Virus record (IMG/VR): IMGVR_UViG_3300034272_001354
Location: 1-64,000 of that record
DNA: 64,000 bases
Source of the DNA: a virus
Strand: one strand, 5' to 3'
In this document: positions 1 to 64,000 of the stretch, one piece after another
Layout of the letters: each line of letters begins with the position of its first letter
Numbering within the stretch: position 1 is the first letter of the stretch
Position numbers and translations under genes: made by a program
The notes under the pieces: generated by a model
Seen by the model: only the letters and a program-made list of their open reading frames with translations
What the model was told of the DNA's origin: nothing
Database searches by the model: none

Positions 1-2440
1 CCTGAAGAACCTGAAGTTCCACTAGAACCTGAAGTCCCTGAAGAACCACTTGTTCCATCAATACCACTAGAACCTGATGTCCCTGAAGAACCACTTGTTC
101 CTGATGTTCCACTTGAACCACTTGTTCCATCAATACCACTTGAACCTGATGTTCCCGAAGAACCTGAAGTTCCACTTGTGCCTGATGAACCTGAAGTACC
201 ACTAGAACCTGAAGTCCCTGAAGAACCACTTGTTCCTGAAGTCCCTGAAGAACCACTTGTACCATCTATACCGCTAGAACCTGATGTTCCACTAGAACCA
301 CTTGTCCCACTTGAACCTGATGTTCCTGATGAACCGCTAGTTCCATCAATACCACTTGAACCTGAAGTTCCCGAAGAACCTGAAGTTCCCGAAGAACCTG
401 ATGTACCATCGATACCTGAAGAACCTGAAGTCCCACTTGTTCCTGACGAACCACTCGTACCTGAAGAACCCGAAGTTCCATCTACACCGCTTGAACCAGA
501 AGTTCCTGATGAACCTGAAGTACCATCAATACCACTAGACCCTGAAGTCCCTGATGAACCACTTGTACCATCTATACCGCTAGAACCTGATGTCCCGCTA
601 GAACCTGATGTCCCACTAGAACCACTTGTACCTGAAGAACCTGAAGTTCCACTTGTTCCTGATGAACCTGAAGTTCCACTTGTTCCTGATGAACCTGATG
701 TTCCACTAGAACCTGATGTCCCACTTGTACCTGATGAACCGCTAGTTCCATCAATACCACTTGAACCAGAAGTCCCTGATGAACCACTTGTACCATCTAT
801 ACCGCTAGAACCTGATGTCCCGCTAGAACCTGATGTCCCACTAGAACCACTTGTACCTGAAGAACCTGATGTCCCTGAAGAACCGCTAGTTCCATCAATA
901 CCACTTGAACCTGAAGTTCCCGAAGAACCTGAAGTTCCCGAAGAACCTGATGTACCATCGATACCTGAAGAACCTGAAGTTCCACTTGTACCACTAGAAC
1001 CACTTGTACCTGATGAACCACTTGTTCCTGAAGTCCCTGAAGAACCACTTGTCCCATCTATACCGCTAGACCCTGATGTTCCCGAAGAACCGCTTGTTCC
1101 CGAAGAACCACTTGTTCCTGAAGAACCTGATGTTCCATCTATACCACTAGAACCGGATGTTCCTGAAGAACCTGAAGAACCGCTTGTACCGTCTATACCA
1201 CTAGAACCTGACGTTCCTGACGAACCACTTGAACCTGACGTTCCTGATGTTCCGCTTGAACCTGATGTTCCTGATGAACCACTTGTTCCGTCTATACCTG
1301 AAGAACCGCTAGTTCCTGAAGAACCTGATGTTCCATCTATACCTGAAGAACCTGAAGTCCCTGAAGAACCTGATGTTCCTGAAGAACCTGATGTTCCCGA
1401 AGAACCTGATGTTCCATCTATACCACTAGAACCGGATGTTCCTGAAGAACCTGATGTTCCATCTATACCTGAAGAACCTGAAGTCCCTGAAGAACCACTT
1501 GAACCTGACGTTCCTGATGTTCCACTTGAACCTGATGTTCCTGATGAACCACTTGTTCCGTCTATACCTGAAGAACCGCTAGTTCCTGAAGAACCTGATG
1601 TTCCGTCTATACCTGAAGAACCTGATGTTCCTGAAGAACCACTTGAACCTGATGTGCCTGACGTTCCAGAAGAACCACTAGTACCTGAAGTACCTGAAGA
1701 ACCTGAAGTCCCTGATGAACCGCTTGTTCCATCTATACCTGAAGAACCTGATGTTCCACTAGACCCTGAAGTCCCTGATGTTCCTGATGAACCGCTAGTT
1801 CCATCTACACCTGAAGAACCCGATGTTCCTGATGAGCCACTTGTTCCATCAACACCTGATGAACCTGATGTTCCTGATGAGCCACTTGTTCCACTAGACC
1901 CTGAAGTTCCTGATGTTCCTGATGAACCACTTGTTCCGTCTATACCGCTTGAACCTGATGTTCCTGATGAACCACTAGTTCCATCTATACCACTAGACCC
2001 TGAAGTCCCAGACGAACCACTTGTTCCTGAAGAACCCGAAGTTCCTGACGAACCACTTGTTCCGTCTATACCTGAAGAACCTGATGTTCCTGATGAACCA
2101 CTAGTCCCTGAAGAACCACTTGTTCCTGAAGAACCTGAAGAACCACTTGTTCCTGATGTTCCTGATGAACCACTTGTACCATCTATACCACTAGACCCTG
2201 AAGTTCCTGACGAACCACTTGTTCCTGACGAACCACTTGTCCCTGAAGAACCACTTGTTCCTGAAGAACCTGATGTACCATTTGTTCCACTTGAACCACT
2301 TGAACCTGAAGTACCGTTTATACCTGAAGAGCCACTTGTCCCTGAAGAACCACTTGTCCCTGAAGAACCACTTGTTCCTGACGAACCTGATGTACCACTT
2401 GAACCTGAAGTCCCTGAAGAACCACTTGTTCCGGCAGTTC
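1..2440 (-). repeat. Degenerate 9-nt tandem repeat encoding GTS/GSS/GID triplets
   Basis: Continuous cctgaagaa/cctgatgtt/ccacttgtt/ccatctata units on the + strand. Confidence 0.95.
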
Positions 2441-3431
2441 CTGAAGTTGAAGTATACGCTACAGCCGCGACACCTACATTTTTTATATCAACAATAATTG
2501 AAGGTGCCGCAGGTATTAATGGTGATGTTTGACCACTAATTGCCGTTAATTGAACACCTGTTTTAGTTGCTGAAAACGCAATTTCAATATAATCTCCTTG
2601 ATTTAATTGAAGTATTGTTTGTATATATGGTAATGCTTTAATATTAGGGCTCGCAAAACCTTCAACACTATTTGTCCTGTCAACATTATTACCATTTATT
2701 TTTAACCAAACATTAACATCTAAATCACCATTAAATAGAGTTTTTTCAACCATTGGTGAAAACCCAATTTCATATATACCATTATATTGGATTGTAATTT
2801 TTGACCCATTAACAATTGAAATACCATTTTCTATTTCAACAGTATCATAAGTTACGATATATTCGGTATTTGCAGAAGTAGCAAATTGAGTTTGAGAACT
2901 ACTATATGTTGCATAATAGTTAGCGACACCTATACCTGATGTCCCTGACGAACCACTTGTCCCTGATGAACCACTAGTTCCATCTATACCACTAGACCCT
3001 GAAGTTCCTGAAGAACCTGACGTTCCTGATGAACCACTTGTTCCGTCTATACCCGAAGAACCTGATGTTCCTGAAGTACCGGCTTGAGCAATTAAACCCC
3101 AATTGAAATTGGTGTCCGGAGCACCTCCACCTGATGGTATTGTTGTTGTTGCAAGATATGAACTACCATTATAATAGACAACATCTCCTTCAATATAATT
3201 AATTGAAGATGACCAAGTCCCTTTCCAAATAAAACTTTTTCCGTCAATACCGGAAGTTCCACTTGTACCTGATGAGCCAGAAGTTCCCGCACTAAATTGT
3301 GCAGTTAAGGCTGAATAATATATGTAATTTGTCTGTCCGGTAGGTACCAGGTCATAGTTTACTATAACTAAAAGAGATTCCGGAAATGCCGAAAACGCTT
3401 GAGGTAACTGTGAAATAGGTATATTTGCCAT
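1..3431 (-). CDS. Collagen-like (Gly-X-Y: GTS/GSS/GID) fibre protein, partial, runs off the window end; contains a CBM-like motif and a C1q/BclA-like domain
   Basis: ATG at 3431 reads MANIPISQLPQAF..., then WKGTWSSSINYIEGDVVYYNGSSY, a beta-rich domain (KITIQYNGIYEIGFS...VWLKING...LQLNQGDYIEI) and about 810 aa of Gly-every-third-residue repeats in frame to position 1; TATTTAT motif upstream. Confidence 0.85.
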   Translation of the reverse strand, partial: MANIPISQLPQAFSAFPESLLVIVNYDLVPTGQTNYIYYSALTAQFSAGTSGSSGTSGTSGIDGKSFIWKGTWSSSINYIEGDVVYYNGSSYLATTTIPSGGGAPDTNFNWGLIAQAGTSGTSGSSGIDGTSGSSGTSGSSGTSGSSGIDGTSGSSGTSGSSGTSGIGVANYYATYSSSQTQFATSANTEYIVTYDTVEIENGISIVNGSKITIQYNGIYEIGFSPMVEKTLFNGDLDVNVWLKINGNNVDRTNSVEGFASPNIKALPYIQTILQLNQGDYIEIAFSATKTGVQLTAISGQTSPLIPAAPSIIVDIKNVGVAAVAYTSTSGTAGTSGSSGTSGSSGTSGSSGTSGSSGTSGSSGTSGSSGINGTSGSSGSSGTNGTSGSSGTSGSSGTSGSSGTSGSSGTSGSSGIDGTSGSSGTSGTSGSSGSSGTSGSSGTSGSSGTSGSSGIDGTSGSSGTSGSSGTSGSSGTSGSSGIDGTSGSSGTSGSSGIDGTSGSSGTSGTSGSSGTSGSSGTSGSSGVDGTSGSSGTSGSSGVDGTSGSSGTSGTSGSSGTSGSSGIDGTSGSSGTSGSSGTSGTSGSSGTSGTSGSSGSSGTSGSSGIDGTSGSSGTSGSSGIDGTSGSSGTSGSSGTSGTSGSSGSSGTSGSSGIDGTSGSSGTSGSSGIDGTSGSSGTSGSSGTSGSSGTSGSSGIDGTSGSSGTSGSSGIDGTSGSSGTSGSSGTSGTSGSSGSSGTSGSSGIDGTSGSSGSSGTSGSSGIDGTSGSSGTSGSSGTSGSSGTSGSSGIDGTSGSSGTSGTSGSSGTSGSSGTSGTSGSSGIDGTSGSSGTSGSSGTSGSSGIDGTSGSSGTSGSSGTSGSSGTSGSSGTSGSSGIDGTSGSSGTSGSSGIDGTSGSSGTSGTSGSSGTSGSSGTSGTSGSSGTSGTSGSSGTSGSSGTSGSSGTSGSSGIDGTSGSSGTSGSSGIDGTSGSSGTSGSSGVDGTSGSSGTSGSSGTSGTSGSSGIDGTSGSSGTSGSSGTSGSSGIDGTSGSSGTSGSSGTSGSSGTSGSSGIDGTSGSSGTSGTSGSSGTSGSSGTSGSSGTSGTSGSSGTSGSSGIDGTSGSSGTSGTSGSSGTSGSSGIDGTSGSSGTSGSSGTSGSS

Positions 3432-3493
3432 CTATATGTCTAAAGTTATTTATCCTATAAATACTTGTGAAATCAGTATTTACTCAACAAACT

Positions 3494-3529
3494 AAAAAAA
3501 TAAATCCCCCAATTAATTTGGAGGATTTA
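3494..3529 (-). terminator. Intrinsic terminator
   Basis: TAAATCC..CCAA/TTGG..GGATTTA hairpin followed by a U-run on the minus strand. Confidence 0.55.
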
Positions 3530-3543
3530 ATATTTGTTAATTA

Positions 3544-4176
3544 TTATTTTTTATTTTGAAAATAATTTTCAATTCTACGGCTTAATCTTATTCTTGGGTC
3601 ATTTTCATTTCTACCTAAAACATTATATGGTACTAAAAACCCAAAACTTAAAAAAACTCTTCTTGAGTTAAACTCCTCTGTCCAATGTTTATATAGTGAC
3701 GCTTCAAAACAATACAAATCTTTTTGTTCTATAGTTGGGGATGATTTATCTATAAAAATTTTATAATCTTCAGATAAAACACTTATATTACATTTGTAAT
3801 TAATGTATCCATCAACAGATGCGTCGTAATGTGGTTGTATTCTACCACCCTTATTCATATCAACAGCTTGAAGAAATATATTATCAAGGGGTATATTATT
3901 TTCCTTTGAGATTCTTTCAAAGATGTTCATTATAATTTGTGGGACTTCTTGGTTTGAAACTTTAGAAACCGATTGAAAATTTGTAATGTAGTTTGTAAGT
4001 TTAGTCTTTGAAATATCTATAATACAAGATTTACCCTTCAGTGCTTTTGAAATTTCACTTAAGTGGTAATTGGGGTCGCCGTCTTCCGGATGTAACGAAT
4101 CAACCCAACTAACGAGTTGTAAAACCTCGTCATCGTTAATAAACCCTTTTACTATTTTATAATCTTCACTCCCCAT
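3544..4176 (-). CDS. 2OG-Fe(II) oxygenase-like protein
   Basis: GGRIQPHYD (HxD), distal H (YKHW) and RRVFLSFGF strand. Confidence 0.7.
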   Translation of the reverse strand: MGSEDYKIVKGFINDDEVLQLVSWVDSLHPEDGDPNYHLSEISKALKGKSCIIDISKTKLTNYITNFQSVSKVSNQEVPQIIMNIFERISKENNIPLDNIFLQAVDMNKGGRIQPHYDASVDGYINYKCNISVLSEDYKIFIDKSSPTIEQKDLYCFEASLYKHWTEEFNSRRVFLSFGFLVPYNVLGRNENDPRIRLSRRIENYFQNKK

Positions 4177-4400
4177 TTATTAAGAAATTCTTTTGGACCG
4201 ATTTCTAACTCCATTATAGATAAGTTTTTTTTATTGTAAATCAGCATCATTTTTTCTTCAGAACCGGCCATTGTACAAAACCAATGAGTTGCAGGTTCTT
4301 CTCCTGTTGGGGAACAAGGTATTTTCATTACATTTTTATTTACCCAAGCTTCTCTAACTTGTTCTACCTTATCGTTTTCTGTTAAAATATTTATTCTCAT
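4152..4400 (-). CDS. Hypothetical protein
   Basis: 82-aa ORF tightly packed with its neighbours. Confidence 0.7.
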   Translation of the reverse strand: MRINILTENDKVEQVREAWVNKNVMKIPCSPTGEEPATHWFCTMAGSEEKMMLIYNKKNLSIMELEIGPKEFLNKWGVKIIK

Positions 4401-4401
4401 A

Positions 4402-4644
4402 TTATTTATTTTTTAATAAATTAAGTAGTTCTTTTTTTTCTTCTCTTGATTTCGGTTTACTCTTGAACAAATTAAAAACTTCAGTAATTTCTTCAGAAGT
4501 ATATGTATTAAGTAATGTAGTTTTAGTATCCTCACACTCTCTGTGTGTCATTTCATAAGCCTCCTTTGAGTTATCAACCCAAATATCGTTTTCTAAAGAT
4601 TGTAGAAACTTATTATCACTTTTTCTTTTAATATATTTTATCAT
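4402..4644 (-). CDS. Hypothetical protein
   Basis: ATG at 4644 (MIKYIKRK) avoids overlap with the upstream gene. Confidence 0.65.
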   Translation of the reverse strand: MIKYIKRKSDNKFLQSLENDIWVDNSKEAYEMTHRECEDTKTTLLNTYTSEEITEVFNLFKSKPKSREEKKELLNLLKNK

Positions 4645-4663
4645 TTTTTTAATTTTTATAAAG

Positions 4664-5626
4664 TTAGTCGTTGAAGACCTCAAAAGTTAATGTGCTATTA
4701 GCACAGAATTGATTTACTAAATTGGTTGGCATTTCTAAATTCACAAATCCATCTCCAGCATCAGAATATGTCCCTAAATAACTCATATCTGGTTCAGAGT
4801 TTAAGTAAGTTATAAGTTCTGACATATCATTTACTGTACCATCTCCGTAAAGTGATTGAATGTAATTTCCATTACAAAACAAAGCAATACTAGTAAGAGT
4901 AATAGGAAACGATGATTCCACAGTTCCACTTAAAGTAATTGGTGTTGTATCAGTATCTTGTATAATTTGAATCTCAATAGGGAAATAATACAAACTATTA
5001 GAAACTGGTTCAGGAACACTAACATCAAAAACCGCAAGAAGAATACTATCGTCTTTTTCAATAACAGTATAGGGTAATACGAAAGTATCTATTGTGGTAG
5101 GACCAAAAAATGGTATTGCAACATTTCCACTTAAAACAAATGTTGTGTTTCTATTAAAAGTATTATACAATGGACCTGTGGTTGAATTAAACCCTACATA
5201 AACCCCTGTAAAATCCTCAATCCACTCAATATCGAATCCCAAGTTATTTTCTAATACTGTTACCGCTAAATTACCACTAGACACTAAAGTAGAACCGTTA
5301 TCCCAATTTGTTGGTGTTTCTCCTGTTGCAATGAATACACATCCCGTTGTGTCTATAACTCCACTTGTTACATTAGCGATATTACTAAAACTATCACCAC
5401 TAACATAAGTGGCTATGGTGTAAGTTTCACCTATAATAAAACCATCATTAAAACCACCAAAATCATTTAAGGTAGTACCAGTCTGAGAACCTATCTGAGT
5501 TAGTAGTGCTTTGTAAGTTGCTAAACTTCCTGTTGTAACTCCGGTAACACTTAAATTCCCATTAATTGTTATATTACCATTTATGGTTTGTCCCGATAAG
5601 TTATTTACTATGTATTTTGTTTCCAT
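4664..5626 (-). CDS. Putative virion/fibre-associated protein
   Basis: Gly/Thr/Asn-rich beta-type sequence, 2 nt from the upstream fibre gene. Confidence 0.6.
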   Translation of the reverse strand: METKYIVNNLSGQTINGNITINGNLSVTGVTTGSLATYKALLTQIGSQTGTTLNDFGGFNDGFIIGETYTIATYVSGDSFSNIANVTSGVIDTTGCVFIATGETPTNWDNGSTLVSSGNLAVTVLENNLGFDIEWIEDFTGVYVGFNSTTGPLYNTFNRNTTFVLSGNVAIPFFGPTTIDTFVLPYTVIEKDDSILLAVFDVSVPEPVSNSLYYFPIEIQIIQDTDTTPITLSGTVESSFPITLTSIALFCNGNYIQSLYGDGTVNDMSELITYLNSEPDMSYLGTYSDAGDGFVNLEMPTNLVNQFCANSTLTFEVFND

Positions 5627-5628
5627 TT

Positions 5629-8229
5629 TTATTCGTTAATATTTTTTATTGTTAAGACATCACTTGCGTCGTAGTAAGATAATCTATTTGTTAGATTCGA
5701 GTTTTTGAAAATATTACAAGTATATAACTCATAAACTGAAGGGTTTTGACTAATACTTGTAACCGTAATGATTACATCATCAGAATAAACGGATTCAACA
5801 ATTATGGTTATGTCTTCCGTACTACCAAACACATCTCCAGATATTGTTAATAGCTCTCCAACTAAATAACCTGTGCCTCCCTGATTTAACACTACGCTAC
5901 TAACTACTCCGCTAGTGACTGTAACATCAAAAGATGCGTTTTCGCCACTACCCGTACCTTGAGCAAATATATTAGGATATGAACCTGTAACCCCTGTTAT
6001 TCCAATCCCATTCCCTGAAAATGTAGTAATAATACCTGTGTCACCTCCAATAGATGTACCTAATATTGTTATTGTATCACCAATAACATATAGTTTACCT
6101 GAATTATTTACACTAACATTAATAACACTTCCACTAACCACATCAATTTGAAATAATGCGTTAACACCATTACCATTAGTTGTACCACCAACATTACCAT
6201 AACTAGAATCTGTAGCGGTGTTTCCTGTTGCAAAATAAGTAATACCACTTATGTTTCCATAATTTGTGGTGAAATCGATATTATCTACATAGGTATCAAC
6301 AATATTCCATTGGAAGTATTCCCCAATTGTGTTATTGTAAAAGTTATCAGGAATTGTATTGTTGTAAAAGTATTCACCAATAGTATTATCATTAAAATAA
6401 TTTCCAATTCTATTTCCCTGATTATATGAACCACCAAAACCAAATCCATCTTGTATTTCATTACTTCGAAAATCTGTACCCAGTGTATTGTATAAAAATG
6501 AACCATAACAAGTATTAAATGAAAAATAATCCCCAATATTGTTATGTGATGTATTACCACTAAAAGTATTTGGTGAACACCCAAACCCTATATTATTAAA
6601 TCCAAACTCCTCAAATATATCATTACCCTTAAAATCTGTTTTAATTTGGTTACTCCAAAAATTACCTTGAATGTCGTTACCCTTAAAATTATTCATAATT
6701 TGGTTGTTTTCAAAAGTAAGTAAGTTGTCAACTCCACCAATTGTGTTTAGATTGAAACCATTTAATATTGAATTTTTTCTAAACATAAAATATATTGTAT
6801 TAGTATTAAAATCATCTCCTATACTATTTGAGTAGAAAGAGTTTGGTATGATATTGTCATAAAAATTATCACCTATAAAATTGTCATTGAAGGACTGATT
6901 AATAATAAGATTGCTATAAAAGTCACCAACAATAGTATTGTTTCGGAATCCACTATCTATGAGGTTATTATTAAAGCTGTCCCCAATATTATTGTTAATG
7001 AAATCACCATTTATATTCGTTAAGAAATTATTTGTGAAATATGAACCTATTCGGTTAAAATCAAAATCTTGTCCATCAGCATTTCCTAACATATTATTTT
7101 GAAAATAGTTACCAATCTGATTTGAGTCCATATCACAATCAATAATATTATATTGAAAATATGAACCTATAATATTTCCGTCAAAATTATTTGTTATTAT
7201 ATTATATTGACAATACGGTCCGACTATATTTGAGTTCATAACATCATTGAAGGTATTACTCACCACATTTCCACCAAATGTGTTATTTTCATATGGTCCG
7301 CTTAAAAATACGTTATTTGATAATATGAAAATATTATAATCAATATTATTCCCCAAGTATGTGTTATAATTATTCCCATCATTAAATGTATAATACTCCG
7401 CAAATTCATCATTAGTTGTTCCTGTGATATTACATTGGAATGGATTCATATAATCAGGTAATCTTATCCCCGCAGAATAATAGACATTACTCACATTTGC
7501 TAATGTTCTACCTGTGACATACATTTCAACATTACTAACTATCGATGAAATTTCATAATATTGGAAACTAGCTATCCCATTAATACCCGGTGAGTAAACT
7601 CCAAAAATATCACCAACAGTAAAATCAGTTGTGAATGATGTTCCTGATTGTGCTGTAGTAACTTGTCCGGTTGTACCATCCAAATTAATTTTACCATTAT
7701 AGAATTGTTCTGAAAAATAACCAACATATCTTATAAATTGAACCGCTCTGAAATCATAGTCGGCTCTGTTATTAAATTGGTCAATTCTTTCAGTAATTCT
7801 ACCTTTAGCCGGTCCACCTGTTACTTCAGTTATATTCCAAGTTATATCATAAGATATTTTATCTTGTGGGTGTAATGTTGAATATACCGTAGGAGAGAAT
7901 CCTGTTGTTGATATTGCTAACAATAATATAGGTTCTGTTGACCCTGTCTTATAATTACCGGTAGCTATTGGGGTACCATTAACATCATAGTTTGGTTGGT
8001 CGTAACACGTTTGGAAGTCAGTCATTAAATAATAACTTCCTGCGGTTAGTGTTTCACCTGTGGCGAATGAATATAACTCATCGTAAGTTCCTTCGTTATA
8101 GTTTGAATTAGTGAATGCCGAATATGCTATATGGTATGTGTCACCGCTCAATTCTACGGGAAATAATGTATCGTTTGTTGGAAATTGTAAAAGAGATAAT
8201 TCTCCGATTGTTTTACCTGTTAATGCCAT
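5629..8229 (-). CDS. Tail fibre/spike-like protein with parallel beta-helix repeats
   Basis: Many 9-10-aa NxIGxxFxxN repeats; C-terminal GxGxxAxFxVxV...GxxYxxGD repeats; N-terminal KTIGEL. Confidence 0.7.
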   Translation of the reverse strand: MALTGKTIGELSLLQFPTNDTLFPVELSGDTYHIAYSAFTNSNYNEGTYDELYSFATGETLTAGSYYLMTDFQTCYDQPNYDVNGTPIATGNYKTGSTEPILLLAISTTGFSPTVYSTLHPQDKISYDITWNITEVTGGPAKGRITERIDQFNNRADYDFRAVQFIRYVGYFSEQFYNGKINLDGTTGQVTTAQSGTSFTTDFTVGDIFGVYSPGINGIASFQYYEISSIVSNVEMYVTGRTLANVSNVYYSAGIRLPDYMNPFQCNITGTTNDEFAEYYTFNDGNNYNTYLGNNIDYNIFILSNNVFLSGPYENNTFGGNVVSNTFNDVMNSNIVGPYCQYNIITNNFDGNIIGSYFQYNIIDCDMDSNQIGNYFQNNMLGNADGQDFDFNRIGSYFTNNFLTNINGDFINNNIGDSFNNNLIDSGFRNNTIVGDFYSNLIINQSFNDNFIGDNFYDNIIPNSFYSNSIGDDFNTNTIYFMFRKNSILNGFNLNTIGGVDNLLTFENNQIMNNFKGNDIQGNFWSNQIKTDFKGNDIFEEFGFNNIGFGCSPNTFSGNTSHNNIGDYFSFNTCYGSFLYNTLGTDFRSNEIQDGFGFGGSYNQGNRIGNYFNDNTIGEYFYNNTIPDNFYNNTIGEYFQWNIVDTYVDNIDFTTNYGNISGITYFATGNTATDSSYGNVGGTTNGNGVNALFQIDVVSGSVINVSVNNSGKLYVIGDTITILGTSIGGDTGIITTFSGNGIGITGVTGSYPNIFAQGTGSGENASFDVTVTSGVVSSVVLNQGGTGYLVGELLTISGDVFGSTEDITIIVESVYSDDVIITVTSISQNPSVYELYTCNIFKNSNLTNRLSYYDASDVLTIKNINE

Positions 8230-8267
8230 AATTTGTTTTTTATTTTATAAATATTTTTAATTTTATT

Positions 8268-9254
8268 TTAATACATTAAATAAAAATTATCACCAACAAT
8301 AATATATTCATCATTTTCAGTTATAATTGGATTAATTAAAATGTCAATTGGTGTTGAAGGTGTAGGAGTTGGTGTAGGAGTACTTGTCAATGTAGGTGTA
8401 GGGGTACTTGTAAATGTAGGTGTTGGCGTTGGCGTAGGAATAAAAGGAATAACAATAATTTCATATGTACTTCCAACCGGAGTTCCTGATAATTGACTAA
8501 AAAATGGCTCTCCTGTGTAGTTGTTATAATCTTCATCTATTGTAACAATAGTTTGTCCTGATAAACTTCCCAAATTAACCGTAACACCTGTAAATATTGT
8601 AATTGGAGAACCACTATAAACATTTAGAACATTTTCAAAAGTAACATTTATTTCTTCACTATATGGACGATTTAATACTAATGTATAATATGCAATTATA
8701 GACCCCGGTTCATATTCGACAAAAAGAGTTAAATTTAATGGTTCTAATGTTGGCGTTGGAGTTGATGTCTGCGTAGGGGTATTTGTTTGTGTTGGTGTTA
8801 AAGTTGGTGTTGATGTTGAAGTTGGTGTTACTAAACAAGGATTAAGTGTAACAGTAGGTGTTGGAGTAGACGTTAACGTTGGAGTTACGGTTGATGTGTT
8901 TGTTGGTGTTGGTGTTGGAGTTAATAAACAAGGGTTTACCGTTACTGTTGGTGTTGGAGTACTTGTTTGAGTTGGAGTTAATGTAGGTGTACTTGTCGGG
9001 GTTAATGTCGGAGTTGGTGTTGGGGTAGGTCTTGGAACATTTAATAAGTTTGGACATTGAACCCCATTTACTGTAACAACAATAGTATAAGTACCGTAAA
9101 CATCTCTAGGTGGAGATAATAAATAAGGTCTAAACAAAAACGGTAATGTTTGTTGTCCCAAATTAATTACTACATTATCAACGTCAGGGGTAAAGATTAT
9201 ATTAGCAATCTCCCCATCGTAATTTATACTATTAATTATTATTGACTGTGACAT
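8268..9254 (-). CDS. Pro/Thr-repeat virion protein
   Basis: Long TPTPT tracts separated by VNPCLL/LNPCLV. Confidence 0.65.
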   Translation of the reverse strand: MSQSIIINSINYDGEIANIIFTPDVDNVVINLGQQTLPFLFRPYLLSPPRDVYGTYTIVVTVNGVQCPNLLNVPRPTPTPTPTLTPTSTPTLTPTQTSTPTPTVTVNPCLLTPTPTPTNTSTVTPTLTSTPTPTVTLNPCLVTPTSTSTPTLTPTQTNTPTQTSTPTPTLEPLNLTLFVEYEPGSIIAYYTLVLNRPYSEEINVTFENVLNVYSGSPITIFTGVTVNLGSLSGQTIVTIDEDYNNYTGEPFFSQLSGTPVGSTYEIIVIPFIPTPTPTPTFTSTPTPTLTSTPTPTPTPSTPIDILINPIITENDEYIIVGDNFYLMY

Positions 9255-9264
9255 ATTAATTTAC

Positions 9265-11529
9265 TTATTGTATTATTGTTGTTGTCGTTGTTGTTACAGG
9301 TATTGTTGTTGTCGTGGTTGTTACCGGAATAGTTGTCGTTGTTGTAGTTGAGATATCACCTATTGTGTATGTAAAATCATCAGGAGGACAAATTTCTGTA
9401 CTACAATCAGGACAATCAGGATTAAACATTCTAAATGTATTTTTCAATATATTAAAATTGTGTTTAACTTCCGGAGCTGATAATGGTGTTACATACATTC
9501 TAAATTGAGAAATTCCCCCTTCAAATGTTCCTGCAAAATTTTGTTCAATAACTATATTTGTGTTCATCCCATTAAATGTTGTTCCTGTCAAATCATTAAC
9601 AGGGAAACATTCAGGGTCTTGTTGATATGGACCATAAGGTAATGTACAAGATGAAAATGTTAAATTTTCTCTTAAACCTTGAGTTCCACCACCCCATGAT
9701 ATATTAAAAGGAACACCAACTTGTTTTTCCTTATCAGTACTTAACGCTCTTGGTATTATTTCTTGAAAATCTTCTATGGTATAAAATATTTTACCATTAA
9801 TATAAATTTTTAATCTTCCTCTTCTGTATTTTTCCTCCTCTAACCATCTTGCATTTAAATTAACCAATTCAATTTTTGCTGGGTCGATGTTTAATTGTGA
9901 AGTATAAGGTACATTAATTAATGATACCGAGTTATGTGCTAATGATTCTAAATATTTTTCTTGAGTAATAATACCTAAACCACCTCTATACCATAAATCA
10001 CAATCATCAAGCCAAGTGTATCTTTCCCACACAGCGTCTAATTGAAACCAATGTTCCTCATCTAACCACGCAGGGTTTTCTGTGTAACAAGTTGGATAAA
10101 TTCCTCCCGGTGAACAATATTCTGTAACAGTATATCCTGTTGTATAAGTTAATCCACTAGTTGAACATGTTCCGCTAGTTTCACAACCACCGGTAAATCT
10201 TAAAACCTTAACACCTATTTGAGGATTTTTAGGGTCACCACATAATTTAAATGATAATGCGTTAGACATCGCATCAAACAATGGATTTGTTTCACACGTA
10301 TATTCTATTGATGAGTATCCCGTAGGTACACAAGTGTTACAATTATTAAAATCATAACATGGATTACAATCACTACAAGTTTCTGTACACGTCGGTGTAG
10401 ATGGTAAACAATTTGTTGGTGTTGATGTCGGTGTTGGTGTTGGAGTAGGCGTTGGTTCAATAATTGACGCACAAGTATGTGTCTGACATTCCCATCCACA
10501 AGATTCACACGGGTCTAAATTACAATTACAACCACAAGTTATTTTTTGTTCAGGAATACCACGACATTCATGACATCCATAATTAACGTGTGGGTCGTGA
10601 ATACCATATAATGACCTTGGAGGATAAACATAGATACATCTACTATCCGTCACCGTTCTATTACAACAAGCACAAGTTTGAATACAATTATATAAATCTG
10701 ATGTTACACGAGTATATCCTGTAAAACAATTTGGTGTTCCGTTAGCGTGATGATAAAATTTATTTTCGGCTCTCGCACCTAAATAAAAGAATATGTTTTT
10801 ATTTTGTGGATAAATTTTGTTTAATGTTGTTTCACCTGATGTTGGAATATATTCATTAAACAATCTTGGTTTTAACAACATTTCAACAGACCACCCTCTA
10901 TTCATTCTTTCAGGAAATATTTCGTAATCATAACCAAATAATTTATAAAACCCTTGATAGAATCCACCGTATAATTCGTGGTATCTTCCTTCATAAGGAC
11001 TATATTTACTTACAACTTCATATAAAACAGTTTTATTAAATCCGGAAAATCTAACATTAGGTGATTGAGTGTTTCCGGTTACTTGGAACAATTTCAATCT
11101 TCTATCAAAATACATTCTATTAAACTTTAAGTCATCAGAAAATAACCCTTCGGTAAATGTAATAGTTTCTCCGGTCATTTTAGTAACCAAACCATTATCA
11201 ATACCGGTCAATCCAATATCACAAGAAGTATGTGATTTAAAACATGTTATATCTAATTCTTTAGGATTGTAAAAATTTTGAGAAACAAAAATATTATTTC
11301 TATTGTAGTCCTTATATGTTAATGTTAAATCTTGAACACTTAATGGATTATTAATGTCAAAATAAAATGGTAATCTATTACCATAGGTCTGAGCAATCAA
11401 ATATGGGGAGAAAACAACCTCTTGATTGTATCCTCTCTCATCTGATGTTAAAGACATATCGTAGGATTCTAAAGCAAAATTTAGACCCCAATTTGGATAG
11501 ACGTATTGATTTATATTTTGTTGTGCCAT
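9265..11529 (-). CDS. Cys-rich virion protein with LamG/ConA-like C-terminal region and Thr-rich tail
   Basis: Many CxxC/CxC motifs, LKIYING...FEGGISQFRMY, TTTTTTIPV repeats. Confidence 0.6.
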   Translation of the reverse strand: MAQQNINQYVYPNWGLNFALESYDMSLTSDERGYNQEVVFSPYLIAQTYGNRLPFYFDINNPLSVQDLTLTYKDYNRNNIFVSQNFYNPKELDITCFKSHTSCDIGLTGIDNGLVTKMTGETITFTEGLFSDDLKFNRMYFDRRLKLFQVTGNTQSPNVRFSGFNKTVLYEVVSKYSPYEGRYHELYGGFYQGFYKLFGYDYEIFPERMNRGWSVEMLLKPRLFNEYIPTSGETTLNKIYPQNKNIFFYLGARAENKFYHHANGTPNCFTGYTRVTSDLYNCIQTCACCNRTVTDSRCIYVYPPRSLYGIHDPHVNYGCHECRGIPEQKITCGCNCNLDPCESCGWECQTHTCASIIEPTPTPTPTPTSTPTNCLPSTPTCTETCSDCNPCYDFNNCNTCVPTGYSSIEYTCETNPLFDAMSNALSFKLCGDPKNPQIGVKVLRFTGGCETSGTCSTSGLTYTTGYTVTEYCSPGGIYPTCYTENPAWLDEEHWFQLDAVWERYTWLDDCDLWYRGGLGIITQEKYLESLAHNSVSLINVPYTSQLNIDPAKIELVNLNARWLEEEKYRRGRLKIYINGKIFYTIEDFQEIIPRALSTDKEKQVGVPFNISWGGGTQGLRENLTFSSCTLPYGPYQQDPECFPVNDLTGTTFNGMNTNIVIEQNFAGTFEGGISQFRMYVTPLSAPEVKHNFNILKNTFRMFNPDCPDCSTEICPPDDFTYTIGDISTTTTTTIPVTTTTTTIPVTTTTTTIIQ

Positions 11530-11539
11530 CTTTTTTATG

Positions 11540-11566
11540 ATAAATACATTAAAACGAAGTATTTAT
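11540..11566. promoter_or_regulatory. Back-to-back divergent candidate late promoters (GTATTTAT on each strand)
   Basis: ATAAATAC at 11540-47 and GTATTTAT at 11559-66, between divergent ATGs at 11529 and 11580. Confidence 0.65.
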
Positions 11567-11579
11567 ATGAAAAAGTTAT

Positions 11580-12410
11580 ATGATAAATTTTAATACAGAG
11601 TACTATAGTAATAATTATTACTTCTTTTTGAAAGAGAGAGCGGACAAAATCTCCTTATATTATTCTATTGCGGATACTTTAACTGAATCTCGAAAGAATG
11701 ATGAGAGAATTGACTTCGATAAAAAAGATTCTAAAAAAGTTAAAAATATTGTTGGAAATGTTTTAAAATCTAAAACAAAAGTTTCCAAAGACGCATTAAC
11801 CAAAAAGTTAAAAAGTATTAAACCTAAAAAAGAAATTGATGAATTAGTTGATTCTGATGGAACAATGTTAAGTTCAAAAATACCATTTCTTAATCAAACT
11901 TTAACACCACACAAAACTACTGACCAAACTGTTGCTATGGCAAGAATTACGAATGACCCGGTAACAAGAGGTTATAGAGTTTATTATGGTGAAAGTGAAG
12001 AAGGTTCTGATGAAGTTATTAATGAGGTTGATTATTCTGAAGCATTTGGGTATGAAGAAACCAAAGATATGGATTTTAAAGATACGGTTAAAACACTTAA
12101 AGAAATGGGTGTTGAGAATGCGATTGAAAGAGCGAAACAATTTGGTAAATTACCAAAACAAAAAAGAGAAGATGGTGAATTAAAACAAAGATTATCTGAA
12201 AAAGATAGTATTGAAGAACAACAAAGAAAAAAAATGATTAAAATGGTTGAGGATATGTTAACCAAAAAATCATCAAATAATTCTGATGTAGTAAAAGATA
12301 AAGGAATAAGTAAAATATTATTAAAAAATATTCAATCAATTAAAAAAATTGCTGATAAAGAAGGTATCAGTATCAATATGTTAATCAAAGCGTTAAAATC
12401 TAATGAATAA
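11580..12410 (+). CDS. Hypothetical protein (probable late/head-associated)
   Basis: 276-aa ORF after TATTTAT motif. Confidence 0.75.
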   Translation: MINFNTEYYSNNYYFFLKERADKISLYYSIADTLTESRKNDERIDFDKKDSKKVKNIVGNVLKSKTKVSKDALTKKLKSIKPKKEIDELVDSDGTMLSSKIPFLNQTLTPHKTTDQTVAMARITNDPVTRGYRVYYGESEEGSDEVINEVDYSEAFGYEETKDMDFKDTVKTLKEMGVENAIERAKQFGKLPKQKREDGELKQRLSEKDSIEEQQRKKMIKMVEDMLTKKSSNNSDVVKDKGISKILLKNIQSIKKIADKEGISINMLIKALKSNE

Positions 12411-12873
12411 AGATTTATATGGAAATACCGTTCAATTACCTGAAGATGTTGTAGAATATTTACAACAATGCTTTGATTCTGCAAACACAGATGATTCAAC
12501 CATTGAAGGATTTAAAAGAAATCAAGAATTAAGAGATAGTCGTGAAACCACTTATCAACAATTAAAACGAATGAAAAATTGGTTTGATAATTTTAATGGT
12601 CTTGAAAATGATTTACCTTTTATTTTGAATGGTGGACACTATGTAAAAAATTGGGTTAACGACACATTAGGTGGAATGAGAAATAATGTATATATGGGTA
12701 AGAAATCAAAATCTGAAGTTTTACCAAATCAATTTATACAAACTCACACTAAAGATAATTTAAATACAATGAATAGACAAAGTAAAAGTCATAGTTCAAC
12801 CACCGGTAATATTAACAAAGATATCACAGAAAGTTTAAAAAGAATAAACGAATTAATAAAAAAAATAATTTAA
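12403..12873 (+). CDS. Hypothetical protein
   Basis: 156-aa ORF ending ITESLKRINELIKK. Confidence 0.75.
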   Translation: MNKDLYGNTVQLPEDVVEYLQQCFDSANTDDSTIEGFKRNQELRDSRETTYQQLKRMKNWFDNFNGLENDLPFILNGGHYVKNWVNDTLGGMRNNVYMGKKSKSEVLPNQFIQTHTKDNLNTMNRQSKSHSSTTGNINKDITESLKRINELIKKII

Positions 12874-12874
12874 T

Positions 12875-13168
12875 ATGGCAAATTTAGAACCTTTAGATTT
12901 CGCACAACCCGAAAATGAATTATCAGCAATTGCGGATATGCAAAGAAAAATGTTATTCCCAAAGAATGACTTTAAAATCACAAATCAATACTCAGCCGTT
13001 AACCCTGACGCTTTAGCCGATGGTGATGAGCAAGGTAAAGGTACTGGTGGATTTTTAGATGTTTATAATCAAGGTGCGGGGGCAATACAAGACATTATGG
13101 AAAGAAAATCTGAAATAGTTGTTAATAAATACAAAGAAGTAAAACCATACACAACACCAAGTGCATAA
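12875..13168 (+). CDS. Hypothetical protein
   Basis: 97-aa ORF, TAATG-coupled to the next gene. Confidence 0.75.
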   Translation: MANLEPLDFAQPENELSAIADMQRKMLFPKNDFKITNQYSAVNPDALADGDEQGKGTGGFLDVYNQGAGAIQDIMERKSEIVVNKYKEVKPYTTPSA

Positions 13169-13848
13169 TGAAACTTTACAACACATTTAAATCACTTATT
13201 TTAGAAATAGCGTCTGTTGACTCTATAGTCGACGCTATAAAAAAACGAGATAAGATTATAATTTACTATGATGGGGATGAACCAGGTGGACGTGGATTAC
13301 GTTTAATTGAACCGGTTTGTTTTGGTTATTCAAAAGCTGATAATCCTGTTGTAAGAGCGTGGGACTCTCAAGGAGCTTCTCATACCGCGTATTTAGGAGA
13401 ACAACCTTTACCGGGATGGAGACTTTTTAGAGCTGACAAAATATTCTCTTTTAAACCAACGGGTGAAACATTTAACGAACCAAAACCAAACTACAATCCA
13501 AATGGTGATAAAAGTATGAATCGTGTTATTATTAATGCCGATTTTTCTGAAGTCACACCACAACAAGCACCTGAACCAACTACACCAGAAACTGAAGTTG
13601 AAGTTAATGATGTAATTGATGATGTAATTATCACCACAGTTAATGATATGATTAACAATATCATTGAAAAAGATGGTGCCGATTCATTAGAAGGTGTTGA
13701 TTTATCTAAAGCCGCAGAATCATATAAAAGAATATATTCCGGTATTGAAGATAAGATTCGTAGAAATTTATCCAATCAAGAGAAAAATGATTTAAGACCA
13801 AAAGTTTCAGAACTAATACAACAATCTCAAAGTTTAATTAAAAAATAA
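13168..13848 (+). CDS. WYL-domain protein (no HTH)
   Basis: IIIYYDG...RLIEPVCFG...VRAW...GWRLFRADKI pattern. Confidence 0.7.
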   Translation: MKLYNTFKSLILEIASVDSIVDAIKKRDKIIIYYDGDEPGGRGLRLIEPVCFGYSKADNPVVRAWDSQGASHTAYLGEQPLPGWRLFRADKIFSFKPTGETFNEPKPNYNPNGDKSMNRVIINADFSEVTPQQAPEPTTPETEVEVNDVIDDVIITTVNDMINNIIEKDGADSLEGVDLSKAAESYKRIYSGIEDKIRRNLSNQEKNDLRPKVSELIQQSQSLIKK

Positions 13849-13849
13849 T

Positions 13850-14446
13850 ATGACAAACGAAAATGATTTAATTCAAAAACTTATGATTTCCAAACAAATC
13901 ATGGAAAAACATAATCAAACCCCAAGAGGTGGTCTACCATCTATAGATACGTATGGTACACCTGAAGTAGCAACATACAATGCTCCTCCGGCAACTTATA
14001 ACTTACCTCAAGATATGTTACAAGAAGCCTCTGTACCGGTACAAACAGTTAGCCAACCAATGACTCAAGATAGAGTTATGGCTTCAAAATTACCGGATGA
14101 GATTAAACGATTAATGATTGAACACCCAATAGCTCAACCGGCAGGTATGGGTGGACCTACTCTATCCAATGATTTAATTGATAAGGCGGCAAGATTAATG
14201 AATGCAGATGCCAGAGGTAATCAAGTAAGCCAACCAAAACAAAGAGTTCAAGAACAATCTCAACCTCAATCTAACTTTAATAACAAACAATTAAGAGATA
14301 TGTTAAAAGAAGTTGTAGAAGAAGTATTACTAGAAAATGGGATTTTAGCTGAATCAACACAAAAATCAAATAACGAACTATTTTCTTTTAAAGTAGGAAA
14401 GCATATATTTGAGGGTAAGGTTACTAAGATTAAAAAAATATCTTAA
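13850..14446 (+). CDS. Hypothetical protein
   Basis: 198-aa Gln/Pro-rich ORF. Confidence 0.75.
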   Translation: MTNENDLIQKLMISKQIMEKHNQTPRGGLPSIDTYGTPEVATYNAPPATYNLPQDMLQEASVPVQTVSQPMTQDRVMASKLPDEIKRLMIEHPIAQPAGMGGPTLSNDLIDKAARLMNADARGNQVSQPKQRVQEQSQPQSNFNNKQLRDMLKEVVEEVLLENGILAESTQKSNNELFSFKVGKHIFEGKVTKIKKIS

Positions 14447-14467
14447 ACTTTATTTACTCTAAAAACT

Positions 14468-14496
14468 AAACCCTCAAGGAAACTTGGGGGTTTTTT
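14468..14496 (+). terminator. Intrinsic terminator
   Basis: CCCTCAAG-GAAA-CTTGGGGG followed by TTTTTT. Confidence 0.8.
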
Positions 14497-14557
14497 ATTT
14501 CTTAATAGTTGATATTATAATACTCTTTAATTATACTTTCTGTGATAATATTAAACT

Positions 14558-15778
14558 ATGAAAGAAAAAATTAATGTTTTAGTTCTCCCATCAGACAAAA
14601 CCGGTGTTGGGAAATTCAGGTCTATTGACCCTCACGTATTTTTACAAAATCTATATCCTGACGATTTTCACGTTGAGATTGATTATGAACCAAAAATAAA
14701 CGATATCAAATATTGGGATAAATACCAAATTATCCACGTACACCGAAACATCGGCAGTCATTACGACCAAACACCATCAATCATTAAGTATTTAAAGTCG
14801 ATTGGTAAAGTTGTTATTATTGATATTGATGATTATTGGTTACCTACTGTTGACCACCCAATCCACAGTATTATTGTACAAAACAAAATTCACGAAAAAA
14901 TTGTAGCAAATTTAAAAGAAGCTGATTGGGTAACAACAACAACGGATATATTTGCAAATGAAATTCGTAAACTAAATAAGAATGTGTTGGTGTTACCAAA
15001 TGCAATCGACCCTAAAGAACCTCAATTTAATCAAGTGACACCACCATCAGATAAAATTAGAATTGGTTGGTTAGGAGGTTCATCTCACTTACACGATTTA
15101 GGTTTATTAGACGCGTTTGTTCAAAAGAATCAAGACATCAACGATAAATTACAATATGTAATTTGTGGGTTCGATACAAGAGGTTCTGTAACTGAAATTA
15201 ATCCAACAACCGGAGAACAAAAGAAAAGAGATATTTTACCTCACGAAACAGTGTGGGTTAATTATGAGGGAATTTTCACAAATAATTATAAAACGTTAGA
15301 CGAAAATTATGTTAAATTTTTAAAGGAATTTAAAGACGAAAACTATATTTCAGATAAAGAATTACCTTACGTTAGAGTTTGGACAAAACCTGTTAACTCT
15401 TACGCCATGAATTATTCAAAATTTGATATATCTTTAGCACCAATTAAAAACCACATTTTTAATAGAATGAAATCTCAATTAAAAGTAATTGAAGCAGGAT
15501 TTTATAAAAAAGCATTAATTGCTTCAGAGATTGGACCATACACCATAGATTTGGTTCATTGTTTAAAAAATGGTGAGTTTAACGATAATGGTAATGCAAT
15601 TTTAATACCTGAATCAAGAAACCATAGTGATTGGTCAAAATCAATTAAAAAATTAGTTCAAAACCCTGAAATGATAACCGAATTAGGTGAGAGATTATAT
15701 AACACCGTAAAAGACAAATATGACCTTAATAAGGTTACAGTTACAAGAGCGGAATTTTATAAAAGTTTAATTAAATAA
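14558..15778 (+). CDS. Glycosyltransferase, GT-B fold (GT4-like)
   Basis: DIDDYW, IGWLGGSSH, DISLAP...FNRMKSQLKVIEAG. Confidence 0.85.
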   Translation: MKEKINVLVLPSDKTGVGKFRSIDPHVFLQNLYPDDFHVEIDYEPKINDIKYWDKYQIIHVHRNIGSHYDQTPSIIKYLKSIGKVVIIDIDDYWLPTVDHPIHSIIVQNKIHEKIVANLKEADWVTTTTDIFANEIRKLNKNVLVLPNAIDPKEPQFNQVTPPSDKIRIGWLGGSSHLHDLGLLDAFVQKNQDINDKLQYVICGFDTRGSVTEINPTTGEQKKRDILPHETVWVNYEGIFTNNYKTLDENYVKFLKEFKDENYISDKELPYVRVWTKPVNSYAMNYSKFDISLAPIKNHIFNRMKSQLKVIEAGFYKKALIASEIGPYTIDLVHCLKNGEFNDNGNAILIPESRNHSDWSKSIKKLVQNPEMITELGERLYNTVKDKYDLNKVTVTRAEFYKSLIK

Positions 15779-15780
15779 AA

Positions 15781-16236
15781 ATGAATACAAAAAAAACAAT
15801 CGGTTTTACCGCAGGTAATTTTGACTTACTTCATCCGGGATATATCTATACATTTGAAGAAGCTAAACGTCATTGTGATTATTTTATGGTTTTTTTACAA
15901 AGAGACCCATCTGAAACTAGATTCACAAAATATAAACCTGTCGTTCCTTTATATGAACGATATAAAACATTAATGTCAATTAAATATGTTGATGAAGTGG
16001 TCACATATCAAACTGAAGAAGATTTGATTCAATTAATGGAATTTTACAAACCTGACGTTAGAATTTTAGGCGATGATTATATTGGAAAAAGATTTACCGG
16101 AGACCATTTACCTATTAAAGTAATTTATACAACAAGGTCTCACAATTGGTCAACAACTAAAATTAAAGATTTAATTACAAGACAAACAATCATACAAAAT
16201 CCGGATATTATTAAAAATTTAGAATCAAATGATTAA
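15781..16236 (+). CDS. Cytidylyltransferase (TagD/RfaE-like)
   Basis: GNFDLLHPGY (HxGH variant), YVDEV, GDDY, RSHNWSTT. Confidence 0.8.
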   Translation: MNTKKTIGFTAGNFDLLHPGYIYTFEEAKRHCDYFMVFLQRDPSETRFTKYKPVVPLYERYKTLMSIKYVDEVVTYQTEEDLIQLMEFYKPDVRILGDDYIGKRFTGDHLPIKVIYTTRSHNWSTTKIKDLITRQTIIQNPDIIKNLESND

Positions 16237-16939
16237 AACACCATTAACTAAAATATTATTTTTAGATATTGAAACAGTTGGAATTGAAAAAGATTACGAC
16301 ACTTGTTTAGAAAAAAGACCTGAATTGGCAAAACAATTTGACAAATATTATGATTGGTTTTTAAAACGTTTCCCTGAAGACAAGGAAATTGAATCAGACC
16401 AAAAGAATAAAGTATTTTCAACAAGAACCGCATTAGTTCCTGAATTTGCAAAAATTGTTTGTATGAGTGTCGCCTTTGTAATGGAAAATGGCGAGATTAA
16501 AAAACAAACGTTTTCAGGGGATGACGAAAAAGTGTTACTAAAAGAATGTCAAAATTTATTAGAACGTTGTGGAAAATTAGATTTTTTCCTATGTGGTCAT
16601 AATTTAAAAAACTTTGATATTCCAATGACCGCCAAAAGAATGATAATCAATGGATTATTACCCCCATCGATTCTACCATCTTATGATACAAAACCGTGGG
16701 AAATAAAAGCAATTGATACCAGAGAAATTTGGCAATACGGAGCATACACCGCAATTGGTTCATTAGATTTAATGTGTACATCAATGGAAGTTCCTTCACC
16801 AAAAGAAGGTGATGTTACCGGAGATAAAGTACACGACGCATATTGGAATAAAAATATGTTAGAAGAGATATCAGCATACTGTGAACGTGATGTACTAGTA
16901 TTGATTGATTTAATAAAAAAATTAAAAAATTTAGAATAA
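16229..16939 (+). CDS. PolB-related 3'-5' exonuclease
   Basis: FLDIET, GHNLKNFDIP, YCERDV (DEDDy motifs). Confidence 0.85.
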   Translation: MIKTPLTKILFLDIETVGIEKDYDTCLEKRPELAKQFDKYYDWFLKRFPEDKEIESDQKNKVFSTRTALVPEFAKIVCMSVAFVMENGEIKKQTFSGDDEKVLLKECQNLLERCGKLDFFLCGHNLKNFDIPMTAKRMIINGLLPPSILPSYDTKPWEIKAIDTREIWQYGAYTAIGSLDLMCTSMEVPSPKEGDVTGDKVHDAYWNKNMLEEISAYCERDVLVLIDLIKKLKNLE

Positions 16940-17535
16940 TGTTAAACGAAGATTTAGATTTCTTAAAAAACAAAGCCGAGGAATTAAAAAAATTGGCAAA
17001 TATTGATTTAGATGATTTAAGTTATGAGGACATAATGAGTGAGTTTGGTTTGGATTTAAAGCAACTTGAAGACGATATGATGAATTCAAGAACTAGGCTT
17101 CCATTAGGGTTTGTAAAACTTCATCCTGACGCAGTAACACCAAAATATAATTATGATAGTGATTCAGGGTTTGACCTACACTCTATTGAAGAGGTTACAA
17201 TTGAACCTTTTGGTAGAGCATTAGTCCCAAGTGGATTATCATTTGATATTAAAGACGGATATGAACTTCAAGTAAGAACTAAAAGTGGATTAGCAATCAA
17301 TCAAGGACTTATGGTTTTAAACTCACCGGGGACTGTTGATAATGGTTATACAGGTGAAGTTAAAGGTATTATATTTAACACCAACCATCACCCCGTAACT
17401 ATCCATAAAGGAATGAAATTTGGCCAAGCGGTATTATGTCCCGTTGTAAATGGGGGTTGGGTTCATTTGGACCAAAGAAAAGAAGTAATTGATAAAGAAA
17501 GAGGTAATAACGGATTTGGGTCAACAGGAATTTAA
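16939..17535 (+). CDS. dut: Trimeric dUTPase
   Basis: SGFDL, RTKSGLA, GTVDNGYTGE, RGNNGFGSTG. Confidence 0.95.
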   Translation: MLNEDLDFLKNKAEELKKLANIDLDDLSYEDIMSEFGLDLKQLEDDMMNSRTRLPLGFVKLHPDAVTPKYNYDSDSGFDLHSIEEVTIEPFGRALVPSGLSFDIKDGYELQVRTKSGLAINQGLMVLNSPGTVDNGYTGEVKGIIFNTNHHPVTIHKGMKFGQAVLCPVVNGGWVHLDQRKEVIDKERGNNGFGSTGI

Positions 17536-17536
17536 A

Positions 17537-18259
17537 ATGGAAATAAATAATGTAAATGTAGGTATTTGTTTAATAATTAAAAACGAAACCCAATATTTGG
17601 ATGAATGGTTAGAACATTATCGTAAATTAGGTGTTGATAAATTTTTTATTTATGATAACAATTCTTCAACACCAATTAAAATTGACGATAATGATGTTGA
17701 AGTTATTTTATGGGATAATGAGTTATTTGGTTCTCAAAATAACGCATATTTAGATTGTTGTCAAAAAAATCTATCATTTGATTTTATAGGATTTTTTGAT
17801 ACTGATGAGTTTTATTTTTCAAAAAGTATGAACATTAAGTCAGACATTAATCATTTTAAATCTTTATATGGTGATTTTGATGGATTTGCAATCTATTGGA
17901 GATTATATGGTAAACAATCTCCTTATTTCACAGAAAGACAATCTATTGAAATGTATACCCAATATTATGAAGATGGTCATATAAAAAGTTTATTAACCCC
18001 TAAAAAAGTTGTAAGTTTTGGTCAACCCCATTTTGCTAGTTTACTTAACGGTAAATATATTGATGAATTAGGTAGAATTGTTTTTTCCCCAATAGGAGAA
18101 CATACTAGTGATTATGTGTGGATAAAACATATTTGGGCTAGAAGTGAAGAAGAATTCAAAGAAAAATTAATAAGAGGTGATGTTAATTGGAGAAAACAAA
18201 TAAACACAGATTTTAACGAATTTTACAATTATAATGATAGATGTGTTTTAAATGACTAA
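17537..18259 (+). CDS. Glycosyltransferase (GT2/GT92-like)
   Basis: IKNETQYLDEWLEHY..LGVDKFFIYDNNS, FFDTDEF; ATG at 17537. Confidence 0.85.
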   Translation: MEINNVNVGICLIIKNETQYLDEWLEHYRKLGVDKFFIYDNNSSTPIKIDDNDVEVILWDNELFGSQNNAYLDCCQKNLSFDFIGFFDTDEFYFSKSMNIKSDINHFKSLYGDFDGFAIYWRLYGKQSPYFTERQSIEMYTQYYEDGHIKSLLTPKKVVSFGQPHFASLLNGKYIDELGRIVFSPIGEHTSDYVWIKHIWARSEEEFKEKLIRGDVNWRKQINTDFNEFYNYNDRCVLND

Positions 18260-18271
18260 CAGATAAAATTT

Positions 18272-19780
18272 ATGATAACAATAATATATTCAACACATAA
18301 AGATGAACAATTTAATAACAAATTTAAACAACATTTGTTACAAACTGTTGGTCTAAAAGATGTTCAAATTTTGGAATATAAAAACAATAATGAATTTAGT
18401 TTGAGTGAGATTTATAATAAAGGTATATCTCATTCAAATTTTGATATTGTGGTTTGTTGCCATAATGATATAAAATTAGAAAATGGGTGGGGTAAAAAAC
18501 TTTTAAAAGATTACTCTGATAATCCTGAATATAGTATTATTGGAAAAGCAGGTACATCATATTTTCCTGAATCAGGGGTGTTTTGGGAAAAAATGCAACA
18601 AACTATGGTGGGACAAGTTTACCATCAACCTGATAAAGATAAGTGGTTAAGTAAATATTCCCCAAAATTACCAATAATTGTTCCCGTAGTTTCAATAGAC
18701 GGTTTATTTTTATCATTTAATAAGACAAAAATAAAACATACGTTTGATGAAAGTATTGGTAGATTTCACTTTTATGACCATTTATTTTGTTTACCAAATT
18801 ATTTAGACGGAGTTAAGATTGGTGTCACATCATCTTTTGAAATTATTCATCAATCAATCGGAAGACCAAATCAGGAGTTTTACGAAACCAAAGAAAAATT
18901 TGTGGAGAAATGGAAACACGTTTTACCATTAGATTTAAAACCTGAAAAAATTTACATTCCGGAAATAAAAGAAAAACCAATTAAAAATATTGGTAAAGTA
19001 GCCGTTATCATCCCAACCAAAGGAAATATTGAAATGTTGAAAGAATGTGTTGATTCATTTTACATTCATTGTAACTCTGAATTATTTGACATTTTCATTG
19101 CTGATACCGGTTCAACAGATGACGAAAAAGAAACATTAAAAAGTAATATAAAAGATTATAATAACATAAAATTAATTGAATATGATTATTATAATTTTGC
19201 AAAAATTAATAATGATGTTGTTAAAAATCACGTAACTGATGAATACGAATTTTTATTATTCTGTAATAATGATATTAAATTATTGAATAATGTAATTTAT
19301 GGAATGTTAAACATTTTTAAAACAACACCTAAAGTTGGTACGATTGGATGTAGATTACATTTTGAAGACAATACCATCCAACATGACGGTGTCATTTGTT
19401 TATTTGATAGTAAACAAAATTTATTAATATCTCATCACGGATTAAATAGTTATTACAATTTTTCAAATAATAACAGAAAAATATTAGGTTCTACGGCAGC
19501 ATTACTTATCATTAAAAAAGAGGTATTTATTAAATGTGGTTATTTTAATGAAAATTACACCACTTGTTTTGAAGATGTTGAATTGAATTTAAAGTGTTTA
19601 ATGTTGGGTTTAGATAACTATTGTAATAGTAATTTAGTTTCTTATCATTATGAAAGTCAAACAAGAAATAACGATGATGAAAAATCTAAAAAACAATTTA
19701 ATGATTATAACAATATATTAAAACCATTTGTTATTAACAATTATGATAAGTTAAAAACTCATATACAAATAATAAAATAA
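18272..19780 (+). CDS. Two-domain GT2-family glycosyltransferase
   Basis: N-terminal GT-A (CHNDI, DGLFL, FHFYD) plus second GT2 (VIIPT, DTGS, CNND, FEDVE). Confidence 0.85.
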   Translation: MITIIYSTHKDEQFNNKFKQHLLQTVGLKDVQILEYKNNNEFSLSEIYNKGISHSNFDIVVCCHNDIKLENGWGKKLLKDYSDNPEYSIIGKAGTSYFPESGVFWEKMQQTMVGQVYHQPDKDKWLSKYSPKLPIIVPVVSIDGLFLSFNKTKIKHTFDESIGRFHFYDHLFCLPNYLDGVKIGVTSSFEIIHQSIGRPNQEFYETKEKFVEKWKHVLPLDLKPEKIYIPEIKEKPIKNIGKVAVIIPTKGNIEMLKECVDSFYIHCNSELFDIFIADTGSTDDEKETLKSNIKDYNNIKLIEYDYYNFAKINNDVVKNHVTDEYEFLLFCNNDIKLLNNVIYGMLNIFKTTPKVGTIGCRLHFEDNTIQHDGVICLFDSKQNLLISHHGLNSYYNFSNNNRKILGSTAALLIIKKEVFIKCGYFNENYTTCFEDVELNLKCLMLGLDNYCNSNLVSYHYESQTRNNDDEKSKKQFNDYNNILKPFVINNYDKLKTHIQIIK

Positions 19781-19801
19781 ACAAAAAAAAAATAATTAAA
19801 A

Positions 19802-20950
19802 ATGAAAAGAGAAACAATACAACTGTTCAAAGTTTTTATGTCTGAAAACGCAGCACCTGAAGTTGCCAAAGTATTAAACAGTGGATATATTGGTCAAGGT
19901 GAAAAGGTTGAACAATTTGAATCTAAATTACAAGATTTCTTTATGAAAGATTACATTGTAACATTAAACTCCGGTACTAGCGGACTTCATTTAGCTTTAG
20001 ATTTATTAAAAAAATCTTCAGGTAAATGGCCAGGATTAGAAGATGGTGATGAGGTATTAGCAACATCATTAACGTGTACAGCGTCAAATTTTCCAATTTT
20101 AGCAAACAATTTAAATATTAAATGGGTAGATGTTGACCCAACAACATTAAATATGGATTTAGATGACTTGTCAAGAAAAATAAGTCCAAAAACCAAAGCC
20201 ATTATGTTAGTACACTGGGGTGGTTATCCAAATGATTTAGATAGAATTAAAGAAATTCAAAATAAATGTTTTGAGTTATATGGGTTTAAACCGGCGGTTA
20301 TTGAAGATGGTGCTCACTCATTTGGTTCTAAATATAAAGGCAAATATATTGGTAACCATGGTAATATGACTATGTATAGTTTACAAGCTATTAAACATAT
20401 CACATCCATTGATGGTGGTTTATTATTATTACCTCACCAAGAATTATATGATAGAGCGAAATTATTAAGATGGTACGGTATCGACAGAAATTCAAACAGA
20501 AAAGATTTTAGATGTGAGGCGGATATTCAAGAGTGGGGTTTTAAATTTCATATGAATGATGTTTGTGCAACAGTTGGTATGGAAAATTTAAAACACGCAG
20601 AGGAAATTGTTGGTAGACATCAATCTAACGCAAAATTTTATGATGAAAATCTACAAAATATTCCGGGATTAACAACATTAACTAGACATGAGGGTCATGA
20701 ATCAGCATTTTGGATTTATAGTATGTTAGTTGAAAATAGAGACGGTTTTTATAAACACATGAAAGATTGTGGTATTGTAGTTTCTCAAGTTCACGAAAGA
20801 AATGATAAACACACTTGTGTTTCTGATTATAAATCATCATTACCTACTTTAGATAGAATTATTGGGAAAGTTGTTTCAATACCTGTTGGATGGTGGGTTA
20901 CAGATGAAGATAGACAATACATTGTTGATTGTATTAAAAAAGGTTGGTAA
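19802..20950 (+). CDS. DegT/DnrJ/EryC1/StrS PLP-dependent sugar aminotransferase
   Basis: NSGTSGLHLAL, VHWGG, EDGAHSFG, SLQAIKHIT (PLP Lys). Confidence 0.92.
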   Translation: MKRETIQLFKVFMSENAAPEVAKVLNSGYIGQGEKVEQFESKLQDFFMKDYIVTLNSGTSGLHLALDLLKKSSGKWPGLEDGDEVLATSLTCTASNFPILANNLNIKWVDVDPTTLNMDLDDLSRKISPKTKAIMLVHWGGYPNDLDRIKEIQNKCFELYGFKPAVIEDGAHSFGSKYKGKYIGNHGNMTMYSLQAIKHITSIDGGLLLLPHQELYDRAKLLRWYGIDRNSNRKDFRCEADIQEWGFKFHMNDVCATVGMENLKHAEEIVGRHQSNAKFYDENLQNIPGLTTLTRHEGHESAFWIYSMLVENRDGFYKHMKDCGIVVSQVHERNDKHTCVSDYKSSLPTLDRIIGKVVSIPVGWWVTDEDRQYIVDCIKKGW

Positions 20951-20951
20951 T

Positions 20952-21899
20952 ATGATTAATTCAGAACAAAGAAATCTTTTGAATGAAATGATTTTGGATT
21001 TAAATAACTCCAAAATTTCAGAATATAAACCTAGTAGTGTGTGTTGGGAAAGTTTATCAAACCAATTTGAGATATTTTTCAATGAAATTGGTATTAATAA
21101 TGTTCAAAACCAAATAAGGTATAATAATTTATTTTCTTTTATACATGATATTCCAGGATTGTCATTTCAGTCTGCTGTATGGAGTTACTATAGTTATTTG
21201 AAATTAAAAGATAAGTACAATATATTAACTCTAACAACCGCTTTACCATCAGGTAATTCTAATTTAGATTATAACCCATCTGAAAAAATAGATGGTAGAC
21301 CTAAAGATAGAGAAAATAAATTAATTAATTGGGATTATTTAATTTCTTTAGATACGATTATGACTATCTTGGAATGTAATCCTGATTTATTAAACAAACC
21401 TGTAACTATTTGTGAAGTAGGTGCTGGATGGGGTCGAGTAGGTTATTATTTAACACAAATTAATAATAAAATATCTTATAACATATTTGATATCCCGCAC
21501 ACTTTATTAATATCGTCTGATTATTTGTATAATAATGTTAAACACATTAAAGTATTTAAGTATTTAGAAACTAAACAAAATAATTTTACAACCAAAAAAT
21601 TACTGTTAAAAAATCCGGGTATAAATTTTTATACACCAAATAAGTTAGAAGATTTTGAAGATAAGTGTTTTGATTTATTTATTAACATAGCGTCATTTCA
21701 AGAAATGAATATTGAACAAGTGACAAATTATTATAAAAAAATTAATCAGTTGTCAGATAATTTTTATAATCAACAAAGATATAAAGATTTAGATATGGAA
21801 TATAATAAATATCCATTGTACGATAACTGGAAAAAGGTGTTTGATAAAGACATAAACTTTCACCCATTATGGTTTGAGCAATATTTTAAAATAAGTTAA
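20952..21899 (+). CDS. Putative sugar O-methyltransferase (SAM-dependent)
   Basis: CEVGAGWGR motif I, FDIP, DLFINIASFQEM; ATG at 20952. Confidence 0.75.
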   Translation: MINSEQRNLLNEMILDLNNSKISEYKPSSVCWESLSNQFEIFFNEIGINNVQNQIRYNNLFSFIHDIPGLSFQSAVWSYYSYLKLKDKYNILTLTTALPSGNSNLDYNPSEKIDGRPKDRENKLINWDYLISLDTIMTILECNPDLLNKPVTICEVGAGWGRVGYYLTQINNKISYNIFDIPHTLLISSDYLYNNVKHIKVFKYLETKQNNFTTKKLLLKNPGINFYTPNKLEDFEDKCFDLFINIASFQEMNIEQVTNYYKKINQLSDNFYNQQRYKDLDMEYNKYPLYDNWKKVFDKDINFHPLWFEQYFKIS

Positions 21900-21903
21900 A
21901 AAA

Positions 21904-22605
21904 ATGTTTGATTACATTGTTTGTTTTTATTTTGGAGAAAGAAGAGTTAGAACAACCAATTCATTATTATTATCTGATAGATATTTTTTTGTTAAAAAAC
22001 ATTTAGATTTTATAAAAAATAATGAAACAGTTTTAAACGACATTAATAACGTAATTTTAGTTATTAATAATTCAAATGATGACGATTTAAAATCCGTTAC
22101 AAATATTAAAAATGAATATCCCTTCTCAGATAAAATTATTATCATAGGAAGGGATAATTCAAATTATTCTTATGGTGGGTGGAATGAATCATTAATTCAT
22201 CAAATAAATTTAAATACCCCATCGTTACACGCATTTCTTTGTGAAGATGATTACATACCTTGTAATGATAATTTTCATAAAAAATTTATAGAATTTTTTA
22301 ATTCCGATGTTATATATGTTTGTCAATTATTTATGAATAATCATGCGGCAATTTCAAATGGTTTCATAACTTATAACATAATAAAAGATTATTATAATAA
22401 TACCAAAGAATTATTTGTGCTCACTAATAGTTATGATTATAGAAGTGCCGAAATTAACCAAGTTAACTTTTTAAATAATTTTAAAAATTTAAAGTGTGTT
22501 GACATCAGTGAAAAATATTGTTCAAAATTTTTAGATTTCAATAATAGTATTGTTGTTTATGGGAATAAAACCGGTGAAGAATTAATAAAACCAATTTTAG
22601 AATAA
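21904..22605 (+). CDS. Putative GT-A glycosyltransferase-like protein
   Basis: RDNSNYSYGGW and FLCEDDY (DxD-like) inside the glycan cluster. Confidence 0.55.
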   Translation: MFDYIVCFYFGERRVRTTNSLLLSDRYFFVKKHLDFIKNNETVLNDINNVILVINNSNDDDLKSVTNIKNEYPFSDKIIIIGRDNSNYSYGGWNESLIHQINLNTPSLHAFLCEDDYIPCNDNFHKKFIEFFNSDVIYVCQLFMNNHAAISNGFITYNIIKDYYNNTKELFVLTNSYDYRSAEINQVNFLNNFKNLKCVDISEKYCSKFLDFNNSIVVYGNKTGEELIKPILE

Positions 22606-23087
22606 TGATAAAATTTAAAAAATTAGAAGAAGACGACTTACAATTCTTAAACGATGTAAGAAACGAATATTGCGAAGAATTTTTACATGATAGTAGACAA
22701 TTCACATTAGAAGAAACCAAACAATGGTTCCATAAATATAATCCGGACTTTTACATTATTACGTTAGACGATGAAAGAATTGGGTATTTTAGACTATCCA
22801 ACTATTCTGATGTGAATAAAAATATTTACATTGGTGCCGACATTTCACCAAAATTTAAAGGTAAAGGTTTGGGTAAATTATCTTATGAAAAATTTATACC
22901 TTTTTTGTTTGAAACCTATAATTTGAATAAAATAAGTTTAGAAGTATTGTCTAATAACATAATTGCTTTAAATTTATATAATAAACTTGGGTTTGTAACC
23001 GAAGGTGTTAAACGTCAAGAAGTTTATAAAAATAATCAATGGGTTGATTCCATTATTATGTCAATATTAAAAAATGAATATGAATAA
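22605..23087 (+). CDS. GNAT N-acetyltransferase (PseH/RimJ-like)
   Basis: FKGKGLG, LEVLSNN..ALNLYNKLGF..EG. Confidence 0.88.
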   Translation: MIKFKKLEEDDLQFLNDVRNEYCEEFLHDSRQFTLEETKQWFHKYNPDFYIITLDDERIGYFRLSNYSDVNKNIYIGADISPKFKGKGLGKLSYEKFIPFLFETYNLNKISLEVLSNNIIALNLYNKLGFVTEGVKRQEVYKNNQWVDSIIMSILKNEYE

Positions 23088-23811
23088 TTTAAAATTTGAA
23101 CTTATTATAGCTTACTATAAAAGACCTAAAATTGTTTTAAATGCTTTAGAATCTATATTAAAATCCACATATGACAATTGGCATCTAACATTTGTTGATG
23201 ATTCCGGTGACGATTCTTTTAAAGAGACCTTTTTAAATTATGGTTTTGATTCTTCTAAAATAACATATTCCCCAATATTAATGTCTGATGACGAAAAAAA
23301 TAATATAGGAGGTTCAATATTTGGTAAGTACGTTAACGACGCTATCCAAAATACCGATGCCGATATTATTATATTAATATGTGATGATGACGCAATATTT
23401 CCTGATTATATGGAAAATCTTAATAAATTTTATACTAAAAATCCTGATAAAATGTGGGGGTATTGTCATGTTGAATTTTATAACCCTGAAATTGAACATT
23501 ATACCCAATCAACCAAAACTAACGGAGACTCATCTTTAGGATTTTCAGATTTAAATGCTTTAACAATCCCAATAATGCCAGTTAATAAAATTGATAGTTC
23601 TCAAATTTCTTTTAGAAAAACCGCATTTACTGATGGTAATGTTTGGTATCCACATCCGTATACCGTAAGTTTAGATGCCCACGTTTTTCGTAATATGTTT
23701 AAGGTTTGGGGATTATGTGAGTTCACAAATTGTTATGGACAATATAAAGGTTGGTTCGCAAATCAATTAGGGGTTAGAGTTAGAAAAAAAATAGGTACAT
23801 TTATAAAATAA
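23080..23811 (+). CDS. GT2-family glycosyltransferase, paralog 1
   Basis: IIAYYKRP, VDDSG, ICDDD. Confidence 0.8.
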   Translation: MNNLKFELIIAYYKRPKIVLNALESILKSTYDNWHLTFVDDSGDDSFKETFLNYGFDSSKITYSPILMSDDEKNNIGGSIFGKYVNDAIQNTDADIIILICDDDAIFPDYMENLNKFYTKNPDKMWGYCHVEFYNPEIEHYTQSTKTNGDSSLGFSDLNALTIPIMPVNKIDSSQISFRKTAFTDGNVWYPHPYTVSLDAHVFRNMFKVWGLCEFTNCYGQYKGWFANQLGVRVRKKIGTFIK

Positions 23812-23823
23812 TAAAAAATAAAT

Positions 23824-24555
23824 ATGAATAATTTAAAATTTGAACTAATAATCGCTTATTATAAAAGACCCAAAATTGTCTTAAACGCGTTAGAATCTAT
23901 ATTAAAATCTACATATGATAATTGGCATTTAACATTCGTTGATGATTCCGGTGACGATTCTTTTAAAGAAACTTTTATAAACTACGGGTTTACACCTTCT
24001 AAAATAACATACTCACCAATATTAATGTCAGATGATGAGAAAATTAAAATAGGTGGGTCAATATTTGGAAAGTACGTTAACGACGCAATACAAACCACAG
24101 ATGCTGATATCATTATACTAATATGTGATGACGACGCATTGTTTCCGGATTGTATGGAAAACCTTAATAAATTTTATACCGAAAACCCTGATAAAATGTG
24201 GGGGTATTCTCATGTTAAATTCTTCAATCCCGAAAAACAACATTATTCAGAATCAACCGATGTACCAAGCGATAGAACATTTAACACATCAAATTTAAAT
24301 GATTACACATCACCAATTCAACCATCGTGTAGAGTTGATAGTTCTCAAGTATCTTTTAGAAAAAACGCTTTTACACAAACAAATTTATGGTACCCTTATC
24401 CACATACAAAAGATTTAGATAGAAATGTTTTTGAAAAATTATATAAAAAAATAGGACTATGTCATTTTACTAACTGCTACGGACAATATAAAGGTTGGTT
24501 TGCAAATCAATTAGGTGTTAGAGCACGAACAGGTAAAGGAGATTTTATTAACTAA
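23824..24555 (+). CDS. GT2-family glycosyltransferase, paralog 2
   Basis: N-terminal half nearly identical to 23080..23811. Confidence 0.8.
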   Translation: MNNLKFELIIAYYKRPKIVLNALESILKSTYDNWHLTFVDDSGDDSFKETFINYGFTPSKITYSPILMSDDEKIKIGGSIFGKYVNDAIQTTDADIIILICDDDALFPDCMENLNKFYTENPDKMWGYSHVKFFNPEKQHYSESTDVPSDRTFNTSNLNDYTSPIQPSCRVDSSQVSFRKNAFTQTNLWYPYPHTKDLDRNVFEKLYKKIGLCHFTNCYGQYKGWFANQLGVRARTGKGDFIN

Positions 24556-24573
24556 ACAACTAAAATAATTTAA

Positions 24574-25320
24574 ATGGCTACATACAGCAAATCAAAGAAC
24601 GCTAAACCTACCCCTACTCCGGAAACTACAAGTAAACCGGTTAATAAGAAAGAATTAATTAACCAAATTATTAAAAGAAAAACTAAAGAAAAGTTTTTAA
24701 CCAACAATCAAAAAAAATATTATGATACTTTAATTGACAGTGAAATCACTGTTTGTTCCGGACCTGCGGGTGTTGGTAAAAGTTATATTACAATGAAAGC
24801 CGCGATTGACTTACTCGCTGACCCTGAAACACCATATGAAAAAATTATTATTGTTAGACCCGCTGTTGAAGCTGAAGAAAAATTAGGTTCACTACCAGGT
24901 AATGTTGAAGAAAAATTAGACCCATACATTTTCCCATCATATTATTTATTAAATAAAATTATTGGGAAAGAATCTAGAGAAAAATTAAAAGAAATCGATG
25001 TTATTGAAGTATTTGCCTTGGCATTTATGAGAGGTATGAACATTGATAATTCTATTTTAATTTTTGAAGAGGGTCAAAATGCCACCCCAAGTCAAATGAA
25101 ATTACTTTTAACTAGAATTGGGTTTAACAGTAAATTCTTTATATCCGGTGATGTAGAACAATCAGACAAATATAAAAATAAAACTCATAGTGGTTTATGG
25201 GACGCAATTGAAAAATTTAGAGATAGTGAATATATATCAATTTTTGAATTTAAAGATAAAAAAGATATCGTTAGAAATCCGTTGATTAGTAGAATATTAG
25301 ACAAGTACGAAGAAAACTAA
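24574..25320 (+). CDS. phoH: PhoH-family ATPase
   Basis: GPAGVGKS, RPAVEAEEKLGSLPG, FMRG, GDVEQSD, IVRNPLI. Confidence 0.92.
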   Translation: MATYSKSKNAKPTPTPETTSKPVNKKELINQIIKRKTKEKFLTNNQKKYYDTLIDSEITVCSGPAGVGKSYITMKAAIDLLADPETPYEKIIIVRPAVEAEEKLGSLPGNVEEKLDPYIFPSYYLLNKIIGKESREKLKEIDVIEVFALAFMRGMNIDNSILIFEEGQNATPSQMKLLLTRIGFNSKFFISGDVEQSDKYKNKTHSGLWDAIEKFRDSEYISIFEFKDKKDIVRNPLISRILDKYEEN

Positions 25321-25399
25321 TTTTAATATATTTTATTATAAAAGATAGGTAAACACAATTTAGTTTACTTATCTTTTTTTTTATATAACTTTTGTTGAT

Positions 25400-26002
25400 A
25401 TGAGAATTGGTATAGAAATTAATGGAGTGTTAAGAGATACTTTAGGAAAAATTGAACAAACTTATCAGAAATTTTTAATCGATAAAACTGATGGTATTGA
25501 AGACGACGAGTCATTTGAATATAAAATGACCTACCCGATAAATAGTTTAACATTAAACGACCATTTTTCATTTCCGGATGATGATGAATTATATTCATTT
25601 TTATATGAAGAATTTGCTATGGAAATTTTTGGTCACGCACAATCCTCAGAATATAATACATTTATTGATTTAAACGAAATTTATATATCTTTAAGAGATA
25701 ATCACGATTTATTAATTGTTTCGGATGAAATAGGAAAATCAAAACCCGCATCATTATTCTTTTTATCAAAATTTGGATGTCAATTAGAAAAAGTAAAATT
25801 TTATAGTAATTCAACAATTAATTCAATGTGGGATGAATTAGATATTTTACTTACATCCAATCCAGCCTTATTATTGGATTATCCGTCAGATAAAATATTA
25901 ATAAAATATGAAACGGATTATAATGAGAATATTACCACAATCCATTCTATAAAATCTATAAAAGAATTGGATGATAAATTAAAACAAATTTTAGAATGTT
26001 AA
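25400..26002 (+). CDS. HAD-like (5'(3')-deoxyribonucleotidase-related) protein with degenerate motif I
   Basis: MRIGIEINGVLRD resembles IGIDxDGVL; YN near the C-terminus. Confidence 0.55.
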   Translation: MRIGIEINGVLRDTLGKIEQTYQKFLIDKTDGIEDDESFEYKMTYPINSLTLNDHFSFPDDDELYSFLYEEFAMEIFGHAQSSEYNTFIDLNEIYISLRDNHDLLIVSDEIGKSKPASLFFLSKFGCQLEKVKFYSNSTINSMWDELDILLTSNPALLLDYPSDKILIKYETDYNENITTIHSIKSIKELDDKLKQILEC

Positions 26003-26274
26003 AAGTATTAGGAGAAAACTATTATGTAGATTTGGATAAAATTGACGATTATGTTCAAATAAAAGCAAAAAAAACCGTCACGTCAGGTGACACTGAAGGG
26101 ACTACCATAAGTATAATTAAATACGAAACAATTAAATTAATGTTAGAGATAGTTATGGATGAACCTGAAGAAATTGATGAGCAATTAGGGGCTAAAGGTA
26201 CTAACAACTTATCAATCCCATTTAAACTAGCGTTTAATACTCTATTGTATAAAAAATTAATAAATAAAATATAA
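25996..26274 (+). CDS. Hypothetical protein
   Basis: 92-aa ORF in operon. Confidence 0.7.
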   Translation: MLKVLGENYYVDLDKIDDYVQIKAKKTVTSGDTEGTTISIIKYETIKLMLEIVMDEPEEIDEQLGAKGTNNLSIPFKLAFNTLLYKKLINKI

Positions 26275-26279
26275 TAAAC

Positions 26280-27341
26280 ATGACACAAGAACAAATTACA
26301 AAATTAGAACAGTCGATTCAAAACATGAAAGATAAAAAGTCAAGGATTTATCTTTTAGTTCAAGACACTAAAGGTAATGCAAAAGCTTCAGTCGCTTACA
26401 TATACGAGTTAGGTATGGCATTATTAAAAAATGGATACAACCCAATTATCTTACACGAAACACCTGATTATACTGGAGTTGGTGAATGGTTAGGTGAGGA
26501 TTATATGACATTACCACATAAAACAATTGAAGGCCAAAATTTAGAAATTGCACCTGAAGATTTAATTGTTATCCCTGAATTATACGGGTTTGTGATGAGT
26601 CAAATTTCAAAATTACCTTGTGGTAAAATTGTATTGTCTCAAGCCCATGACCATATCTTGGAAACATTACAACCAGGCCAGACATGGTCACAATTAGGGT
26701 TTTATAAATGTATAACAACTTCTGAAGCTCAAAAAGAATATATCGAGAATATTATGAGAGGTATTTCGATAGATGTTTTAAAACCATTTATTTCTGATAA
26801 ATTTAAACCACATACTTTACCATCAAAACCTATTATTGCAATTCATGCTAGAGAACAAAGAGAAGCCCTTAACATGATTAAAAGTTTTTACATTAAATTT
26901 CCTCAATACAGATGGATAACTTTTAGAGACATGAGAGGACTATCTATTGATGAGTTTGCAAGTGCTATGAAAGATTGTTTCTTATCTGTTTGGATTGATG
27001 AAACAAGCTCTTATGGTACATTCCCATTGGAATCTATGAAATGTAAAATACCTGTAGTTGGTTTAGTACCAAATTTAGTTCCTGAATGGATGAATGAAGA
27101 CAATGGTGTTTGGGTTAACAATAAAATCCAAATGGTTGATTTTGTCGCGGACTTTTTACAAAATTGGTTGGAAGACAGTATTAATGAAAATTTAGAAACT
27201 GAAATTATTAAAACTGCAGAAAATTTAAGTACTAAAGAAGATTTTGAAAAAATTTCATTAAACTTATTTGAAGGATATCTAACTAAAAGATTGGAATCAT
27301 TTGAAGAACAATTAAATAAACTACAAACAATAGAAGAATAA
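26280..27341 (+). CDS. Glycosyltransferase-like, GT-B fold
   Basis: DLIVIPE, SSYGTFPLESMKCKIPVVG. Confidence 0.7.
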   Translation: MTQEQITKLEQSIQNMKDKKSRIYLLVQDTKGNAKASVAYIYELGMALLKNGYNPIILHETPDYTGVGEWLGEDYMTLPHKTIEGQNLEIAPEDLIVIPELYGFVMSQISKLPCGKIVLSQAHDHILETLQPGQTWSQLGFYKCITTSEAQKEYIENIMRGISIDVLKPFISDKFKPHTLPSKPIIAIHAREQREALNMIKSFYIKFPQYRWITFRDMRGLSIDEFASAMKDCFLSVWIDETSSYGTFPLESMKCKIPVVGLVPNLVPEWMNEDNGVWVNNKIQMVDFVADFLQNWLEDSINENLETEIIKTAENLSTKEDFEKISLNLFEGYLTKRLESFEEQLNKLQTIEE

Positions 27342-27342
27342 T

Positions 27343-28149
27343 ATGGAAAATTACTTTGACGTATCAGTTATATTACCGATTAAATCGGCAACCGCACCAT
27401 TTTTTGAAGATTACTTTAAGAAATGTATTGAATCATTAAATAATCAAAAATTAAAAATTAATGAATTAGTTATTGTTCACACAAATGAAATACCTTTAGT
27501 TGAACTTTTAAAAGATTACGATTTTGGTGACTTAAATGTAGTTAAATTAGAATGGGAAAAAGAACCTAATTACGCGGCACAAGTTAATCACGGTGTTAGA
27601 AATTCAAAATCTGAATGGGTTTCATTATTTGAATTTGATGATGAATATTCTAACATATGGTTTAAGAATGTTGACATCTACTCAAAAGCATACCCTAATA
27701 TGGATGCGTTTTTACCAATCGTTGTTGATACAGACCAACAAGGTAAATTTGCCGGGTTTACTAATGAAGCAACTTTCGCGGCAAACTTTACTCCGGAAAT
27801 GGGTGTATTAACTCACGATACTTTATTAGATTATCAAAACTTCCAATCATCAGGAATGGTAATCAAAAAATCAAAATTTGTTGATTATGGATTAATCAAA
27901 CCTTCGTTTAAATTAACGTTTGGGTATGAATTATTTTTACGATTAACACATAATTCAATTAACATTATGTCTATCCCAAGAATTGGTTATAAACATACTA
28001 ATTTAAGAGATGGGTCAATCTTTTGGAATTACAAAAATGGTAGAGATGTCTTAACTCCGGAAGAAGTTAAATTTTGGATTGAGTCCGCAAAAAAAGAATA
28101 TTTTTTCATTAATGACAGAGCGATAAAATTTGAATCTCAAGAAGTTTAA
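27343..28149 (+). CDS. GT2-family glycosyltransferase
   Basis: VSVILPI, NHGV...EWVSLFEFDDEY, YELFLRL. Confidence 0.8.
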   Translation: MENYFDVSVILPIKSATAPFFEDYFKKCIESLNNQKLKINELVIVHTNEIPLVELLKDYDFGDLNVVKLEWEKEPNYAAQVNHGVRNSKSEWVSLFEFDDEYSNIWFKNVDIYSKAYPNMDAFLPIVVDTDQQGKFAGFTNEATFAANFTPEMGVLTHDTLLDYQNFQSSGMVIKKSKFVDYGLIKPSFKLTFGYELFLRLTHNSINIMSIPRIGYKHTNLRDGSIFWNYKNGRDVLTPEEVKFWIESAKKEYFFINDRAIKFESQEV

Positions 28150-28898
28150 TGACTGAAAATATTAATTTAACAGGGGATACAAATGTTGAGTTAAAAAAGA
28201 AAGGTAGAAAACCAACCCAATTAAATTATTTTGATGTCCGAGAAGAAATGGCGGTAATAAGATTTTTAGAGTCCACGTCTTACGAAGAAAAAAATAAAAT
28301 ATACAATGAGTTTTTAAAAAAACCTTTAGACAAAATGATATCTTCAATCATACGAAGATACAAATTATATAGAAAAGACATGGATTTCACTGATATACAT
28401 GTAGATACTCACTCGTTTTTAATGACAAAGATAGATAAGTTTAAACCTTCTAGAGAAAAGAAGGCTTATTCTTATTTTGGTACAATATGTAAAAACTATT
28501 TAATGGGTCAAATCATTAAAGACCAAAAAGAAACAAATAGAAAAATATCTTATGAAGATATTTCAACTAATTTGGAGAATAATGAAAATTTTTCCTATTA
28601 CATAGAAAATGACGGACTAGATTCTGAAAAAGTAATTAAACACTTTTTAATTGAATTAGACAGATTCATTAAAGAAGAAAATTTATCAGAAAATGAAATT
28701 AAATTAGGACACGCACTTTACGACATTTTTGAAAATTATGACTCGATATTTATTGGTAACGATAATAACAAGTTTAATAAAAATATTATTTTATTGTCTT
28801 TAAGAGAAATGACCAATCTTTCAACTAAAGAAATTAGGGGTTCAATGAGAAAATACAAAAATATGTATTACTCATTGATTCAACAGATGGTTAATTAA
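28149..28898 (+). CDS. Phage sigma factor, T4 gp55-like (late transcription)
   Basis: KIDKFKPSREKKAYSYFGTICKNYL resembles sigma region 2.3-2.4 of the gp55 family; N-terminal NYF. Confidence 0.7.
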   Translation: MTENINLTGDTNVELKKKGRKPTQLNYFDVREEMAVIRFLESTSYEEKNKIYNEFLKKPLDKMISSIIRRYKLYRKDMDFTDIHVDTHSFLMTKIDKFKPSREKKAYSYFGTICKNYLMGQIIKDQKETNRKISYEDISTNLENNENFSYYIENDGLDSEKVIKHFLIELDRFIKEENLSENEIKLGHALYDIFENYDSIFIGNDNNKFNKNIILLSLREMTNLSTKEIRGSMRKYKNMYYSLIQQMVN

Positions 28899-28925
28899 AA
28901 AATAATAAATTAAATATTTATAATT

Positions 28926-29306
28926 ATGGCAAGACCGACAAAAAAAGAAATTAATTTAAGTAAAGAATCAATGTTATCATTGATGCAGGAAATCTACAAT
29001 GAACTTGTGGAACAAAGAAGTACTGCTATTAGAATTCAAAACAAAATGTTAACAATGATGAAAGGTCCTGAAGATATGACTTTAATTGGTCCGGTGATTG
29101 AAAAACAACAAAAAATTATTAATGATTGTGTTGAAAAAAAATTAACCCTATCTAAACTACAATCAAGTATGTGGGAAAAAACAAACAACAATGATGATGG
29201 TGGAGGATTTTCTATTACTGATTTAGGAGTTGACGACGCAATGCTTAAAACTTTAATTGAGAAAGACGCGTCTAAATCAGAGGGTTCTTATAAAATGAAA
29301 AAATAA
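28926..29306 (+). CDS. Hypothetical helical protein
   Basis: 126-aa ORF after TATTTAT. Confidence 0.7.
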   Translation: MARPTKKEINLSKESMLSLMQEIYNELVEQRSTAIRIQNKMLTMMKGPEDMTLIGPVIEKQQKIINDCVEKKLTLSKLQSSMWEKTNNNDDGGGFSITDLGVDDAMLKTLIEKDASKSEGSYKMKK

Positions 29307-29312
29307 TTTGTT

Positions 29313-31226
29313 ATGGCGTCATTAGATTTAGGTGTTGATTATAAAAAAATACAAGACAAGGTTACTGCTACCAGAAATTATAATGAGTTAAAAACTCAAT
29401 ATGATGATACTAGAAAACAAGCCGGTGAAGCTTTTGAACAGAAAAAAGCCGCTGTTACAGGTCAACTTGGTAAAATCAAGGAACAAACTAAACGTTATCA
29501 AAAAGAAATAAAAAATCAATTTGAACAACTTTTAGATTTAGCAAACACTACCGGAGGAAAAGGGAGCGGTTCTCCAAGTTATATTAAAAGATTATTAATC
29601 ACCGCTCTTAAAAATATTGAACCTAAACTTTCTCAAATAGCTTTAGAAGAATCAATAAACGCGGTTGGTTGTGACCAACAACAAGAATATAATGGTAGTT
29701 CTACATATTATATTAAAGTAAAATCAGTTGATTTATTAAATATTTTAACTTTAGACCCGAAAACTGAAGGTAAACCTTTATATGAAAAAGACCCAATATT
29801 AGTTCAGAATTATCCATTTTCAATGAATAAAGAATTATATCAATTGATTCAAACGGGTCAACCATATTCTGTGGATAATGGTCAAAATTACATAGGTCAA
29901 TCAGGTCAAGATTTATTTGATATCCAATACGTTAATTTAAACGCAAACAATGAAACCGGTCCTTGGTTTAAAGTTACATTATCAGATAGAGTTAATGGTG
30001 TTAATAAAGTTGGGACATTTCTAGTTGATTATTATAAAACAATTAAAATTACCGAACCAACCAATATGATAGCGTCAATAATGGAATCGTTAAGTGGTGC
30101 AGTATCAATGAGTGTTGGTGCCGGTGTAGGTCAAGTTGAAGACCAAAGTAAATTTGATATATTAATTCAACGAATTCTTGGATTATGTTTTGATAATAGA
30201 AGTGAAATTGATGTTAGCGGTATTGCTAAAGTACCTGAACTTGATGGTGTTGACGAAACGTTTTTTGAATTTACTGATATTGATTTAAGAAAAATAGACC
30301 AAAGAGTAACTAATATTAAAAATAAAGTAATAGAATTAGAAGAGTGTGATAATATATTATTACCTGTTGATTATCCGGCAGTTATCGCTCAAATTAATAA
30401 TTTAAATTTAATTGATAATAATAGTGACTTTATAAACGCTGCGGATAATTTAACTCAAGTATTAGCAGATAACCCTCAATGGGGTGCGGGTATTCAAACC
30501 AATGCTCAAGCGGCCCTAAATTTTAATTTTATTAAATTAATCGCTCAAGGTATTGCGGGAGCATTTTTAACACCTAAAATATTACTACCAATATACGTAA
30601 TGTTAAAAGCTATAGGTCAAGAAACAACCGACGCAATAAAAGGATTTGTTGATTTTGTAAAACAATTTAAAAAATTCGCAATAAATTTTATTTCTAAAAT
30701 AGGTGCATTATTTGTTCAAGAATTATTTGAATTAATTAAAAGAGATATTTTATTATTAATTCAAAGAGTTATAAGTGATATTGTTAAAGAAAAAATTGAT
30801 AAAAGAATTTCAATGATTTTAAAACTTATTCAGTTATTGTTAATTGTTGCTTCTTTTATAAGTGATTGGAGGAAGTGTAAAAGTGTCGTTGATGAATTAC
30901 TGGCCCTATTAGATTTAATAACAAGTAGTTTAGGTTTTGGTAGTCAAATCCCTTTACCATTATTATTCGCGTCACAACTATTAGACGGGTATTCCGAATC
31001 AAGAGCTTTTGTTGGGGCTATTGAAGAATTCCAAAAAAGCGGTATCCCAACGGGAGCATTACCTGATGGTAGTCCTAATTTAGATATTTTAGGTAAATTT
31101 GGACAAATGAAGGCTATGGCAAGAGAAGATTCCGATAATAATAAAGTTCAACTTGCTATCGGCCCATTAACTATAACTCCAGCCGGTTTAACAGTACCTT
31201 CGAGTGCTTTTGGTAAAAAATTATAA
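29313..31226 (+). CDS. Putative virion (baseplate/tail region) protein
   Basis: 637 aa; N-terminal coiled coil, hydrophobic C-terminal helices; precedes the spike gene. Confidence 0.55.
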   Translation: MASLDLGVDYKKIQDKVTATRNYNELKTQYDDTRKQAGEAFEQKKAAVTGQLGKIKEQTKRYQKEIKNQFEQLLDLANTTGGKGSGSPSYIKRLLITALKNIEPKLSQIALEESINAVGCDQQQEYNGSSTYYIKVKSVDLLNILTLDPKTEGKPLYEKDPILVQNYPFSMNKELYQLIQTGQPYSVDNGQNYIGQSGQDLFDIQYVNLNANNETGPWFKVTLSDRVNGVNKVGTFLVDYYKTIKITEPTNMIASIMESLSGAVSMSVGAGVGQVEDQSKFDILIQRILGLCFDNRSEIDVSGIAKVPELDGVDETFFEFTDIDLRKIDQRVTNIKNKVIELEECDNILLPVDYPAVIAQINNLNLIDNNSDFINAADNLTQVLADNPQWGAGIQTNAQAALNFNFIKLIAQGIAGAFLTPKILLPIYVMLKAIGQETTDAIKGFVDFVKQFKKFAINFISKIGALFVQELFELIKRDILLLIQRVISDIVKEKIDKRISMILKLIQLLLIVASFISDWRKCKSVVDELLALLDLITSSLGFGSQIPLPLLFASQLLDGYSESRAFVGAIEEFQKSGIPTGALPDGSPNLDILGKFGQMKAMAREDSDNNKVQLAIGPLTITPAGLTVPSSAFGKKL

Positions 31227-31228
31227 TT

Positions 31229-31450
31229 ATGAATAATATTGAGAAATCCGAAAAAACAAAAAATATAATTAAAGATTATAAAAATTCATCAAACAAAGAT
31301 TTATCGTTTGCTATGGATTTTATTCAAGAAGATTTTAAGTTAACTAAAGAATCATTAATAAATTTAACACATCATTTAGATAAATTAGAATTAACTTATA
31401 ATACAATATTAAAAGAGTATCAGTCAAGAACAAAGAAAAATGGTCAATAA
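31229..31450 (+). CDS. Hypothetical coiled-coil protein
   Basis: 73-aa ORF in operon. Confidence 0.65.
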
Positions 31451-33005
31451 TCAAATAATTTTTCCCGGAATAGTACTTAACAATCAAGACCCTATGATGT
31501 TAGGGAGACTTCGTGTTATACCTGAAACTAAAAATTATCAAGATATTATTGCGTCAATTCCAGATTGGAATGAAGAAACTGACCCGTGGACATCAAGAGA
31601 CCCTTTAATTTGTTTATCATTATTACCTTTTTACGTTAGTCAAGTACCTCTTAAAGATGAATATGTTCATATAATTTATTCTAATAAAGATTTCCCATTT
31701 ACTAATCAATTTTATGTTCAAGGGCCTTTTTCATCTCCAATGATAAGTCCATTTGAGAATTATCAAGGGGCTAAAAAATTCTTAGCATCAGGTGATAGAA
31801 TTGCTCAAGGTATCTCAATTAAAAACCAAGTAGGTGCTTATAGAAATCAAGGTAGTGTAGGAGTATTTCCTGAACCAGGTGACAATGCGTTGTTAGGTAG
31901 AGGAACTGCTGATGTGGTTGTTAAAGAAAATGAAGTATTAATAAGAGCCGGTAAAACTAAACGATTAGTAAAAGACCAACTACCTTTAGGTAATGTTAAT
32001 AGAGCGTTTCTTCAATTATCTAATTTTACACAACAAAAAATAACTAAAGACCCTGAAGGTGTAACAAGATTAGTTGAACAGGTAAAAGTTGTTAAAAAAA
32101 TGATTATATGGAACATTGATAATTTAGAAAATCTTCAAGGAGCGTTTAATGGTTCTGTTGGTTTATATAATGTGGTTCCAAGTGTTAGTGTAAATAGTGC
32201 AAATTTTAAATCAGATACTATTACACAGTTGTCCGTTGGAACAAATTATGGGTCACCATTAGAGGAAATTAAATTTAATCAAAAAACATTTGATGAAGCA
32301 TCTAGTATAATTAATAACTTTGTACAAGGTGTGTTTAGTGGTTTTATAAATATATCAGGTTATACTGTTAATAACCCCCAAAATTTTGCGCCAAACGTAA
32401 CATTCCCATTAGTCGTTACCCCTTCAAAATTAACATATACAACCGGTAATAAATTTTCACCTAACGACCTTGTTAGTGAAGTTGCGGAATATGTTAATTA
32501 TGTAAGATTTTCTGATAAAATAACATTAGACCCTGCAAGTAAAAAATACAAAGGATGGTTTTTAGTTTGGGAAAACAAATCAGGTAAACCAATTCTTGGT
32601 CCACAAGCCGATTTAAAAGAAGAAATAGTTATACCAACAGAGTTTATTCCTTCAGATATTACTTATAGTATTATGGGGTCTCAACGTATGTATTTCTTAT
32701 CACAAGATTCCGCAGGGCCTAAAGGAAAAATTAGTTTAAGTCAAACTTTATATGGAATACCTCAAGATAAATTTATTGGAGATGAAAATAGTATTCTTAA
32801 TCAAACATACCCTGTTGTTAGAGGAGATGAATTAATGGCGTTACTTAGAAAAATATTTTCATTTGTTACAGGACACGTTCATCCGGTGGCCACAATGGCA
32901 CCTGTTCCGGTCGCAGCGGGTAACGGACAAACAACCGCAGAAATCAATGCAATCCTTGCAGATGCAGAAAATACCATCTTAAATCAAAATATTAGAATTA
33001 ATTGA
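31440..33005 (+). CDS. Baseplate central spike/hub (gp5/gpV-like)
   Basis: [19 protein letters not shown]-fold start; C-terminal VRGDEL...HVHP metal-binding tip motif. Confidence 0.75.
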
Positions 33006-33027
33006 TATTTATATGTAAAACATATTC

Positions 33028-34506
33028 ATGTCAATAATTAATTCATATTTCAGCAAGAACAATACCCTTATATCAAATAGCTTTACCAATACAGGTAGAA
33101 ACCCTGTAATGGAACTATTTTATGGTAATGTTGCCACAACTCAATACCCAAATAACTATAGCCGTTTTATTTTTGATTTAGATTTAACTTTATTAAAACA
33201 ACTAATTTTTAACGGAACTATAACTACAGGGTGTACAGATAATATGACGCATACTTTAAGAATGACAAATACGTCTACTTTTGATGCCGAACTATTAAAC
33301 ACACTCACGTCTCAAATGAGAATGAGAGCCACTTCATTTGATTTAATCTTATTTAGAATCCCTTATTTAAATAATAATCCGTCAACACCTCAACTTTGGG
33401 ATGAAGGTGTTGGGTATGATTTTGCGGATTTAATTTATCAATATAGTGAATCAGATAAAAACTTTTCAAATAGACCATCAAATTGGTATCAAACAACAAC
33501 TATTGGTGTTTGGCAACAACAGGGAATTTATAATAATAAAAATTTAGGTCCTGTTCCTTTTAGTGGAATTACCATTGTGGATACACAACATTTTGAATTT
33601 GGTAACGAAAATATTGCTTTCGATATGACGGCAGAAATTAATGGTGTATTAAATGGTTCAATACCAAATGTATCAGGGTGGGGAATTGCATATAAACCTC
33701 AAGTTGAAAATCTTACAGGTCTTACCGATAACTATGAAGTTCAATTTTTTACTCGTCATACTCAAACATTCTACGAACCATATCTTGAAACAAGTTACAA
33801 TGATTTAATTGAAGACGATAGAAATCAATTTACTTTAGGTAAAGTTAACAAATTATATTTATACCTATTTGATAATGGTAACCCAATAAATTTAGATTAC
33901 CCCCCAAATGTTGATATATTAGATATGATGGGTGATGTTATTCCGGGATTATCCGGATTAACAACGTGTCAAAGAACTAGAGGTGTTTATGAGGTTGTTA
34001 TCCCACCTCTTATGGGATATCAAACTCCTTGTACATTTTCAGATAGATGGTACAACTTAAGTTATAACAACTTTCCACTTCCACAGGTATTAAATGATTT
34101 TACATTACAACCATTTAAAAATGCAATTCAAATTGGTGTTGTATCCGCAAACCCATTATTATACGGATTTGATTTTTACGGATTAAAACAAGATGAACAA
34201 ATTGTAAATACGGATACTCGTAAAGTAGGTGTAATTATTAAACAAGCTTATACAACCCAAAATTTATTATTAAACGTGGATGCGTCATATAGAATTTATG
34301 TTAAAGAGGGGACAACTGAAGTACAAGTTCAAGGGTGGACAAAAATTAATAGAACACCTAACGAATACTATTTTATATTTGATAGTAGAGACAAAATACC
34401 AAATGAATATTTCATTGATATACAAGTAATTAGTAGCGGTGAAATAAACACATATAAACGACAAATTAAATTTCAAGTGGTAAATACAAAATATTTACAA
34501 TTATAA
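33028..34506 (+). CDS. Putative virion structural protein
   Basis: 492-aa beta-rich ORF after TATTTAT; SRFIFD, WDEGVG motifs. Confidence 0.6.
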   Translation: MSIINSYFSKNNTLISNSFTNTGRNPVMELFYGNVATTQYPNNYSRFIFDLDLTLLKQLIFNGTITTGCTDNMTHTLRMTNTSTFDAELLNTLTSQMRMRATSFDLILFRIPYLNNNPSTPQLWDEGVGYDFADLIYQYSESDKNFSNRPSNWYQTTTIGVWQQQGIYNNKNLGPVPFSGITIVDTQHFEFGNENIAFDMTAEINGVLNGSIPNVSGWGIAYKPQVENLTGLTDNYEVQFFTRHTQTFYEPYLETSYNDLIEDDRNQFTLGKVNKLYLYLFDNGNPINLDYPPNVDILDMMGDVIPGLSGLTTCQRTRGVYEVVIPPLMGYQTPCTFSDRWYNLSYNNFPLPQVLNDFTLQPFKNAIQIGVVSANPLLYGFDFYGLKQDEQIVNTDTRKVGVIIKQAYTTQNLLLNVDASYRIYVKEGTTEVQVQGWTKINRTPNEYYFIFDSRDKIPNEYFIDIQVISSGEINTYKRQIKFQVVNTKYLQL

Positions 34507-34529
34507 GATATTTATAAATAAAAAAAATT

Positions 34530-34907
34530 ATGGGATATAATGTTAATGTAACCGCAACAACTTGTGAAGGAATATCACAATTAATTATTTTACCGGGTGA
34601 TGTAGAATTTGACGAAAGTAAAATTTATCAATTACCTACCGGACAATGTGTATCGTTAACTTCAGGAGATACTGTTGGATTTTACGCAAATTCAATGATA
34701 ATTGCGGGGCCATTTGACACCTGTGACGAATGTGCTGAACCAACTATAGCTAATGATGGTGGTAATGGTGGATTAGTTTGTCAAGATAATTGTAGTGGAG
34801 GAACATTTACTATTGTCCCACCACACCCTGTTTATACTAATGGACAAAATCAAGCTATCGTACAATTAAACGCAATCACAATTGGTGGTAATGGATTAAA
34901 CTCATAA
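34530..34907 (+). CDS. Small Cys-containing virion-type protein
   Basis: GPFDTCDEC, PHPVYT. Confidence 0.6.
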   Translation: MGYNVNVTATTCEGISQLIILPGDVEFDESKIYQLPTGQCVSLTSGDTVGFYANSMIIAGPFDTCDECAEPTIANDGGNGGLVCQDNCSGGTFTIVPPHPVYTNGQNQAIVQLNAITIGGNGLNS

Positions 34908-34911
34908 TAAT

Positions 34912-35589
34912 ATGAAAAGAGTAGTTAAATTATCAGAATCTAAATTAACTGAATTAGTTAAACGAATTATGTCTGAACAAGATAGTGAAAGATATATGTT
35001 TTTTAGTAATTTAGAACAAATTCATAGACAAACAGGTTTATTATTAGAATTAAATAAAAACACTGTTGAAGGTATTTTAGATGGTGGACACGATTGGGCT
35101 CAAGACCACGTATCAACCGCAAAAGAAAGCCTTGACCAAGTTTTTGATTTTATGATGAATGAAACTAAAAATGAAGACAATATAACTGTTTTAGAACAAG
35201 ATTATTCTTCAGACACTGAAAGACCTACAAGTGACAGAGAACGTCAAGTAAAGTCCTTATTTGGTGATAAATATGGACAGTATATTCCTAACGATGTTAT
35301 TAGATATATAAGAAAGAGTCCTGCTCAATTCATTAAGAAAATCTATCAAATGTACGGAGACAAGGTTTATGATTATCTTGATAAAGCAAAAAGTCAAAGT
35401 AATGATGAGGTAGTTTCTGAAGGTAAAAAGAAACCCGGTACTAAATTATGTGCTCGTGGTAAAGCGGCTGCTAAATCAAAATTTAAAGTTTATCCTTCAG
35501 CTTATTCAAACGGCTTTGCGGTTCAAGTTTGTAAAGGAACTAAAGCAGGGTTAGACGGTCAAAAGAGGTGTTCATCACCATATTGTTAA
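34912..35589 (+). CDS. Leader-bearing multi-module protein (putative internal head protein)
   Basis: MKRVVKLSESKLTELVKRIMSEQ leader; C-terminal AKSKFKVYPSAYSN module. Confidence 0.65.
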   Translation: MKRVVKLSESKLTELVKRIMSEQDSERYMFFSNLEQIHRQTGLLLELNKNTVEGILDGGHDWAQDHVSTAKESLDQVFDFMMNETKNEDNITVLEQDYSSDTERPTSDRERQVKSLFGDKYGQYIPNDVIRYIRKSPAQFIKKIYQMYGDKVYDYLDKAKSQSNDEVVSEGKKKPGTKLCARGKAAAKSKFKVYPSAYSNGFAVQVCKGTKAGLDGQKRCSSPYC

Positions 35590-35593
35590 AAAT

Positions 35594-35620
35594 AAAAAAC
35601 CCCCATTAATTGGGGGTTTT
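35594..35620 (+). terminator. Intrinsic terminator
   Basis: AAAACCCCCA-TTAAT-TGGGGGTTTT. Confidence 0.75.
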
Positions 35621-35670
35621 ATTTTATAAATAATATTTCTTATTATTTTTGGTTATTTAAAAAATTTGTG

Positions 35671-35678
35671 TATCTTTG
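35671..35678 (+). promoter_or_regulatory. Bacteroidota-type -7 promoter box
   Basis: TATCTTTG (TAnnTTTG) with upstream TTTG. Confidence 0.65.
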
Positions 35679-35697
35679 TCGTGTTAAAATTATTAAG

Positions 35698-36141
35698 ATG
35701 ATAAAATACATAAAACGAAAATTAAAACGTAGAGCAGTTAGAAAAAAATTATTGCAGTTCCAAATAATTTATGATGTTGTTGACGCGGGTAAGTTAGCAG
35801 ACATGAACGATTGTATGTTTATTTTTCGTAATACATTAAAACATCCAAGTTCTATCTATGAAATTGCTCCACTATCTTCACATAGAATTATCGAAAATAA
35901 AAAATTGGGAGTGTTTGTAGTATTAGATGATAAAAAAATAACAATCATTAATCACGTTTGTTATTATAGTAATATTTCCATGACCGATAGAGATTGGAAT
36001 AAAATGGTTAGAATGTTCGATAATAGAGTTCAAGAAAATCGTATGAGAAGAATTGAACAAATGAAATCTCAAGTAGAACATTCATTATCAAAGTTAAAGA
36101 ATAAAATCTTACTTAAATCAAAAACCCCTACTATCGAGTAA
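35698..36141 (+). CDS. Hypothetical basic protein
   Basis: ATG at 35698 downstream of the -7 box. Confidence 0.7.
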   Translation: MIKYIKRKLKRRAVRKKLLQFQIIYDVVDAGKLADMNDCMFIFRNTLKHPSSIYEIAPLSSHRIIENKKLGVFVVLDDKKITIINHVCYYSNISMTDRDWNKMVRMFDNRVQENRMRRIEQMKSQVEHSLSKLKNKILLKSKTPTIE

Positions 36142-36151
36142 GGGGTTTTTT
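36120..36151. terminator. Bidirectional terminator
   Basis: AAAAACCCC...GGGGTTTTTT between convergent genes. Confidence 0.65.
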
Positions 36152-36832
36152 AAATTCTTCTTTTAATACCTTTTTAATTATATTTCTTAATGATTCATTT
36201 TTTGAAGGGGTTTTTAGTCCATTTGGGACAACATCTTCTATAAGGGTGTCTTTGGTTATCTCAACCCATTCATTAACCGTATTTACATCGTATGTATCAA
36301 TGTGGTATGTACCATCCACACCTTTTTCCCACATACCAACAACGGTGTCTCTATTACCTTTTAATGTTTTACTTTTACTCTTATTATTAAATTCAGATTC
36401 AAGGGTATTTACAAATGGGTCTAATTCAGATTTAATCCATTTTCTCAAACCTAATTCAATAGGACCATTGTATTCTCCGGCACTAACGGTCGTTGTATTT
36501 TCATCAATAGGAACAATTTTCTTACCTTTACCAGGAGTTTGATTTAATACCCCACCTTCTTCATCATTCTGCTCCGGATGTTTTTTTACGTATTTGGCAA
36601 TTTTTCTTGATTCTTTCTCTATTTTAGATATTTTAGATTTTGGAGTACTCATCTCACCATCATAACTATCAAACGCTAATTCAGCACTATCATATTTTGA
36701 TGTAGGTACAGTAAATGGTTGTAGTTGCTCTTTATTGAACAATCTAACTCCCGGGCTCAAAGGAACTCTTACTTGTCCCGAGCCACGATGACCGGTTGCC
36801 TCTTTAATTTGATTTTTGTTATTTTTATTCAT
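36131..36832 (-). CDS. Hypothetical late protein with internal duplication
   Basis: ATG at 36832 after TATTTAT; two related ~33-aa modules. Confidence 0.7.
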   Translation of the reverse strand: MNKNNKNQIKEATGHRGSGQVRVPLSPGVRLFNKEQLQPFTVPTSKYDSAELAFDSYDGEMSTPKSKISKIEKESRKIAKYVKKHPEQNDEEGGVLNQTPGKGKKIVPIDENTTTVSAGEYNGPIELGLRKWIKSELDPFVNTLESEFNNKSKSKTLKGNRDTVVGMWEKGVDGTYHIDTYDVNTVNEWVEITKDTLIEDVVPNGLKTPSKNESLRNIIKKVLKEEFKKPLTR

Positions 36833-36860
36833 ATACTTATAAATATACAAAATTTTAATT

Positions 36861-37091
36861 ATGGAACAACAACAAGAACTATTCGGAAAATTATTTAATA
36901 CAATCCCATTGTACAACGAAGACCATTTAGATGTCCTACTATCAACAATGGATAAAGAACAATCAATCTATATCCTAACACAAGCAGTTAGTTTTGCATT
37001 TCATTCAGGGATATTTTCATTGGGGGAATCTGAAATCATCTCAAAATCAATTAGAACTTTAAATAAAGTTGAAAAAAATGTTGTAGAGTAA
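36861..37091 (+). CDS. Hypothetical protein
   Basis: 76-aa ORF. Confidence 0.7.
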   Translation: MEQQQELFGKLFNTIPLYNEDHLDVLLSTMDKEQSIYILTQAVSFAFHSGIFSLGESEIISKSIRTLNKVEKNVVE

Positions 37092-37102
37092 AAAATAATA
37101 AT

Positions 37103-37110
37103 TACATTTG
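37103..37110 (+). promoter_or_regulatory. Bacteroidota-type -7 box
   Basis: TACATTTG with TTG about 22 nt upstream. Confidence 0.5.
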
Positions 37111-37127
37111 TAAAAAATATTTATATT

Positions 37128-37382
37128 ATGAAAAAATTATTAATTATCTTGTTATTATTAGTTAGTGGTTTGTCGTTTTCTCAAGAAAAGAAAAAAGTTT
37201 CAACCAAAAAAATAGACCAAACCGTTACTCAAAAAATGGACTCCTTATCTAAAGTTTATAAAGTAAAAGTTATTGGCTCATATAAAATAACCCATAACGA
37301 TGTTTATGTTGAAGGAATTGTTTATGAAGACAAATCAGGAAATGTCCACGATAAAGAAACTAAAAGAATTAAAATTAATTAA
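37128..37382 (+). CDS. Small secreted protein (Sec/SPI signal peptide)
   Basis: MKKLLIILLLLVSGLSFS|Q. Confidence 0.75.
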   Translation: MKKLLIILLLLVSGLSFSQEKKKVSTKKIDQTVTQKMDSLSKVYKVKVIGSYKITHNDVYVEGIVYEDKSGNVHDKETKRIKIN

Positions 37383-37392
37383 AAAAGGGTGA

Positions 37393-38523
37393 TTAAATAC
37401 AACCTCCCTCTATTTTAAATCCTGTTGACCCCATTCCAGGACCCCCAATAGGTGCATAAACAAAAAATAAATTATTACCTTTACTAGTATCATATACTAA
37501 TTCATATGGTGTAGTTCTTTTTTCATAAAGTACGAACTCTCTAACACCATTATTATATTGCTCTAATAAATTAACGAATCCTAAAGAAACTTCACCAGTA
37601 CCTGTATTAGCTTGTAATATTGACTTTAATTTTTTCAAATCATTTTTGTTAATTAAATCTAATGAAATATTTTTTAATTTTTCGTTTTTAAAAATCAATG
37701 AAACTAATTCATCTATTGATGAAACATTTTTAGTAATTATTTTACTACCACTAACTGCAGGGGATTTTTGGTTATATATTTTAGTTAAACTATCAACCCA
37801 CGCAGGTATATAATTTATTATATCATCCAAATATAATTCTGTAGATACATATCCGGTGTCTAATGTTATTTGTTTTTGAGTATCAGTAACAATTAATCTA
37901 TCAGGCATTGTTCCCGTATCAAAACTCAATTTACCTTTATCATTTAAGTCATTTTGATATTTTGAAGGTAAAATTGCAATATAATTATTCGATTTAGAAC
38001 CTTGAACTCCTTCATAGTCAATGTTAAAGTTACACTTCTCAGTAGATTTTTCTGCGGATAAATTTAAAGTTACATATTGATATTTTGTATAGTCAGGGTG
38101 TTTAGAACCTTTGGTTTCATCCCACTCAGGACCTTGAGCTCCTAAATTATTAATTTTAATAGATATTTTATCACCTAATTTTGATTTTATATATTTTTCA
38201 ACTTCCGAAGCTCTTAATTTGGATAAATCTCCTGAGTTTAACCCTACACCTTCATTTGGAACTTTCGATTCTGATGAATTAATCACGATAGTGTTAAATG
38301 AACCTTTACCGGATTTTAAATAATCATTAATTTGTTTTATTGCATTATCAATTTCAGTAGTATTATTTAACTCATATTCACCACTAGGAAACGAATTTGA
38401 AATATTAAATTTTATAGGTTCTGTAATATCTTCTTTAATTAAATAAAGTTTTTTAGTAGCACTTTCATGAAGTCCTAAAATTCTATTTTTTTCTTCACTT
38501 GAAATTTCAAATAAATTTTTCAT
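37393..38523 (-). CDS. Leader-bearing protein with OmpA_C-like domain
   Basis: ATG at 38523, MKNLFEISSEEKNRILGLHES; FPSGEYEL...SSESKVPN...LSKLRASEVEKYI. Confidence 0.6.
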   Translation of the reverse strand: MKNLFEISSEEKNRILGLHESATKKLYLIKEDITEPIKFNISNSFPSGEYELNNTTEIDNAIKQINDYLKSGKGSFNTIVINSSESKVPNEGVGLNSGDLSKLRASEVEKYIKSKLGDKISIKINNLGAQGPEWDETKGSKHPDYTKYQYVTLNLSAEKSTEKCNFNIDYEGVQGSKSNNYIAILPSKYQNDLNDKGKLSFDTGTMPDRLIVTDTQKQITLDTGYVSTELYLDDIINYIPAWVDSLTKIYNQKSPAVSGSKIITKNVSSIDELVSLIFKNEKLKNISLDLINKNDLKKLKSILQANTGTGEVSLGFVNLLEQYNNGVREFVLYEKRTTPYELVYDTSKGNNLFFVYAPIGGPGMGSTGFKIEGGCI

Positions 38524-38551
38524 AATTTTTCTTTTAATATAAATATAAGAT

Positions 38552-38585
38552 AAAAAAAAAGAGGACAAATATTTGTCCTCTTTTT
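38552..38585 (-). terminator. Terminator after MCP
   Basis: AAAAAGAGGACAAAT/ATTTGTCCTCTTTTT inverted repeat. Confidence 0.85.
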
Positions 38586-38605
38586 GGTATATCATAAGAT
38601 ATTGA

Positions 38606-40522
38606 TTATCTCAATTCTCTTAAGTCAAATGTTCTAACACCATCAACGGTAATTCTTCCGTAAAAACGGTTATTTACCATCTTTTTCGCGTAACGAGTCA
38701 TTATACCTTTAATCGGTGTAAAGTTGAATGGGTTGTACATTGTAGGTGTTAATTGTAATGGTACATACGGAGCGTAAATGTATCCTGTGTCTAACAATGA
38801 TGTTCCTTTGTGTCCAATTAACACTTGGTTAGCTGGGAAGTAAGGGTCACGGTAAACTTGGTAACGACCTGCTAATGTACCTACTCTTTCAATACCCATG
38901 TTGTATTGGTCTTGCTCAGGAGACGCATTAGATACGTGGAAGTACTCTAAATCATCAAAGATAGCTGAAACTTCAGAAGAAACAACAATCCAGTTTGCTC
39001 CACCTCTTAATGTAGATTTGTGGATTTGTGCAGACAATTGGTTGATTGCTGTAATTAATGTTTGGTTCCAATCTTTTTGAGTATAAGAAGTTGTTTGAGA
39101 AATTCTTCTCCAACCATTGTAATCCCAACGTAAGTTCCATGCTGCACCTTTACGTAAATCTCTTAAGATTTCACGGTCGATTTCAGCCGCAACTTGTTCA
39201 GATAATAAAGCTGTTAATTCAGCTTCAGCATCGATGTTGTGGAAAGCCGCAACGTCTTGAGCTAACTCAGGAGACCATTGTGCTCTTAATTTTCTTTCTG
39301 TAACAGATACAGTAACTGAATCTAAATCGAAAGAAACCTCACCGATTTTATCTTCAAATTCTAACTCTTCGTAACGTCTGAAAGCCGCTGCGAATGAAGT
39401 TCCTGATACCGCAGTTTCGATAGTAGTACCTGTGTAACCATCTAAAGATGTAGAATCACAATCAGCACATACCGGACAAGATAAATCAACTTCTAACCAA
39501 ATACATCCATCAGCGTCACAAACATTTTTGAATGAACCACCGTTACCTGTATTAGATGCTGTACCCGCTGGGTTACCTGAAGGGAAGTAAGTTTGAGTAG
39601 TATTACCATATTTCACAATACCTCTACCATAGATTTGAGTCACAACTCTAAATAATAAAGAACCTGTACTAACTGTACATGGTGAAGTTGAAGAAACAGT
39701 TAAACCATTTCCTGTGTAAACGATTAAGTCAGATAAGAATGATTCAGTATCCATTTCGTTACCATCAGGTCCGATTAATTTTCCTGCACCTGTATCAGCA
39801 AAACCACACATTTTAATGATAACTTTTCTTGTGTTACCTGAAGCAATAACTGCTGCTCCATCAGTTGTTCCTGAAATGTTAGCATCAACTAAAACTCCAC
39901 CTGTCCATTTTTGGATAGTTGTAGTAGCAGTGATTGCTGACCAACGACCTTTAGAATAATCAAATAATCCTGGAGGGTCTAATTGAGCCTCATTTCCTTC
40001 ATAGAATAAATCATAAAGATTTTTTTCGTATACAGGGTTATAAGTTCCTGAACCTGTAGTGTAACCTGCATTTGGATTACCACCTGTACCGTTAGGTGAA
40101 GGTAATGTACCATCATTGTAGTTACCCGGAGCTCCAACAGGTGCATAGTGCTCACCTGAATATTGTCCTGCAATACCATCTTTATATCCTTGGATTTTTG
40201 GTACAAAGTAGAATAATTTACCGATTGGTAAGTTCATAGCTTGTACAGAAACGATGTCATTCGCTAATAATTTAGAGAATACTCTTCTTACGATAGGAAA
40301 TACAACAGTTTCGAATGAACCTGAAGACCCGTCAGAAGTTGCTTCGTTTATTAAGAAAGACGCTTGGTTCTCATATAACTGAGCTACGTTTTCTCTTAAG
40401 TGACCTTTAAGACCTTCTAGAAATCCTAATTTGTCCCATTTATTAATTGTGTCCTCTTTAATAACTTTAAGGTGTTTTAACCCGATGTTACCAACTAGAC
40501 CTGATTCTAATAATGCTCCCAT
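38606..40522 (-). CDS. Major capsid protein (T4 gp23-like)
   Basis: VRRVF..LLANDIVSVQAM..P.G, RKLRAQWSPELAQD, EIDREI, YAPYVPL, GIMTRY. Confidence 0.95.
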   Translation of the reverse strand: MGALLESGLVGNIGLKHLKVIKEDTINKWDKLGFLEGLKGHLRENVAQLYENQASFLINEATSDGSSGSFETVVFPIVRRVFSKLLANDIVSVQAMNLPIGKLFYFVPKIQGYKDGIAGQYSGEHYAPVGAPGNYNDGTLPSPNGTGGNPNAGYTTGSGTYNPVYEKNLYDLFYEGNEAQLDPPGLFDYSKGRWSAITATTTIQKWTGGVLVDANISGTTDGAAVIASGNTRKVIIKMCGFADTGAGKLIGPDGNEMDTESFLSDLIVYTGNGLTVSSTSPCTVSTGSLLFRVVTQIYGRGIVKYGNTTQTYFPSGNPAGTASNTGNGGSFKNVCDADGCIWLEVDLSCPVCADCDSTSLDGYTGTTIETAVSGTSFAAAFRRYEELEFEDKIGEVSFDLDSVTVSVTERKLRAQWSPELAQDVAAFHNIDAEAELTALLSEQVAAEIDREILRDLRKGAAWNLRWDYNGWRRISQTTSYTQKDWNQTLITAINQLSAQIHKSTLRGGANWIVVSSEVSAIFDDLEYFHVSNASPEQDQYNMGIERVGTLAGRYQVYRDPYFPANQVLIGHKGTSLLDTGYIYAPYVPLQLTPTMYNPFNFTPIKGIMTRYAKKMVNNRFYGRITVDGVRTFDLRELR

Positions 40523-40555
40523 TTTTTTGGTTTTTATTAATTTTTTAGTTTATTT

Positions 40556-42082
40556 TTATTTTAATTTTGACATTAAATCTTTCATTCTCAAGAACTGTGG
40601 ATTCTCATATGTTTTAGATTCAATTAAGTTAACTGCCGACCCTGTTGAAGGTGCTTTAGCAATTGTTCTTTCTAATGATTCATTCATAGGTTGAGATGCA
40701 GTCCCTGTAAGTTCATCTTTAATGACTTTGTATAAGTTTTTAGATTCTTTAATGTTTTCAACACCGTCAAATCTTCTTAAGATATTTATTTTTTCTTGTT
40801 TTGATGTTGAATGTTCTGTGAACAAACGAGTAGCGTAAGCTAAGTTTGAATTAAACACTGCAACCTCATTCAATTTATTTCTAAATACGTTAAGAGCTTT
40901 TCTGTATTCTTCATTCTTTTCTCTTAAAACTTTTAATTCACTTGTGTTTTGGTTCTCTTTAATTGCGGTATTAAAAGATGAGTGAGCTCTTGGTTTTGGT
41001 AACCCACCTCTTCTGAAATTACTTCCATTACCTAATGTACGAGAAGCCTCTTTAGGTTCAACTTTTTTAGTTGTATTAGCAATTTTAGTTGTTTGCTCTT
41101 TTGTTTCTGTTTTTTTAACAGATTTCATTTTTCCTTCAAGATTTTCACCTTCTTTATATTCAAATTTAGCTTTACCTGTTCCCATTGTTGGATTAACTGA
41201 TTTTTTCACAGTTTTAAATCCACCATTTTGGTTTGGTTTTGCATCATATTTAAATTTACTAGGATTACCCATTCCGGTTCCTTTTGGTTTTACAGACATT
41301 TTAGATTCCATCATTGTGTCATCATCCATATCCATATCGTCTTGTTCTTCTATTTCCATGTCCATGTCGTCTTGCTCTTCTAACTCTGAATCATCTTCGT
41401 CATCAAAAGAAATTTCATAAACGATTTCTTCATCGTCCATATCTTCTTCTTCGTCAAACATCATTTCATCACTTTCTCCAAATTCAGAATCTTCGTCGTC
41501 ATTATCAAATACTCTAGAGATAATATCTTCGATACCTTCAGAATCCATGTCCTCTTCTTCGTCATCGAAGTCCATATCTTCTTCTTCGTCGTCAAATTCT
41601 TCGAACATTTCTAATTCATCTTCACCTTCACCAACAATCATATATTCTTTGTTGTTCTCTTCGTCTTTTAAACTGATGTTACCAGAATCATCTTTAGTAA
41701 CAACAATATTATCTTCAGGTCCCATCAATTGGAATACACGTAAGATTTCTTCATCATCTTCTACGTCAGTAAGGTCTATGGTGTCTTCATCATCCATATC
41801 CATATCCATATTATCGGTATCCATGTCATCTTCCATATCCATATCAACATCTACGTCGTCCATTTCTGTATCGTCCATATCTGTATCCATATCCATGTCA
41901 TCCATGTCAACCTCAGTGTCAATCTCCTCATCATCTTGTTCTGTAAGAGATTCTTTTACTAGTTCTTTGATTTCTTGCGACATTGTCGAAGCAAGTATTC
42001 CTTTTGCATTTTCCGCTACCGCCTCTTCCAAATTTTTCATTTGGATGATAGCTTCTTCAACTAAAGATTTTTCTTTTGCCAT
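40556..42082 (-). CDS. Acidic prohead core/scaffold protein
   Basis: Very Asp/Glu/Met-rich, coiled-coil C-terminus, lies between protease and MCP. Confidence 0.7.
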   Translation of the reverse strand: MAKEKSLVEEAIIQMKNLEEAVAENAKGILASTMSQEIKELVKESLTEQDDEEIDTEVDMDDMDMDTDMDDTEMDDVDVDMDMEDDMDTDNMDMDMDDEDTIDLTDVEDDEEILRVFQLMGPEDNIVVTKDDSGNISLKDEENNKEYMIVGEGEDELEMFEEFDDEEEDMDFDDEEEDMDSEGIEDIISRVFDNDDEDSEFGESDEMMFDEEEDMDDEEIVYEISFDDEDDSELEEQDDMDMEIEEQDDMDMDDDTMMESKMSVKPKGTGMGNPSKFKYDAKPNQNGGFKTVKKSVNPTMGTGKAKFEYKEGENLEGKMKSVKKTETKEQTTKIANTTKKVEPKEASRTLGNGSNFRRGGLPKPRAHSSFNTAIKENQNTSELKVLREKNEEYRKALNVFRNKLNEVAVFNSNLAYATRLFTEHSTSKQEKINILRRFDGVENIKESKNLYKVIKDELTGTASQPMNESLERTIAKAPSTGSAVNLIESKTYENPQFLRMKDLMSKLK

Positions 42083-42105
42083 TTGTGTTTAAGTTATTTT
42101 AATAT

Positions 42106-42113
42106 ATAAATAT
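42106..42113 (-). promoter_or_regulatory. Candidate late promoter (ATATTTAT) for scaffold-MCP; second copy at 42171-42178
   Basis: Motif recurs before about 21 late-type genes. Confidence 0.65.
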
Positions 42114-42198
42114 CTCCCATTATCAAAAAAGCATTATTTTTGCTAATTTGATAATGAGTTTTTTATATTAATAAATATTACCAAAAAAATAAAAGCAT

Positions 42199-42225
42199 AA
42201 AAAAAGGAGACATTTCTGTCTCCTT
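42199..42225 (-). terminator. Intrinsic terminator
   Basis: AAGGAGACA-GAAA-TGTCTCCTTTTTTT on the minus strand. Confidence 0.8.
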
Positions 42226-42248
42226 AATTAATTATTGAATATAAATTC

Positions 42249-42458
42249 TTATTCTATCACTTCATCAATTTTACTTTCAACAATTGCTGTGATTCTCCAT
42301 TCCATTGTATAATGCTCAAATACTTTTGTTACTTTAGCCTCTACGTCAGTTGGGTTGTAACCACTCACTAATTTTTCTTCTCTTAATTTTTTAATCTTAC
42401 CTGATGCCTCATCAACTGAGTCCAATGTAATTTTTGCAATGAAATACTTTTCGTCCAT
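42249..42458 (-). CDS. DUF4494-like small protein
   Basis: YFIAKI...GKIKKLREEKLV....TDVEAKV resembles the Bacteroidota DUF4494 N-terminal region. Confidence 0.5.
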   Translation of the reverse strand: MDEKYFIAKITLDSVDEASGKIKKLREEKLVSGYNPTDVEAKVTKVFEHYTMEWRITAIVESKIDEVIE

Positions 42459-42475
42459 AATTTTTTCTATTTAGT

Positions 42476-43201
42476 TTAATATCCTAAATAATCGTTTAAT
42501 TTTTTCATTAAGTCAAGTGATTTATTTCCTGAATCACCAACATGTCTTTCAATACTCATTTTTTTCTCTTCTTCTAAGTTCTCGTCATACAGATGTTTGT
42601 CATCTTTATTTAAGAATAGATACGCTCCCGGAGTTGAAGGTGAGGACACCAAGTCAAAACAAATTAATTCAAAATCGTCTTGTACTTCATTTTGTTCACC
42701 AATCTTTTTAAGAGAACCTACACCTCTTGACGATATACCTAAAGTAACACCTTGTCTTAAGTAATTTGCTGCCAAATCTCCTTTGGTTGAACAAATACCT
42801 CTTTCGTGGTATCCCGGTGATGTCAATAATTTAATCTTTCCCATTAGGACATTACCTTCCCACCATACTTCGGTGATTGCGTGAGAAACTCTATCTAAAT
42901 CAATTAAAGATGATTCCGGGTGATTTAACTCTGAAAGAGCTGTACCCTTTTTAATCATTTTTTTATAATTATCAGCTTCTCTTTTTAATATACGTTCAGG
43001 GTATAATCGACCATTTCTATTTGGTGTATCATATTTTTGTAATACAGCATAAAATTCAAATGGTTTTGAGTGGTCTAACATTTCATTAGATTCTCTTATT
43101 AATGTTTCGTTACGATTATCCTTTGGATTAATATATCCGGCATCGTATTCAACTAATATACCTTTTCCTGATTCGTTCGGTTGTAATATTCTTAAACTCA
43201 T
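42476..43201 (-). CDS. Prohead maturation protease (T4 gp21-like)
   Basis: NRNGRLYP, ELNHP, VSH, GISSRGVGS, DLVSSPS. Confidence 0.92.
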   Translation of the reverse strand: MSLRILQPNESGKGILVEYDAGYINPKDNRNETLIRESNEMLDHSKPFEFYAVLQKYDTPNRNGRLYPERILKREADNYKKMIKKGTALSELNHPESSLIDLDRVSHAITEVWWEGNVLMGKIKLLTSPGYHERGICSTKGDLAANYLRQGVTLGISSRGVGSLKKIGEQNEVQDDFELICFDLVSSPSTPGAYLFLNKDDKHLYDENLEEEKKMSIERHVGDSGNKSLDLMKKLNDYLGY

Positions 43202-43224
43202 TTTAAATGTTTTAATAATAAATA

Positions 43225-43695
43225 TTAAACATTTTCGGTTTGTAACGTATCTTTAACGGATTTGATTTTTTTAGTTAGATAAAACTTAAAATAATTGTTG
43301 TCATAAAAGTTATCGTTGTAGATTTTATTTGTAATTTTTAATAATGTATCTTTAATTTGTTTTGATTTAAAATCGAGGTTTTCTTCTATAACATAGAAAT
43401 TAACTTCTAAATTCATAAATGATTTTTTACCCAAATTTAATCCACTTGACCTTAAATCTAAATCTACAATAAATTTTGTATCAAAAATTTTATTATTTAA
43501 CGACTCGTAAACCGAGTGTTTAATACCCCTACTTAAATTTAAAACTGTTCTCGACCAATTATCGGATTCATAGATTGGTTCAACCCATGTTTGTACGTTT
43601 AAGTAAAGTGATTTCAAGTTTACAGAATCAACTGTCCCATAAACAACTTTCGCGGTTTTGAAACCTGTTAGTTGAGAGGTTTTCCCCTTTTTCAT
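43225..43695 (-). CDS. Hypothetical protein
   Basis: 156-aa ORF. Confidence 0.7.
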   Translation of the reverse strand: MKKGKTSQLTGFKTAKVVYGTVDSVNLKSLYLNVQTWVEPIYESDNWSRTVLNLSRGIKHSVYESLNNKIFDTKFIVDLDLRSSGLNLGKKSFMNLEVNFYVIEENLDFKSKQIKDTLLKITNKIYNDNFYDNNYFKFYLTKKIKSVKDTLQTENV

Positions 43696-43787
43696 TAATT
43701 TTCATATTTTTCCTTTTATTTTTAAAAAAGATAGGTAAAATAAGGGGTCAGGTCAAATTTTTTGTTATTTTGATATATATGTTATAT

Positions 43788-43982
43788 ATGTTAATAGTTA
43801 AATTAGATAAAAATACACCAATAGAGAAAGCACTGAAACTCTATAAAAGTAAAGTTATCAAGACACGTCAAAGTTCTGAACTTAATAAGCGAAAAGAATT
43901 TATCAAACCTTCCGTAAAAAAAAGAAACGTGTTAGCTAAGGCTAAACACGTTCAATTAAAATATTATTCGGATAACGATTAA
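43788..43982 (+). CDS. rpsU: Ribosomal protein bS21
   Basis: MLIVK...IEKALKLYKSKV.KT....EL..RKEFIKPSVKKR; ATG at 43788. Confidence 0.85.
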   Translation: MLIVKLDKNTPIEKALKLYKSKVIKTRQSSELNKRKEFIKPSVKKRNVLAKAKHVQLKYYSDND

Positions 43983-44698
43983 AGATTCTCGTTTAAACTT
44001 TTAAGTTTAAAATACGTTAATTTGTCGTACTTCTCTGATAACACTTTTGTAAGTGTTTCATCAATTCTAGTTTTCACTGAATTATCTTCGGACGAATTCT
44101 TCATTGCTTTTAATTTATCAACTACATTTTCTTTAAGGGTGTTATATTTCACGGATAATTCACCATCATCTTCAGATAACAATTTAACTATTTCAGCTTT
44201 GTCAGATTCACTTAAAGTATCAATATAATTCTTAATAGTTTTATTTGCAACACTAACCATAGTTGATAATGGAAGTTCAATACCTTTGGATTCTGTAATT
44301 GGAAGTTTTTTCAAATTCTCAATAATTAAATTTTTACTTTTAATTCTTGATTCAATGGTTAAAACATCTGTTGAAAATAAGTTATCGATATTTTCGTATG
44401 AGTTATTAGATTTAGTATTTCTAACCCACATATTTAATTTTTTCAAATCTGCCGGTAAAATTTTATTCACAGCATTTTCATATAGAGTAATACATTCGTG
44501 GATGTATTCTCTTGAATATGATTCACTCAAACCTTTTTTAGAGTTTAACTCATCATACATATAGAAAATCTTACTAACATTTTTATTCTCTAATACAAGT
44601 TTTTTAAATGTTTTTAATTCGTCTTTAAATGTGTCGTTTTTATACGACTCAAGTAATACGTTTTCTATCTTCGATTTTAATATACCAAACTTTGTCAT
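43979..44698 (-). CDS. Hypothetical head-module protein
   Basis: 239-aa helical ORF after TATTTAT (44713-20). Confidence 0.7.
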   Translation of the reverse strand: MTKFGILKSKIENVLLESYKNDTFKDELKTFKKLVLENKNVSKIFYMYDELNSKKGLSESYSREYIHECITLYENAVNKILPADLKKLNMWVRNTKSNNSYENIDNLFSTDVLTIESRIKSKNLIIENLKKLPITESKGIELPLSTMVSVANKTIKNYIDTLSESDKAEIVKLLSEDDGELSVKYNTLKENVVDKLKAMKNSSEDNSVKTRIDETLTKVLSEKYDKLTYFKLKSLNENL

Positions 44699-44719
44699 TT
44701 TCTTTTTTAATTATAAATA

Positions 44720-46588
44720 TCAATCATTTAAGATTTTATCCAATTCTTTTTCCATATCACCTAAAGAATTTCTTGCTCGAGATAAATCAATGTAAGAATC
44801 GTCTTCAGTTAGATTACCACTTTCCAATAAGATATTCAAATTATCTCGTTTGACTGATTCAGGAGTTATTTCAGCTTCACCACCCGGTGCCGGTGCTCCA
44901 CCCGGTTCAGGTGCTCCACCCGGTTCAGGTTCTCCACCTAAGTCAAGTCCTCCACCTAAGTCAGATTCAAGACCTCCTCCACCTCCTCCACCAGGTGGTG
45001 GGGCAGGAGCAGCCGCTCCAACGGCCGTAGTTCCGGATTTACTCGCGTATAATTTATCTATAGTATCAAATACACCCGTATGAGTAATTATGGTTGCGGT
45101 ATTAGTTAATTCCGCACCAACCGCTTTTTCAATACGTTGTTGTTGTAAATCTAATTTAATTTCTTCATCAGAGAATCCTAATACGTGTTTCTTAGCCCAT
45201 GTAACAGATACCGGAGCGATACCTTCGATAGCCGCAACAGCATCTTTATACAATAAAATTTTCTCTTTCCAAATATCAATTTTTAATAAATCTGCTTGAG
45301 ATGATGGGTTTGTAAGAGCCAATGTAAAGTTTGACAATTCATCCTCAAATCCTAATAAGAATAAATGAATAATTGCAACTTTATTTAATTCGGCAATCAT
45401 AGATTTTTGAATTCTATTAATTGTTCTTGCGAAACGAATATCCATTAAAGATAAATTTTTACCATCACCCGTTACTTCCTCAAAACCTAAAAACGCTTTA
45501 GGAACACGAAGTGCTGTTAATAATTTCTTTTGGATATATTCAATATCGGCAATCTCCGCCAAATTTTGTGCTCCCGGTAAGGTATCAATTGGACTTGGTG
45601 CCGCAGGGTCACGAACAGGAATAAAGTAATCTTGGTCAACAGCCATTTGATTAAATCTCATATCTACATTCCCTGTTTGAGAATCAACCACTTGACTTCT
45701 TTTAAATTTGTTAGCCACACGTTGTACATATGGTTCAACATCTTTATCGTCCATATTACCAACATAAACTTTAAATACACGTCTTTCAGGAGCTCTTGAA
45801 GTTCTATAAATCAACATCGCATCTTCTGAAAGTAATAATTGTTTCCAAATACGTCTCGCTTTCTCCAACATAGAAGTACCATAAGGAAGTTTTCTATCAT
45901 CACCTAATAATCTAAAATGGGCAATCTCCCATGAATTGAATTCCATGTCTTTAATTTTCCATTTGAAACGTAATCCTTTACTATCCGCAGGTTCTTCAAC
46001 ATTTGCTGATTTCGCAGCCATACCTCTCTCCAAACGTTCTATTTCAATGTTTGGTAATTGCATACACCCAACAATGCCTTTTTCCGCATCCAATTTTAGA
46101 TACACGAAGTTATCTCCATATTTACAAGTATTTCTTGTCCACATAGGTAAATTAGTATTTAAATCTAATACGTTGTTAAATAAGTCAGTTAAGATTCCTT
46201 TAATTCTTTTTGATTCAGAATAAATCTGTAACATATATCCATTTTGGTCAACAGTTGTTGATTCTTCACCATAGATATCCAAAGCGGCAGAAATTTCAGG
46301 AGTATACTCCATCGATTCATAATCATAAAATGAAGCTAAACGAGTTGGTTCATAATATACCGCTTGAGTATATAAATTACTTTCAATTTTAGTCCATTGA
46401 TTGGCTAGATAATAAGTTTGTTGTGCCTGTAATTTTTCTCTCTCGTATTCGGCTTTAGACGTGGTTTTTAATAATTCCTTCTTATCTAACTGATATACGG
46501 GATAATCTTGATTCAATAACGAATTTGGTCCAAATGCTTTGGATAACCTTTGCCAAACTGTTAAATCATTATTTTGATTGTTTTCCAT
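44720..46588 (-). CDS. Portal protein (T4 gp20-like)
   Basis: EDAMLIYRTSRAPERRVF.VYVGN, DYFIP.R, IDTLPG, ALRVPK. Confidence 0.93.
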   Translation of the reverse strand: MENNQNNDLTVWQRLSKAFGPNSLLNQDYPVYQLDKKELLKTTSKAEYEREKLQAQQTYYLANQWTKIESNLYTQAVYYEPTRLASFYDYESMEYTPEISAALDIYGEESTTVDQNGYMLQIYSESKRIKGILTDLFNNVLDLNTNLPMWTRNTCKYGDNFVYLKLDAEKGIVGCMQLPNIEIERLERGMAAKSANVEEPADSKGLRFKWKIKDMEFNSWEIAHFRLLGDDRKLPYGTSMLEKARRIWKQLLLSEDAMLIYRTSRAPERRVFKVYVGNMDDKDVEPYVQRVANKFKRSQVVDSQTGNVDMRFNQMAVDQDYFIPVRDPAAPSPIDTLPGAQNLAEIADIEYIQKKLLTALRVPKAFLGFEEVTGDGKNLSLMDIRFARTINRIQKSMIAELNKVAIIHLFLLGFEDELSNFTLALTNPSSQADLLKIDIWKEKILLYKDAVAAIEGIAPVSVTWAKKHVLGFSDEEIKLDLQQQRIEKAVGAELTNTATIITHTGVFDTIDKLYASKSGTTAVGAAAPAPPPGGGGGGGLESDLGGGLDLGGEPEPGGAPEPGGAPAPGGEAEITPESVKRDNLNILLESGNLTEDDSYIDLSRARNSLGDMEKELDKILND

Positions 46589-46645
46589 ATGAAAAATTTA
46601 AATATTTTTTTATTTTAATAAATAGTTTAGATTAACCAAATATCA

Positions 46646-47149
46646 TCATGGGATTGTTGGTGTGGGGGTTGGCGTTGGATAATTAACCGGTGGTACAGGT
46701 ATTGGGAACGGGTCACAATCAACAATTAAGTTATCACCATTTTCTGCTATAATACGGATAAAGTCCTCAGTCGCTAAGTAACAAATCTCAACAATTGGTG
46801 AAGGTGTCATTGTAGGTGTTGGCGTAGGTGTTGGCGTACCCGTTGGTGGTGGTGTAGGTGTTGGAGTAGGTGTTGGTTCTGCCGTTGGTGTTGGTGGAAG
46901 AGCTCCACTAAATGTGTCAATAGTTCTAGGTCTATTAAAATCAGGTTCAAATACTTTAACACTTAAAATATCTTGACCAGGAACAACCATTCTAGACCCT
47001 GCGAAAATTTTACCTGATTTTTTTCGATTTACAAAACCACCTGATTTACCGACACCCAAATTAAGAGTTGCATTAGCATACAAATCTGCATTTGCATCAA
47101 ATGTTATACTATTATTTAAAGTAGAAGTTTTTCTATCGGTAATACCCAT
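46646..47149 (-). CDS. Pro/Thr-repeat protein
   Basis: PTPTPT tracts; own TATTTAT at 47163-70. Confidence 0.65.
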   Translation of the reverse strand: MGITDRKTSTLNNSITFDANADLYANATLNLGVGKSGGFVNRKKSGKIFAGSRMVVPGQDILSVKVFEPDFNRPRTIDTFSGALPPTPTAEPTPTPTPTPPPTGTPTPTPTPTMTPSPIVEICYLATEDFIRIIAENGDNLIVDCDPFPIPVPPVNYPTPTPTPTIP

Positions 47150-47169
47150 TTATGTTTATTTGATAAATA

Positions 47170-48939
47170 TTATCTTGTACCAAATAACCAGCCATATTTC
47201 ATATAATCGTCTCGACTTATATTTCCATTACTAAATTGACCAATTCTTTCTCGAGTATTTGGTATTACGGGGTTAAACGCTAATGATTCACTTACATTGT
47301 CATTATTAGTGACCGCCCAAGAATCAATCATCGCTTTAGTATGTTCAGTAACTTTAGTTAATTTACTAAACGATGATTCAGCAACGTAGGTTGCCATCGC
47401 AATAGACATGATTAAATCGTCGTGATGACCTTTTTGGTGGTCAGGTCTACCATTCATATAAATAAATGTATTCATTTCATTATACAAACGAGAACTATAA
47501 ATTCTAAATCCATGTCTCATTACTTCTTCAAACGAAGCAATAATTTGAACTCTTTTATTATTAAAGTTTATTCCCGGAATTTTCTCCGCAGCTTTTGGGT
47601 CGTATTTCCATTTGTTTGCCGTGTCAACACCATCAACATATAAATCTTTATAATTCATTTCTTGAAGTTTTCTTGATGTTGAAACACCCATACCTCCAGT
47701 GATATCTATTACCACAAAACAAGAATAGTTTGTCGCCCATTTGTGACAAATTTCCGCCATAGTGTCCGGAGGTAATTTACCCACATACTCAGCGACTTGT
47801 TCTTGAGTATCAAAATCGACAATTTGGAATGAACTAAAATCTTCAGAATCCCCACGAGAAACGTCGACACCCATAATGTATTTATGTCCAATCACAGGTT
47901 CTTTCCAAATCCAAAGAGCATTCCCCATTAACTTTGATATAGGTTCAAGAATCATATTTTCACGAATCTTTTGCATCATAAGAGAATCAAATACGTTATC
48001 CCCCGAACCTAAGAAGTTACATTCTAACTCTTGGGATACTTTACGTTTATCGTATTTTAATTTCTTAACCATCGCCTCAAACCAAGATGAACAAGGTTTA
48101 TACCCGGCATCCATAATAATTCTTAACTCTTTATAATTTCTATTTTCATAAGGTATTTTAGACCAATCAAGAAATTCATCTGGTTTATAATCTTCTTTAT
48201 TCAATAGGAAATGAATTATATCATCAGTTTTTACCAAGAATAAATCTTTAGTATAACGTGGGTCACGATACCAAAACATCTCGGTAATTTTGAAGTCATT
48301 CATATTACGTAATGCTTGGTCATATATTTCGTAGTAAATTGGGTCGTATCCGTTTGGAGTTGAAACAACAATTACTTTACCCCCCGTAGATAGGGACGCC
48401 ATACAAGCAGCCCAAAAGTCACTGTCAGCTTCGATAAACGCCGCCTCGTCAAATACAAGTATTGTTGGTGTAAACCCACGCAAGGCATCTTTCGATGTCG
48501 CAACGGCTTTAACCTCACAACCATTTGTTAATTTATAATGTTTTTGGGAATTTTTTGCTTTATCAAAATCTACACCTGTCCAAGACGGCCATTGAGCAAC
48601 GAACGCTTTTATTTTATTAGCCATCTCCAGTGAAGTATCCAACTTATTGGCGATAATCAATATTTTTTCGGGGGTTTCTTTTCTTGCGAATACTAACTTT
48701 CGTGACATCCAAGCCGCGGTAACTGTTGATACCCCGGCCTGTCTGTACTTTAATGCAATGTTTTCATTGTATTCTTCGTAATCTTCTAATAAAGATAATT
48801 GGTCAGGAAAAAGTTCTAATGGAACATATTTTTTAACCGTATTATCATATGTTTCTAAATACGTTCTAAGTGCGTATTCAACATCTCGATTACATTTTAC
48901 GTATTCAATTAATACTTGTTCTTTTGTTAAATTTGACAT
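47170..48939 (-). CDS. Terminase large subunit (T4 gp17-like)
   Basis: KYRQAGVST, VFDEAAF, VSTPNG, QELECNF, GVDVSRG, HDDLIM. Confidence 0.93.
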   Translation of the reverse strand: MSNLTKEQVLIEYVKCNRDVEYALRTYLETYDNTVKKYVPLELFPDQLSLLEDYEEYNENIALKYRQAGVSTVTAAWMSRKLVFARKETPEKILIIANKLDTSLEMANKIKAFVAQWPSWTGVDFDKAKNSQKHYKLTNGCEVKAVATSKDALRGFTPTILVFDEAAFIEADSDFWAACMASLSTGGKVIVVSTPNGYDPIYYEIYDQALRNMNDFKITEMFWYRDPRYTKDLFLVKTDDIIHFLLNKEDYKPDEFLDWSKIPYENRNYKELRIIMDAGYKPCSSWFEAMVKKLKYDKRKVSQELECNFLGSGDNVFDSLMMQKIRENMILEPISKLMGNALWIWKEPVIGHKYIMGVDVSRGDSEDFSSFQIVDFDTQEQVAEYVGKLPPDTMAEICHKWATNYSCFVVIDITGGMGVSTSRKLQEMNYKDLYVDGVDTANKWKYDPKAAEKIPGINFNNKRVQIIASFEEVMRHGFRIYSSRLYNEMNTFIYMNGRPDHQKGHHDDLIMSIAMATYVAESSFSKLTKVTEHTKAMIDSWAVTNNDNVSESLAFNPVIPNTRERIGQFSNGNISRDDYMKYGWLFGTR

Positions 48940-48954
48940 AAGTCGGTTTGGTTT

Positions 48955-50313
48955 TTAGAACCCAAGTGCCGACAAATCAAAATCATCCAAGTCGTCGTCA
49001 CCGTAGTCGTCATCATCATTATCGTCACCCATTTTTTCATCATACTCATCTTTTTTCAAATCATTAACGATTTCGTCAACCATTCTTTGAATAAATTGAG
49101 CACCTTGTGGGTTTCCTTCTAATATTAGTTTAGCTACTCTTAAAAACTCTTGTGCTGATAGTTTCGAGAATCTCACAAATAAATAATGTTGGATGTGTTT
49201 CATATCATCATCAAACAATTTATCAGGATACGCCTCTAAAAATTTTTCCCAAAATATTGGACCTAATCTAGAATCCCATATTTCGGCAGGTAATGTATCT
49301 TCCGCCCCTAAAACCATTTCGGCTTGTTTTGGGTCATCAGGTAAACCATGTGTTCCAAATACTTCATAAACACCTTTCACTAATTCGTGAACTAATAATG
49401 GAAACGTCATAGCTCTTGCCTTAACTGTTGGTGGGTCTGTTTCATCATCCACTTCACTTTGACCCATTTGTCCACCACCTGAACCTGCCATACCTTCCAT
49501 ATCCGGGTATAACCAATATAAGTGTTCCATAAGGGCTTGTGTAACACCATAATGATTAAGTAAGTTAGGGTCTAATCTACTTAATTCATCACTAACTAAC
49601 ACATACATATGACCACCTTTAAAAGCCGCTCCTTGTATTAACGAGTTAATTAATCTTCTTTTTGATTTTTCTAAATTAAATTTTTCAAATTCATCAGCAA
49701 AATCCTCTAATTCTTCAGAATGGTCTTCCGCCTTTTTAAATGCGTCTTTAACTTCTTCATCACTAGGTTGTTGAGGTTCTGTCTGCATTCCTTGAGCCGC
49801 AGCCATAGGTCCGTGAACTAATTGAGCATCGAATTGTAATGACCCTTCAGGAATACCAAGTTCTTTAACAACTAAATTAACTGCTAATCTTTCAAGATAT
49901 TCTTTATTTTGAGATTCAACCTGTACAATTCTTTGCAAACCATTCATTACTGTCGACATTAGACCCATCATTGGATTGTTTCCTTGAATTGCGGTAGTAT
50001 CCCCCAAATATCTTCTTACTTTGTCTACAGAATCCTTAAAACGTTTAGAGGAGATTACTTCAATATAATCTTTATCACCATCTTTTGGTAAAGCTGGATT
50101 TTGATTAAATGGAGTTTGTTTTGAAGTAATTTTTCTTTCGATACCCGGTTCCATTCTTTCAGGACCTTCATAATCAATTGGTGCTTCAACTAAACTACTT
50201 TTAATTTCTTTAAGTAATGAACGTTCATTTTTAGTAATTGTACCTTCAGATAATTTTCTTTCTAATTTTGTTTTAGCTTTTAAAATCTCTTCTATTTTTA
50301 TATTTAAACTCAT
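48955..50313 (-). CDS. Hypothetical protein (putative head protein)
   Basis: 452 aa; contains HELVKG; acidic tail. Confidence 0.7.
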   Translation of the reverse strand: MSLNIKIEEILKAKTKLERKLSEGTITKNERSLLKEIKSSLVEAPIDYEGPERMEPGIERKITSKQTPFNQNPALPKDGDKDYIEVISSKRFKDSVDKVRRYLGDTTAIQGNNPMMGLMSTVMNGLQRIVQVESQNKEYLERLAVNLVVKELGIPEGSLQFDAQLVHGPMAAAQGMQTEPQQPSDEEVKDAFKKAEDHSEELEDFADEFEKFNLEKSKRRLINSLIQGAAFKGGHMYVLVSDELSRLDPNLLNHYGVTQALMEHLYWLYPDMEGMAGSGGGQMGQSEVDDETDPPTVKARAMTFPLLVHELVKGVYEVFGTHGLPDDPKQAEMVLGAEDTLPAEIWDSRLGPIFWEKFLEAYPDKLFDDDMKHIQHYLFVRFSKLSAQEFLRVAKLILEGNPQGAQFIQRMVDEIVNDLKKDEYDEKMGDDNDDDDYGDDDLDDFDLSALGF

Positions 50314-50315
50314 GA

Positions 50316-51329
50316 TTAATCAATTTTAAGACCTATACTATCAAACGATAACCAAGTAGGTAATTCTTTTTTAATAGCTTTAGGTGCCGGTTTAGCACCC
50401 GGTTTAGGTTTGTAAGGAGAATCTGTTCCCGGTCTTGTACCTGGTTTAACTTTTGGTTTTACAGGCGCCGTTTTAGTATCTTCGTCAATTTCTTTTTTAG
50501 CTTTAGGAGCTGGTTTAACACCCGGTTTAGGTTTGTATGGTGAATCTGTTCCCGGTTTTGTCCCCGGTTTAACTTTTGGTTTTGCCGGAGCAGTTTTTGT
50601 GTCCTCACCAATTAAACTTAAAAAATCTTTTTTAGACATTTTAGGTGTTATATGTTTTTCAACTAATCTCATAATTTGTTTTTCTATTTCGTTTTCACCA
50701 ATATTAACACTTGGAGATATTTTAGTCAAATTATTTTTCATTCCACCTGCCAATGCCGCACCTACTTTTTTAGTATAATCGTCAAAACTAAAATTTTCTT
50801 TTGGTTCTTTTTTCTTTTCAGGTAATTTATTAAATTTGGTATCTTTAGCAAACTCATCAGCCATTCTACACCACTTATCTCTAATTTTTTTAGATTGTGT
50901 TTTATCATTACATCTTGCAAAGAAATATTTTTGTTGACTTTTAGATTCAAATTTTTCTTGAAGTTGGTTATCCGAATCATCATCCATTCCATCAGGTCCT
51001 TGTACTTGTACAGGGTCTTGACTTACTTCACCTTTATCTTCGTCATCTTTATCTACTTCAGTATCTTCACCTAAATCTTTTTGTTCATTAGGTATCGCAG
51101 TTATACTACCATCAGTATTTTTATTAATATTATAACCTTTAGGCGCCGCAGGTAAGTTACCACCTTTTTCACCAATTTTATACCCTTTTTTGGCAGGTTC
51201 TGTTACAGCACTAACTTGTTCTTGTAATCTATTGAATAATGCGTTAATTTGTTTATCCGACAAATATTGTAATGTTGAAGCTTTAAATCCTTCTTTAATA
51301 AGTTTCAATTTTTTTTGATTAGTGTTCAT
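50316..51329 (-). CDS. Lys/Pro-rich protein with a duplicated 36-aa module
   Basis: EDTKTAPxKPKVKPGTxPGTDSPYKPKPGxKPAPKA twice; ATG at 51329. Confidence 0.7.
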   Translation of the reverse strand: MNTNQKKLKLIKEGFKASTLQYLSDKQINALFNRLQEQVSAVTEPAKKGYKIGEKGGNLPAAPKGYNINKNTDGSITAIPNEQKDLGEDTEVDKDDEDKGEVSQDPVQVQGPDGMDDDSDNQLQEKFESKSQQKYFFARCNDKTQSKKIRDKWCRMADEFAKDTKFNKLPEKKKEPKENFSFDDYTKKVGAALAGGMKNNLTKISPSVNIGENEIEKQIMRLVEKHITPKMSKKDFLSLIGEDTKTAPAKPKVKPGTKPGTDSPYKPKPGVKPAPKAKKEIDEDTKTAPVKPKVKPGTRPGTDSPYKPKPGAKPAPKAIKKELPTWLSFDSIGLKID

Positions 51330-51729
51330 ATACAACTTTTTTTTCAAATTCTAAAACGATGTCTCGTTCATATAATTTATTTTTTACTGATTCTTCTGTT
51401 TCACCAAACGAAAATACTAATCTAGTTTGTCTATCAAAATCAACGTCATCACTTTCATTTTCATACCCCAAAGCAATTATCCCATCCATAGAATCAATCA
51501 TCGAAAAATAATCAGAGTTTTGAATTACTGACATGGTTATCATATCATTCTTCAAAACTCCTACTTTTTTTATGTGTTCTAAATCAGGTGGGAGTGGGTA
51601 TCTGTTGGATGGTTTAGCATCCCAGTTTTCACCCCAAATGTTTTCCAAACTATCCGAGAAAATAAATTCATATATGTTATCCCCTTTATAATTTGGTCCT
51701 AATTCGTTAACATATATTAAATAACTCAT
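51319..51729 (-). CDS. Hypothetical protein
   Basis: 136-aa ORF overlapping both neighbours. Confidence 0.75.
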   Translation of the reverse strand: MSYLIYVNELGPNYKGDNIYEFIFSDSLENIWGENWDAKPSNRYPLPPDLEHIKKVGVLKNDMITMSVIQNSDYFSMIDSMDGIIALGYENESDDVDFDRQTRLVFSFGETEESVKNKLYERDIVLEFEKKVVYEH

Positions 51730-53075
51730 AGTATCTCACCTTTAGTGTTTACTCTAAGTTGTTTATTATTCATTTCAAATACCAAGTTATGTTTGTTAGT
51801 TTTACCAACTAATTTCGCTCCCGGATATTTTGTTATTAATTTTGTAGAAGCAACTTCTTGAGAAATACTTTCAGAAATTTGTTTGATTTTAGAAATCTTA
51901 TTTTTTCTATCTTCTTTAATTAAATTAACTTTTTGTTTTTTATTTTCAATTAATTGTTTTTCTTTTTGGTCTATTTTAAAATAACCTCTTAATACTTCAT
52001 CAACTTTTGATTCTGTGAACATACCTTCAAACATACCTTCTAAACGGTCAGCGTGGCTGTCTTTCATTGAATGAGGTCTTAATCTTCTATGTCTTGGGTG
52101 AGAAGGTAATTCGTCTTCTACTTCAAAATCAAATTCAAAATCATCAGGATTATCTTCGTCAACGTCATCATACATAAATCCTTCGGCCATTTCAGGTTCT
52201 ACATCCATATCAGCTTGGATATCTTCAACTTCACTATCATCAGTTAAATCTTCACCATCCATATCGTCACCACCTAAATAATCGTCAGCTTCAATATCTT
52301 CAAATTTATTCATTATTTCTTCTTTATCTTCCTCATCTAAAGATGCTAAATCTAAAGCTGATAAGATTGAGTTAATAACATACTTAATGTCTTTAGAAGT
52401 CATTGGTTCGTCTTCTTGAGCATCTTCAAACGCTCTTAATTTTTGAGCCAATTTACCGGTTAACTTTTGAATAACTTTTAACGTAACAATTTCGTCATCT
52501 TCAGTATCCATTTCGTCATCACCTAAATCAAGTTCTTCTGTATCATCAATATCAAATTCGTCTTCAGGTGCCGGAGCAGGTGCCGGAGCGGGAGCCGGAG
52601 CGGGAGCCGGAGCGGGAGCCGGAGCAGGTGCCGGAGCGGGAGCTGGAGCCGGTGCCGGTGCTTGTTCTTCTGTTTCTCCACCTTTCATTTTTAAAATATA
52701 CTTGGTAGCATCATTTTCATAAAATAAATTAACGTTAGCCTCTTGACCTTCATTAACATTTACTTCTTTTGCAATTAAGTTAAGCCTTTTGAACGCTTGA
52801 GAATAAGATGAATAATACTTTCTATTTTTCATTGGCTCTAAATAATCCACTTCATCAGTAGATTCAGTCAAACTTCTTTTAATGATATAACCATTTTTTT
52901 CTTTAATAATTTGATAATTTCTACCGTCGGCTAATGTTCTATTATAGTCAACTGATGTGTTCTCATTTATCGGTGTAGGTATGTTTTCATTGTATTTTGC
53001 GATTTCCATGATACGTTGAATTTTCTCCATACCTTGTAATTTTTCGCTACCAATCGGTTTTAAATTATTTCCCAT
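51726..53075 (-). CDS. Acidic protein with (AP)n linker (putative head/core protein)
   Basis: About 16 AP repeats; TATTTAT at 53106-13. Confidence 0.7.
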   Translation of the reverse strand: MGNNLKPIGSEKLQGMEKIQRIMEIAKYNENIPTPINENTSVDYNRTLADGRNYQIIKEKNGYIIKRSLTESTDEVDYLEPMKNRKYYSSYSQAFKRLNLIAKEVNVNEGQEANVNLFYENDATKYILKMKGGETEEQAPAPAPAPAPAPAPAPAPAPAPAPAPAPAPAPEDEFDIDDTEELDLGDDEMDTEDDEIVTLKVIQKLTGKLAQKLRAFEDAQEDEPMTSKDIKYVINSILSALDLASLDEEDKEEIMNKFEDIEADDYLGGDDMDGEDLTDDSEVEDIQADMDVEPEMAEGFMYDDVDEDNPDDFEFDFEVEDELPSHPRHRRLRPHSMKDSHADRLEGMFEGMFTESKVDEVLRGYFKIDQKEKQLIENKKQKVNLIKEDRKNKISKIKQISESISQEVASTKLITKYPGAKLVGKTNKHNLVFEMNNKQLRVNTKGEIL

Positions 53076-53236
53076 TTGTTAATTTTTTATAAAATTATTT
53101 TATATATAAATATATTCGGAATCAAAAATGTTGTAATCCCGACAGGTTTATTATTGATAATACCTATTTTTTATTTAAAAAAGATTTATATCAACGAATT
53201 TTATTTATAAATAGTTGTGAATTAAAAAAAAAATAT

Positions 53237-53244
53237 TATCTTTG
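53237..53244 (+). promoter_or_regulatory. Bacteroidota-type -7 box
   Basis: TATCTTTG with upstream TTG. Confidence 0.65.
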
Positions 53245-53269
53245 TATAAATATTAAAACATCAACAGAT

Positions 53270-53659
53270 ATGAAAAAATTAATCACCATTATTCTTTTTA
53301 TTTTTATTTCAAGTTTATCTTTTGGTCAACATGCAATAAAAGCCGGTAAATATTATGAATTAGATAAAGTGTTTACACGAGATTCCATATCAGTTAAATT
53401 ATTAATGGATACCTACAAATTAGATATCACTAAATTATCCGCTGTTAAATTTTTTGGGGAATTTGAGTTATCTGACAATTTACATCATAATTACTCTCAT
53501 TCAGAATACACATATATTTTAGAGAAAAAAACTGGAGTAGTTACATTAAAATCACTTAATTATAATGAAAATCTATTAAAACTTAATAAATACGTTATGG
53601 TTTTTTGTTTTGACGATAATACTACAGAGAAAAAAACTATCACCATTAAAATATTTTAA
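53270..53659 (+). CDS. Small secreted protein (Sec/SPI signal peptide)
   Basis: MKKLITIILFIFISSLSFG|Q. Confidence 0.75.
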   Translation: MKKLITIILFIFISSLSFGQHAIKAGKYYELDKVFTRDSISVKLLMDTYKLDITKLSAVKFFGEFELSDNLHHNYSHSEYTYILEKKTGVVTLKSLNYNENLLKLNKYVMVFCFDDNTTEKKTITIKIF

Positions 53660-53660
53660 T

Positions 53661-53689
53661 AAAAAAAAGGGTCTTTAAGACCCTTTTTT
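53661..53689. terminator. Bidirectional terminator
   Basis: AAAAAAGGGTCTT/AAGACCCTTTTTT between convergent genes. Confidence 0.8.
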
Positions 53690-54739
53690 AGTTATTTGTG
53701 GAAGTTTAATAATTAATCTTCTATTAGGTGCCGTTTGATTTTCATCTGTTACGTCAGGCCATTTTTTACCCTTAGCAAATTGGTCAGTTTCTCCAATACC
53801 TTTAGGTATAAAATTTAATTTAATTCCCGGTAAACTATTTTTAAGAAGTGAAGCAATTGTTTCTGCTCTTTTTTTAGATAAATCCATATTATAATCTTTT
53901 CTTTTTTGACCTGTTTTAAGTTTACCTTCAGGGTCTTCATCGATAGATGCTGATGATATTACTTCTACATCTCCTGTAGCATCAGAATAATTAGTTTTAA
54001 TTGATTTGATAAAATCTTTAAATTCTTGTTTAGCCTCATCTGTTAAATTAGTCTCATTAAATCTAAATGGACTTTCAATATTTAATTCAAATGGTGTATC
54101 TTCTGGTGTGTCTTCAGGTGTTTCAGGTGTAGGTTTATTTGAAAAATATTTAGCACTAGCACCAGGAAACAATTGTATTAAAATTCCATATCCTCCTTTT
54201 TTAACATACATTACCGGAGATATTGTATCATCTTTAGATTCTTCATATCTACCCTTTAATAAACTTAAGTCTTGTTTTATTATCTTTGCAGTGTAAAGTG
54301 TTGGTGAACCAACCTTTGATTTGTCGGTTGGAGATGGGAGTCTTCGGTCATTTGGTGCCATTGCAACAAATTTATAATCCATATTAGCATTTTGTAATGG
54401 TACTAAAGGCTCACCACCTACCGAAGATGAATAAAGGTCAGGCCAATATTTGTCAGTAAGTTCAAAATTTAAACCCCAACCATAATCTGAAACTAATTCT
54501 TTTGTTTTATAATTAACTTTAAAATTATATAAATCACCATTTACATATTTCCACTGTTGTCCATCAGCAACATCAACAATTGAATATAAGTAATTTTGAT
54601 TAATTTTAAAATAAAATTCACTTCCTAATTTATAAAAAGATTCATCAATTTCTTCTTCTTTTTCTTCTTGTTCTTGAAGAACTTTTTTAACTAAATTGTA
54701 TAATTCTGATTCTGTTAGTTTTATAATTTTTTTTCCCAT
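53675..54739 (-). CDS. Leader-bearing protein with C-terminal OmpA_C-like peptidoglycan-binding domain
   Basis: FRFNETNL...SAS...YNMDLSKKRAETI...GIGET...NRRLII; N-terminal KLTESELYNLVKKVLQEQ; no signal peptide. Confidence 0.8.
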   Translation of the reverse strand: MGKKIIKLTESELYNLVKKVLQEQEEKEEEIDESFYKLGSEFYFKINQNYLYSIVDVADGQQWKYVNGDLYNFKVNYKTKELVSDYGWGLNFELTDKYWPDLYSSSVGGEPLVPLQNANMDYKFVAMAPNDRRLPSPTDKSKVGSPTLYTAKIIKQDLSLLKGRYEESKDDTISPVMYVKKGGYGILIQLFPGASAKYFSNKPTPETPEDTPEDTPFELNIESPFRFNETNLTDEAKQEFKDFIKSIKTNYSDATGDVEVISSASIDEDPEGKLKTGQKRKDYNMDLSKKRAETIASLLKNSLPGIKLNFIPKGIGETDQFAKGKKWPDVTDENQTAPNRRLIIKLPQITKKGS

Positions 54740-54751
54740 AATTTTTATTTA

Positions 54752-55531
54752 TTAATATATATACCTTTCTTTCAAAGAAAGATTTTTATCTGAGTGTTTT
54801 GTTTGAAAATCAAATAGTTTTTGAATATAACCATTTCGTCTTAAAACTTTAAAAACCAAGTTTTCATTTGAGAATTCCCCCCCATCTTCTAAACCTCGTG
54901 TTCTGTATTTTTTAAGTTTATCTTTAAATTTATTTATAATTTCTTTAGAAGTTTCTAACGAATCCTCATCTTCAGCATCATTGATTACATCATCAATCAT
55001 TTTCATCCATTCTTCAGATTTAGTTTTAATTAACGTTGTGTCAATCTCAACATCTTCTTTTTTTGGTTTAGTTATCCACTCATCCATCAATACAGAATAC
55101 TCTCCACTACTAGTGTGAGGTTCACTTGTATCCTGAACATACAATTCAACATCATAACCAAAAATGGTAATATTATGTTTATCGTTATATAATGTTTTCT
55201 TTAATCGGAATAGTTCTTCGTATAAAGGTAATTCTTTTTCCGAGAATTGTTTGAAGTCAACAAGAATGTGTAGGTCAATATCAGAATATTTTGACCAATT
55301 GTAGTTTGCTAATGAACCGGTCATAACAACATCGTCCACAACCATATCCACACCAATAAAGTCAATAAATTCGTAAGCAATTTGAAGTAGACGTTCTCTA
55401 ACCTTTGGCACCATGATTTCATCCTGACCTTTTGGGTCGGACATATACCTTTCATTAGGTAGTTCCCAAATTTTAGGATTTAACTCATCTTGTAGATGAA
55501 AGCTAGATAATATACTTTTTAAATTACTCAT
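54752..55531 (-). CDS. Pol-beta superfamily nucleotidyltransferase
   Basis: TGSLANYNWSKYSDIDLH (GS-x-DxD) and VELYVQD; ATG at 55531 after TATTTAT. Confidence 0.75.
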   Translation of the reverse strand: MSNLKSILSSFHLQDELNPKIWELPNERYMSDPKGQDEIMVPKVRERLLQIAYEFIDFIGVDMVVDDVVMTGSLANYNWSKYSDIDLHILVDFKQFSEKELPLYEELFRLKKTLYNDKHNITIFGYDVELYVQDTSEPHTSSGEYSVLMDEWITKPKKEDVEIDTTLIKTKSEEWMKMIDDVINDAEDEDSLETSKEIINKFKDKLKKYRTRGLEDGGEFSNENLVFKVLRRNGYIQKLFDFQTKHSDKNLSLKERYIY

Positions 55532-55561
55532 TAACAATAAATACTTAAATAAGTATAATTG

Positions 55562-55804
55562 TTATACTTTTTTGTATTTGAATTTTTTAGATATATCTGT
55601 GGTGAAGTATTTTCCTTGAGATTCCGCCAATCTAAATTTGGTATAAACATTATGAGGTACATCTTCATATTCATATTTAGCCCCATTTTTAAATTCAGCA
55701 ATCATTTTTTTTGTAGTAGTATCGTATTCAGTTCTTACGATGTTTGTTGACTCAATCTCATTGATGATTTTAGTCCCGTCTATTATTTCTTTTTTTATCG
55801 CCAT
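55562..55804 (-). CDS. KTSC-domain protein
   Basis: STNI..YD....M.AEFKNG.KYEY.DVP..VY......S.GKYF. Confidence 0.85.
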   Translation of the reverse strand: MAIKKEIIDGTKIINEIESTNIVRTEYDTTTKKMIAEFKNGAKYEYEDVPHNVYTKFRLAESQGKYFTTDISKKFKYKKV

Positions 55805-56102
55805 TATCTAAAGGTGTTTTTAAGTCGATTATTTTTAGTTTATCCATAAGATAATCACTAAACTCATTATGGTCAACATCACCGAAAAAACTTTTTATTT
55901 CAAAAAACACTTCATTTCTTAAATCTGAAAATTTTTGAAAATTTCTCATTATATCAGTCGGATAATATGGGGGACTTTTCAAATCTTCTTCGGTCCACCC
56001 CTCACGTTTAAACGCCTTACGTAAATTGTAATAAGTTTGAGACAACTCATTATCAACACCTAACGTGTCAATATATTTCATCCAATGTTTTTTATGTTCC
56101 AT
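55770..56102 (-). CDS. Hypothetical protein
   Basis: 110-aa ORF after TATTTAT. Confidence 0.65.
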   Translation of the reverse strand: MEHKKHWMKYIDTLGVDNELSQTYYNLRKAFKREGWTEEDLKSPPYYPTDIMRNFQKFSDLRNEVFFEIKSFFGDVDHNEFSDYLMDKLKIIDLKTPLDNGDKKRNNRRD

Positions 56103-56150
56103 TTCAATAAATATAATTTAAATTTGTTTTGTCCATTCAAATATTTGCAT

Positions 56151-56158
56151 TACTTTTG
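56151..56158 (+). promoter_or_regulatory. Bacteroidota-type -7 box upstream of clpC
   Basis: TACTTTTG with upstream TTTG. Confidence 0.55.
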
Positions 56159-56214
56159 TTCCAATCATTTGAAAAAGTGAAAATAACCCTTATACTTAAA
56201 TAAAACAATTAATT

Positions 56215-58260
56215 ATGACAGAATCTATGGATGGTGGAAGTAACGGTGGAAATAAAGCAGTTAAAACTGATTCATCAACTCCCGTATTAGACAATTTTAG
56301 TAGAGATTTAATAAAACTTGCCGAAGAGGGTAAACTTGACCCGGTGGTTGGTAGAGAAAGAGAAATCACTCGAATTGCACAAATCCTTTCACGTAGAAAG
56401 AAAAATAACCCAATTATTATTGGTGAACCTGGTTGTGGTAAAACCGCAATTGTTGAAGGTCTTGCCATTATGATTTATAATGGGGATTGTCCAAGAAACT
56501 TAATGGACAAAAGAATTGTGTCATTAGATATGACATCAATTGTTGCGGGAACAAAATATCGTGGACAATTTGAAGAAAGAATGAAAGTCATTATCGAAGA
56601 ACTTCAAAACGAACCAAACATCATTGTATTCATTGACGAAATCCACACAATCGTTGGAGCAGGTAATTCATCAGGTTCAATGGACGCGTCGAATATCTTC
56701 AAACCAGCACTTGCTCGTGGAGAGATTCAATGTGTTGGGGCAACCACTTTGGATGAATACAGAAAAAACTTTGAGAAAGACGGAGCGTTAGAAAGACGTT
56801 TCCAAAAAGTTGTTGTGGATGCTGCAACCAAAGAAGAGACATTAATCATCCTTAAAAATGTAAAAGACAAATACGAGAACTACCACAAGGTAACTTATAC
56901 TGATGAAGTATTGTCTGTATGTGTTGATTTAGCAGACCGTTATATCACAGATAGAGAATTCCCGGACAAAGGATTCGACATTATTGATGAGGTTGGAGCG
57001 AGAAGTCAGGTAGATGTGAAAATGCCAGATTCAATTGAAAAATTGAAACTTCAAGCGTCAAACATTAAACAAGAAAAAATTGATGTAGTAAAACAACAAC
57101 GATACGAGGAGGCGGCAAACCTACGTGATAAAGAAAAACGTATCTTAACCAAACTTGAAGCTGAAAAGAAAAAGTTTGAAGAAGAACTTCTTACACACAA
57201 AAAAGAAATCACTTTGGATTTAGTTTATGAAGTGGTTTCCAATATGACAAAAATTCCAGTTACCAAATTAAATGCTGATGAAACCAAACTATTGTCAGAG
57301 ATGGAAACAAATCTATCTGATAAAGTTATTGGACAATCTGAAGCAGTTTCAAAGATTGCAAAATCAATCCGTAGAAACAGAATTGGTATTAAAGACCCGA
57401 ACAAACCAATCGGTTCATTCATCTTTTTAGGTTCAACAGGTGTTGGTAAAACATACTTGGCAAAACAACTAGCGAAACAAATGTTCGGTAGCGAAGATAA
57501 TATGATTCGTGTGGATATGTCCGAGTACCAAGAAAAACACACCATTTCAAGATTAATTGGAGCACCTCCGGGATACGTTGGATACGATGAAGGTGGACAA
57601 TTAACCGAACAAGTGAAAAACAAACCTTATTCTGTAATTCTATTTGATGAAATTGAGAAAGCAAACAAAGATATCTTTTCAACACTTCTTCAAGTATTAG
57701 ACGATGGTCACCTTACCGATGGTATGGGGAGAAAGATTAACTTCAAAAATTGTGTCATCATTATGACATCAAATGTTGGAGCTAAAAAATTACAAGATTT
57801 TGGTTCAGGGGTTGGTTTTAAAACAGGAGCTAGTTCTTATGTAGAAGAAGAATACAAACGTGAGACACTTAAAAAAGAACTTAAGAAATTCTTTACTCCG
57901 GAATTCTTAAACAGAATTGATGAGGTTGTTATCTTTAACTCTTTGGTTAAAGAAGACGTTAAGAAAATCGTTAAATTGGAATTGGACAAACTATCTAAAA
58001 GATTGGTTGGATTGAAATATAACATAACATTTGATGAAAGTATTTTAGAACTAATCTCTGAAGTTGGATTTGATGAAACCTACGGGGCAAGACCAATCAA
58101 AAGAGCTATCCAAGATAAGATTGAGGATTTTGTATCTGAAGAGATTATCAAAGGAAATATGGTGGAGGGTGTTCCATACACCCTTGTATCCGTAGAGAAA
58201 GAAGTGGTGGTCAAAACAGAACCTACCAAAAAGACAAGAAAGAAAAAAGAGGACAATTAG
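56215..58260 (+). CDS. clpC: ClpC-like AAA+ unfoldase lacking the N-terminal domain
   Basis: Two Walker A motifs ([16 protein letters not shown]), GTKYRG pore loop, UVR motif [18 protein letters not shown] ClpP-docking loop. Confidence 0.88.
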
Positions 58261-58272
58261 TCCTCTTTTTTT
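58243..58272. terminator. Bidirectional terminator
   Basis: AAAAAAGAGGAC-AATTA-GTCCTCTTTTTT. Confidence 0.8.
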
Positions 58273-58280
58273 ATATTAAA

Positions 58281-58703
58281 TTATTTTTCAAAACTCATAA
58301 GAAACCTTTCAAATTCTTGTAAAATATTAGGTTTTGACAATAAAGGAAACTTTTTAGGTTCAATTGCTAATCCCATTCCGTGAATTTTATCTTTAGTTCC
58401 TACCTGACTAGGTTCTTTAACTTTTTTGGTTTTAACAATAGCATAATCAGGATTAAAAGTAACAAATAACGTTAATTTTTTTTCAGGTATATTTTTCATA
58501 AATTTTAATTCAGAACCCCCTGTTTCTATCGAATAATTAAGTTTTCTCAAAACTGAGTCTAACATTTGAGGTGTTACCTTTTTTTCTTTTTTAGGAGTAG
58601 GAGTTGGTACTCCCTGTTCAGAAATTACATTTTTTTTACCTGAGTGCATCTCAAGGATTCTATTTTTCTCATCTTGAGAAATGTCATTAAATAAATTTTT
58701 CAT
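58281..58703 (-). CDS. Leader-bearing hypothetical protein
   Basis: MKNLFNDISQDEKNRILEMHS leader shared with 37393..38523. Confidence 0.7.
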   Translation of the reverse strand: MKNLFNDISQDEKNRILEMHSGKKNVISEQGVPTPTPKKEKKVTPQMLDSVLRKLNYSIETGGSELKFMKNIPEKKLTLFVTFNPDYAIVKTKKVKEPSQVGTKDKIHGMGLAIEPKKFPLLSKPNILQEFERFLMSFEK

Positions 58704-58732
58704 ATCGTTATCTTTTTATTATAAATATATCG

Positions 58733-58765
58733 AAAAAAAAAGAGAACATTAAGTCCTCTTTTTTT
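58733..58765 (-). terminator. Intrinsic terminator
   Basis: AAAAGAGAAC...GTCCTCTTTT imperfect hairpin flanked by A/T runs. Confidence 0.6.
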
Positions 58766-58766
58766 A

Positions 58767-59588
58767 TTAAAACAATTTAAAATATTTACTATCAACTTTA
58801 AACGGATACTTCTTATATCCTAACCCCTCAATCATCTTTTTACCGGTCTCTATTCCACTATAAACATCTTCGACAACAACATACTCATTTGGGGTGTGAT
58901 AGTTGTAATAACCTATCGCAAAATTGATACAGGAGAAATCAAAGATATTCTTTAATGCGTAAACATCTGTATATGGGTGAGATTGATAGTCATGTCTACC
59001 GTTAAACCCTTCGTTTAATGCTACATCACAAATTTTAAAAAATTCACTATCTCTTTCAAACAATTGTGTTCCCATACAATATTCACTAACCATAACATTT
59101 CCCGGAGCATCAAACTGAATACCATAACCAACATTTAAAAAGAAATTTGGGTCGGCCTTTTTAGAACCATGACATCCGGTTTCTTCTGATACAAAGAATG
59201 CCGCTTTTAAATTTGGTAATTCTTTTAATAATTCCAAACAAGCAAAAACCCCACATTTATCGTCACCACCAATACCTGTTGGGTGTCCAAAATGATTATA
59301 CGCTTTTAGGGATGGTTTTAAAACTTTTTGTTCGTTAGGTAATGTTTCCTCACGAATAATAATGTTATCCAAAGAGTGGACCGTGTCGGTATGAGCAATC
59401 ACACAAGGGAAATATTCAATAAATTCATCGGTTTGTTTAACCGCATAAATATTATTATGCTCATCCATATTAAATGGAATCCCATTGTCTTCTAACCATT
59501 TGATTAGAAACTCAACCATAAGGTCTTCTTGATATGTTTTTGTCGGAACTGACAAAACTTCTTTTAATAATTCATAATCTCTATCCAT
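58767..59588 (-). CDS. M20/M28-family zinc peptidase
   Basis: AHTDTVH, GGDDKCG, EETGC.GS, QFD, YHT..E. Confidence 0.85.
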   Translation of the reverse strand: MDRDYELLKEVLSVPTKTYQEDLMVEFLIKWLEDNGIPFNMDEHNNIYAVKQTDEFIEYFPCVIAHTDTVHSLDNIIIREETLPNEQKVLKPSLKAYNHFGHPTGIGGDDKCGVFACLELLKELPNLKAAFFVSEETGCHGSKKADPNFFLNVGYGIQFDAPGNVMVSEYCMGTQLFERDSEFFKICDVALNEGFNGRHDYQSHPYTDVYALKNIFDFSCINFAIGYYNYHTPNEYVVVEDVYSGIETGKKMIEGLGYKKYPFKVDSKYFKLF

Positions 59589-59592
59589 TCAA

Positions 59593-59600
59593 CAAAGATA
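59593..59600 (-). promoter_or_regulatory. Bacteroidota-type -7 box, 4 nt from the ATG
   Basis: TATCTTTG-TTGA-ATG. Confidence 0.6.
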
Positions 59601-59630
59601 ATATAAAATATGACAATATTAAAGATTTTA

Positions 59631-60998
59631 TTAGTTTATTCTAATAAACCCTTCAAATAACTCGGGAGAAACTAAAAAGTTATTAAATTCTTCTTCGGTG
59701 TAACTTCTATCTTCCAATCCACCACCATCTTTTTTAAACACTTGAACAACAATTTTATTTGTTGCCGGGTCGATTTTTCTAATAAAAAACTCTCTACCTG
59801 ATTTAGTTTCATATCTGTTGTTAAGATGATAATTTTTAGTAATTCTATTGAATATATTAGAGTATTCATAAACATCAATAAATTCATCAGAATCTTCTAT
59901 TTTTTCAAAGATTTTATCAAGTTGTCTTTCCACAGATTCATTGAATGATTTTTCATCAAAGCTGACACTATCAATTTCCCACCTATTCTCATCCCATCCG
60001 CCAATATTACTATCTCTATGACCAATATTTTTTAACACTTCTCGTAAAGATAATGTTTTATCTCCAACGTTGTTATATAAAGATAATAATATACTCACAG
60101 TGGTGTAATACTGTCTAAAACAATCTTGTCTAATTAAACCATAATTAGAAAAATAATCACACACGTCACCCTCAATCCATTCTTTGGCACCATTATTTCT
60201 ACTAGCATTTTCTTCGTCAGTCCAATCAGTAATAATGTAATCAACCTCATTTGGAAACATTTTCTCTAATAATTTACTAGATTGTTCTTTGTCTTCATCA
60301 GTATCTAATTTAGCGGTAGATGGACTAATAAGTCGAAGTATTTGTTTTAATTTAGTTAAATTGTCATCTGAAAATTGATATAAAAGATATCCTTCATTCC
60401 ATTCATTATATCCGTGGTCATAATCAATAAAATTGGCTCCATCATAATAAGAATAAACCGATTCCGCAAAAGGAATATCGTATTCGTCAATATCAAATAA
60501 TTTTAAATAATCCTCCATATCATCAAACTGAAGTTTAACCATACTTTTAGTTGGATTTTTCTCATTATATATGAACTTCCAAACAAGGTCGTCAGCTCTT
60601 TGCATTTGATTAGACGTTACTTTTTCTCCGTTTTTAACATCCAATAGTAATTTGTAAACATCTGATTGACCCACAATATTATCAACAACGGATTTAACCT
60701 CATCCGGTAAATCGGATTCAAATTCACTTCTATTTAATTCTCTGTGTCTGGTTGCTTCACCACCATAATATTCTATTTTATTATCTTGTGTTTTATGAAT
60801 AACTGATGTTTGAATTGGTTCCTTATTTTTATCTATAATAAAATAAGTGTCCCCCTCTTTAAATTGATTCCATCTGTCTTTATAGTTTTCCGGTGCGTAA
60901 TAAACAAAGGAATCGTAGTCCAATGGGTCTACAACCATCCAATCTTCATTATCTAATAATATATTTTTCATCCCGTGAAAATCCTTTGTGTCAGGCAT
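59631..60998 (-). CDS. Hypothetical acidic protein
   Basis: 455-aa ORF after TATTTAT (61016-23). Confidence 0.75.
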   Translation of the reverse strand: MPDTKDFHGMKNILLDNEDWMVVDPLDYDSFVYYAPENYKDRWNQFKEGDTYFIIDKNKEPIQTSVIHKTQDNKIEYYGGEATRHRELNRSEFESDLPDEVKSVVDNIVGQSDVYKLLLDVKNGEKVTSNQMQRADDLVWKFIYNEKNPTKSMVKLQFDDMEDYLKLFDIDEYDIPFAESVYSYYDGANFIDYDHGYNEWNEGYLLYQFSDDNLTKLKQILRLISPSTAKLDTDEDKEQSSKLLEKMFPNEVDYIITDWTDEENASRNNGAKEWIEGDVCDYFSNYGLIRQDCFRQYYTTVSILLSLYNNVGDKTLSLREVLKNIGHRDSNIGGWDENRWEIDSVSFDEKSFNESVERQLDKIFEKIEDSDEFIDVYEYSNIFNRITKNYHLNNRYETKSGREFFIRKIDPATNKIVVQVFKKDGGGLEDRSYTEEEFNNFLVSPELFEGFIRIN

Positions 60999-61053
60999 TG
61001 ATATTTATTTTAATAATAAATATAATTTTATTTGGATTTATCCAAAAATGTAT

Positions 61054-61061
61054 TATCTTTG
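61054..61061 (+). promoter_or_regulatory. Bacteroidota-type promoter of tmRNA
   Basis: TATCTTTG with TTTG at 61031. Confidence 0.7.
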
Positions 61062-61075
61062 TGGTATCAAAATAT

Positions 61076-61471
61076 GGGGGTAAAATGGTATTGACTGGCA
61101 TATCTACTTATTTGGGGCACGTAGTGAGAAGTTTCCTATCACTTAAATCTATGGATGACAAAATTATAAATGGCAACATTTTAAACAAAATGGCTCTAGT
61201 AGGTCTTGTACGTCAAGACGAGCTTGTGAACGTAGCGTAAGCAAACACACATTCGGGCCGGTGAGCATTACGCCTAGGAACAGAAGCTTTTACAAAGGTG
61301 TGGTACCTATCCGAAAAGGTACAAGTGGAGGATTAGTTCTCAATAAACCGAACCACTCAAAAATAAGGGAATTGTGAAATTTCGGATTGTTAGCTTAAAC
61401 AATGTCCTAAACGTGTAGTCCTGAACACTTAGGGTGAGCAACACGAGGCTTCGAAGCCTCTACCTCCACCA
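61076..61471 (+). ncRNA. ssrA: tmRNA
   Basis: 5' GGGGGTA pairs with 3' TACCTCC-ACCA including G3:U70; GTATTGAC D-like region; TTCGAA T-loop; ATAAAT|GGC resume context; tag ORF 61172-61240; smpB nearby. Confidence 0.92.
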
Positions 61472-61475
61472 AAAG

Positions 61476-61504
61476 AAAAACCCATCATTACGATGGGTTT
61501 TTTT
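61476..61504. terminator. Bidirectional terminator after tmRNA
   Basis: AAAAACCCATC-ATTAC-GATGGGTTTTT. Confidence 0.85.
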
Positions 61505-61527
61505 ATTATCAGTTCAATGTTTATTTT

Positions 61528-61860
61528 TTAATCTTGTAATAAATCCTTTTTACTCGGATTCAATTTATTCGTTAATTTATCTAATCTTGAATCAACAAAT
61601 CTATATATTTCGTCAATATGAGTCGTAATATGTCTATTCGTTGTTTCATTTAATTTATTTGTTCTATCAATCTCACCATCAATACGACGGTTAATCATTT
61701 GGTCTACCTCATCTATTCTTAAATAAATATTATTTATTATTTCTTGTTGAGTTCTAACCAATCCTTTTAATTTTTTGATGTTTGAATACATCCTAACCAC
61801 AACTATAACCCCCAGTATCCCGAGAACCATAACCATACCTAAAAACATTCCTATAATCAT
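61528..61860 (-). CDS. Single-TM coiled-coil protein
   Basis: Hydrophobic N-terminus followed by a heptad-like region. Confidence 0.6.
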   Translation of the reverse strand: MIIGMFLGMVMVLGILGVIVVVRMYSNIKKLKGLVRTQQEIINNIYLRIDEVDQMINRRIDGEIDRTNKLNETTNRHITTHIDEIYRFVDSRLDKLTNKLNPSKKDLLQD

Positions 61861-61905
61861 AATTTCTGTGTTTTATTTATTTGTTTATTTGAACTGATAA
61901 TTTTA

Positions 61906-62298
61906 TTACATTTTAACTTCTTGGTGACCCCCACCCCATAAATAACCATCACCATAATTTGTACAAATTTCTTCACCGGGTTGGATTGTTTGTAAAGCAT
62001 AAAATTGGAATGCTCTTTTTGTTGGATGATTTCTCCACATAGCATTATTTGTATCTGAATGATTATATATACACCCATAACCTAATGGAATCACATATTC
62101 TTCCCAATTTGGTCCTTGAGGATAACAAAATCTATAATCATCAAGTAGTTTTGATTTTTCCCATTTTTTTGTGGGTAATTTTACTAAATGACATTCTTCA
62201 ATTACCTCATCTTTTTGAATAACGTCAATAGCAAAGACCCCCATTCCTTTTCCTGGTGAGGGTTTAATTTCTATTTTAGTAGGTATTAATAAATTCAT
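61906..62298 (-). CDS. SET-domain protein-lysine methyltransferase
   Basis: SPGKGMGVFA, IYNHSD..NA, ALQTIQPGEEICTNYG. Confidence 0.9.
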   Translation of the reverse strand: MNLLIPTKIEIKPSPGKGMGVFAIDVIQKDEVIEECHLVKLPTKKWEKSKLLDDYRFCYPQGPNWEEYVIPLGYGCIYNHSDTNNAMWRNHPTKRAFQFYALQTIQPGEEICTNYGDGYLWGGGHQEVKM

Positions 62299-62323
62299 AA
62301 TTTAATTATAATAAAAAAAGGAA

Positions 62324-62761
62324 CTATTTCAAGTCCCTTTTCATATCTCTTTCAATATCCCGAGATTTAATACTATCTCGTTTATCGTGGAGTTTTTTTC
62401 CTTTGGCGAGAGCAATCTCCATCTTAACCAATCCGGTGTCATTTATGAAGACACGATAAGGAATGATGGTTGTCCCGTTTATTAACTCACGTTCCAACTT
62501 ATTTAGTTCTTTTTTCTTGGCCAATAGTTTTCTATCTTTAACTGTTTCATGGAATGACCCATAACCATAATCGGAGATGTTCATTCCCTTTATAAACAAT
62601 TCCCCATCATTAAAATAACAATACCCTTCAGATATGGAGACCTTTCCTTGACGGATGGACTTCACCTCTGAACCAACTAATTTGATTCCCACAATTAGGG
62701 TTTCTAAGAATGAATACTCAAACTTGGCTTTCTTATTGACTATGTTAATTGATTTTTTCAT
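62324..62761 (-). CDS. smpB: SsrA-binding protein SmpB
   Basis: NKKAKFEY, GIKLVGSEVKSIR, RKLL, AKGKKLHDKR; ATG at 62761. Confidence 0.95.
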   Translation of the reverse strand: MKKSINIVNKKAKFEYSFLETLIVGIKLVGSEVKSIRQGKVSISEGYCYFNDGELFIKGMNISDYGYGSFHETVKDRKLLAKKKELNKLERELINGTTIIPYRVFINDTGLVKMEIALAKGKKLHDKRDSIKSRDIERDMKRDLK

Positions 62762-62765
62762 AGGA

Positions 62766-62773
62766 CAAAGATA
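62766..62773 (-). promoter_or_regulatory. Bacteroidota-type -7 box, 4 nt from the smpB ATG
   Basis: TATCTTTG-TCCT-ATG. Confidence 0.6.
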
Positions 62774-62793
62774 ATATAAAAATTGGTATAAAC

Positions 62794-62827
62794 AAAAAAA
62801 GGTGTCACATTTCTGTAACACCTTTTT
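62794..62827 (-). terminator. Terminator of the large ncRNA
   Basis: AAAAAGGTGTTACA-GAAA-TGTGACACCTTTTTTT. Confidence 0.85.
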
Positions 62828-63714
62828 GGCTAATACGATGAGAATACTCGTGTTATTAAGAATCTTCGGAAGGATTATTGTTTCCCTTCTTTTCCACCAT
62901 CTTTTGAATGGTAATCCTCAGTGACAATTGGTTAGACCAATTACTCCTTGAGATATCATCTACTCTCTTATTATTCAACTCTCTTCAACCTTGCGGGCTG
63001 ACTCCGGATTCGACTCCGTAGAGGTTTTTCGTAAGAATACATTCTGACTTGCGGTCATCCTGTGCAACGAACGGCTCGTTACTATGTAGTCACCTTGTCG
63101 ATGATACCTGACAGACACTTTTGCTTATGTATCTTTTTAGTTTTACTTAAAATGTCCTATAAGTTAATTGTGTTGTGGATGTGTCCAAGTAGAGGTCTGT
63201 CGTAAGCTTCGTTATCTTTTGAACAACAAAATACTAATCTACTCGGTAGAGTGTCCCCACTCTCATATTTTAAGATTACTTCAAACTGACATCTTGGTAG
63301 ATGTTTCGTAAGGTTAGTAGCGACACCACTCGTTCTCTAACTTACCTTTCGGTTTTAAGTCCCCTTTGATATTGGAATCCGTAATTATAAGGTTGGATGA
63401 CCCTATTTCTCACATAATCCCTATCGGTTATTCTTGTTGGTGTTCCCACCTCAACCTGACGACCCACATCGCCCGGTCACCCAACCACTTTCTCTAAAGC
63501 GTTGCCCTCAATACTGAAGGTCAGGTGATATCCGACTTGTATACTCGAGCTCCCTTTCAGAAGCCGCAGAACCAATAACACTAATGATTCCACTTTATCC
63601 CGGTTTCCCGGTTTATTTAAGGATGATATACCACCCATTATCGTTTCTTACATCACCGAAGTGTGTAATGGATAATCTAAAATTTCTAAGAACGTTTAAG
63701 GTTTCCCTCAATTG
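62828..63714 (-). ncRNA. Large (~0.9 kb) structured ncRNA, GOLLD-like (family assignment tentative)
   Basis: No ORF of 60 aa or more, raised GC, own promoter and terminator, many hairpins with UUCG/GNRA loops, adjacent to tRNA-like genes. Confidence 0.75.
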
Positions 63715-63719
63715 TTTTA

Positions 63720-63749
63720 CAAAGATAAGTGATTTTTTTCATTTGTCAA
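63720..63749 (-). promoter_or_regulatory. Promoter of the large ncRNA
   Basis: TTGACA (63749-44) ... TATCTTTG (63727-20). Confidence 0.75.
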
Positions 63750-63787
63750 GCACTTTATAAAACTTTTTTTTAATTTTTTTTTATTTG

Positions 63788-63878
63788 TGGTATCGGCGGG
63801 GTTCGAACCTGCGGCACAGAGTCTTTCGTTACTCTTGCTCTACCAAGGAAGATAAATCTTCCACTGAGCTACAATACC
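63788..63878 (-). tRNA. Aberrant tRNA-like RNA (hairpin inserted in D-loop, 8-nt anticodon loop; no amino acid assignable)
   Basis: GGTATTG/CGATACC-A acceptor, GCTC/GAGC D-stem, AGAGT/ACTCT stem with loop AACGAAAG, GGTTCGAACCC T-arm. Confidence 0.75.
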
Positions 63879-63889
63879 ATGTAAAAAAA

Positions 63890-63964
63890 ATGTGGGTGTA
63901 TGCTCTACCATCTGAGCTACGGATAAATCCGGAGGGATTTGAAACCTCGACACGACACCCACAC
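63890..63964 (-). ncRNA. Circularly permuted tRNA-like RNA (YrlA-like topology)
   Basis: 5'-GTGTGGGTGT-CGTGTC-GAGGTTTCAAATCCCTC-CGGATTTATCCG-TAGCTCAGATGGTAGAGC-AT-ACACCCACAT. Confidence 0.75.
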
Positions 63965-64000
63965 TAATCTTTCAATATTTTTATGAACTTTATTTCTTGT

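Follow-up and report, generated by a model that had tools for sequence, protein, structure and literature searches.

Directly behind the major capsid gene of a large uncultured lake phage of Bacteroidota, of the T4-like giant type, we found a cassette in which a gene for a protein with an N-terminal leader and an OmpA-like domain stands tail to tail with a gene for a small exported protein. Our favored reading, whose chances we judge to be about even, is that the leader-bearing protein is cargo targeted to the capsid in the manner of T4 and reaches the cell wall of the next host, and that the small partner, made early and periplasmic, binds such cargo and so brings about an exclusion like that of T4 Spackle and gp5. 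The window, by which we mean the whole stretch of DNA analyzed, comprises 64,000 nucleotides (positions 1 to 64,000 of IMG/VR virus record IMGVR_UViG_3300034272_001354). The phage is common in lake metagenomes, where 14 runs from 14 studies hold >90% of its sampled words. Features of the window are collected in Table 1.

Table 1. Cassettes, leader genes and neighboring head genes, with positions in the window.
Feature	Position	Strand	Remarks
Conserved 76-aa gene	36861-37091	+	Marks the end of the variable cargo slot opposite the capsid gene, from comparison with relatives
TACATTTG, Bacteroidota host-type -7 promoter box (TAnnTTTG)	37103-37110	+	25 nt 5' of the S84 ATG; read directly
ATATTTATA late-type motif	37117-37125	+	Overlaps the S84 5' region; ends 2 nt before the ATG
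S84, 84-aa exported partner	37128-37382	+	48 homologues, all of similar size; AF2 pLDDT 84
Signal peptide of S84, aa 1-19	37128-37184	+	Cleavage SFS↓Q
10-nt gap between the convergent stop codons of S84 and P376	37383-37392		Modest minus-strand hairpin and U-run across the gap
P376, 376-aa cargo	37393-38523	-	Convergent with S84
C-terminal domain of P376, aa 163-376	37396-38037	-	Beta-sandwich with a helical insert, pLDDT >90
OmpA_C-like domain of P376, aa 32-158	38050-38430	-	Fold and conserved residues; peptidoglycan binding predicted
Leader of P376, aa 1-31 (MKNLF..EEKNRILGLHE..YLIKE)	38431-38523	-	Candidate capsid-targeting propeptide
ATATTTATA late-type promoter-like motif of P376	38538-38546	-	TATTTAT core begins 22 nt 5' of the start codon
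Intrinsic terminator of the major capsid gene	38556-38585	-	13-bp stem, dG -18.5 kcal/mol, z -5.8
T4-type major capsid protein (Gp23 family)	38606-40522	-	Directly upstream of P376; PF07068, E 1e-74
T4-type prohead core serine protease (Peptidase_S77)	42476-43201	-	Would-be leader-removing enzyme; PF03420, E 6.9e-24
Cassette 2 partner, 129-aa exported protein	53270-53659	+	SFG↓Q; behind TATCTTTG at 53237-53244
Cassette 2 cargo P354, 354 aa	53675-54739	-	KLTESEL-type leader, N-domain, PETPED linker, C-terminal OmpA
P140, third EKNRIL-type leader gene in the contig, 140 aa	58281-58703	-	Behind a terminator and a ATATTTATA motif

Two cassettes of putative cargo and exported partner

The larger gene of the first cassette encodes P376. 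Its mechanical open reading frame extends to 38595, but because a strong terminator and a late-type motif both lie upstream of the Met at 38523 (MKNLF...), we placed the real start at that Met. The hydrophilic N-terminus of the resulting protein shows no signal peptide, and no cryptic one follows the leader. As the terminator closes the capsid gene before P376, P376 forms a late transcription unit of its own, and motifs of the ATATTTATA type also precede the scaffold, protease, tail and P140 genes.

Behind its leader, P376 carries a domain with a clear OmpA-like fold. The AF2 model (pLDDT 84) matched 4rha, Pal, YfiB and MotB in the PDB with a Foldseek probability of 1.0, and residues 32-158 superposed on 4b62 with a VIA Z of 11.5 (rmsd 2.8, 114 aligned residues). 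VIA returned 29 chains at Z≥8, and those listed were OmpA-like, apart from one Ena pilus chain that aligned with the C-terminal domain instead. The Pfam sequence score, on the other hand, stays under the PF00691 cut-off (21.5 bits against 27.2; E 3e-4), so that the OmpA assignment in a preliminary description of this DNA holds for the fold and falls short at the level of Pfam. A profile built from 53 members of the P376 family found no chain at E≤0.01 among PDB sequences.

Canonical OmpA and Pal domains hold the diaminopimelate of peptidoglycan through a conserved Asp and Arg (GHTD...LSxxRA). Among the 53 sequences of the P376 family, L100 and R104 of the LSxxRA motif (LSKLRA in P376) are invariant, and an invariant E85-S86 stands where canonical OmpA has D-S, in a register set by eye against the canonical motif. 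P376 shares its fold at residues 32-158 and the LSxxRA arginine with OmpA_C, Pal, MotB and TagL (PF00691; PDB 4b62, 5m38, 4rha), but differs from them in its sub-threshold Pfam score, in the replacement of the canonical Asp by Glu, in having neither signal peptide nor lipobox nor membrane anchor, and in its fusion to a phage leader and a second domain.

This second, C-terminal domain is bracketed by the only cysteines of the protein, C164 and C375, both invariant, and contains an invariant P-D-R...D..Y motif. No catalytic or toxic fold was recognizable in it, the structural matches being common jelly-roll-like beta-sandwiches at VIA Z 7-8, and an ESM Atlas search with the domain yielded nothing but viral clusters without names, which scored at chance level. 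Without a recognizable enzymatic fold in this domain, 'effector' is not an established term for P376. A weak Pfam match of P376 to Imm30 (E 0.02) was dismissed as noise.

The convergent gene encodes S84, whose N-terminus consists of an MKK n-region and a hydrophobic core of 12 residues followed by SFS↓Q, in conformity with the Q-rule for signal peptidase I substrates in Bacteroidetes (PMC5837995). Cleavage would leave a basic protein of 65 aa (pI 9.6) that has no membrane anchor, and the charge of this mature partner is complementary to that of the mature cargo, which at 345 aa is acidic (pI 5.4). In the predicted structure of S84, which contains no cysteine, a helix (aa 26-44) packs against a three-stranded sheet (aa 47-82). 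It matched no known fold (Foldseek E>0.2, VIA Z<4) and no family in Pfam, PHROG, PADLOC or NCBIfam, where one sub-threshold NCBIfam match covered the signal-peptide region only.

Upstream of S84 lies a TAnnTTTG box, as defined for Bacteroidota promoters (PMC9723704, PMC6847099), and from this promoter type we take S84 to be probably an early gene with a periplasmic product. The nearby ATATTTATA motif has an uncertain role, since its end is only 2 nt from the ATG; given this motif, S84 may also be transcribed late, and an 'early only' assignment is not certain. Across the gap between the two genes, the minus strand could form a hairpin (dG -10.7 kcal/mol, z -1.7), and the plus strand folded no better than shuffles.

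The small gene thus has all that the preliminary description had read from it, namely an 84-aa product with SFS↓Q, a TAnnTTTG box, a TATTTAT-type motif and a distance of 10 nt to its neighbor, and that neighbor is, as described, a late-type gene with a leader, a second unrelated domain and no signal peptide. The second cassette that it had placed at 53.2-54.7 kb was also found (Table 1). The OmpA domain of P354 passes PF00691 (30.7 bits, cut-off 27.2) and is C-terminal, unlike that of P376, and the leader type differs as well. P140 is basic (pI 9.8) and has no exported partner.

A modular leader linked to the capsid gene

The leader is a swappable N-terminal tag common to otherwise unrelated proteins. 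A profile search of 1.84 billion proteins returned at least 1,480 clusters (50% identity) at E≤0.001, with the match beginning at residue 1-3 in nearly all of the best 150 of the 1,480, and 148 of 150 leader-pattern matches in IMG/VR lay no more than 22 aa from an N-terminal Met. Loci in IMG/VR carry the leader on 107 distinct proteins of 29 payload families, and single genomes hold 4-6 leader genes each, with unrelated payloads. Leaders have also been exchanged on one payload: P354-type payloads that are 76% identical bear a KLTESEL leader in the window but an EKNRIL leader in relatives. The domains that Pfam recognizes behind the leader are OmpA, PG_binding_1, PG_binding_3, LysM, YkuD/Tlde1 and TseH, and every payload so recognized is of a kind that binds or remodels peptidoglycan.

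Leader genes are linked to the head genes. The window encodes a T4-type portal and a T4-type terminase in addition to the head genes of Table 1, and of 68 leader genes identified through the leader alone, 51 follow a T4-type capsid gene on the same strand at a distance of ≤6 kb. The order of capsid gene and then leader gene is conserved in relatives. Between the capsid gene and the 76-aa gene the cargo sets differ among relatives, and this slot is hypervariable even in close ones.

In T4, the protease gp21 cleaves after L/I-x-E, and a capsid-targeting sequence (CTS) of 10 aa is enough for packaging (PMC9026906, PMC8442874, PMC3012670). Four L/I-x-E sites lie within the first 36 aa of P376 (aa 4-6, LHE at 18-20, IKE at 29-31, and 33-35), the fourth just past the leader. 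It speaks against a capsid-targeting role that L/I-x-E is a very short motif. The LHE and IKE sites of the tag and the encoded S77 protease match the T4 rule, a compatibility at the level of sequence. Moreover, the first 10 residues of P376, MKNLFEISSE, have M1, K2, E6, E10 and the hydrophobic positions in common with the T4 CTS, MKTYQEFIAE (PMC8442874), a likeness that over ten residues cannot reach significance.

The nearest known counterparts are the T4 and T-even internal proteins IPI, IPII, IPIII and Alt, which are CTS-tagged and processed by gp21 (PMC3012670, PMC9026906, PMC5694885). As there, otherwise unrelated proteins within a phage group share a short N-terminal tag with L/I-x-E sites, T4-type versions of the capsid protein, portal and S77 protease are encoded, and the cargo set varies strongly among relatives while the tag is conserved. 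Unlike the 10-aa T4 CTS, however, the tag described here has ~31 aa and shows no significant sequence similarity to it. T4 internal proteins are small, basic and cytoplasm-directed, whereas the P376 cargo is large, acidic and predicted to be directed to peptidoglycan; and, unlike T4 internal protein genes, the genes found here lie directly behind the capsid gene, many with a dedicated exported partner.

Searches outside this group returned little. With tblastn, P376, P354, the OmpA half of P354 and the leader gave nothing significant against 50,697 phage records; the best matches of the leader, microvirus pilot proteins, were at chance level (E about 1). Flavobacterium phage immuto, whose capsid protein (43% identity) is the closest among cultured relatives, lacks a cassette of this sort behind the capsid gene, and our searches, which included the 50,697 phage records, found no cultured relative with one. 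PHROGs, PADLOC and NCBIfam gave no useful match. Among 185,579 prokaryote species genomes, a scan hit a single 2.5-kb contig, in a MAG, and since this is the same phage cassette, no bacterial homologue hints at a function. In four RNA runs, metatranscriptome contigs matched the capsid and scaffold genes, for the most part those of relatives, and hardly any fell on the cassette; as contigs cannot show absence, they are uninformative on its expression.

Pairing of putative cargo and partner in related phages

Of 25 distinct members of the P376 family, 20 retain a partner of the S84 family, the pair of the window counted, and the P354 family retains the family of its 129-aa partner wherever sequence allows. 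At least eight unrelated cargo families each have an exported neighbor family of their own, tail to tail and with gaps of -26 to +37 nt, and the mapping of cargo family to partner family is almost one to one. In a 507-aa form with a different C-terminal domain, an unrelated lipoprotein takes the place of the usual partner, and where the cargo type is switched at the same slot the neighbor is switched too. The exception to the convergent orientation is the Tlde1-type cargo, for which a 168-aa exported protein is encoded co-directionally one or two genes downstream. Our own screen of the window found only two signal-peptidase-I-type ORFs, both of them cassette partners, and because of this and because dozens of related loci show such pairs again, we consider the pairing more than chance. 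About half of the leader proteins lack an abutting exported partner, which is therefore not a general requirement.

The promoter classes of the two genes also separate in related loci. Among 37 distinct partner genes, 30 are preceded at 22-36 nt by a TAnnTTTG box, often with a TTTG ~20 nt further upstream, whereas the box precedes none of 81 cargo genes and an exact ATATTTAT precedes 45 of the 81.

In 19 cargo-partner pairs, mirror-tree comparison of the OmpA or C-terminal domain of the cargo with the mature region of the partner gave Spearman correlations of 0.53-0.88. As the partner fits the OmpA domain no worse than it fits the C-terminal domain, this co-variation is not separable from shared descent and physical linkage.

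Measured against these comparisons, the interpretation in the preliminary description is supported in part. It had suggested a head-targeting leader, and the N-terminal position, the swapping, the L/I-x-E sites, the capsid-gene neighborhood and the S77 protease lend real support to what stays a putative head-targeting function. The peptidoglycan theme that it had drawn from OmpA-like domains proved much broader, spanning several domain types behind the leader. Pairs are conserved as units, for which it had named the lack of conservation as a refutation, and the split into early partner and late cargo is backed by the motif statistics.

Proposed route to the cell wall and alternatives

We infer packaging, cleavage, periplasmic delivery, binding and exclusion in the following order. 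P376, which lacks an export signal, would be made late, from its ATATTTATA-type promoter behind the capsid terminator. Its ~31-aa leader, acting as a T4 capsid-targeting sequence, would dock it on the scaffolding core of the prohead, and the S77 protease would remove the leader after the Glu of LHE (aa 18-20) or IKE (aa 29-31). At the next infection mature P376 would leave the particle and enter the periplasm, where the OmpA-like domain would hold peptidoglycan and the cysteine-bracketed C-terminal domain would act on or bind an envelope component. On genome entry, host RNA polymerase would transcribe S84 from its canonical Bacteroidota promoter, Sec would export the product and signal peptidase I would cut it at SFS↓Q. 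Basic mature S84 could then fill the periplasm and bind the acidic cognate cargo of later phages of the same type, blocking their entry or protecting the cell from damage from outside, as may be compared with T4 Spackle and gp5 or with Imm and the tape-measure protein. Mature P376 would need to reach the periplasm, whereas T4 internal proteins enter the cytoplasm, a point that speaks against this reading. We know of no route to the periplasm for head proteins of contractile phages.

In T4, Spackle (gp61.3), a disulfide-bonded helical bundle (PMC7677548), inhibits the tail lysozyme gp5 and so excludes superinfecting phages (PMC7677548, PMC7650644), and Imm binds the tape-measure protein (preprint 10.64898/2026.03.06.709160). 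The cassettes resemble these systems in that a small, predicted-early, envelope-exported protein is matched to a wall-directed one, which the same phage would make late and a superinfecting particle would bring in. Unlike Spackle, S84 has one helix on a three-stranded sheet, no cysteine and no homology to it, and P376, unlike gp5, lacks the fold of a lysozyme or of any other hydrolase. The pairs also differ from Spackle and Imm in being linked tail to tail, in having several unrelated versions per genome and in being swapped between relatives.

It is possible, though we would put it at perhaps one chance in four, that the particle is used in a manner similar to a type VI secretion system (T6SS), the leader loading a changeable peptidoglycan-directed set that includes Tlde1- and TseH-type enzymes into virions that bring it to the envelope of the infected cell, and matched early exported partners protecting that cell against the same proteins from later phages, which would amount to polymorphic, cognate-specific exclusion or kin recognition between phages. 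Peptidoglycan-targeting T6SS effectors have periplasmic immunity proteins, as in Tlde1/Tldi1 and TseH/TsiH (PMC9638812, PMC12994826). As in T6SS and polymorphic toxins, a conserved N-terminal module precedes variable payloads, among them homologues of Tlde1/YkuD and TseH; next to the payload lies a gene whose product, exported or a lipoprotein, belongs to the compartment in which the payload presumably acts; and delivery by a contractile machine is what we propose here. Unlike T6SS, the genes belong to a lytic phage and not to a bacterium, the partner is convergent, separately promoted and of another timing class instead of co-transcribed downstream, and no toxic activity can be inferred for P376 itself.

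The cargo might instead be carried in the tail, an explanation that we regard as improbable but worth keeping in view. The leader would dock to the tube lumen, the tape measure or the baseplate spike, contraction would deposit the cargo in the periplasm, and the partner would still neutralize it. Cargo effectors of T6SS borne on Hcp or VgrG offer a model for such carriage. A contractile tail is a known route to the periplasm, all recognizable payloads are directed there, among them relatives of Tlde1 and TseH, which are T6SS effectors, large and acidic mature P376 is unlike T4 internal proteins, and the targets of both T4 exclusion proteins are delivered by the tail (PMC7677548; preprint 10.64898/2026.03.06.709160). 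However, the leader genes cluster behind the capsid gene and not with baseplate or tail genes, the L/I-x-E sites and S77 protease suit processing in the head, and leaders of this kind are not known to load phage tails.

Equally improbable in our estimate is that the large proteins are not packaged at all and serve as late wall-binding accessories of lysis or as spanin substitutes, reaching the wall once the holin has opened the inner membrane, with the small protein as a periplasmic or outer-membrane partner or regulator, for example an antiholin-like timer. Phage endolysins have no signal peptides and often possess PG_binding_1, LysM or OmpA-like modules such as those behind the leader, the cargo has a late promoter motif, and some partners are lipoproteins or membrane proteins, like o-spanins and antiholins. 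Yet proteins released by a holin would need no shared, swappable leader, single genomes have 4-6 leader genes with unrelated payloads, and P376 shows no hydrolase fold. A locus so variable among close relatives would be unexpected for a housekeeping lysis function, and an early host-type promoter would be odd for a partner that serves in lysis.

We think it quite unlikely that S84 is a sensor and not an inhibitor, one that would recognize the cognate cargo released into the periplasm by superinfecting phages and signal a delay of lysis, in parallel to T4 lysis inhibition. T-even lysis inhibition does depend on superinfection of already infected cells (PMC6832632), and the evidence from pairing, promoter class and compartment fits a sensor as it fits the exclusion that we favor; the data do not separate sensing from plain neutralization. 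On the other hand, no holin or antiholin was identified beside the cassettes, and S84 once cleaved has no membrane anchor. Finally, that adjacency is meaningless, the small genes being independent morons at a convenient terminator that travel along by linkage only, seems very unlikely to us, for although shared descent would explain the mirror-tree correlations equally well and half of the leader genes have no such neighbor, each of at least eight unrelated cargo families has a neighbor family of its own, the two signal-peptidase-I-type ORFs of our screen are both such neighbors, and the neighbor changes with the cargo type at one slot.

If the capsid-targeting reading is correct, the T4 targeting principle would extend far beyond T-even phages to Bacteroidota phages that form a very large group and abound in freshwater and marine habitats, and capsid-targeted cargo would here be aimed at the cell wall instead of at cytoplasmic defenses. 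The leader family, with its 1,480 clusters, is large. The same reading would also provide a portable tag for packaging proteins into Bacteroidota phages, a collection of small proteins that bind in the periplasm and dozens of wall-directed domains to characterize. Superinfection exclusion of the Spackle and Imm kind could then be modular, evolving as linked cassettes of cargo and partner, and competition of phage against phage could be readable from sequence alone.

The phage and its promoter classes

The viral contig is 77 kb long; the window covers its first 64 kb and encodes a T4-type head module (table); near-complete relatives of the phage measure 233-309 kb. The stretch is present almost entire in 14 lake/freshwater metagenome runs (14 studies). 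The closest cultured phage by capsid protein comparison is Flavobacterium phage immuto (43% identity), and both the promoter boxes and the signal peptides in the window are of Bacteroidota kind. Positions 1-3431 form a long high-GC stretch (47% vs ~30%) whose minus strand encodes collagen-like repeats rich in Gly, Ser and Thr, probably of a fibre protein; the stretch yields many spurious overlapping ORFs.

The layout of cassette 1 in the preliminary description holds: an exported 84-aa protein (S84) is encoded convergently with a second gene, whose stop lies 10 nt away. The true start of that gene is the Met at 38523, giving a 376-aa putative cargo protein (P376). The glutamine after the S84 cleavage site fits the rule for Bacteroidetes signal peptidase I substrates (PMC5837995).

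Features in and around the two cassettes
Feature	Position	Strand	Remarks
225-aa protein, second leader type	34912-35589	+	Cys-rich C-terminus matches phrog_27331
Conserved 76-aa gene (MEQQ..LFGKLFNTIPLY...)	36861-37091	+	Far boundary of variable cargo slot in most related loci
S84 gene	37128-37382	+	84 aa; Sec signal peptide, cleavage SFS|Q
ATATTTATA motif upstream of P376 start	38538-38546	-	Also precedes scaffold, protease, tail and other structural genes in the window
Terminator closing capsid gene, upstream of P376 start	38556-38585	-	dG -18.5 kcal/mol, z -5.8
Major capsid protein, Gp23 family	38606-40522	-	PF07068, E 1e-74
Prohead protease, Peptidase_S77	42476-43201	-	T4-type head module
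Portal, T4-type	44720-46588	-	T4-type head module
Large terminase, T4-type	47170-48939	-	T4-type head module
Cassette 2 cargo (P354)	53675-54739	-	Second leader type
140-aa basic leader protein	58281-58703	-	EKNRIL-type leader (MKNLFNDISQDEKNRILEMH), PTPTP linker

The sequence TACATTTG stands 25 nt upstream of the S84 ATG, and TAnnTTTG boxes in the window precede non-structural genes such as that of SmpB. Among relatives, 30 of the 37 distinct partner-gene upstream regions contain TAnnTTTG, often with an upstream TTTG too, and the exceptions lie directly behind another gene. The box was found in none of 81 distinct cargo-gene upstream regions, 45 of which carry exact ATATTTAT and others GTATTTAT. 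The form (A/G)TATTTAT(A/T), a candidate late promoter of the phage clade, lies 11-38 nt before the start codons of many structural genes at 28926-59631 of the window; since the distance is only 11-13 nt for some starts, transcripts there would be leaderless or nearly so. The motif looks like a reversed T4 TATAAATA.

Predicted structures of P376 and S84

P376 has 133 metagenomic homologues; the sole match among 185,579 prokaryote species genomes was a 2.5-kb contig of phage origin that had been binned into a MAG. In an AlphaFold2 model built from 53 sequences (pLDDT 84), the N-terminal leader (residues 1-31) is a helix of low confidence. The OmpA_C-like domain proposed earlier (residues 32-158) is borne out by fold (Foldseek probability 1.0 against OmpA, Pal, YfiB and MotB; VIA Z 11.5, rmsd 2.8 over 114 residues against the T6SS wall anchor 4b62) but not by sequence, where it fell under the Pfam cut-off; a PDB profile search did not detect it either. 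The VIA search with the model returned 29 chains at Z>=8. R104, the arginine of LSxxRA, is invariant in the family, as is Glu85-Ser86, which a reading by eye places at the position of the canonical OmpA Asp. Residues 163-376 form a beta-sandwich with a helical insert (pLDDT above 90), whose best VIA matches (Z 7-8) are common jelly-roll arrangements that assign no function, and structure comparison found no catalytic fold in P376. P376 has just two cysteines, both invariant, with C164 at one end of the C-terminal domain and C375 at the other; they are read as a putative disulfide staple, which would hint at a life outside the cytoplasm.

For S84 there are 48 homologues, equal in size. The model (pLDDT 84) comprises a signal helix, then one helix on a three-stranded sheet, which matched no known fold in structure searches; family-database searches returned no family. 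Conservation is highest in the signal peptide and a DSLSK.Y motif, and the C-terminal sheet evolves fastest. Mean pairwise identity across the family alignment was 0.68 for the signal peptide vs 0.38 for the C-terminal sheet of the mature part, the reverse of the usual pattern; possible causes are a constraint acting on the DNA and recombination between conserved flanks. The computed pI is 9.6 (basic) for mature S84 vs 5.4 (acidic) for mature P376.

Leader genes, their location and their payloads

Run against IMG/VR, a degenerate DNA pattern of the leader core motif, [ED]E[KR][NK]RIL.[LM]HE, gave 107 distinct proteins, with 148 of 150 matches <=22 aa from the N-terminal Met, and conservation extends beyond the pattern (..SATK..YL.E). 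Against 1.84 billion cluster representatives, a 35-position leader profile matched 1,480 at E<=0.001 (332 at E<=1e-10), beginning at residue 1-3 in nearly all of the best 150 of the 1,480. Two genes of the window's contig bear this EKNRIL-type leader, that of P376 and that of the 140-aa basic protein, which has its own terminator, an upstream ATATTTATA motif and no exported partner. The matching neighbourhood in a relative (L118) holds a leader-gene array including a Tlde1-type member.

A second leader type, K(L/V)(T/S)ES(E/K)L..L(V/I)K(K/R)(V/I), is found on the cargo of cassette 2 and on the 225-aa protein, whose phrog_27331-type C-terminal motif is present also in Pelagibacter and cyanophage genomes. 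Orthologues of the KLTESEL-type cassette 2 cargo, 76% identical in payload (the protein minus its leader), carry the EKNRIL leader, and both types are intermixed within single arrays of relatives (e.g. L108, L118); the leader is modular. Four L/I-x-E sites fall within the first 36 residues of P376. T4 gp21 cleaves after L/I-x-E, a 10-aa capsid-targeting sequence is enough for loading into the T4 head, and this tag is the only part that T-even internal proteins share (PMC9026906, PMC8442874, PMC3012670, PMC5694885).

Detection by the leader alone gave 68 leader genes preceded by >=3 kb of sequence. For 51 of the 68, a same-strand homologue of the capsid gene lies upstream and no more than 6 kb away, which in ~300-kb genomes cannot be chance. 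Near-complete genomes carry 4-6 leader genes each. Relatives differ in the cargo sets that fill the slot bounded by the capsid gene and the 76-aa gene: the P376 type alone, P354 and P376 types, the P354 type with a 507-aa form, PG_binding_1 types, and others. Several partner genes lacking the promoter box lie directly behind the 76-aa gene.

A Pfam scan covered 87 leader proteins taken from the loci plus 98 independent cluster representatives, and almost every family at a meaningful level was peptidoglycan-directed (OmpA, PG_binding_1, PG_binding_3, LysM, YkuD/Tlde1, TseH). Other matches were single, weak and to unrelated families, many payloads had no assignment, and no cytoplasm-directed enzyme family was found. 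YkuD/Tlde1 and TseH are T6SS antibacterial effector families with periplasmic immunity proteins.

Pairing of cargo and partner

The second cassette noted earlier is real (53270-54739). When the whole contig was crudely screened for N-termini resembling signal peptides, only two ORFs of signal-peptidase-I type came up within the window, exactly the partners of cassettes 1 and 2; two lipoprotein-type ORFs beyond it, at 64752-64925 (+, LTSC) and 67685-67894 (-, LVSC), do not adjoin leader genes. For 82 distinct leader proteins there was enough downstream sequence to look for a neighbour, and the genes of 40 of them adjoin, at a distance of -26 to +37 nt, a convergent ORF that encodes a signal peptide, a lipobox or a membrane segment. 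Payload and partner clusters, clustered separately, map almost one-to-one. The initial proposal had been staked on the pairs persisting as units, and they do: of 25 distinct P376-family members, 20 (among them the window's own) come with a member of the S84 family. The P354 family is paired with a 129-aa partner family, and at least six more cargo families each have their own. The 507-aa form retains the leader and OmpA domain, with an unrelated, cysteine-rich C-terminal part, and is accompanied by a lipoprotein of 85 aa that is likewise unrelated. Where the cargo is of Tlde1 type, an exported protein of 168 aa is encoded in the same direction, one or two genes further down. No partner family goes with the PG_binding_1 families and some others. 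Larger exported partners (172-204 aa) end some cargo arrays, at related loci L038 (7623-8153, -), L036 (4200-4718, -) and L112 (9170-9772, +).

By analogy with T4, the best-supported reading is that P376 would be a capsid-tagged cargo aimed at the cell wall and S84 its early exported cognate binder. The proposed action of S84 against P376 resembles that of T4 Spackle on gp5 (PMC7677548, PMC7650644), with T4 Imm and the tape-measure protein as a second precedent (preprint 10.64898/2026.03.06.709160). This reading is weakened by the size and charge of P376, both unlike those of the T4 internal proteins, by the passage from head to periplasm that it would require, by the lack of a catalytic fold in P376, and by the many partnerless leader genes. 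Alternatively, even with the capsid-gene linkage, the cargo may travel in the tail; given its peptidoglycan-directed payloads, it may serve at the lysis stage; and the partner, exported as it is, may be a superinfection sensor. That the adjacency is meaningless is unlikely beside the near one-to-one map.

Among the papers covered by a literature search, none dealt with this cassette arrangement. The analysis contributes an unbiased leader census, a peptidoglycan-directed range of payloads that takes in Tlde1 and TseH, and statistics on capsid-gene linkage and promoter classes, together with the invariant cysteine pair, the invariant putative wall-binding residues and the partner's predicted fold.

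Follow-up and report, generated by a model that had tools for sequence, protein, structure and literature searches.

Trans-translation genes in a ClpC and peptidase neighbourhood of a lake phage of Bacteroidota

A tmRNA, SmpB, a ClpC-type unfoldase and a peptidase are encoded close together in the 64,000 nucleotides analysed here (positions 1 to 64,000 of IMG/VR record IMGVR_UViG_3300034272_001354; hereafter the window), which come from a Bacteroidota phage of a lake, roughly 310 kb in size. The locus raises the question of whether the four genes serve one pathway, from ribosome rescue to removal of the tagged products, or act independently. A sequence-only reading had proposed the former, as a co-regulated module. 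The genes it described are real and lie where it had placed them, as confirmed by profile matches and motifs (Table 1). Its interpretation stands in part: an intact, selected tmRNA/SmpB pair, a shared promoter class and a recurring neighbourhood speak for it, while other genes and RNAs use this promoter class too and SmpB does not belong to the conserved gene block. The reading preferred here, whose chances are about even, is that the stretch belongs to a translation-maintenance island in which rescue, tagging, ClpC-ClpP disposal and peptide trimming work together.

Table 1. Features of the locus (window coordinates)
Feature	Position	Strand	Basis or remark
Sigma-A type promoter ahead of clpC, TTG-N19-TACTTTTG	56129..56158	+	Pattern match, sequence view
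ClpC-type double-ring AAA+ unfoldase without N-terminal Clp_N domain, 681 aa	56215..58260	+	
Hairpin terminator common to clpC (+) and orf140 (-)	58243..58271	.	
orf140, no family	58281..58703	-	Present in some relatives only
Clan MH (M20/M28/M42-like) single-domain di-zinc peptidase, 273 aa	58767..59588	-	
Peptidase -7 box, TATCTTTG	59593..59600	-	Ends 4 nt before ATG; weaker -33
orf455, conserved but fast-evolving	59631..60998	-	Fold without assignment; without host-type promoter
Sigma-A type promoter of tmRNA gene, TTG-N19-TATCTTTG	61032..61061	+	Pattern match, sequence view
One-piece tmRNA	61076..61471	+	Rfam RF00023
tmRNA tag reading frame, GNILNKMALVGLVRQDELVNVA and TAA stop	61172..61240	+	
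Hairpin terminator	61476..61502	.	Directly 3' of tmRNA end
SET-domain protein, 130 aa, accessory	61906..62298	-	Found in only a few relatives
SmpB, 145 aa, full C-terminal tail	62324..62761	-	Pfam, NCBIfam
Sigma-A type promoter of smpB	62766..62795	-	Pattern match, sequence view
GOLLD RNA, conserved 3' domain	62835..63246	-	Own promoter and terminator

The tmRNA, its tag and SmpB

The tmRNA gene scores 50.3 bits with its Rfam family, for which the gathering score is 47. ARAGORN made no tmRNA call at this position, most likely because the T-loop has 6 bases and not 7. The acceptor stem is formed by 5' GGGGGUA and 3' UACCUCC, followed by an encoded ACCA. In the phage tmRNA alignment acceptor positions 4, 5 and 7 covary and the G3:U70 pair is retained, and compensatory changes are found in 14 of the 22 predicted pairs across 22 phage tmRNAs. 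The promoter is conserved in the tmRNA alignment, with a predicted transcription start about 10 nt upstream of the mature 5' end. RNA-library contigs from four metatranscriptomes span the gene.

The tag has 22 residues and terminates in V-A, not in L-A-A, the tag ending read by ClpX; we know of no defined ClpC degron. ARAGORN picks the identical tag frame in relatives. The frame is conserved as protein, under purifying selection: dN is lower than dS in nearly all pairs compared, and amino-acid identity is 0.65 in frame versus 0.46 in the other two frames. The tag body follows the pattern GN[IV]LxKM..GL[IV]R and its C-terminus is non-polar (VA or AA) in all lineages. Five Bacteroidota genomes carry 9-residue tags of the GENNYALAA type (YA[LM]AA), and the phage tag is therefore distinct. 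The commonest tmRNA tag length is 10 (PMC11915505).

The tmRNA-like gene could alternatively be a non-functional relic, either an attachment-site fragment or a decaying gene picked up from a host. This would fit the absent ARAGORN call, an Rfam score barely above the cut-off, the T-loop one base short and the duplicated tmRNA 3'-end segments, resembling integration scars, that are seen in some relatives. The covariation, the selection on the tag frame, the presence of the gene in all 10 complete relatives examined and its own promoter and terminator nevertheless largely refute a relic. Its full length, the retention of G3:U70 and of the CCA end, the recurrence of the 6-nt T-loop with covarying stems in several lineages and the RNA-library contigs also count against this explanation, which is very improbable.

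SmpB matches Pfam with an E-value of 4e-47 and two NCBIfam equivalogs with 156.2 and 154.7 bits (cut-offs 130 and 119). The correct start codon, the ATG at 62761, yields the 145-residue product, and the tail of the protein, GKKLHDKRDSIKSRDIERDMKRDLK, is kept in 11 phage homologues. The nearest bacterial relatives are 46-57% identical, all but one labelled Bacteroidota, and no SmpB above 60% identity was found among deposited phage records. The smpB box ends 4 nt upstream of the ATG; a leaderless mRNA is therefore predicted. The GOLLD RNA, with its own promoter (63720-63749) and terminator (62796-62827), is a neighbour outside the smpB transcript. tmRNA and SmpB occur together in 10/10 complete related genomes, often distant from each other. 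The tmRNA is found in 8/8 complete genomes selected by SmpB, even at 60-195 kb distance, and SmpB in 2/2 complete genomes selected by the peptidase. Judged by sequence, the case is solid that tmRNA and SmpB constitute a complete, working-looking trans-translation pair of the phage.

ClpC, ClpP and the peptidase

The best solved relative of the phage unfoldase is Staphylococcus aureus ClpC (6em8), aligned over residues 151-801 with 747 bits. The motors are intact, with KYRG, GYVG and both Walker A/B pairs present, and the protein has the two pore loops, a middle domain of ClpC type and GSGVGF as ClpP-docking loop. No Clp_N domain was found anywhere in four complete close relatives. ClpX was detected in none of five complete genomes (0/5), and ClpC is the sole Clp ATPase detected in five complete genomes with a private tag. 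The full clpC promoter motif is retained in 17 of 48 distinct relatives.

Host ClpP had been put forward as the partner of ClpC. Most relatives encode a ClpP of their own, 8 of 10 complete genomes having a bona fide phage protein, and host ClpP is therefore only one option. The ClpP gene of the family is located away from clpC and, in G007, has no host-type box directly upstream. The positions that we take to be Y60 and F112 of the docking pocket (E. coli ClpP numbering) are serine in the family's ClpP. One complete relative (G047) has tmRNA, SmpB and ClpP without ClpC; two others have ClpC without ClpP.

The peptidase matches Pfam M20 with 25.4 bits (cut-off 24.6) and phrog_4191 with 4.9e-36. 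Residues H66, D68, D109, E135, E136, D160 and H231 do not vary among 9 orthologues. The spacing of its box to the ATG leads to the prediction of a leaderless mRNA. The 4-nt spacing is found in 40 of 46 box-bearing relatives and also in the distant lineage L170/L171, the leaderless promoter geometry being kept in both lineages. Boxes of this kind are placed at -12 to -5 in PMC9723704.

Promoters, gene neighbourhood and competing explanations

The motif TTG-N19-TAnnTTTG is a Bacteroidota sigma-A type promoter, found 13 times in the window versus 2.66 +/- 1.48 in shuffles. It precedes all four genes, as the sequence-only reading had noted for the host-type box. In relatives the box is retained in 32/39 distinct regions upstream of SmpB, 46/59 for the peptidase and 21/48 for ClpC; it is found in 0/8 upstream of orf455 and 0/60 upstream of the nucleotidyltransferase. 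The promoter class also precedes the GOLLD RNA, tRNA-like RNAs, tRNA arrays and other small genes, and tmRNA, SmpB, ClpC and peptidase are each a transcription unit of their own with flanking terminators. The four genes have one promoter class, but a class that also serves GOLLD RNA and tRNAs does not single them out.

The block tmRNA-orf455-peptidase-ClpC, which also holds the nucleotidyltransferase, is retained in 80/80 loci. Where phages of one family are collinear, a conserved gene order may simply have been inherited. The distant lineage G041/L171 has the arrangement ClpP-tmRNA-ORF-peptidase, with DnaJ close by, so that a tmRNA-peptidase-Clp neighbourhood occurs in two differently arranged lineages. 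This part of the proposed four-gene module holds, whereas SmpB adjoins the block in only 12/80 loci. These neighbourhoods lend good support to a tie of tmRNA-SmpB to protein disposal but do not prove it. Just beyond the window lie 14 tRNAs and genes for a ligase of Rnl1 type, a kinase, a Metallophos protein and a cREC protein. This tRNA heal-and-seal kit and its tRNAs favour a translation-maintenance or counter-defence island, and would give context to a counter-defence role.

In the translation-maintenance island, host RNA polymerase would transcribe the genes early in infection and host AlaRS would charge the phage tmRNA. SmpB-tmRNA would enter ribosomes halted on broken or stop-less mRNA or by a shortage of intact tRNA, and free them, the nascent chain gaining Ala and GNILNKMALVGLVRQDELVNVA. 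The N-domain-less ClpC may then unfold tagged chains and feed them to ClpP, phage-encoded in most relatives and otherwise from the host, and the peptidase would trim the resulting peptides to amino acids. With the tRNA array and the RNA heal-and-seal enzymes, the island could sustain translation despite damage to mRNA and tRNA by host or phage nucleases. Several observations count against this reading: a gene order that inheritance could explain, the two genes of the block without evident link, SmpB lying outside the block, the relatives that have only one of ClpC and ClpP, a family ClpP gene away from clpC and boxless in G007, the serines at its docking pocket, the V-A end of the tag and the short T-loop.

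A possible, though doubtful, alternative is that two independent functions lie side by side, tmRNA-SmpB for rescue and ClpC/ClpP with the peptidase for general proteostasis or host takeover, turning host proteins into amino acids or controlling the quality of a very large phage proteome, and bearing no particular relation to the tag. The neighbourhood would then be a conserved island of auxiliary genes that derive from hosts and are expressed early. This agrees with the use of the same promoter class by many unrelated genes and RNAs over 53-76 kb of the record, with orf455 and the nucleotidyltransferase lying in the block without evident link, and with ClpC, ClpP and tmRNA each being absent from, or scattered in, some complete relatives; DnaJ in the G041 cluster likewise fits general protein quality control. 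It accounts less well for a tmRNA-peptidase adjacency that survives rearrangement, with the peptidase only 36-38% identical and ClpP replacing ClpC, and for ClpC as sole Clp ATPase beside a private tag. It is unlikely that the genes are chiefly a counter-defence replacement set, in which phage tmRNA-SmpB, tRNAs and RNA repair evade host defences or toxins that cut or sequester host tmRNA, tRNAs or mRNA. The main value of the tmRNA would then be ribosome release, and the long tag would be something other than a Clp degron, e.g., a means to mark or neutralise truncated products or to avoid host ClpXP/SspB. The T4 Rnl1-type ligase, kinase, phosphoesterase, cREC protein and 14 tRNAs do resemble anti-anticodon-nuclease kits, and the tag is unlike the Bacteroidota YA[LM]AA type. 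However, the analysis identified no defence system or nuclease target, the tag C-terminus is non-polar as in known degrons, and Clp and peptidase neighbours suit degradation.

Relation to known systems

In bacteria, ClpXP or ClpAP, aided by the adaptor SspB, break down products with the ssrA tag, and in mycobacteria ClpC1-type enzymes can also degrade ssrA-tagged proteins. The phage shares with bacterial trans-translation a one-piece tmRNA with the alanine identity pair, a full SmpB tail and a non-polar tag end, and with bacterial Clp disposal an AAA+ unfoldase with a ClpP-docking loop and, in most relatives, a phage ClpP. It differs in that the system is virus-encoded, that the tag has 22 residues versus the usual 9-10, with its own conserved body and V-A end, and that the phage has no Clp ATPase other than a ClpC lacking the N-domain, in place of ClpX, with a dedicated peptidase as neighbour. 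No SspB-like adaptor was recognised in the phage.

Huge phages of Bacteroidota with tmRNA and SmpB among their translation genes, the Lak megaphages of Prevotella being one example, are known from Al-Shayeb et al. 2020 (PMC7162821), a study that lists the tmRNA/SmpB genes only and leaves tag, ClpC/peptidase block and promoters undescribed. SmpB homologues of Lak and of 634-735 kb records are 42-48% identical to the phage SmpB. Bacillus megaphage G has tmRNA, ClpX and ClpP, with SmpB unreported (PMC12484599), and its tag, AKLNITNNELQVA, has the same V-A end. The OM43 phage Melnitz carries a two-piece tmRNA behind an early promoter, with neither SmpB nor Clp reported; its authors suggest that hijacked ribosomes are maintained or host protein is recycled (PMC9004378). 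In contrast to phage G and Melnitz, the present phage has SmpB, its ATPase is a ClpC that lacks the N-domain, and linkage of a peptidase extends across lineages.

Phage T4 counters the PrrC anticodon nuclease by repairing tRNA with polynucleotide kinase-phosphatase and RNA ligase 1. The genes beyond the window, beside a tRNA array, would similarly supply a ligase of the Rnl1 family, a P-loop kinase and a phosphoesterase. This set differs from that of T4 in that the phosphatase is a separate protein of Metallophos type, that a cREC domain protein is present and that the kit lies beside tmRNA-SmpB and GOLLD RNA.

The phage and its rescue genes

The tmRNA, SmpB, ClpC and peptidase genes that had been read from the sequence alone are confirmed at the positions listed in the table, by Rfam, by equivalog models, by alignment to Staphylococcus aureus ClpC and by clan MH motifs, respectively. 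The function proposed for them is partly supported. They lie in the first 64 kb of a record of 76,982 bp (26% complete by CheckV). Close relatives rated complete have 308–322 kb, and the window is collinear with G007, one of these; it is thus only part of a jumbo phage genome of ~310 kb. The stretch is found nearly unchanged in 18 metagenome runs (lake and freshwater). The 80 bacterial SmpB proteins nearest to that of the phage (46–57% identity) are all but one labelled Bacteroidota, and this kinship, together with the promoter word described below, points to Bacteroidota as the candidate host group. The beginning of the window (1–3431) is particular in that its first 2–3 kb have 47% G+C, against ~30% elsewhere, and that long open frames run on both strands (1–2532 on the plus and 3–3431 on the minus strand).

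Positions of the features in the window, or in related loci (L-numbers) where stated
Feature	Position	Strand	Remarks
Nucleotidyltransferase	54752–55531	-	259 aa; weak NTP_transf_2 match; beside clpC in 75/80 loci
ClpC	56215–58260	+	alignment to S. aureus ClpC
Clan MH peptidase	58767–59588	-	catalytic domain alone
-7 box of peptidase	59593–59600	-	ends exactly 4 nt before ATG
orf455	59631–60998	-	between tmRNA and peptidase in 77/80 loci
tmRNA	61076–61471	+	Rfam RF00023 covariance model
Tag reading frame	GGC resume codon 61172, TAA stop 61238	+	conserved frame; ARAGORN calls in relatives
SmpB	62324–62761	-	145 aa, ATG start
-7 box of smpB	62766–62773	-	ends exactly 4 nt before ATG
GOLLD RNA	62835–63246; promoter 63720–63749; terminator 62796–62827	-	Rfam 306.5 bits
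tRNA-Pro-like gene and abutting YrlA-like match	63788–63975	-	behind TATCTTTG promoter at 64009
Rnl1-family RNA ligase, AAA_33 P-loop kinase, Metallophos phosphoesterase, cREC_REC protein	L005 4254–8486 = record 66,253–70,485		outside the window
tmRNAs with partial 3'-end duplicate	L016 11464–11888; L014 10965–11377; L023 10985–11399; L008 4498–4917; L042 9715–10134		
DnaJ, small ORFs, ClpP, tmRNA, small ORF, peptidase	L170 3021–7819; L171 3034–7813	one strand	353–362 kb distant phages

The tmRNA matches the whole covariance model (positions 1–374) with 50.3 bits, against a gathering score of 47, and the tmRNAs of relatives score 45.6–105 bits. ARAGORN called no tmRNA in the window, and the assignment is decided instead by Rfam and the relatives. 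The acceptor stem of 7 bp (5' GGGGGUA / 3' UACCUCC) is followed by ACCA and includes G3:U70, the pair read by AlaRS. Its positions 4, 5 and 7 covary among relatives and G3:U70 is unchanged, with variants altered in both strands (GGGGGUA/UACCUCC, GGGAGUG/CACUUCC and GGGGAUG/CAUCUCC in an alignment of 28 distinct relatives). Compensatory changes affect 14 of the 22 predicted pairs in a set of 22 phage tmRNAs, and pairs of the T-stem are altered on both sides in 2–14 of these sequences. Helix P2 and hairpin PK1 also covary; the central region fits the Rfam model poorly (low posterior values). The T-loop of the window tmRNA has 6 bases, not 7; since several lineages share this form, on stems that differ but still pair, it is a tolerated variant rather than a sign of decay. 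A promoter of its own precedes the gene, with a predicted leader of ~10 nt; the CCA end is encoded, and a hairpin terminator follows. That it could be an attP relic or a pseudogene was considered and rejected.

Two side observations concern tmRNA alleles. Some relatives have, after the tmRNA 3' end, another and incomplete copy of such an end (e.g., ...CTTCCAC TTCCACCGGAGAGTCCCGACACCTCCATC); judged by their sequence, these duplicated ends resemble scars left by insertion events in the tmRNA gene. The tmRNA of G012 (L085 7103–7515), a related phage whose ClpC and SmpB are 69% and 79% identical to those of the window, encodes a tag that is almost letter for letter the same, with acceptor and T arms of another type, which suggests that tmRNA alleles have recombined among these phages.

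SmpB passes both NCBI equivalog cut-offs (NF003843, 156.2 bits vs. 130; TIGR00086, 154.7 vs. 119.1) and matches Pfam PF01668 with E 4e-47. The tail that follows GKKxxDKR in SmpB is required for entry into the decoding centre. In the phage protein this basic carboxyl terminus, GKKLHDKRDSIKSRDIERDMKRDLK, aligns with the tails of solved SmpB proteins and is kept across 11 phage homologues, in agreement with the sequence-only reading of an intact protein. The tmRNA is present in 8 of 8 complete records found through SmpB, even when distant from it (SmpB near 23 kb and tmRNA at 218 kb in G012, likewise apart in the related phages G041 and G047), and SmpB is also encoded, far from the other genes, in two complete genomes that were selected by their peptidase. 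The two partners are thus together in 10/10 complete genomes. It is likely that tmRNA and SmpB form a working rescue system.

The tag encoded in the window, GNILNKMALVGLVRQDELVNVA, begins with GGC as in Bacteroidota tmRNAs. Relatives encode GNVLDKMSAIGLIRAEEVVVA, GETIAKLSAVGLIRSEEVVTA, GNVLDKMETLGLVRESEVTVA and others, with numerous synonymous changes; dN is lower than dS in nearly all pairs, and amino acid identity is 0.65 in the tag frame vs. 0.46 in the other two frames. Still longer tags are found in more distant phages, such as the 26-residue GNIFNIDENFLANASVEVVAGEAIAA of the L170/L171 lineage. No tmRNA lies within 3 kb on either side of smpB in the bacterial loci examined, and the tags of host type come from searches of whole genomes instead: five Bacteroidota genomes have tags of 9 residues, of GENNYALAA type. 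The commonest tag length overall is ten residues (PMC11915505). The phage tag is thus long, conserved and unlike those of candidate hosts.

ClpC, ClpP and the peptidase

The phage ClpC features two AAA+ modules with Walker A/B motifs GEPGCGKT and FIDEIH, and GSTGVGKT and LFDEIE; both pairs are invariant across 5 phage orthologues, as are the pore loops KYRG and GYVG. Its alignment to residues 151–801 of S. aureus ClpC is single and unbroken, including the middle domain, where a 13-residue stretch pairs with QEFENAANLRDKQ, whereas ClpB and ClpA align in two separate stretches only. The middle domain is of the ClpC type with a UVR-like motif. The N-terminal double Clp_N repeat, a domain for adaptor and phospho-arginine binding, is missing: the protein begins at the linker, at the equivalent of S. 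aureus residue 151, the 112 bp upstream of the gene are intergenic and the next gene is on the opposite strand. No Clp_N domain was found anywhere in four complete close relatives; the orthologue of the distant relative G041 (837 aa) retains it.

A predicted ClpP-docking loop, GSGVGF (residues 530–535, in D2), corresponds in the alignment to FAGFG, the loop of S. aureus ClpC, with G534 and F535 invariant. The VGF loop and pore loops initially noticed are both present. The predicted complex of D2 (residues 350–660) with two copies of the ClpP of relatives scored 0.08 against a mark of 0.32, which speaks neither for nor against binding. A bona fide ClpP (E ~1e-52) is encoded in 8/8 complete genomes selected through SmpB; prohead-protease models fit these proteins far less well than ClpP models do, and the Ser-His-Asp motifs are present. 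A caution comes from two pocket positions, presumably equivalent to Y60 and F112 of the E. coli enzyme, which are Ser in the ClpP of this clade. Two complete genomes selected through the peptidase have no ClpP and retain ClpC. No ClpX (TIGR00382) turned up in five complete relatives, which leaves ClpC as the only phage Clp ATPase. Judging from these gene contents, ClpC would partner phage ClpP in most relatives and host ClpP in others; the host partner proposed at first is thus one of two possibilities.

The peptidase clearly belongs, by its sequence motifs, to clan MH, an assignment that holds at clan level only and not for a single family among M20, M28 and M42. Its Pfam M20 score (25.4 bits) is barely above the cut-off of 24.6, that of M42 is below (18.2 vs. 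23.2), scores with NCBIfam peptidase T-like models are far under their cut-offs and PDB peptidase T is matched at E 4.7e-5. Residues H66, D68, D109, E135-E136, D160 and H231, unchanged in nine orthologues, the most distant of them 38% identical, coincide with the aligned motifs of peptidase T; we take them to be the five co-catalytic metal ligands and the general-base Glu. Neither the M20 lid/dimerisation domain nor the M42 PDZ-like domain is present. The length of 273 aa and an alignment to peptidase T that skips chain residues 171–333 define a protein reduced to the catalytic domain.

Promoters and surrounding RNA genes

The motif TTG-N19-TAnnTTTG has 13 matches in the window where 2.66 are expected, and none of 100 shuffles gave as many. 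The TAnnTTTG element is the flavobacterial sigma-A -7 box at -12 to -5 (PMC9723704), and the predicted promoters (TTG at -33 and TAnnTTTG at -7, ~19 nt apart) sit ahead of genes. An identical box, TATCTTTG, is common to tmRNA, smpB and peptidase; the box of clpC is TACTTTTG, with a proper -33. A scan for E. coli-type sigma-70 sites was uninformative (42 vs. 39 expected). Terminators bracket each of the four genes. The host-type boxes reported from the sequence alone are therefore found before all four, but they are not exclusive to them, since the same promoter precedes GOLLD RNA, the tRNA-like RNA, tRNA clusters and several small genes. It was never found before orf455 (0/8) or the nucleotidyltransferase gene (0/60). 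This distribution suggests that the promoter, instead of defining a private regulon, marks a gene class read by the unmodified host polymerase. Before orf455 and orf110a, a further gene beside clpC, stands the word TTATATTTAT, possibly a late promoter.

Leaderless mRNAs are predicted for smpB (ATG 62761) and peptidase (ATG 59588), since a box at -12 to -5 would make the A of the ATG the first transcribed base. Among relatives with a box, the 4-nt spacing is kept in 30/32 for SmpB and 40/46 for the peptidase, and the latter also has it in the distant G041/L171 lineage (L170 and L171, near 7000; 36–38% protein identity). Leaderless mRNAs amount to only ~5.5% in Flavobacterium (PMC9723704). Metatranscriptome contigs, which record presence in RNA libraries only, neither level nor strand, and give no ranking of expression, cover the tmRNA and GOLLD (very high word depth) in four libraries from different studies, and in three lake runs cover little or nothing of the peptidase, orf455 and most of smpB. 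The GOLLD contigs of three lake metatranscriptomes have word depths in the thousands.

GOLLD forms a transcription unit of its own immediately upstream of smpB; about half of the related loci have it at most 8–10 kb from the tmRNA and its neighbours. Further out, the ligase, kinase, phosphoesterase and cREC genes look like a tRNA heal-and-seal kit; the phosphoesterase gene also has its box 4 nt before the ATG and is predicted to be leaderless. These RNA repair genes remain near GOLLD and SmpB in relatives and are next to 13 more tRNA genes beyond the window. With GOLLD, repair genes and tRNAs around it, the region reads as an island sustaining translation through tRNA supply, healing and sealing, ribosome rescue and debris disposal, which lends context to a putative counter-defence role. 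The tRNA-Pro-like gene at the window end (91 nt) scores only 37.5 bits, and the abutting match to the Y RNA-like family YrlA is sub-threshold (40 bits vs. a cut-off of 69).

Linkage of the genes and competing readings

The order tmRNA-orf455-peptidase-ClpC-(orf110a)-nucleotidyltransferase is kept in 80/80 loci selected through the peptidase, the only missing tmRNAs being those cut by contig ends. Within this block orf455 evolves fast (23–79% identity); it has no sequence match in Pfam, PHROG, NCBIfam or PDB, the ESM Atlas yielded nothing usable, and its confident model (pLDDT 89.6) has no Foldseek match at E <= 0.001 and a best VIA Z of 5.2. SmpB adjoins the block in only 12/80 loci. The co-occurrence proposed from the sequence thus stands for tmRNA with SmpB and for the block, and fails for the adjacency of SmpB. 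A less likely alternative is that the proteolysis genes are independent neighbours. Against it stands the distant G041/L171 lineage, where the order is ClpP, terminator, promoter, tmRNA, small ORF and peptidase with the same leaderless box, DnaJ is just upstream, and clpC and smpB are located elsewhere. The strongest argument for a functional link is that the tmRNA stays beside the peptidase in both arrangements, while its Clp neighbour is ClpC in one and ClpP in the other. The whole statement, including disposal of tagged chains by Clp and the peptidase, has in our view an even chance of being correct.

A role mainly in counter-defence, as a replacement, is unlikely; the translation island gives it a setting, and the tag differs from those of candidate hosts. 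It is also unlikely, if somewhat less so, that the genes form a private tag-and-destroy circuit insulated from that of the host and acting as one arm of an anti-ribotoxin island. In such a circuit the tmRNA would write a long tag poorly read by host ClpXP/SspB, an adaptor-independent ClpC without N-domain would read it specifically, with phage or host ClpP, and the leaderless aminopeptidase would complete degradation. Together with tRNA supply, the heal-and-seal enzymes and possibly GOLLD RNA, the circuit would let the phage go on translating while host defences or its own nucleases shred mRNA and tRNA.

Genome surveys have recorded phage tmRNAs for years, to our knowledge with no function demonstrated. 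In the present family the case is unusually complete and open to testing, with a matched tmRNA-SmpB pair, a long selected tag, a single candidate unfoldase without regulatory domain, a linked peptidase and neighbouring tRNA repair genes. If these parts cooperate, it would follow that viruses can own a degron system and that ribosome rescue belongs to the arms race over translation, and an orthogonal tag/protease pair would be at hand for Bacteroidota engineering; if they do not, the block still serves as a clean marker for a freshwater phage family that is very abundant. The literature searched holds no account of a long selected tag, of an N-domain-less ClpC as only Clp ATPase, of peptidase linkage across lineages, of the leaderless geometry or of the union with RNA repair genes. 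SmpB homologues of Lak phages and of phages of 634–735 kb are 42–48% identical to that of the window. Among known systems, tmRNAs occur in ~2.3% of sequenced phages (PMC9004378), tmRNA with SmpB was reported in huge phages (PMC7162821), and phage G has a tmRNA, ClpX and ClpP (PMC12484599).

Follow-up and report, generated by a model that had tools for sequence, protein, structure and literature searches.

GOLLD RNAs are among the largest non-coding RNAs of bacteria and phages, and the structure of the cage that they form has been solved. The Rfam family RF02032 goes back to sequences from a Lactobacillus brevis prophage and from Lake Gatun (Weinberg et al., 2009). The GOLLD env-38, from a marine metagenome, was found by cryo-EM to be a 14-mer RNA-only cage (Kretsch et al., Nature 2025, PMC12286853), in which the linker J13/15 is disordered and located inside the cage and a kissing contact between L20 and J13/15 acts as an intermolecular bridge. 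Both the definition of the family and its solved structure concern a free-standing RNA (PMC12286853). According to a review, the 3' domain of a Streptococcus GOLLD alone gives variable stoichiometries (8, 10 and 12), and the literature describes tRNAs embedded in J13/15 of mycobacterial GOLLDs. Here, we analysed a stretch of 64,000 nucleotides, hereafter the window (positions 1 to 64,000 of the IMG/VR virus record IMGVR_UViG_3300034272_001354), near the end of which an original prediction made from the letters alone had placed a GOLLD-like RNA.

Identity of the RNA

The window RNA matches the whole RF02032 model (model positions 1-416 of 416; 62835-63246, minus strand) with 306.5 bits (E 8.8e-87), twice the gathering score of 150, so that the guess of a GOLLD-like RNA was correct; the model itself is restricted to the 3' 416 positions of GOLLD. 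No other large-RNA family was matched between 62400 and 64000 in Rfam at E values up to 1, the intron, RNase P, ROOL, OLE and HEARO models included. A coding reading was rejected, as reading frames of the RNA strand reach at most 53 aa, in line with the predicted lack of an ORF. The GOLLD gene spans about 925 nt of the minus strand (~63715 to ~62792) with both domains present, and the predicted 921-nt RNA has a minimum free energy of -257.8 kcal/mol, compared with -221.3 +/- 9.2 for shuffled sequences (z = -3.98). Its dense helices and its own promoter and terminator, conserved in relatives, support the highly structured and independently transcribed non-coding RNA that had been proposed, and it is a typical member of the known GOLLD family, from a lake-derived branch. 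Its features and those of its surroundings are collected in Table 1.

Among the proteins encoded in the window are a major head protein, a portal protein and a large terminase. The contig measures 77 kb, an estimated 26% of the genome. Of two complete relatives, one has 308.6 kb, terminal repeats included, and the other has 318 kb; both carry a single GOLLD with a convergent tmRNA 1-2 kb away, and tmRNA and smpB are both kept beside GOLLD in these complete relatives of ~310 kb. The phage SmpB is 51-60% identical to cellular SmpB proteins, nearly all of them from Bacteroidota. We are confident that 62796-63749 is the sole GOLLD gene of a jumbo phage of ~310 kb which most likely infects lake Bacteroidota, and that the RNA would be cage-forming, driven by a host-type promoter and led by a boxA-like word.

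Table 1. Positions of the GOLLD gene, its structural elements and its neighbours (window positions unless marked as contig or L002).
Feature	Position	Strand	Remarks
Clp/Hsp100-type protease ATPase, 681 aa	56215-58260	+	phrog_4871, 804.8 bits; near the tmRNA/SmpB pair
tmRNA	61076-61471	+	50.3 bits (gathering score 47); convergent; promoter 61032-61061
SET-domain protein, 130 aa	61906-62298	-	Pfam SET, 52.6 bits; between smpB and tmRNA
smpB	62324-62761	-	Pfam SmpB, 160.8 bits; own TAnnTTTG promoter 62795-62766, directly past the GOLLD terminator
Intrinsic terminator	62796-62827	-	14-bp stem, GAAA loop, U-run
GOLLD conserved 3' domain (ring domain)	62835-63246	-	whole RF02032 model
Contact L27 x J24/26	62894-62892 with loop 62842-62844	-	covarying; matches solved contact by position
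L22 pseudoknot (L22 x J17/22)	62948-62946 with loop 62934-62936	-	covarying; matches solved contact by position
Further pairing	63094-63089 with 62920-62925	-	covarying
Linker J13/15	63117-63184	-	variable, A/U-rich; unaligned among relatives; low-scoring in Rfam alignment
Contact J13/15 x L20	G63124-C63123 with G63052-C63051	-	covarying (CG 62, GC 35, AU 9); matches solved contact by position
Pseudoknot closing the linker	63201-63195 with 63116-63110	-	99.7% canonical; covaries
Outer stem, first 3'-domain hairpin	63246-63238 with 63193-63185	-	99.8% canonical; covaries
GOLLD 5' domain (cap domain of solved cage)	63247-63636	-	~20 helices
GAAA loop	63350-63347	-	L11a by position
7-bp contact, 5'-domain loop x linker start	63468-63462 with 63174-63180	-	83-99% canonical
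Leader stem AUUAUC/GAUAAU	63637-63676	-	63676-63671 with 63642-63637; encloses length-variable UUCG hairpin
boxA-like word	63683-63693	-	GTTCTTAGAAA; GTTCTTTGAAA in most relatives and in Bacteroidota rrn leaders
boxB-like leader hairpin	63696-63711	-	UUGAGG-GAAA-CCUUAA; immediately ahead of boxA
Promoter	63720-63749	-	TTGACA 63749-63744, N17, TATCTTTG 63727-63720
tRNA-like gene, 92 nt	63787-63878	-	Rfam tRNA, 37.5 bits; D-loop hairpin insert, 8-nt anticodon loop
Permuted tRNA-like RNA resembling YrlA	63878-63975	-	RF02553, 40 bits; model positions 1-114
Second tRNA-like gene, ~115 nt	contig ~64045-64150 (L002 ~1046-1151)	-	just beyond the window; normal acceptor stem and T-arm, long insert
T4 Rnl1-type RNA ligase, next to stand-alone P-loop kinase (AAA_33)	contig 66253-67688 (L002 3254-4689)	-	ligase 68.2 bits

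Homologues and covariation

Three pattern scans of IMG/VR with conserved 5'-domain words found this two-domain RNA at a minimum of 198 loci, 161 of them near full length. Dropping sequences at least 92% identical to one another left 106 non-redundant homologues, which share 57-91% identity with the window. GOLLD RNAs with these two domains are, as the numbers show, very common among large freshwater phages. A distant BLASTN search against phage records (INPHARED) gave two matches, in phages that are both huge and uncultured (635 and 642 kb); each has a full GOLLD that can be aligned to the window across both halves.

The consensus fold of the 106 sequences (MAFFT L-INS-i and RNAalifold) comprises 36 helices and 230 pairs, 95% of them canonical. 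Its 5' domain, between 63640 and 63247, is of the P1-P13 type of env-38, with 119 covarying pairs. These pairs are canonical in 95.9% of cases, compared with 36-40% when the partner is slid by 1-3 columns and 78% when the columns are shuffled; cells changed on both sides number 2338, versus 250-405 (slid) and 648 (shuffled). Helices of the 3' domain reach 86-100% canonical pairs, compensatory ones among them.

The hairpins named in the original prediction lie on the minus strand at the positions that it gave, and all but the UUCG hairpin treated below can be scored in this consensus. CCGG-GAAA-CCGG (63611-63600) is a consensus helix with 100% canonical pairs, compensatory changes occur at 4/4 pairs of GGUG-GGAA-CACC (63450-63439) and at 6/6 pairs of AGAGUG-GGGA-CACUCU (63263-63248), and the consensus helix ACC-GAAA-GGU (63353-63344) matches in position L11a, a conserved GAAA loop in the env-38 structure. 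The recurrent CAAAA loops (63211-63227 and 62897-62911) are two Rfam-conserved hairpin loops (model positions 1-62 and ~336-356), namely L14 and, by mapping, L24, and the CGCAA loops (63046-63056 and 62986-63000) are two further conserved ones, L20 and L21b by mapping; stem numbers (L, J and P) were assigned by inference from the text of the structure paper.

The env-38 sequence was taken from the supplement of the structure paper (PMC12286853) and compared with 63640-63247 by eye. Blocks common to both are AAAUAAA with a GAAA hairpin and GGAUAAAGUGGAAU behind it, UCUGCGG and GGUGGUG, to which can be added GAGCUYGAGUA..CAAGU..GAUAUCA and GUUGAG..GGAA..CAAnAAGAAUAAC..AUAG. With such long blocks in common, the window 5' domain is of the solved type. 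Sequence elements of the env-38 bridges are also present in the window RNA, that is, the CAAAA loop (L14, A-minor bridge) and the palindromic UCGA (L21a) and GC (L21b).

Linker and tertiary contacts

An AT-rich linker near 63120-63175 had been thought to split the RNA into two halves. The variable linker exists and, as in the rest of the family, is poorly conserved and follows the first 3'-domain hairpin (63184-63117). However, this stretch is part of the Rfam 3' model and comes behind the first hairpin of that model, so that it does not mark where the 5' and 3' domains meet, which is at ~63247.

Mutual information, computed for every pair of alignment columns and APC-corrected, brought out the pairs outside the nested fold that are given in Table 1. 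Covariation backs five tertiary contacts, three or four of which map onto contacts of the solved structure. Covarying pairs anchor the linker at either end (63180-63174 with 63462-63468, and 63124-63123 with 63052-63051). In the 7-bp contact between the 5'-domain loop and the linker start, two positions show two-sided changes and a third alternates between GU and AU.

Promoter, terminator and leader

The TTGACA promoter predicted on the minus strand was found in place, 17 nt from TATCTTTG, and transcription would start around 63716-63714. TAnnTTTG is the -7 promoter box of Bacteroidota. A TTG-N17-23-TAnnTTTG site stands upstream of GOLLD in 62 of the 87 non-redundant loci among those listed, and the window promoter is kept within its own clade. 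The TAnnTTTG box is also found ahead of rrn leaders in Bacteroidota genomes, and the contig has 38 such promoter sites, including those that precede smpB, tmRNA and the Y-like RNA described below. At the other end of the gene, the strong terminator that had been announced, a 14-bp stem followed by a U-run, is conserved in four relatives (L005, L015, L016 and L017).

The original prediction had passed over a 5' leader between the promoter and the RNA, in which a boxB-like hairpin stands before a boxA-like word. The word of the window, which the five relatives closest to it share, agrees with GTTCTTTGAAA at 10 of 11 bases, the single change being T to A. The 9-mer GTTCTT(T/A)GA occurs in 59/81 GOLLD loci among those listed, versus 0/81 for the reversed word, and in 38 of 52 loci 26-28 nt separate the boxA-like word from the -7 box. 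A hairpin with 4 bp or more lies in the 25 nt preceding boxA in 50/80 leaders (5/80 after shuffling), formed by 29 distinct stems.

For comparison with rrn leaders, four Bacteroidota genomes were reached via the SmpB search (a fifth gave no 16S match). In six of their seven rrn leaders the same 9-mer precedes 16S by 80-130 nt and shares its strand, the seventh having GTTCATTGA in its place, and most of these leaders have a hairpin and a TAnnTTTG promoter ahead of the boxA word. One rrn leader, for example, reads GCUUGA-AAAG-UCAAGC AAAA GUUCUUUGA, compared with CAGGA-AAAG-UCCUG AAAC GUUCUUUGAAAA in GOLLD leaders. Between promoter and structured RNA, GOLLD leaders carry the hairpin-preceded boxA-type word of the rrn leaders of the host phylum, with one change in the window. 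The boxA of the phage lambda nut site also reads ...CUCUUA. Our search of the open literature for GOLLD in connection with antitermination or boxA returned nothing relevant.

It could be argued that the word and its hairpin are a promoter-proximal remnant or a product of sequence bias, without a role in antitermination. The copy in the window departs from the consensus, and the 9-mer also occurs elsewhere in loci L020-L219 (50 times in 734 kb, on both strands, compared with 17 times for the reversed word), an excess that may mean that other phage RNA operons, such as tRNA arrays, carry the same leader. We nevertheless regard this explanation as somewhat unlikely in view of the reversed-word control, the regular spacing from the -7 box, the covarying hairpin ahead of the word, the identical arrangement in rrn leaders of the host phylum and the resemblance to lambda. 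The boxA leader probably makes GOLLD transcription resistant to Rho.

Downstream of the boxA-like word, the hairpin CAC-UUCG-GUG (63663-63654), another element of the original prediction, is present and recurs in relatives with altered stems; it was assessed by visual comparison, as this length-variable insert (54% canonical) cannot be scored in the global alignment. RNAalifold also proposed a pairing of the leader with the 3' domain (63692-63686 with 62950-62944), 88% canonical compared with 78% for slid partners. We do not claim it, since both words are conserved and hardly ever change on both sides, and loop L22 is another covarying partner of the 3' word.

Genomic neighbourhood

Co-oriented tRNA neighbours are a family-wide trait of GOLLD. 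Among the matches listed, tRNAs flank GOLLD in ~29% of loci per side, most often tRNA-Met: a tRNA ends at most 300 nt upstream in 49/169 loci and starts at most 300 nt downstream in 46/161, all of them co-oriented. The window RNA shares both the phage or prophage location and the co-oriented tRNAs that characterize the family.

Two tRNA-like genes lie directly upstream of the window GOLLD. The call of tRNA-Pro (tgg) that ARAGORN made on 63787-63878 is forced. Each of the two odd tRNA-like units (63787-63878 and contig ~64045-64150) closes with the same A-rich spacer, AAAAAAAAATTAAAAAAAAGTTT, behind which a TTGACA...TTATCTTTG promoter comes next. The 92-nt gene and the adjacent Y-like RNA share one promoter, and no terminator separates them from GOLLD. 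Read from 63975 to 63878, this Y-like RNA presents, in permuted order, a T-arm, a sealed 4-bp stem and a D-arm inside a long closing stem, an order that fits the YrlA model; its 40 bits stay below the RF02553 gathering score of 69, so that we describe it as resembling YrlA rather than as a family member. It is conserved upstream of GOLLD in ~18 loci among the matches listed. A gene for Rsr/TROVE was found neither in the contig nor in the two complete relatives and is present, far from GOLLD, in a relative of 483 kb; the Y-like RNA, if it is a Y RNA, would therefore need a host Ro protein. Further upstream, the Rnl1-type ligase and the P-loop kinase, which look like a tRNA repair set, lie between GOLLD and an island of 13 tRNAs, on the same strand.

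These neighbours raise the possibility that GOLLD serves in tRNA handling and not as a general cage, being a scaffold co-transcribed with tRNAs and tRNA-like RNAs in order to store them ('inhibited storage'), shield them or deliver them. Besides the flanking tRNAs across the family, the uninterrupted run from the tRNA-like RNAs into GOLLD, the tRNA island with its repair genes and the tRNA-bearing linkers of mycobacterial GOLLDs would all be in keeping with such a role. Yet a tRNA embedded in the linker, or anywhere within the GOLLD RNA, was seen in 0/198 loci among the matches listed, ~70% of loci, taking one side at a time, lack a tRNA within 300 nt, most GOLLDs, that of the window included, have their own promoter, and phage RNA genes may simply cluster. 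On balance, we consider a role confined to tRNA handling unlikely.

On the downstream side, smpB follows in 14/198 GOLLD loci and tmRNA is present in 21/198; among the matches listed, either is nearby solely in the window's own phage clade. Because this neighbourhood is clade-specific, the translation-related role that the original prediction had derived from the position of GOLLD next to smpB and tmRNA remains speculation. That the GOLLD stretch would be a long structured 5' leader, acting in cis on the smpB message, is hardly credible: smpB does start 35 nt past the GOLLD terminator on the same strand and follows GOLLD across the clade, but the 14-bp terminator and a separate TAnnTTTG promoter lie between the two, smpB is missing downstream of GOLLD in most of the family, and the family is known as a free-standing RNA. 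The SET-domain protein encoded between smpB and tmRNA has a lysine methyltransferase fold, which is unusual amid phage translation-RNA genes.

Occurrence in metagenomes and RNA libraries

DNA sequencing runs that contain the GOLLD stretch come from lake-water and freshwater metagenomes, and about half of its sampled words are present in six metatranscriptome runs. Contigs from four of these runs, belonging to four studies, cover 62837-63646, several of them free of mismatches; such contigs show presence in RNA libraries, not strand, ends or level. The same contigs from RNA libraries, which may contain DNA, also cover the tmRNA. Their cover stops near 63646, leaving out smpB, the tRNA-like genes and the leader at 63647-63716; cover that is missing from contigs is uninformative on transcript ends and leader processing.

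Proposed working and significance

In the reading that we favour, a boxA-led and cage-forming GOLLD, the host RNA polymerase would start at the TAnnTTTG promoter, and the leader hairpin and boxA-like word would recruit host antitermination factors of the Nus type used for rRNA. Antitermination would allow the long untranslated RNA to escape Rho and to be made in quantity, as for rRNA. The RNA would fold into its 5' cap and 3' ring domains, and its conserved loops would link copies into a closed cage made of RNA only, with the variable linker turned inward (14 copies in env-38). Cage formation by the window RNA would follow from its homology to one solved relative. As a working guess, held with low confidence, the cage may hold or shield translation-related RNAs during infection.

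A bolder version of this scenario, quite improbable in our estimation, would have the GOLLD of Bacteroidota jumbo phages made like rRNA, the leader loading a Nus complex that would also guide folding and cage assembly, and the cage, together with neighbouring stable RNAs, shielding translation RNAs against host RNA-cutting defences. The neighbouring set would then comprise the Y-like RNA, the tRNA-like RNAs, the tRNA island, tmRNA/SmpB and Rnl1 with its kinase.

The window locus brings nothing new on the fold of GOLLD. What it most usefully adds is a large set of sequences for covariation, the leader and an RNA neighbourhood specific to the clade. The 106-sequence set independently recovers contacts mapped onto cryo-EM bridges. 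The rRNA-style leader offers a testable route to GOLLD synthesis and suggests a practical means of expressing the RNA in a Bacteroidota host. Finally, the neighbourhood of the clade, with its Y-like RNA, tRNA-like RNAs, SmpB, tmRNA and RNA repair genes, suggests candidates for the cargo.

Comparison with known systems

ROOL (RF03087) is likewise a large ornate phage RNA found near tRNA islands, and it forms an RNA-only cage with an inward disordered linker; in contrast to this general likeness, its sequence and fold are unrelated to those of GOLLD, and Rfam gave no ROOL match here. The GOLLDs on which RF02032 was built are, like that of the window, phage-borne, adjacent to tRNAs and of lake metagenome origin, and the window matches the model over its full length. 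They include a prophage of Lactobacillales, whereas the window belongs to a jumbo phage of Bacteroidota.

The leader shares with bacterial rrn leaders (promoter, boxB hairpin and boxA, with Nus antitermination) the order of promoter, hairpin and GTTCTTTGA-type word; word and order are also seen upstream of Bacteroidota 16S. Unlike rrn leaders, that of the window has a phage RNA as its cargo, a single promoter and a word with one change.

The closest described relative remains env-38. Whereas env-38 follows a tRNA-Met, the window GOLLD has its own promoter, and compared with the env-38 construct the window RNA has ~75 extra nucleotides at its 5' end (63715-63641), which hold the hairpin, the boxA-like word and the variable UUCG hairpin. 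L21a reads GUCGAAU (UCGA) in the window, in contrast to CGCAA in env-38. Both domains are nevertheless homologous, the 3' domain via the Rfam model and the 5' domain via the shared blocks, and both RNAs have a variable linker. The env-38 contacts kept in the window RNA are the CAAAA of L14, L20 x J13/15, the L22 pseudoknot, the L27 pairs, the GAAA of L11a and the palindromic loops L21a and L21b.
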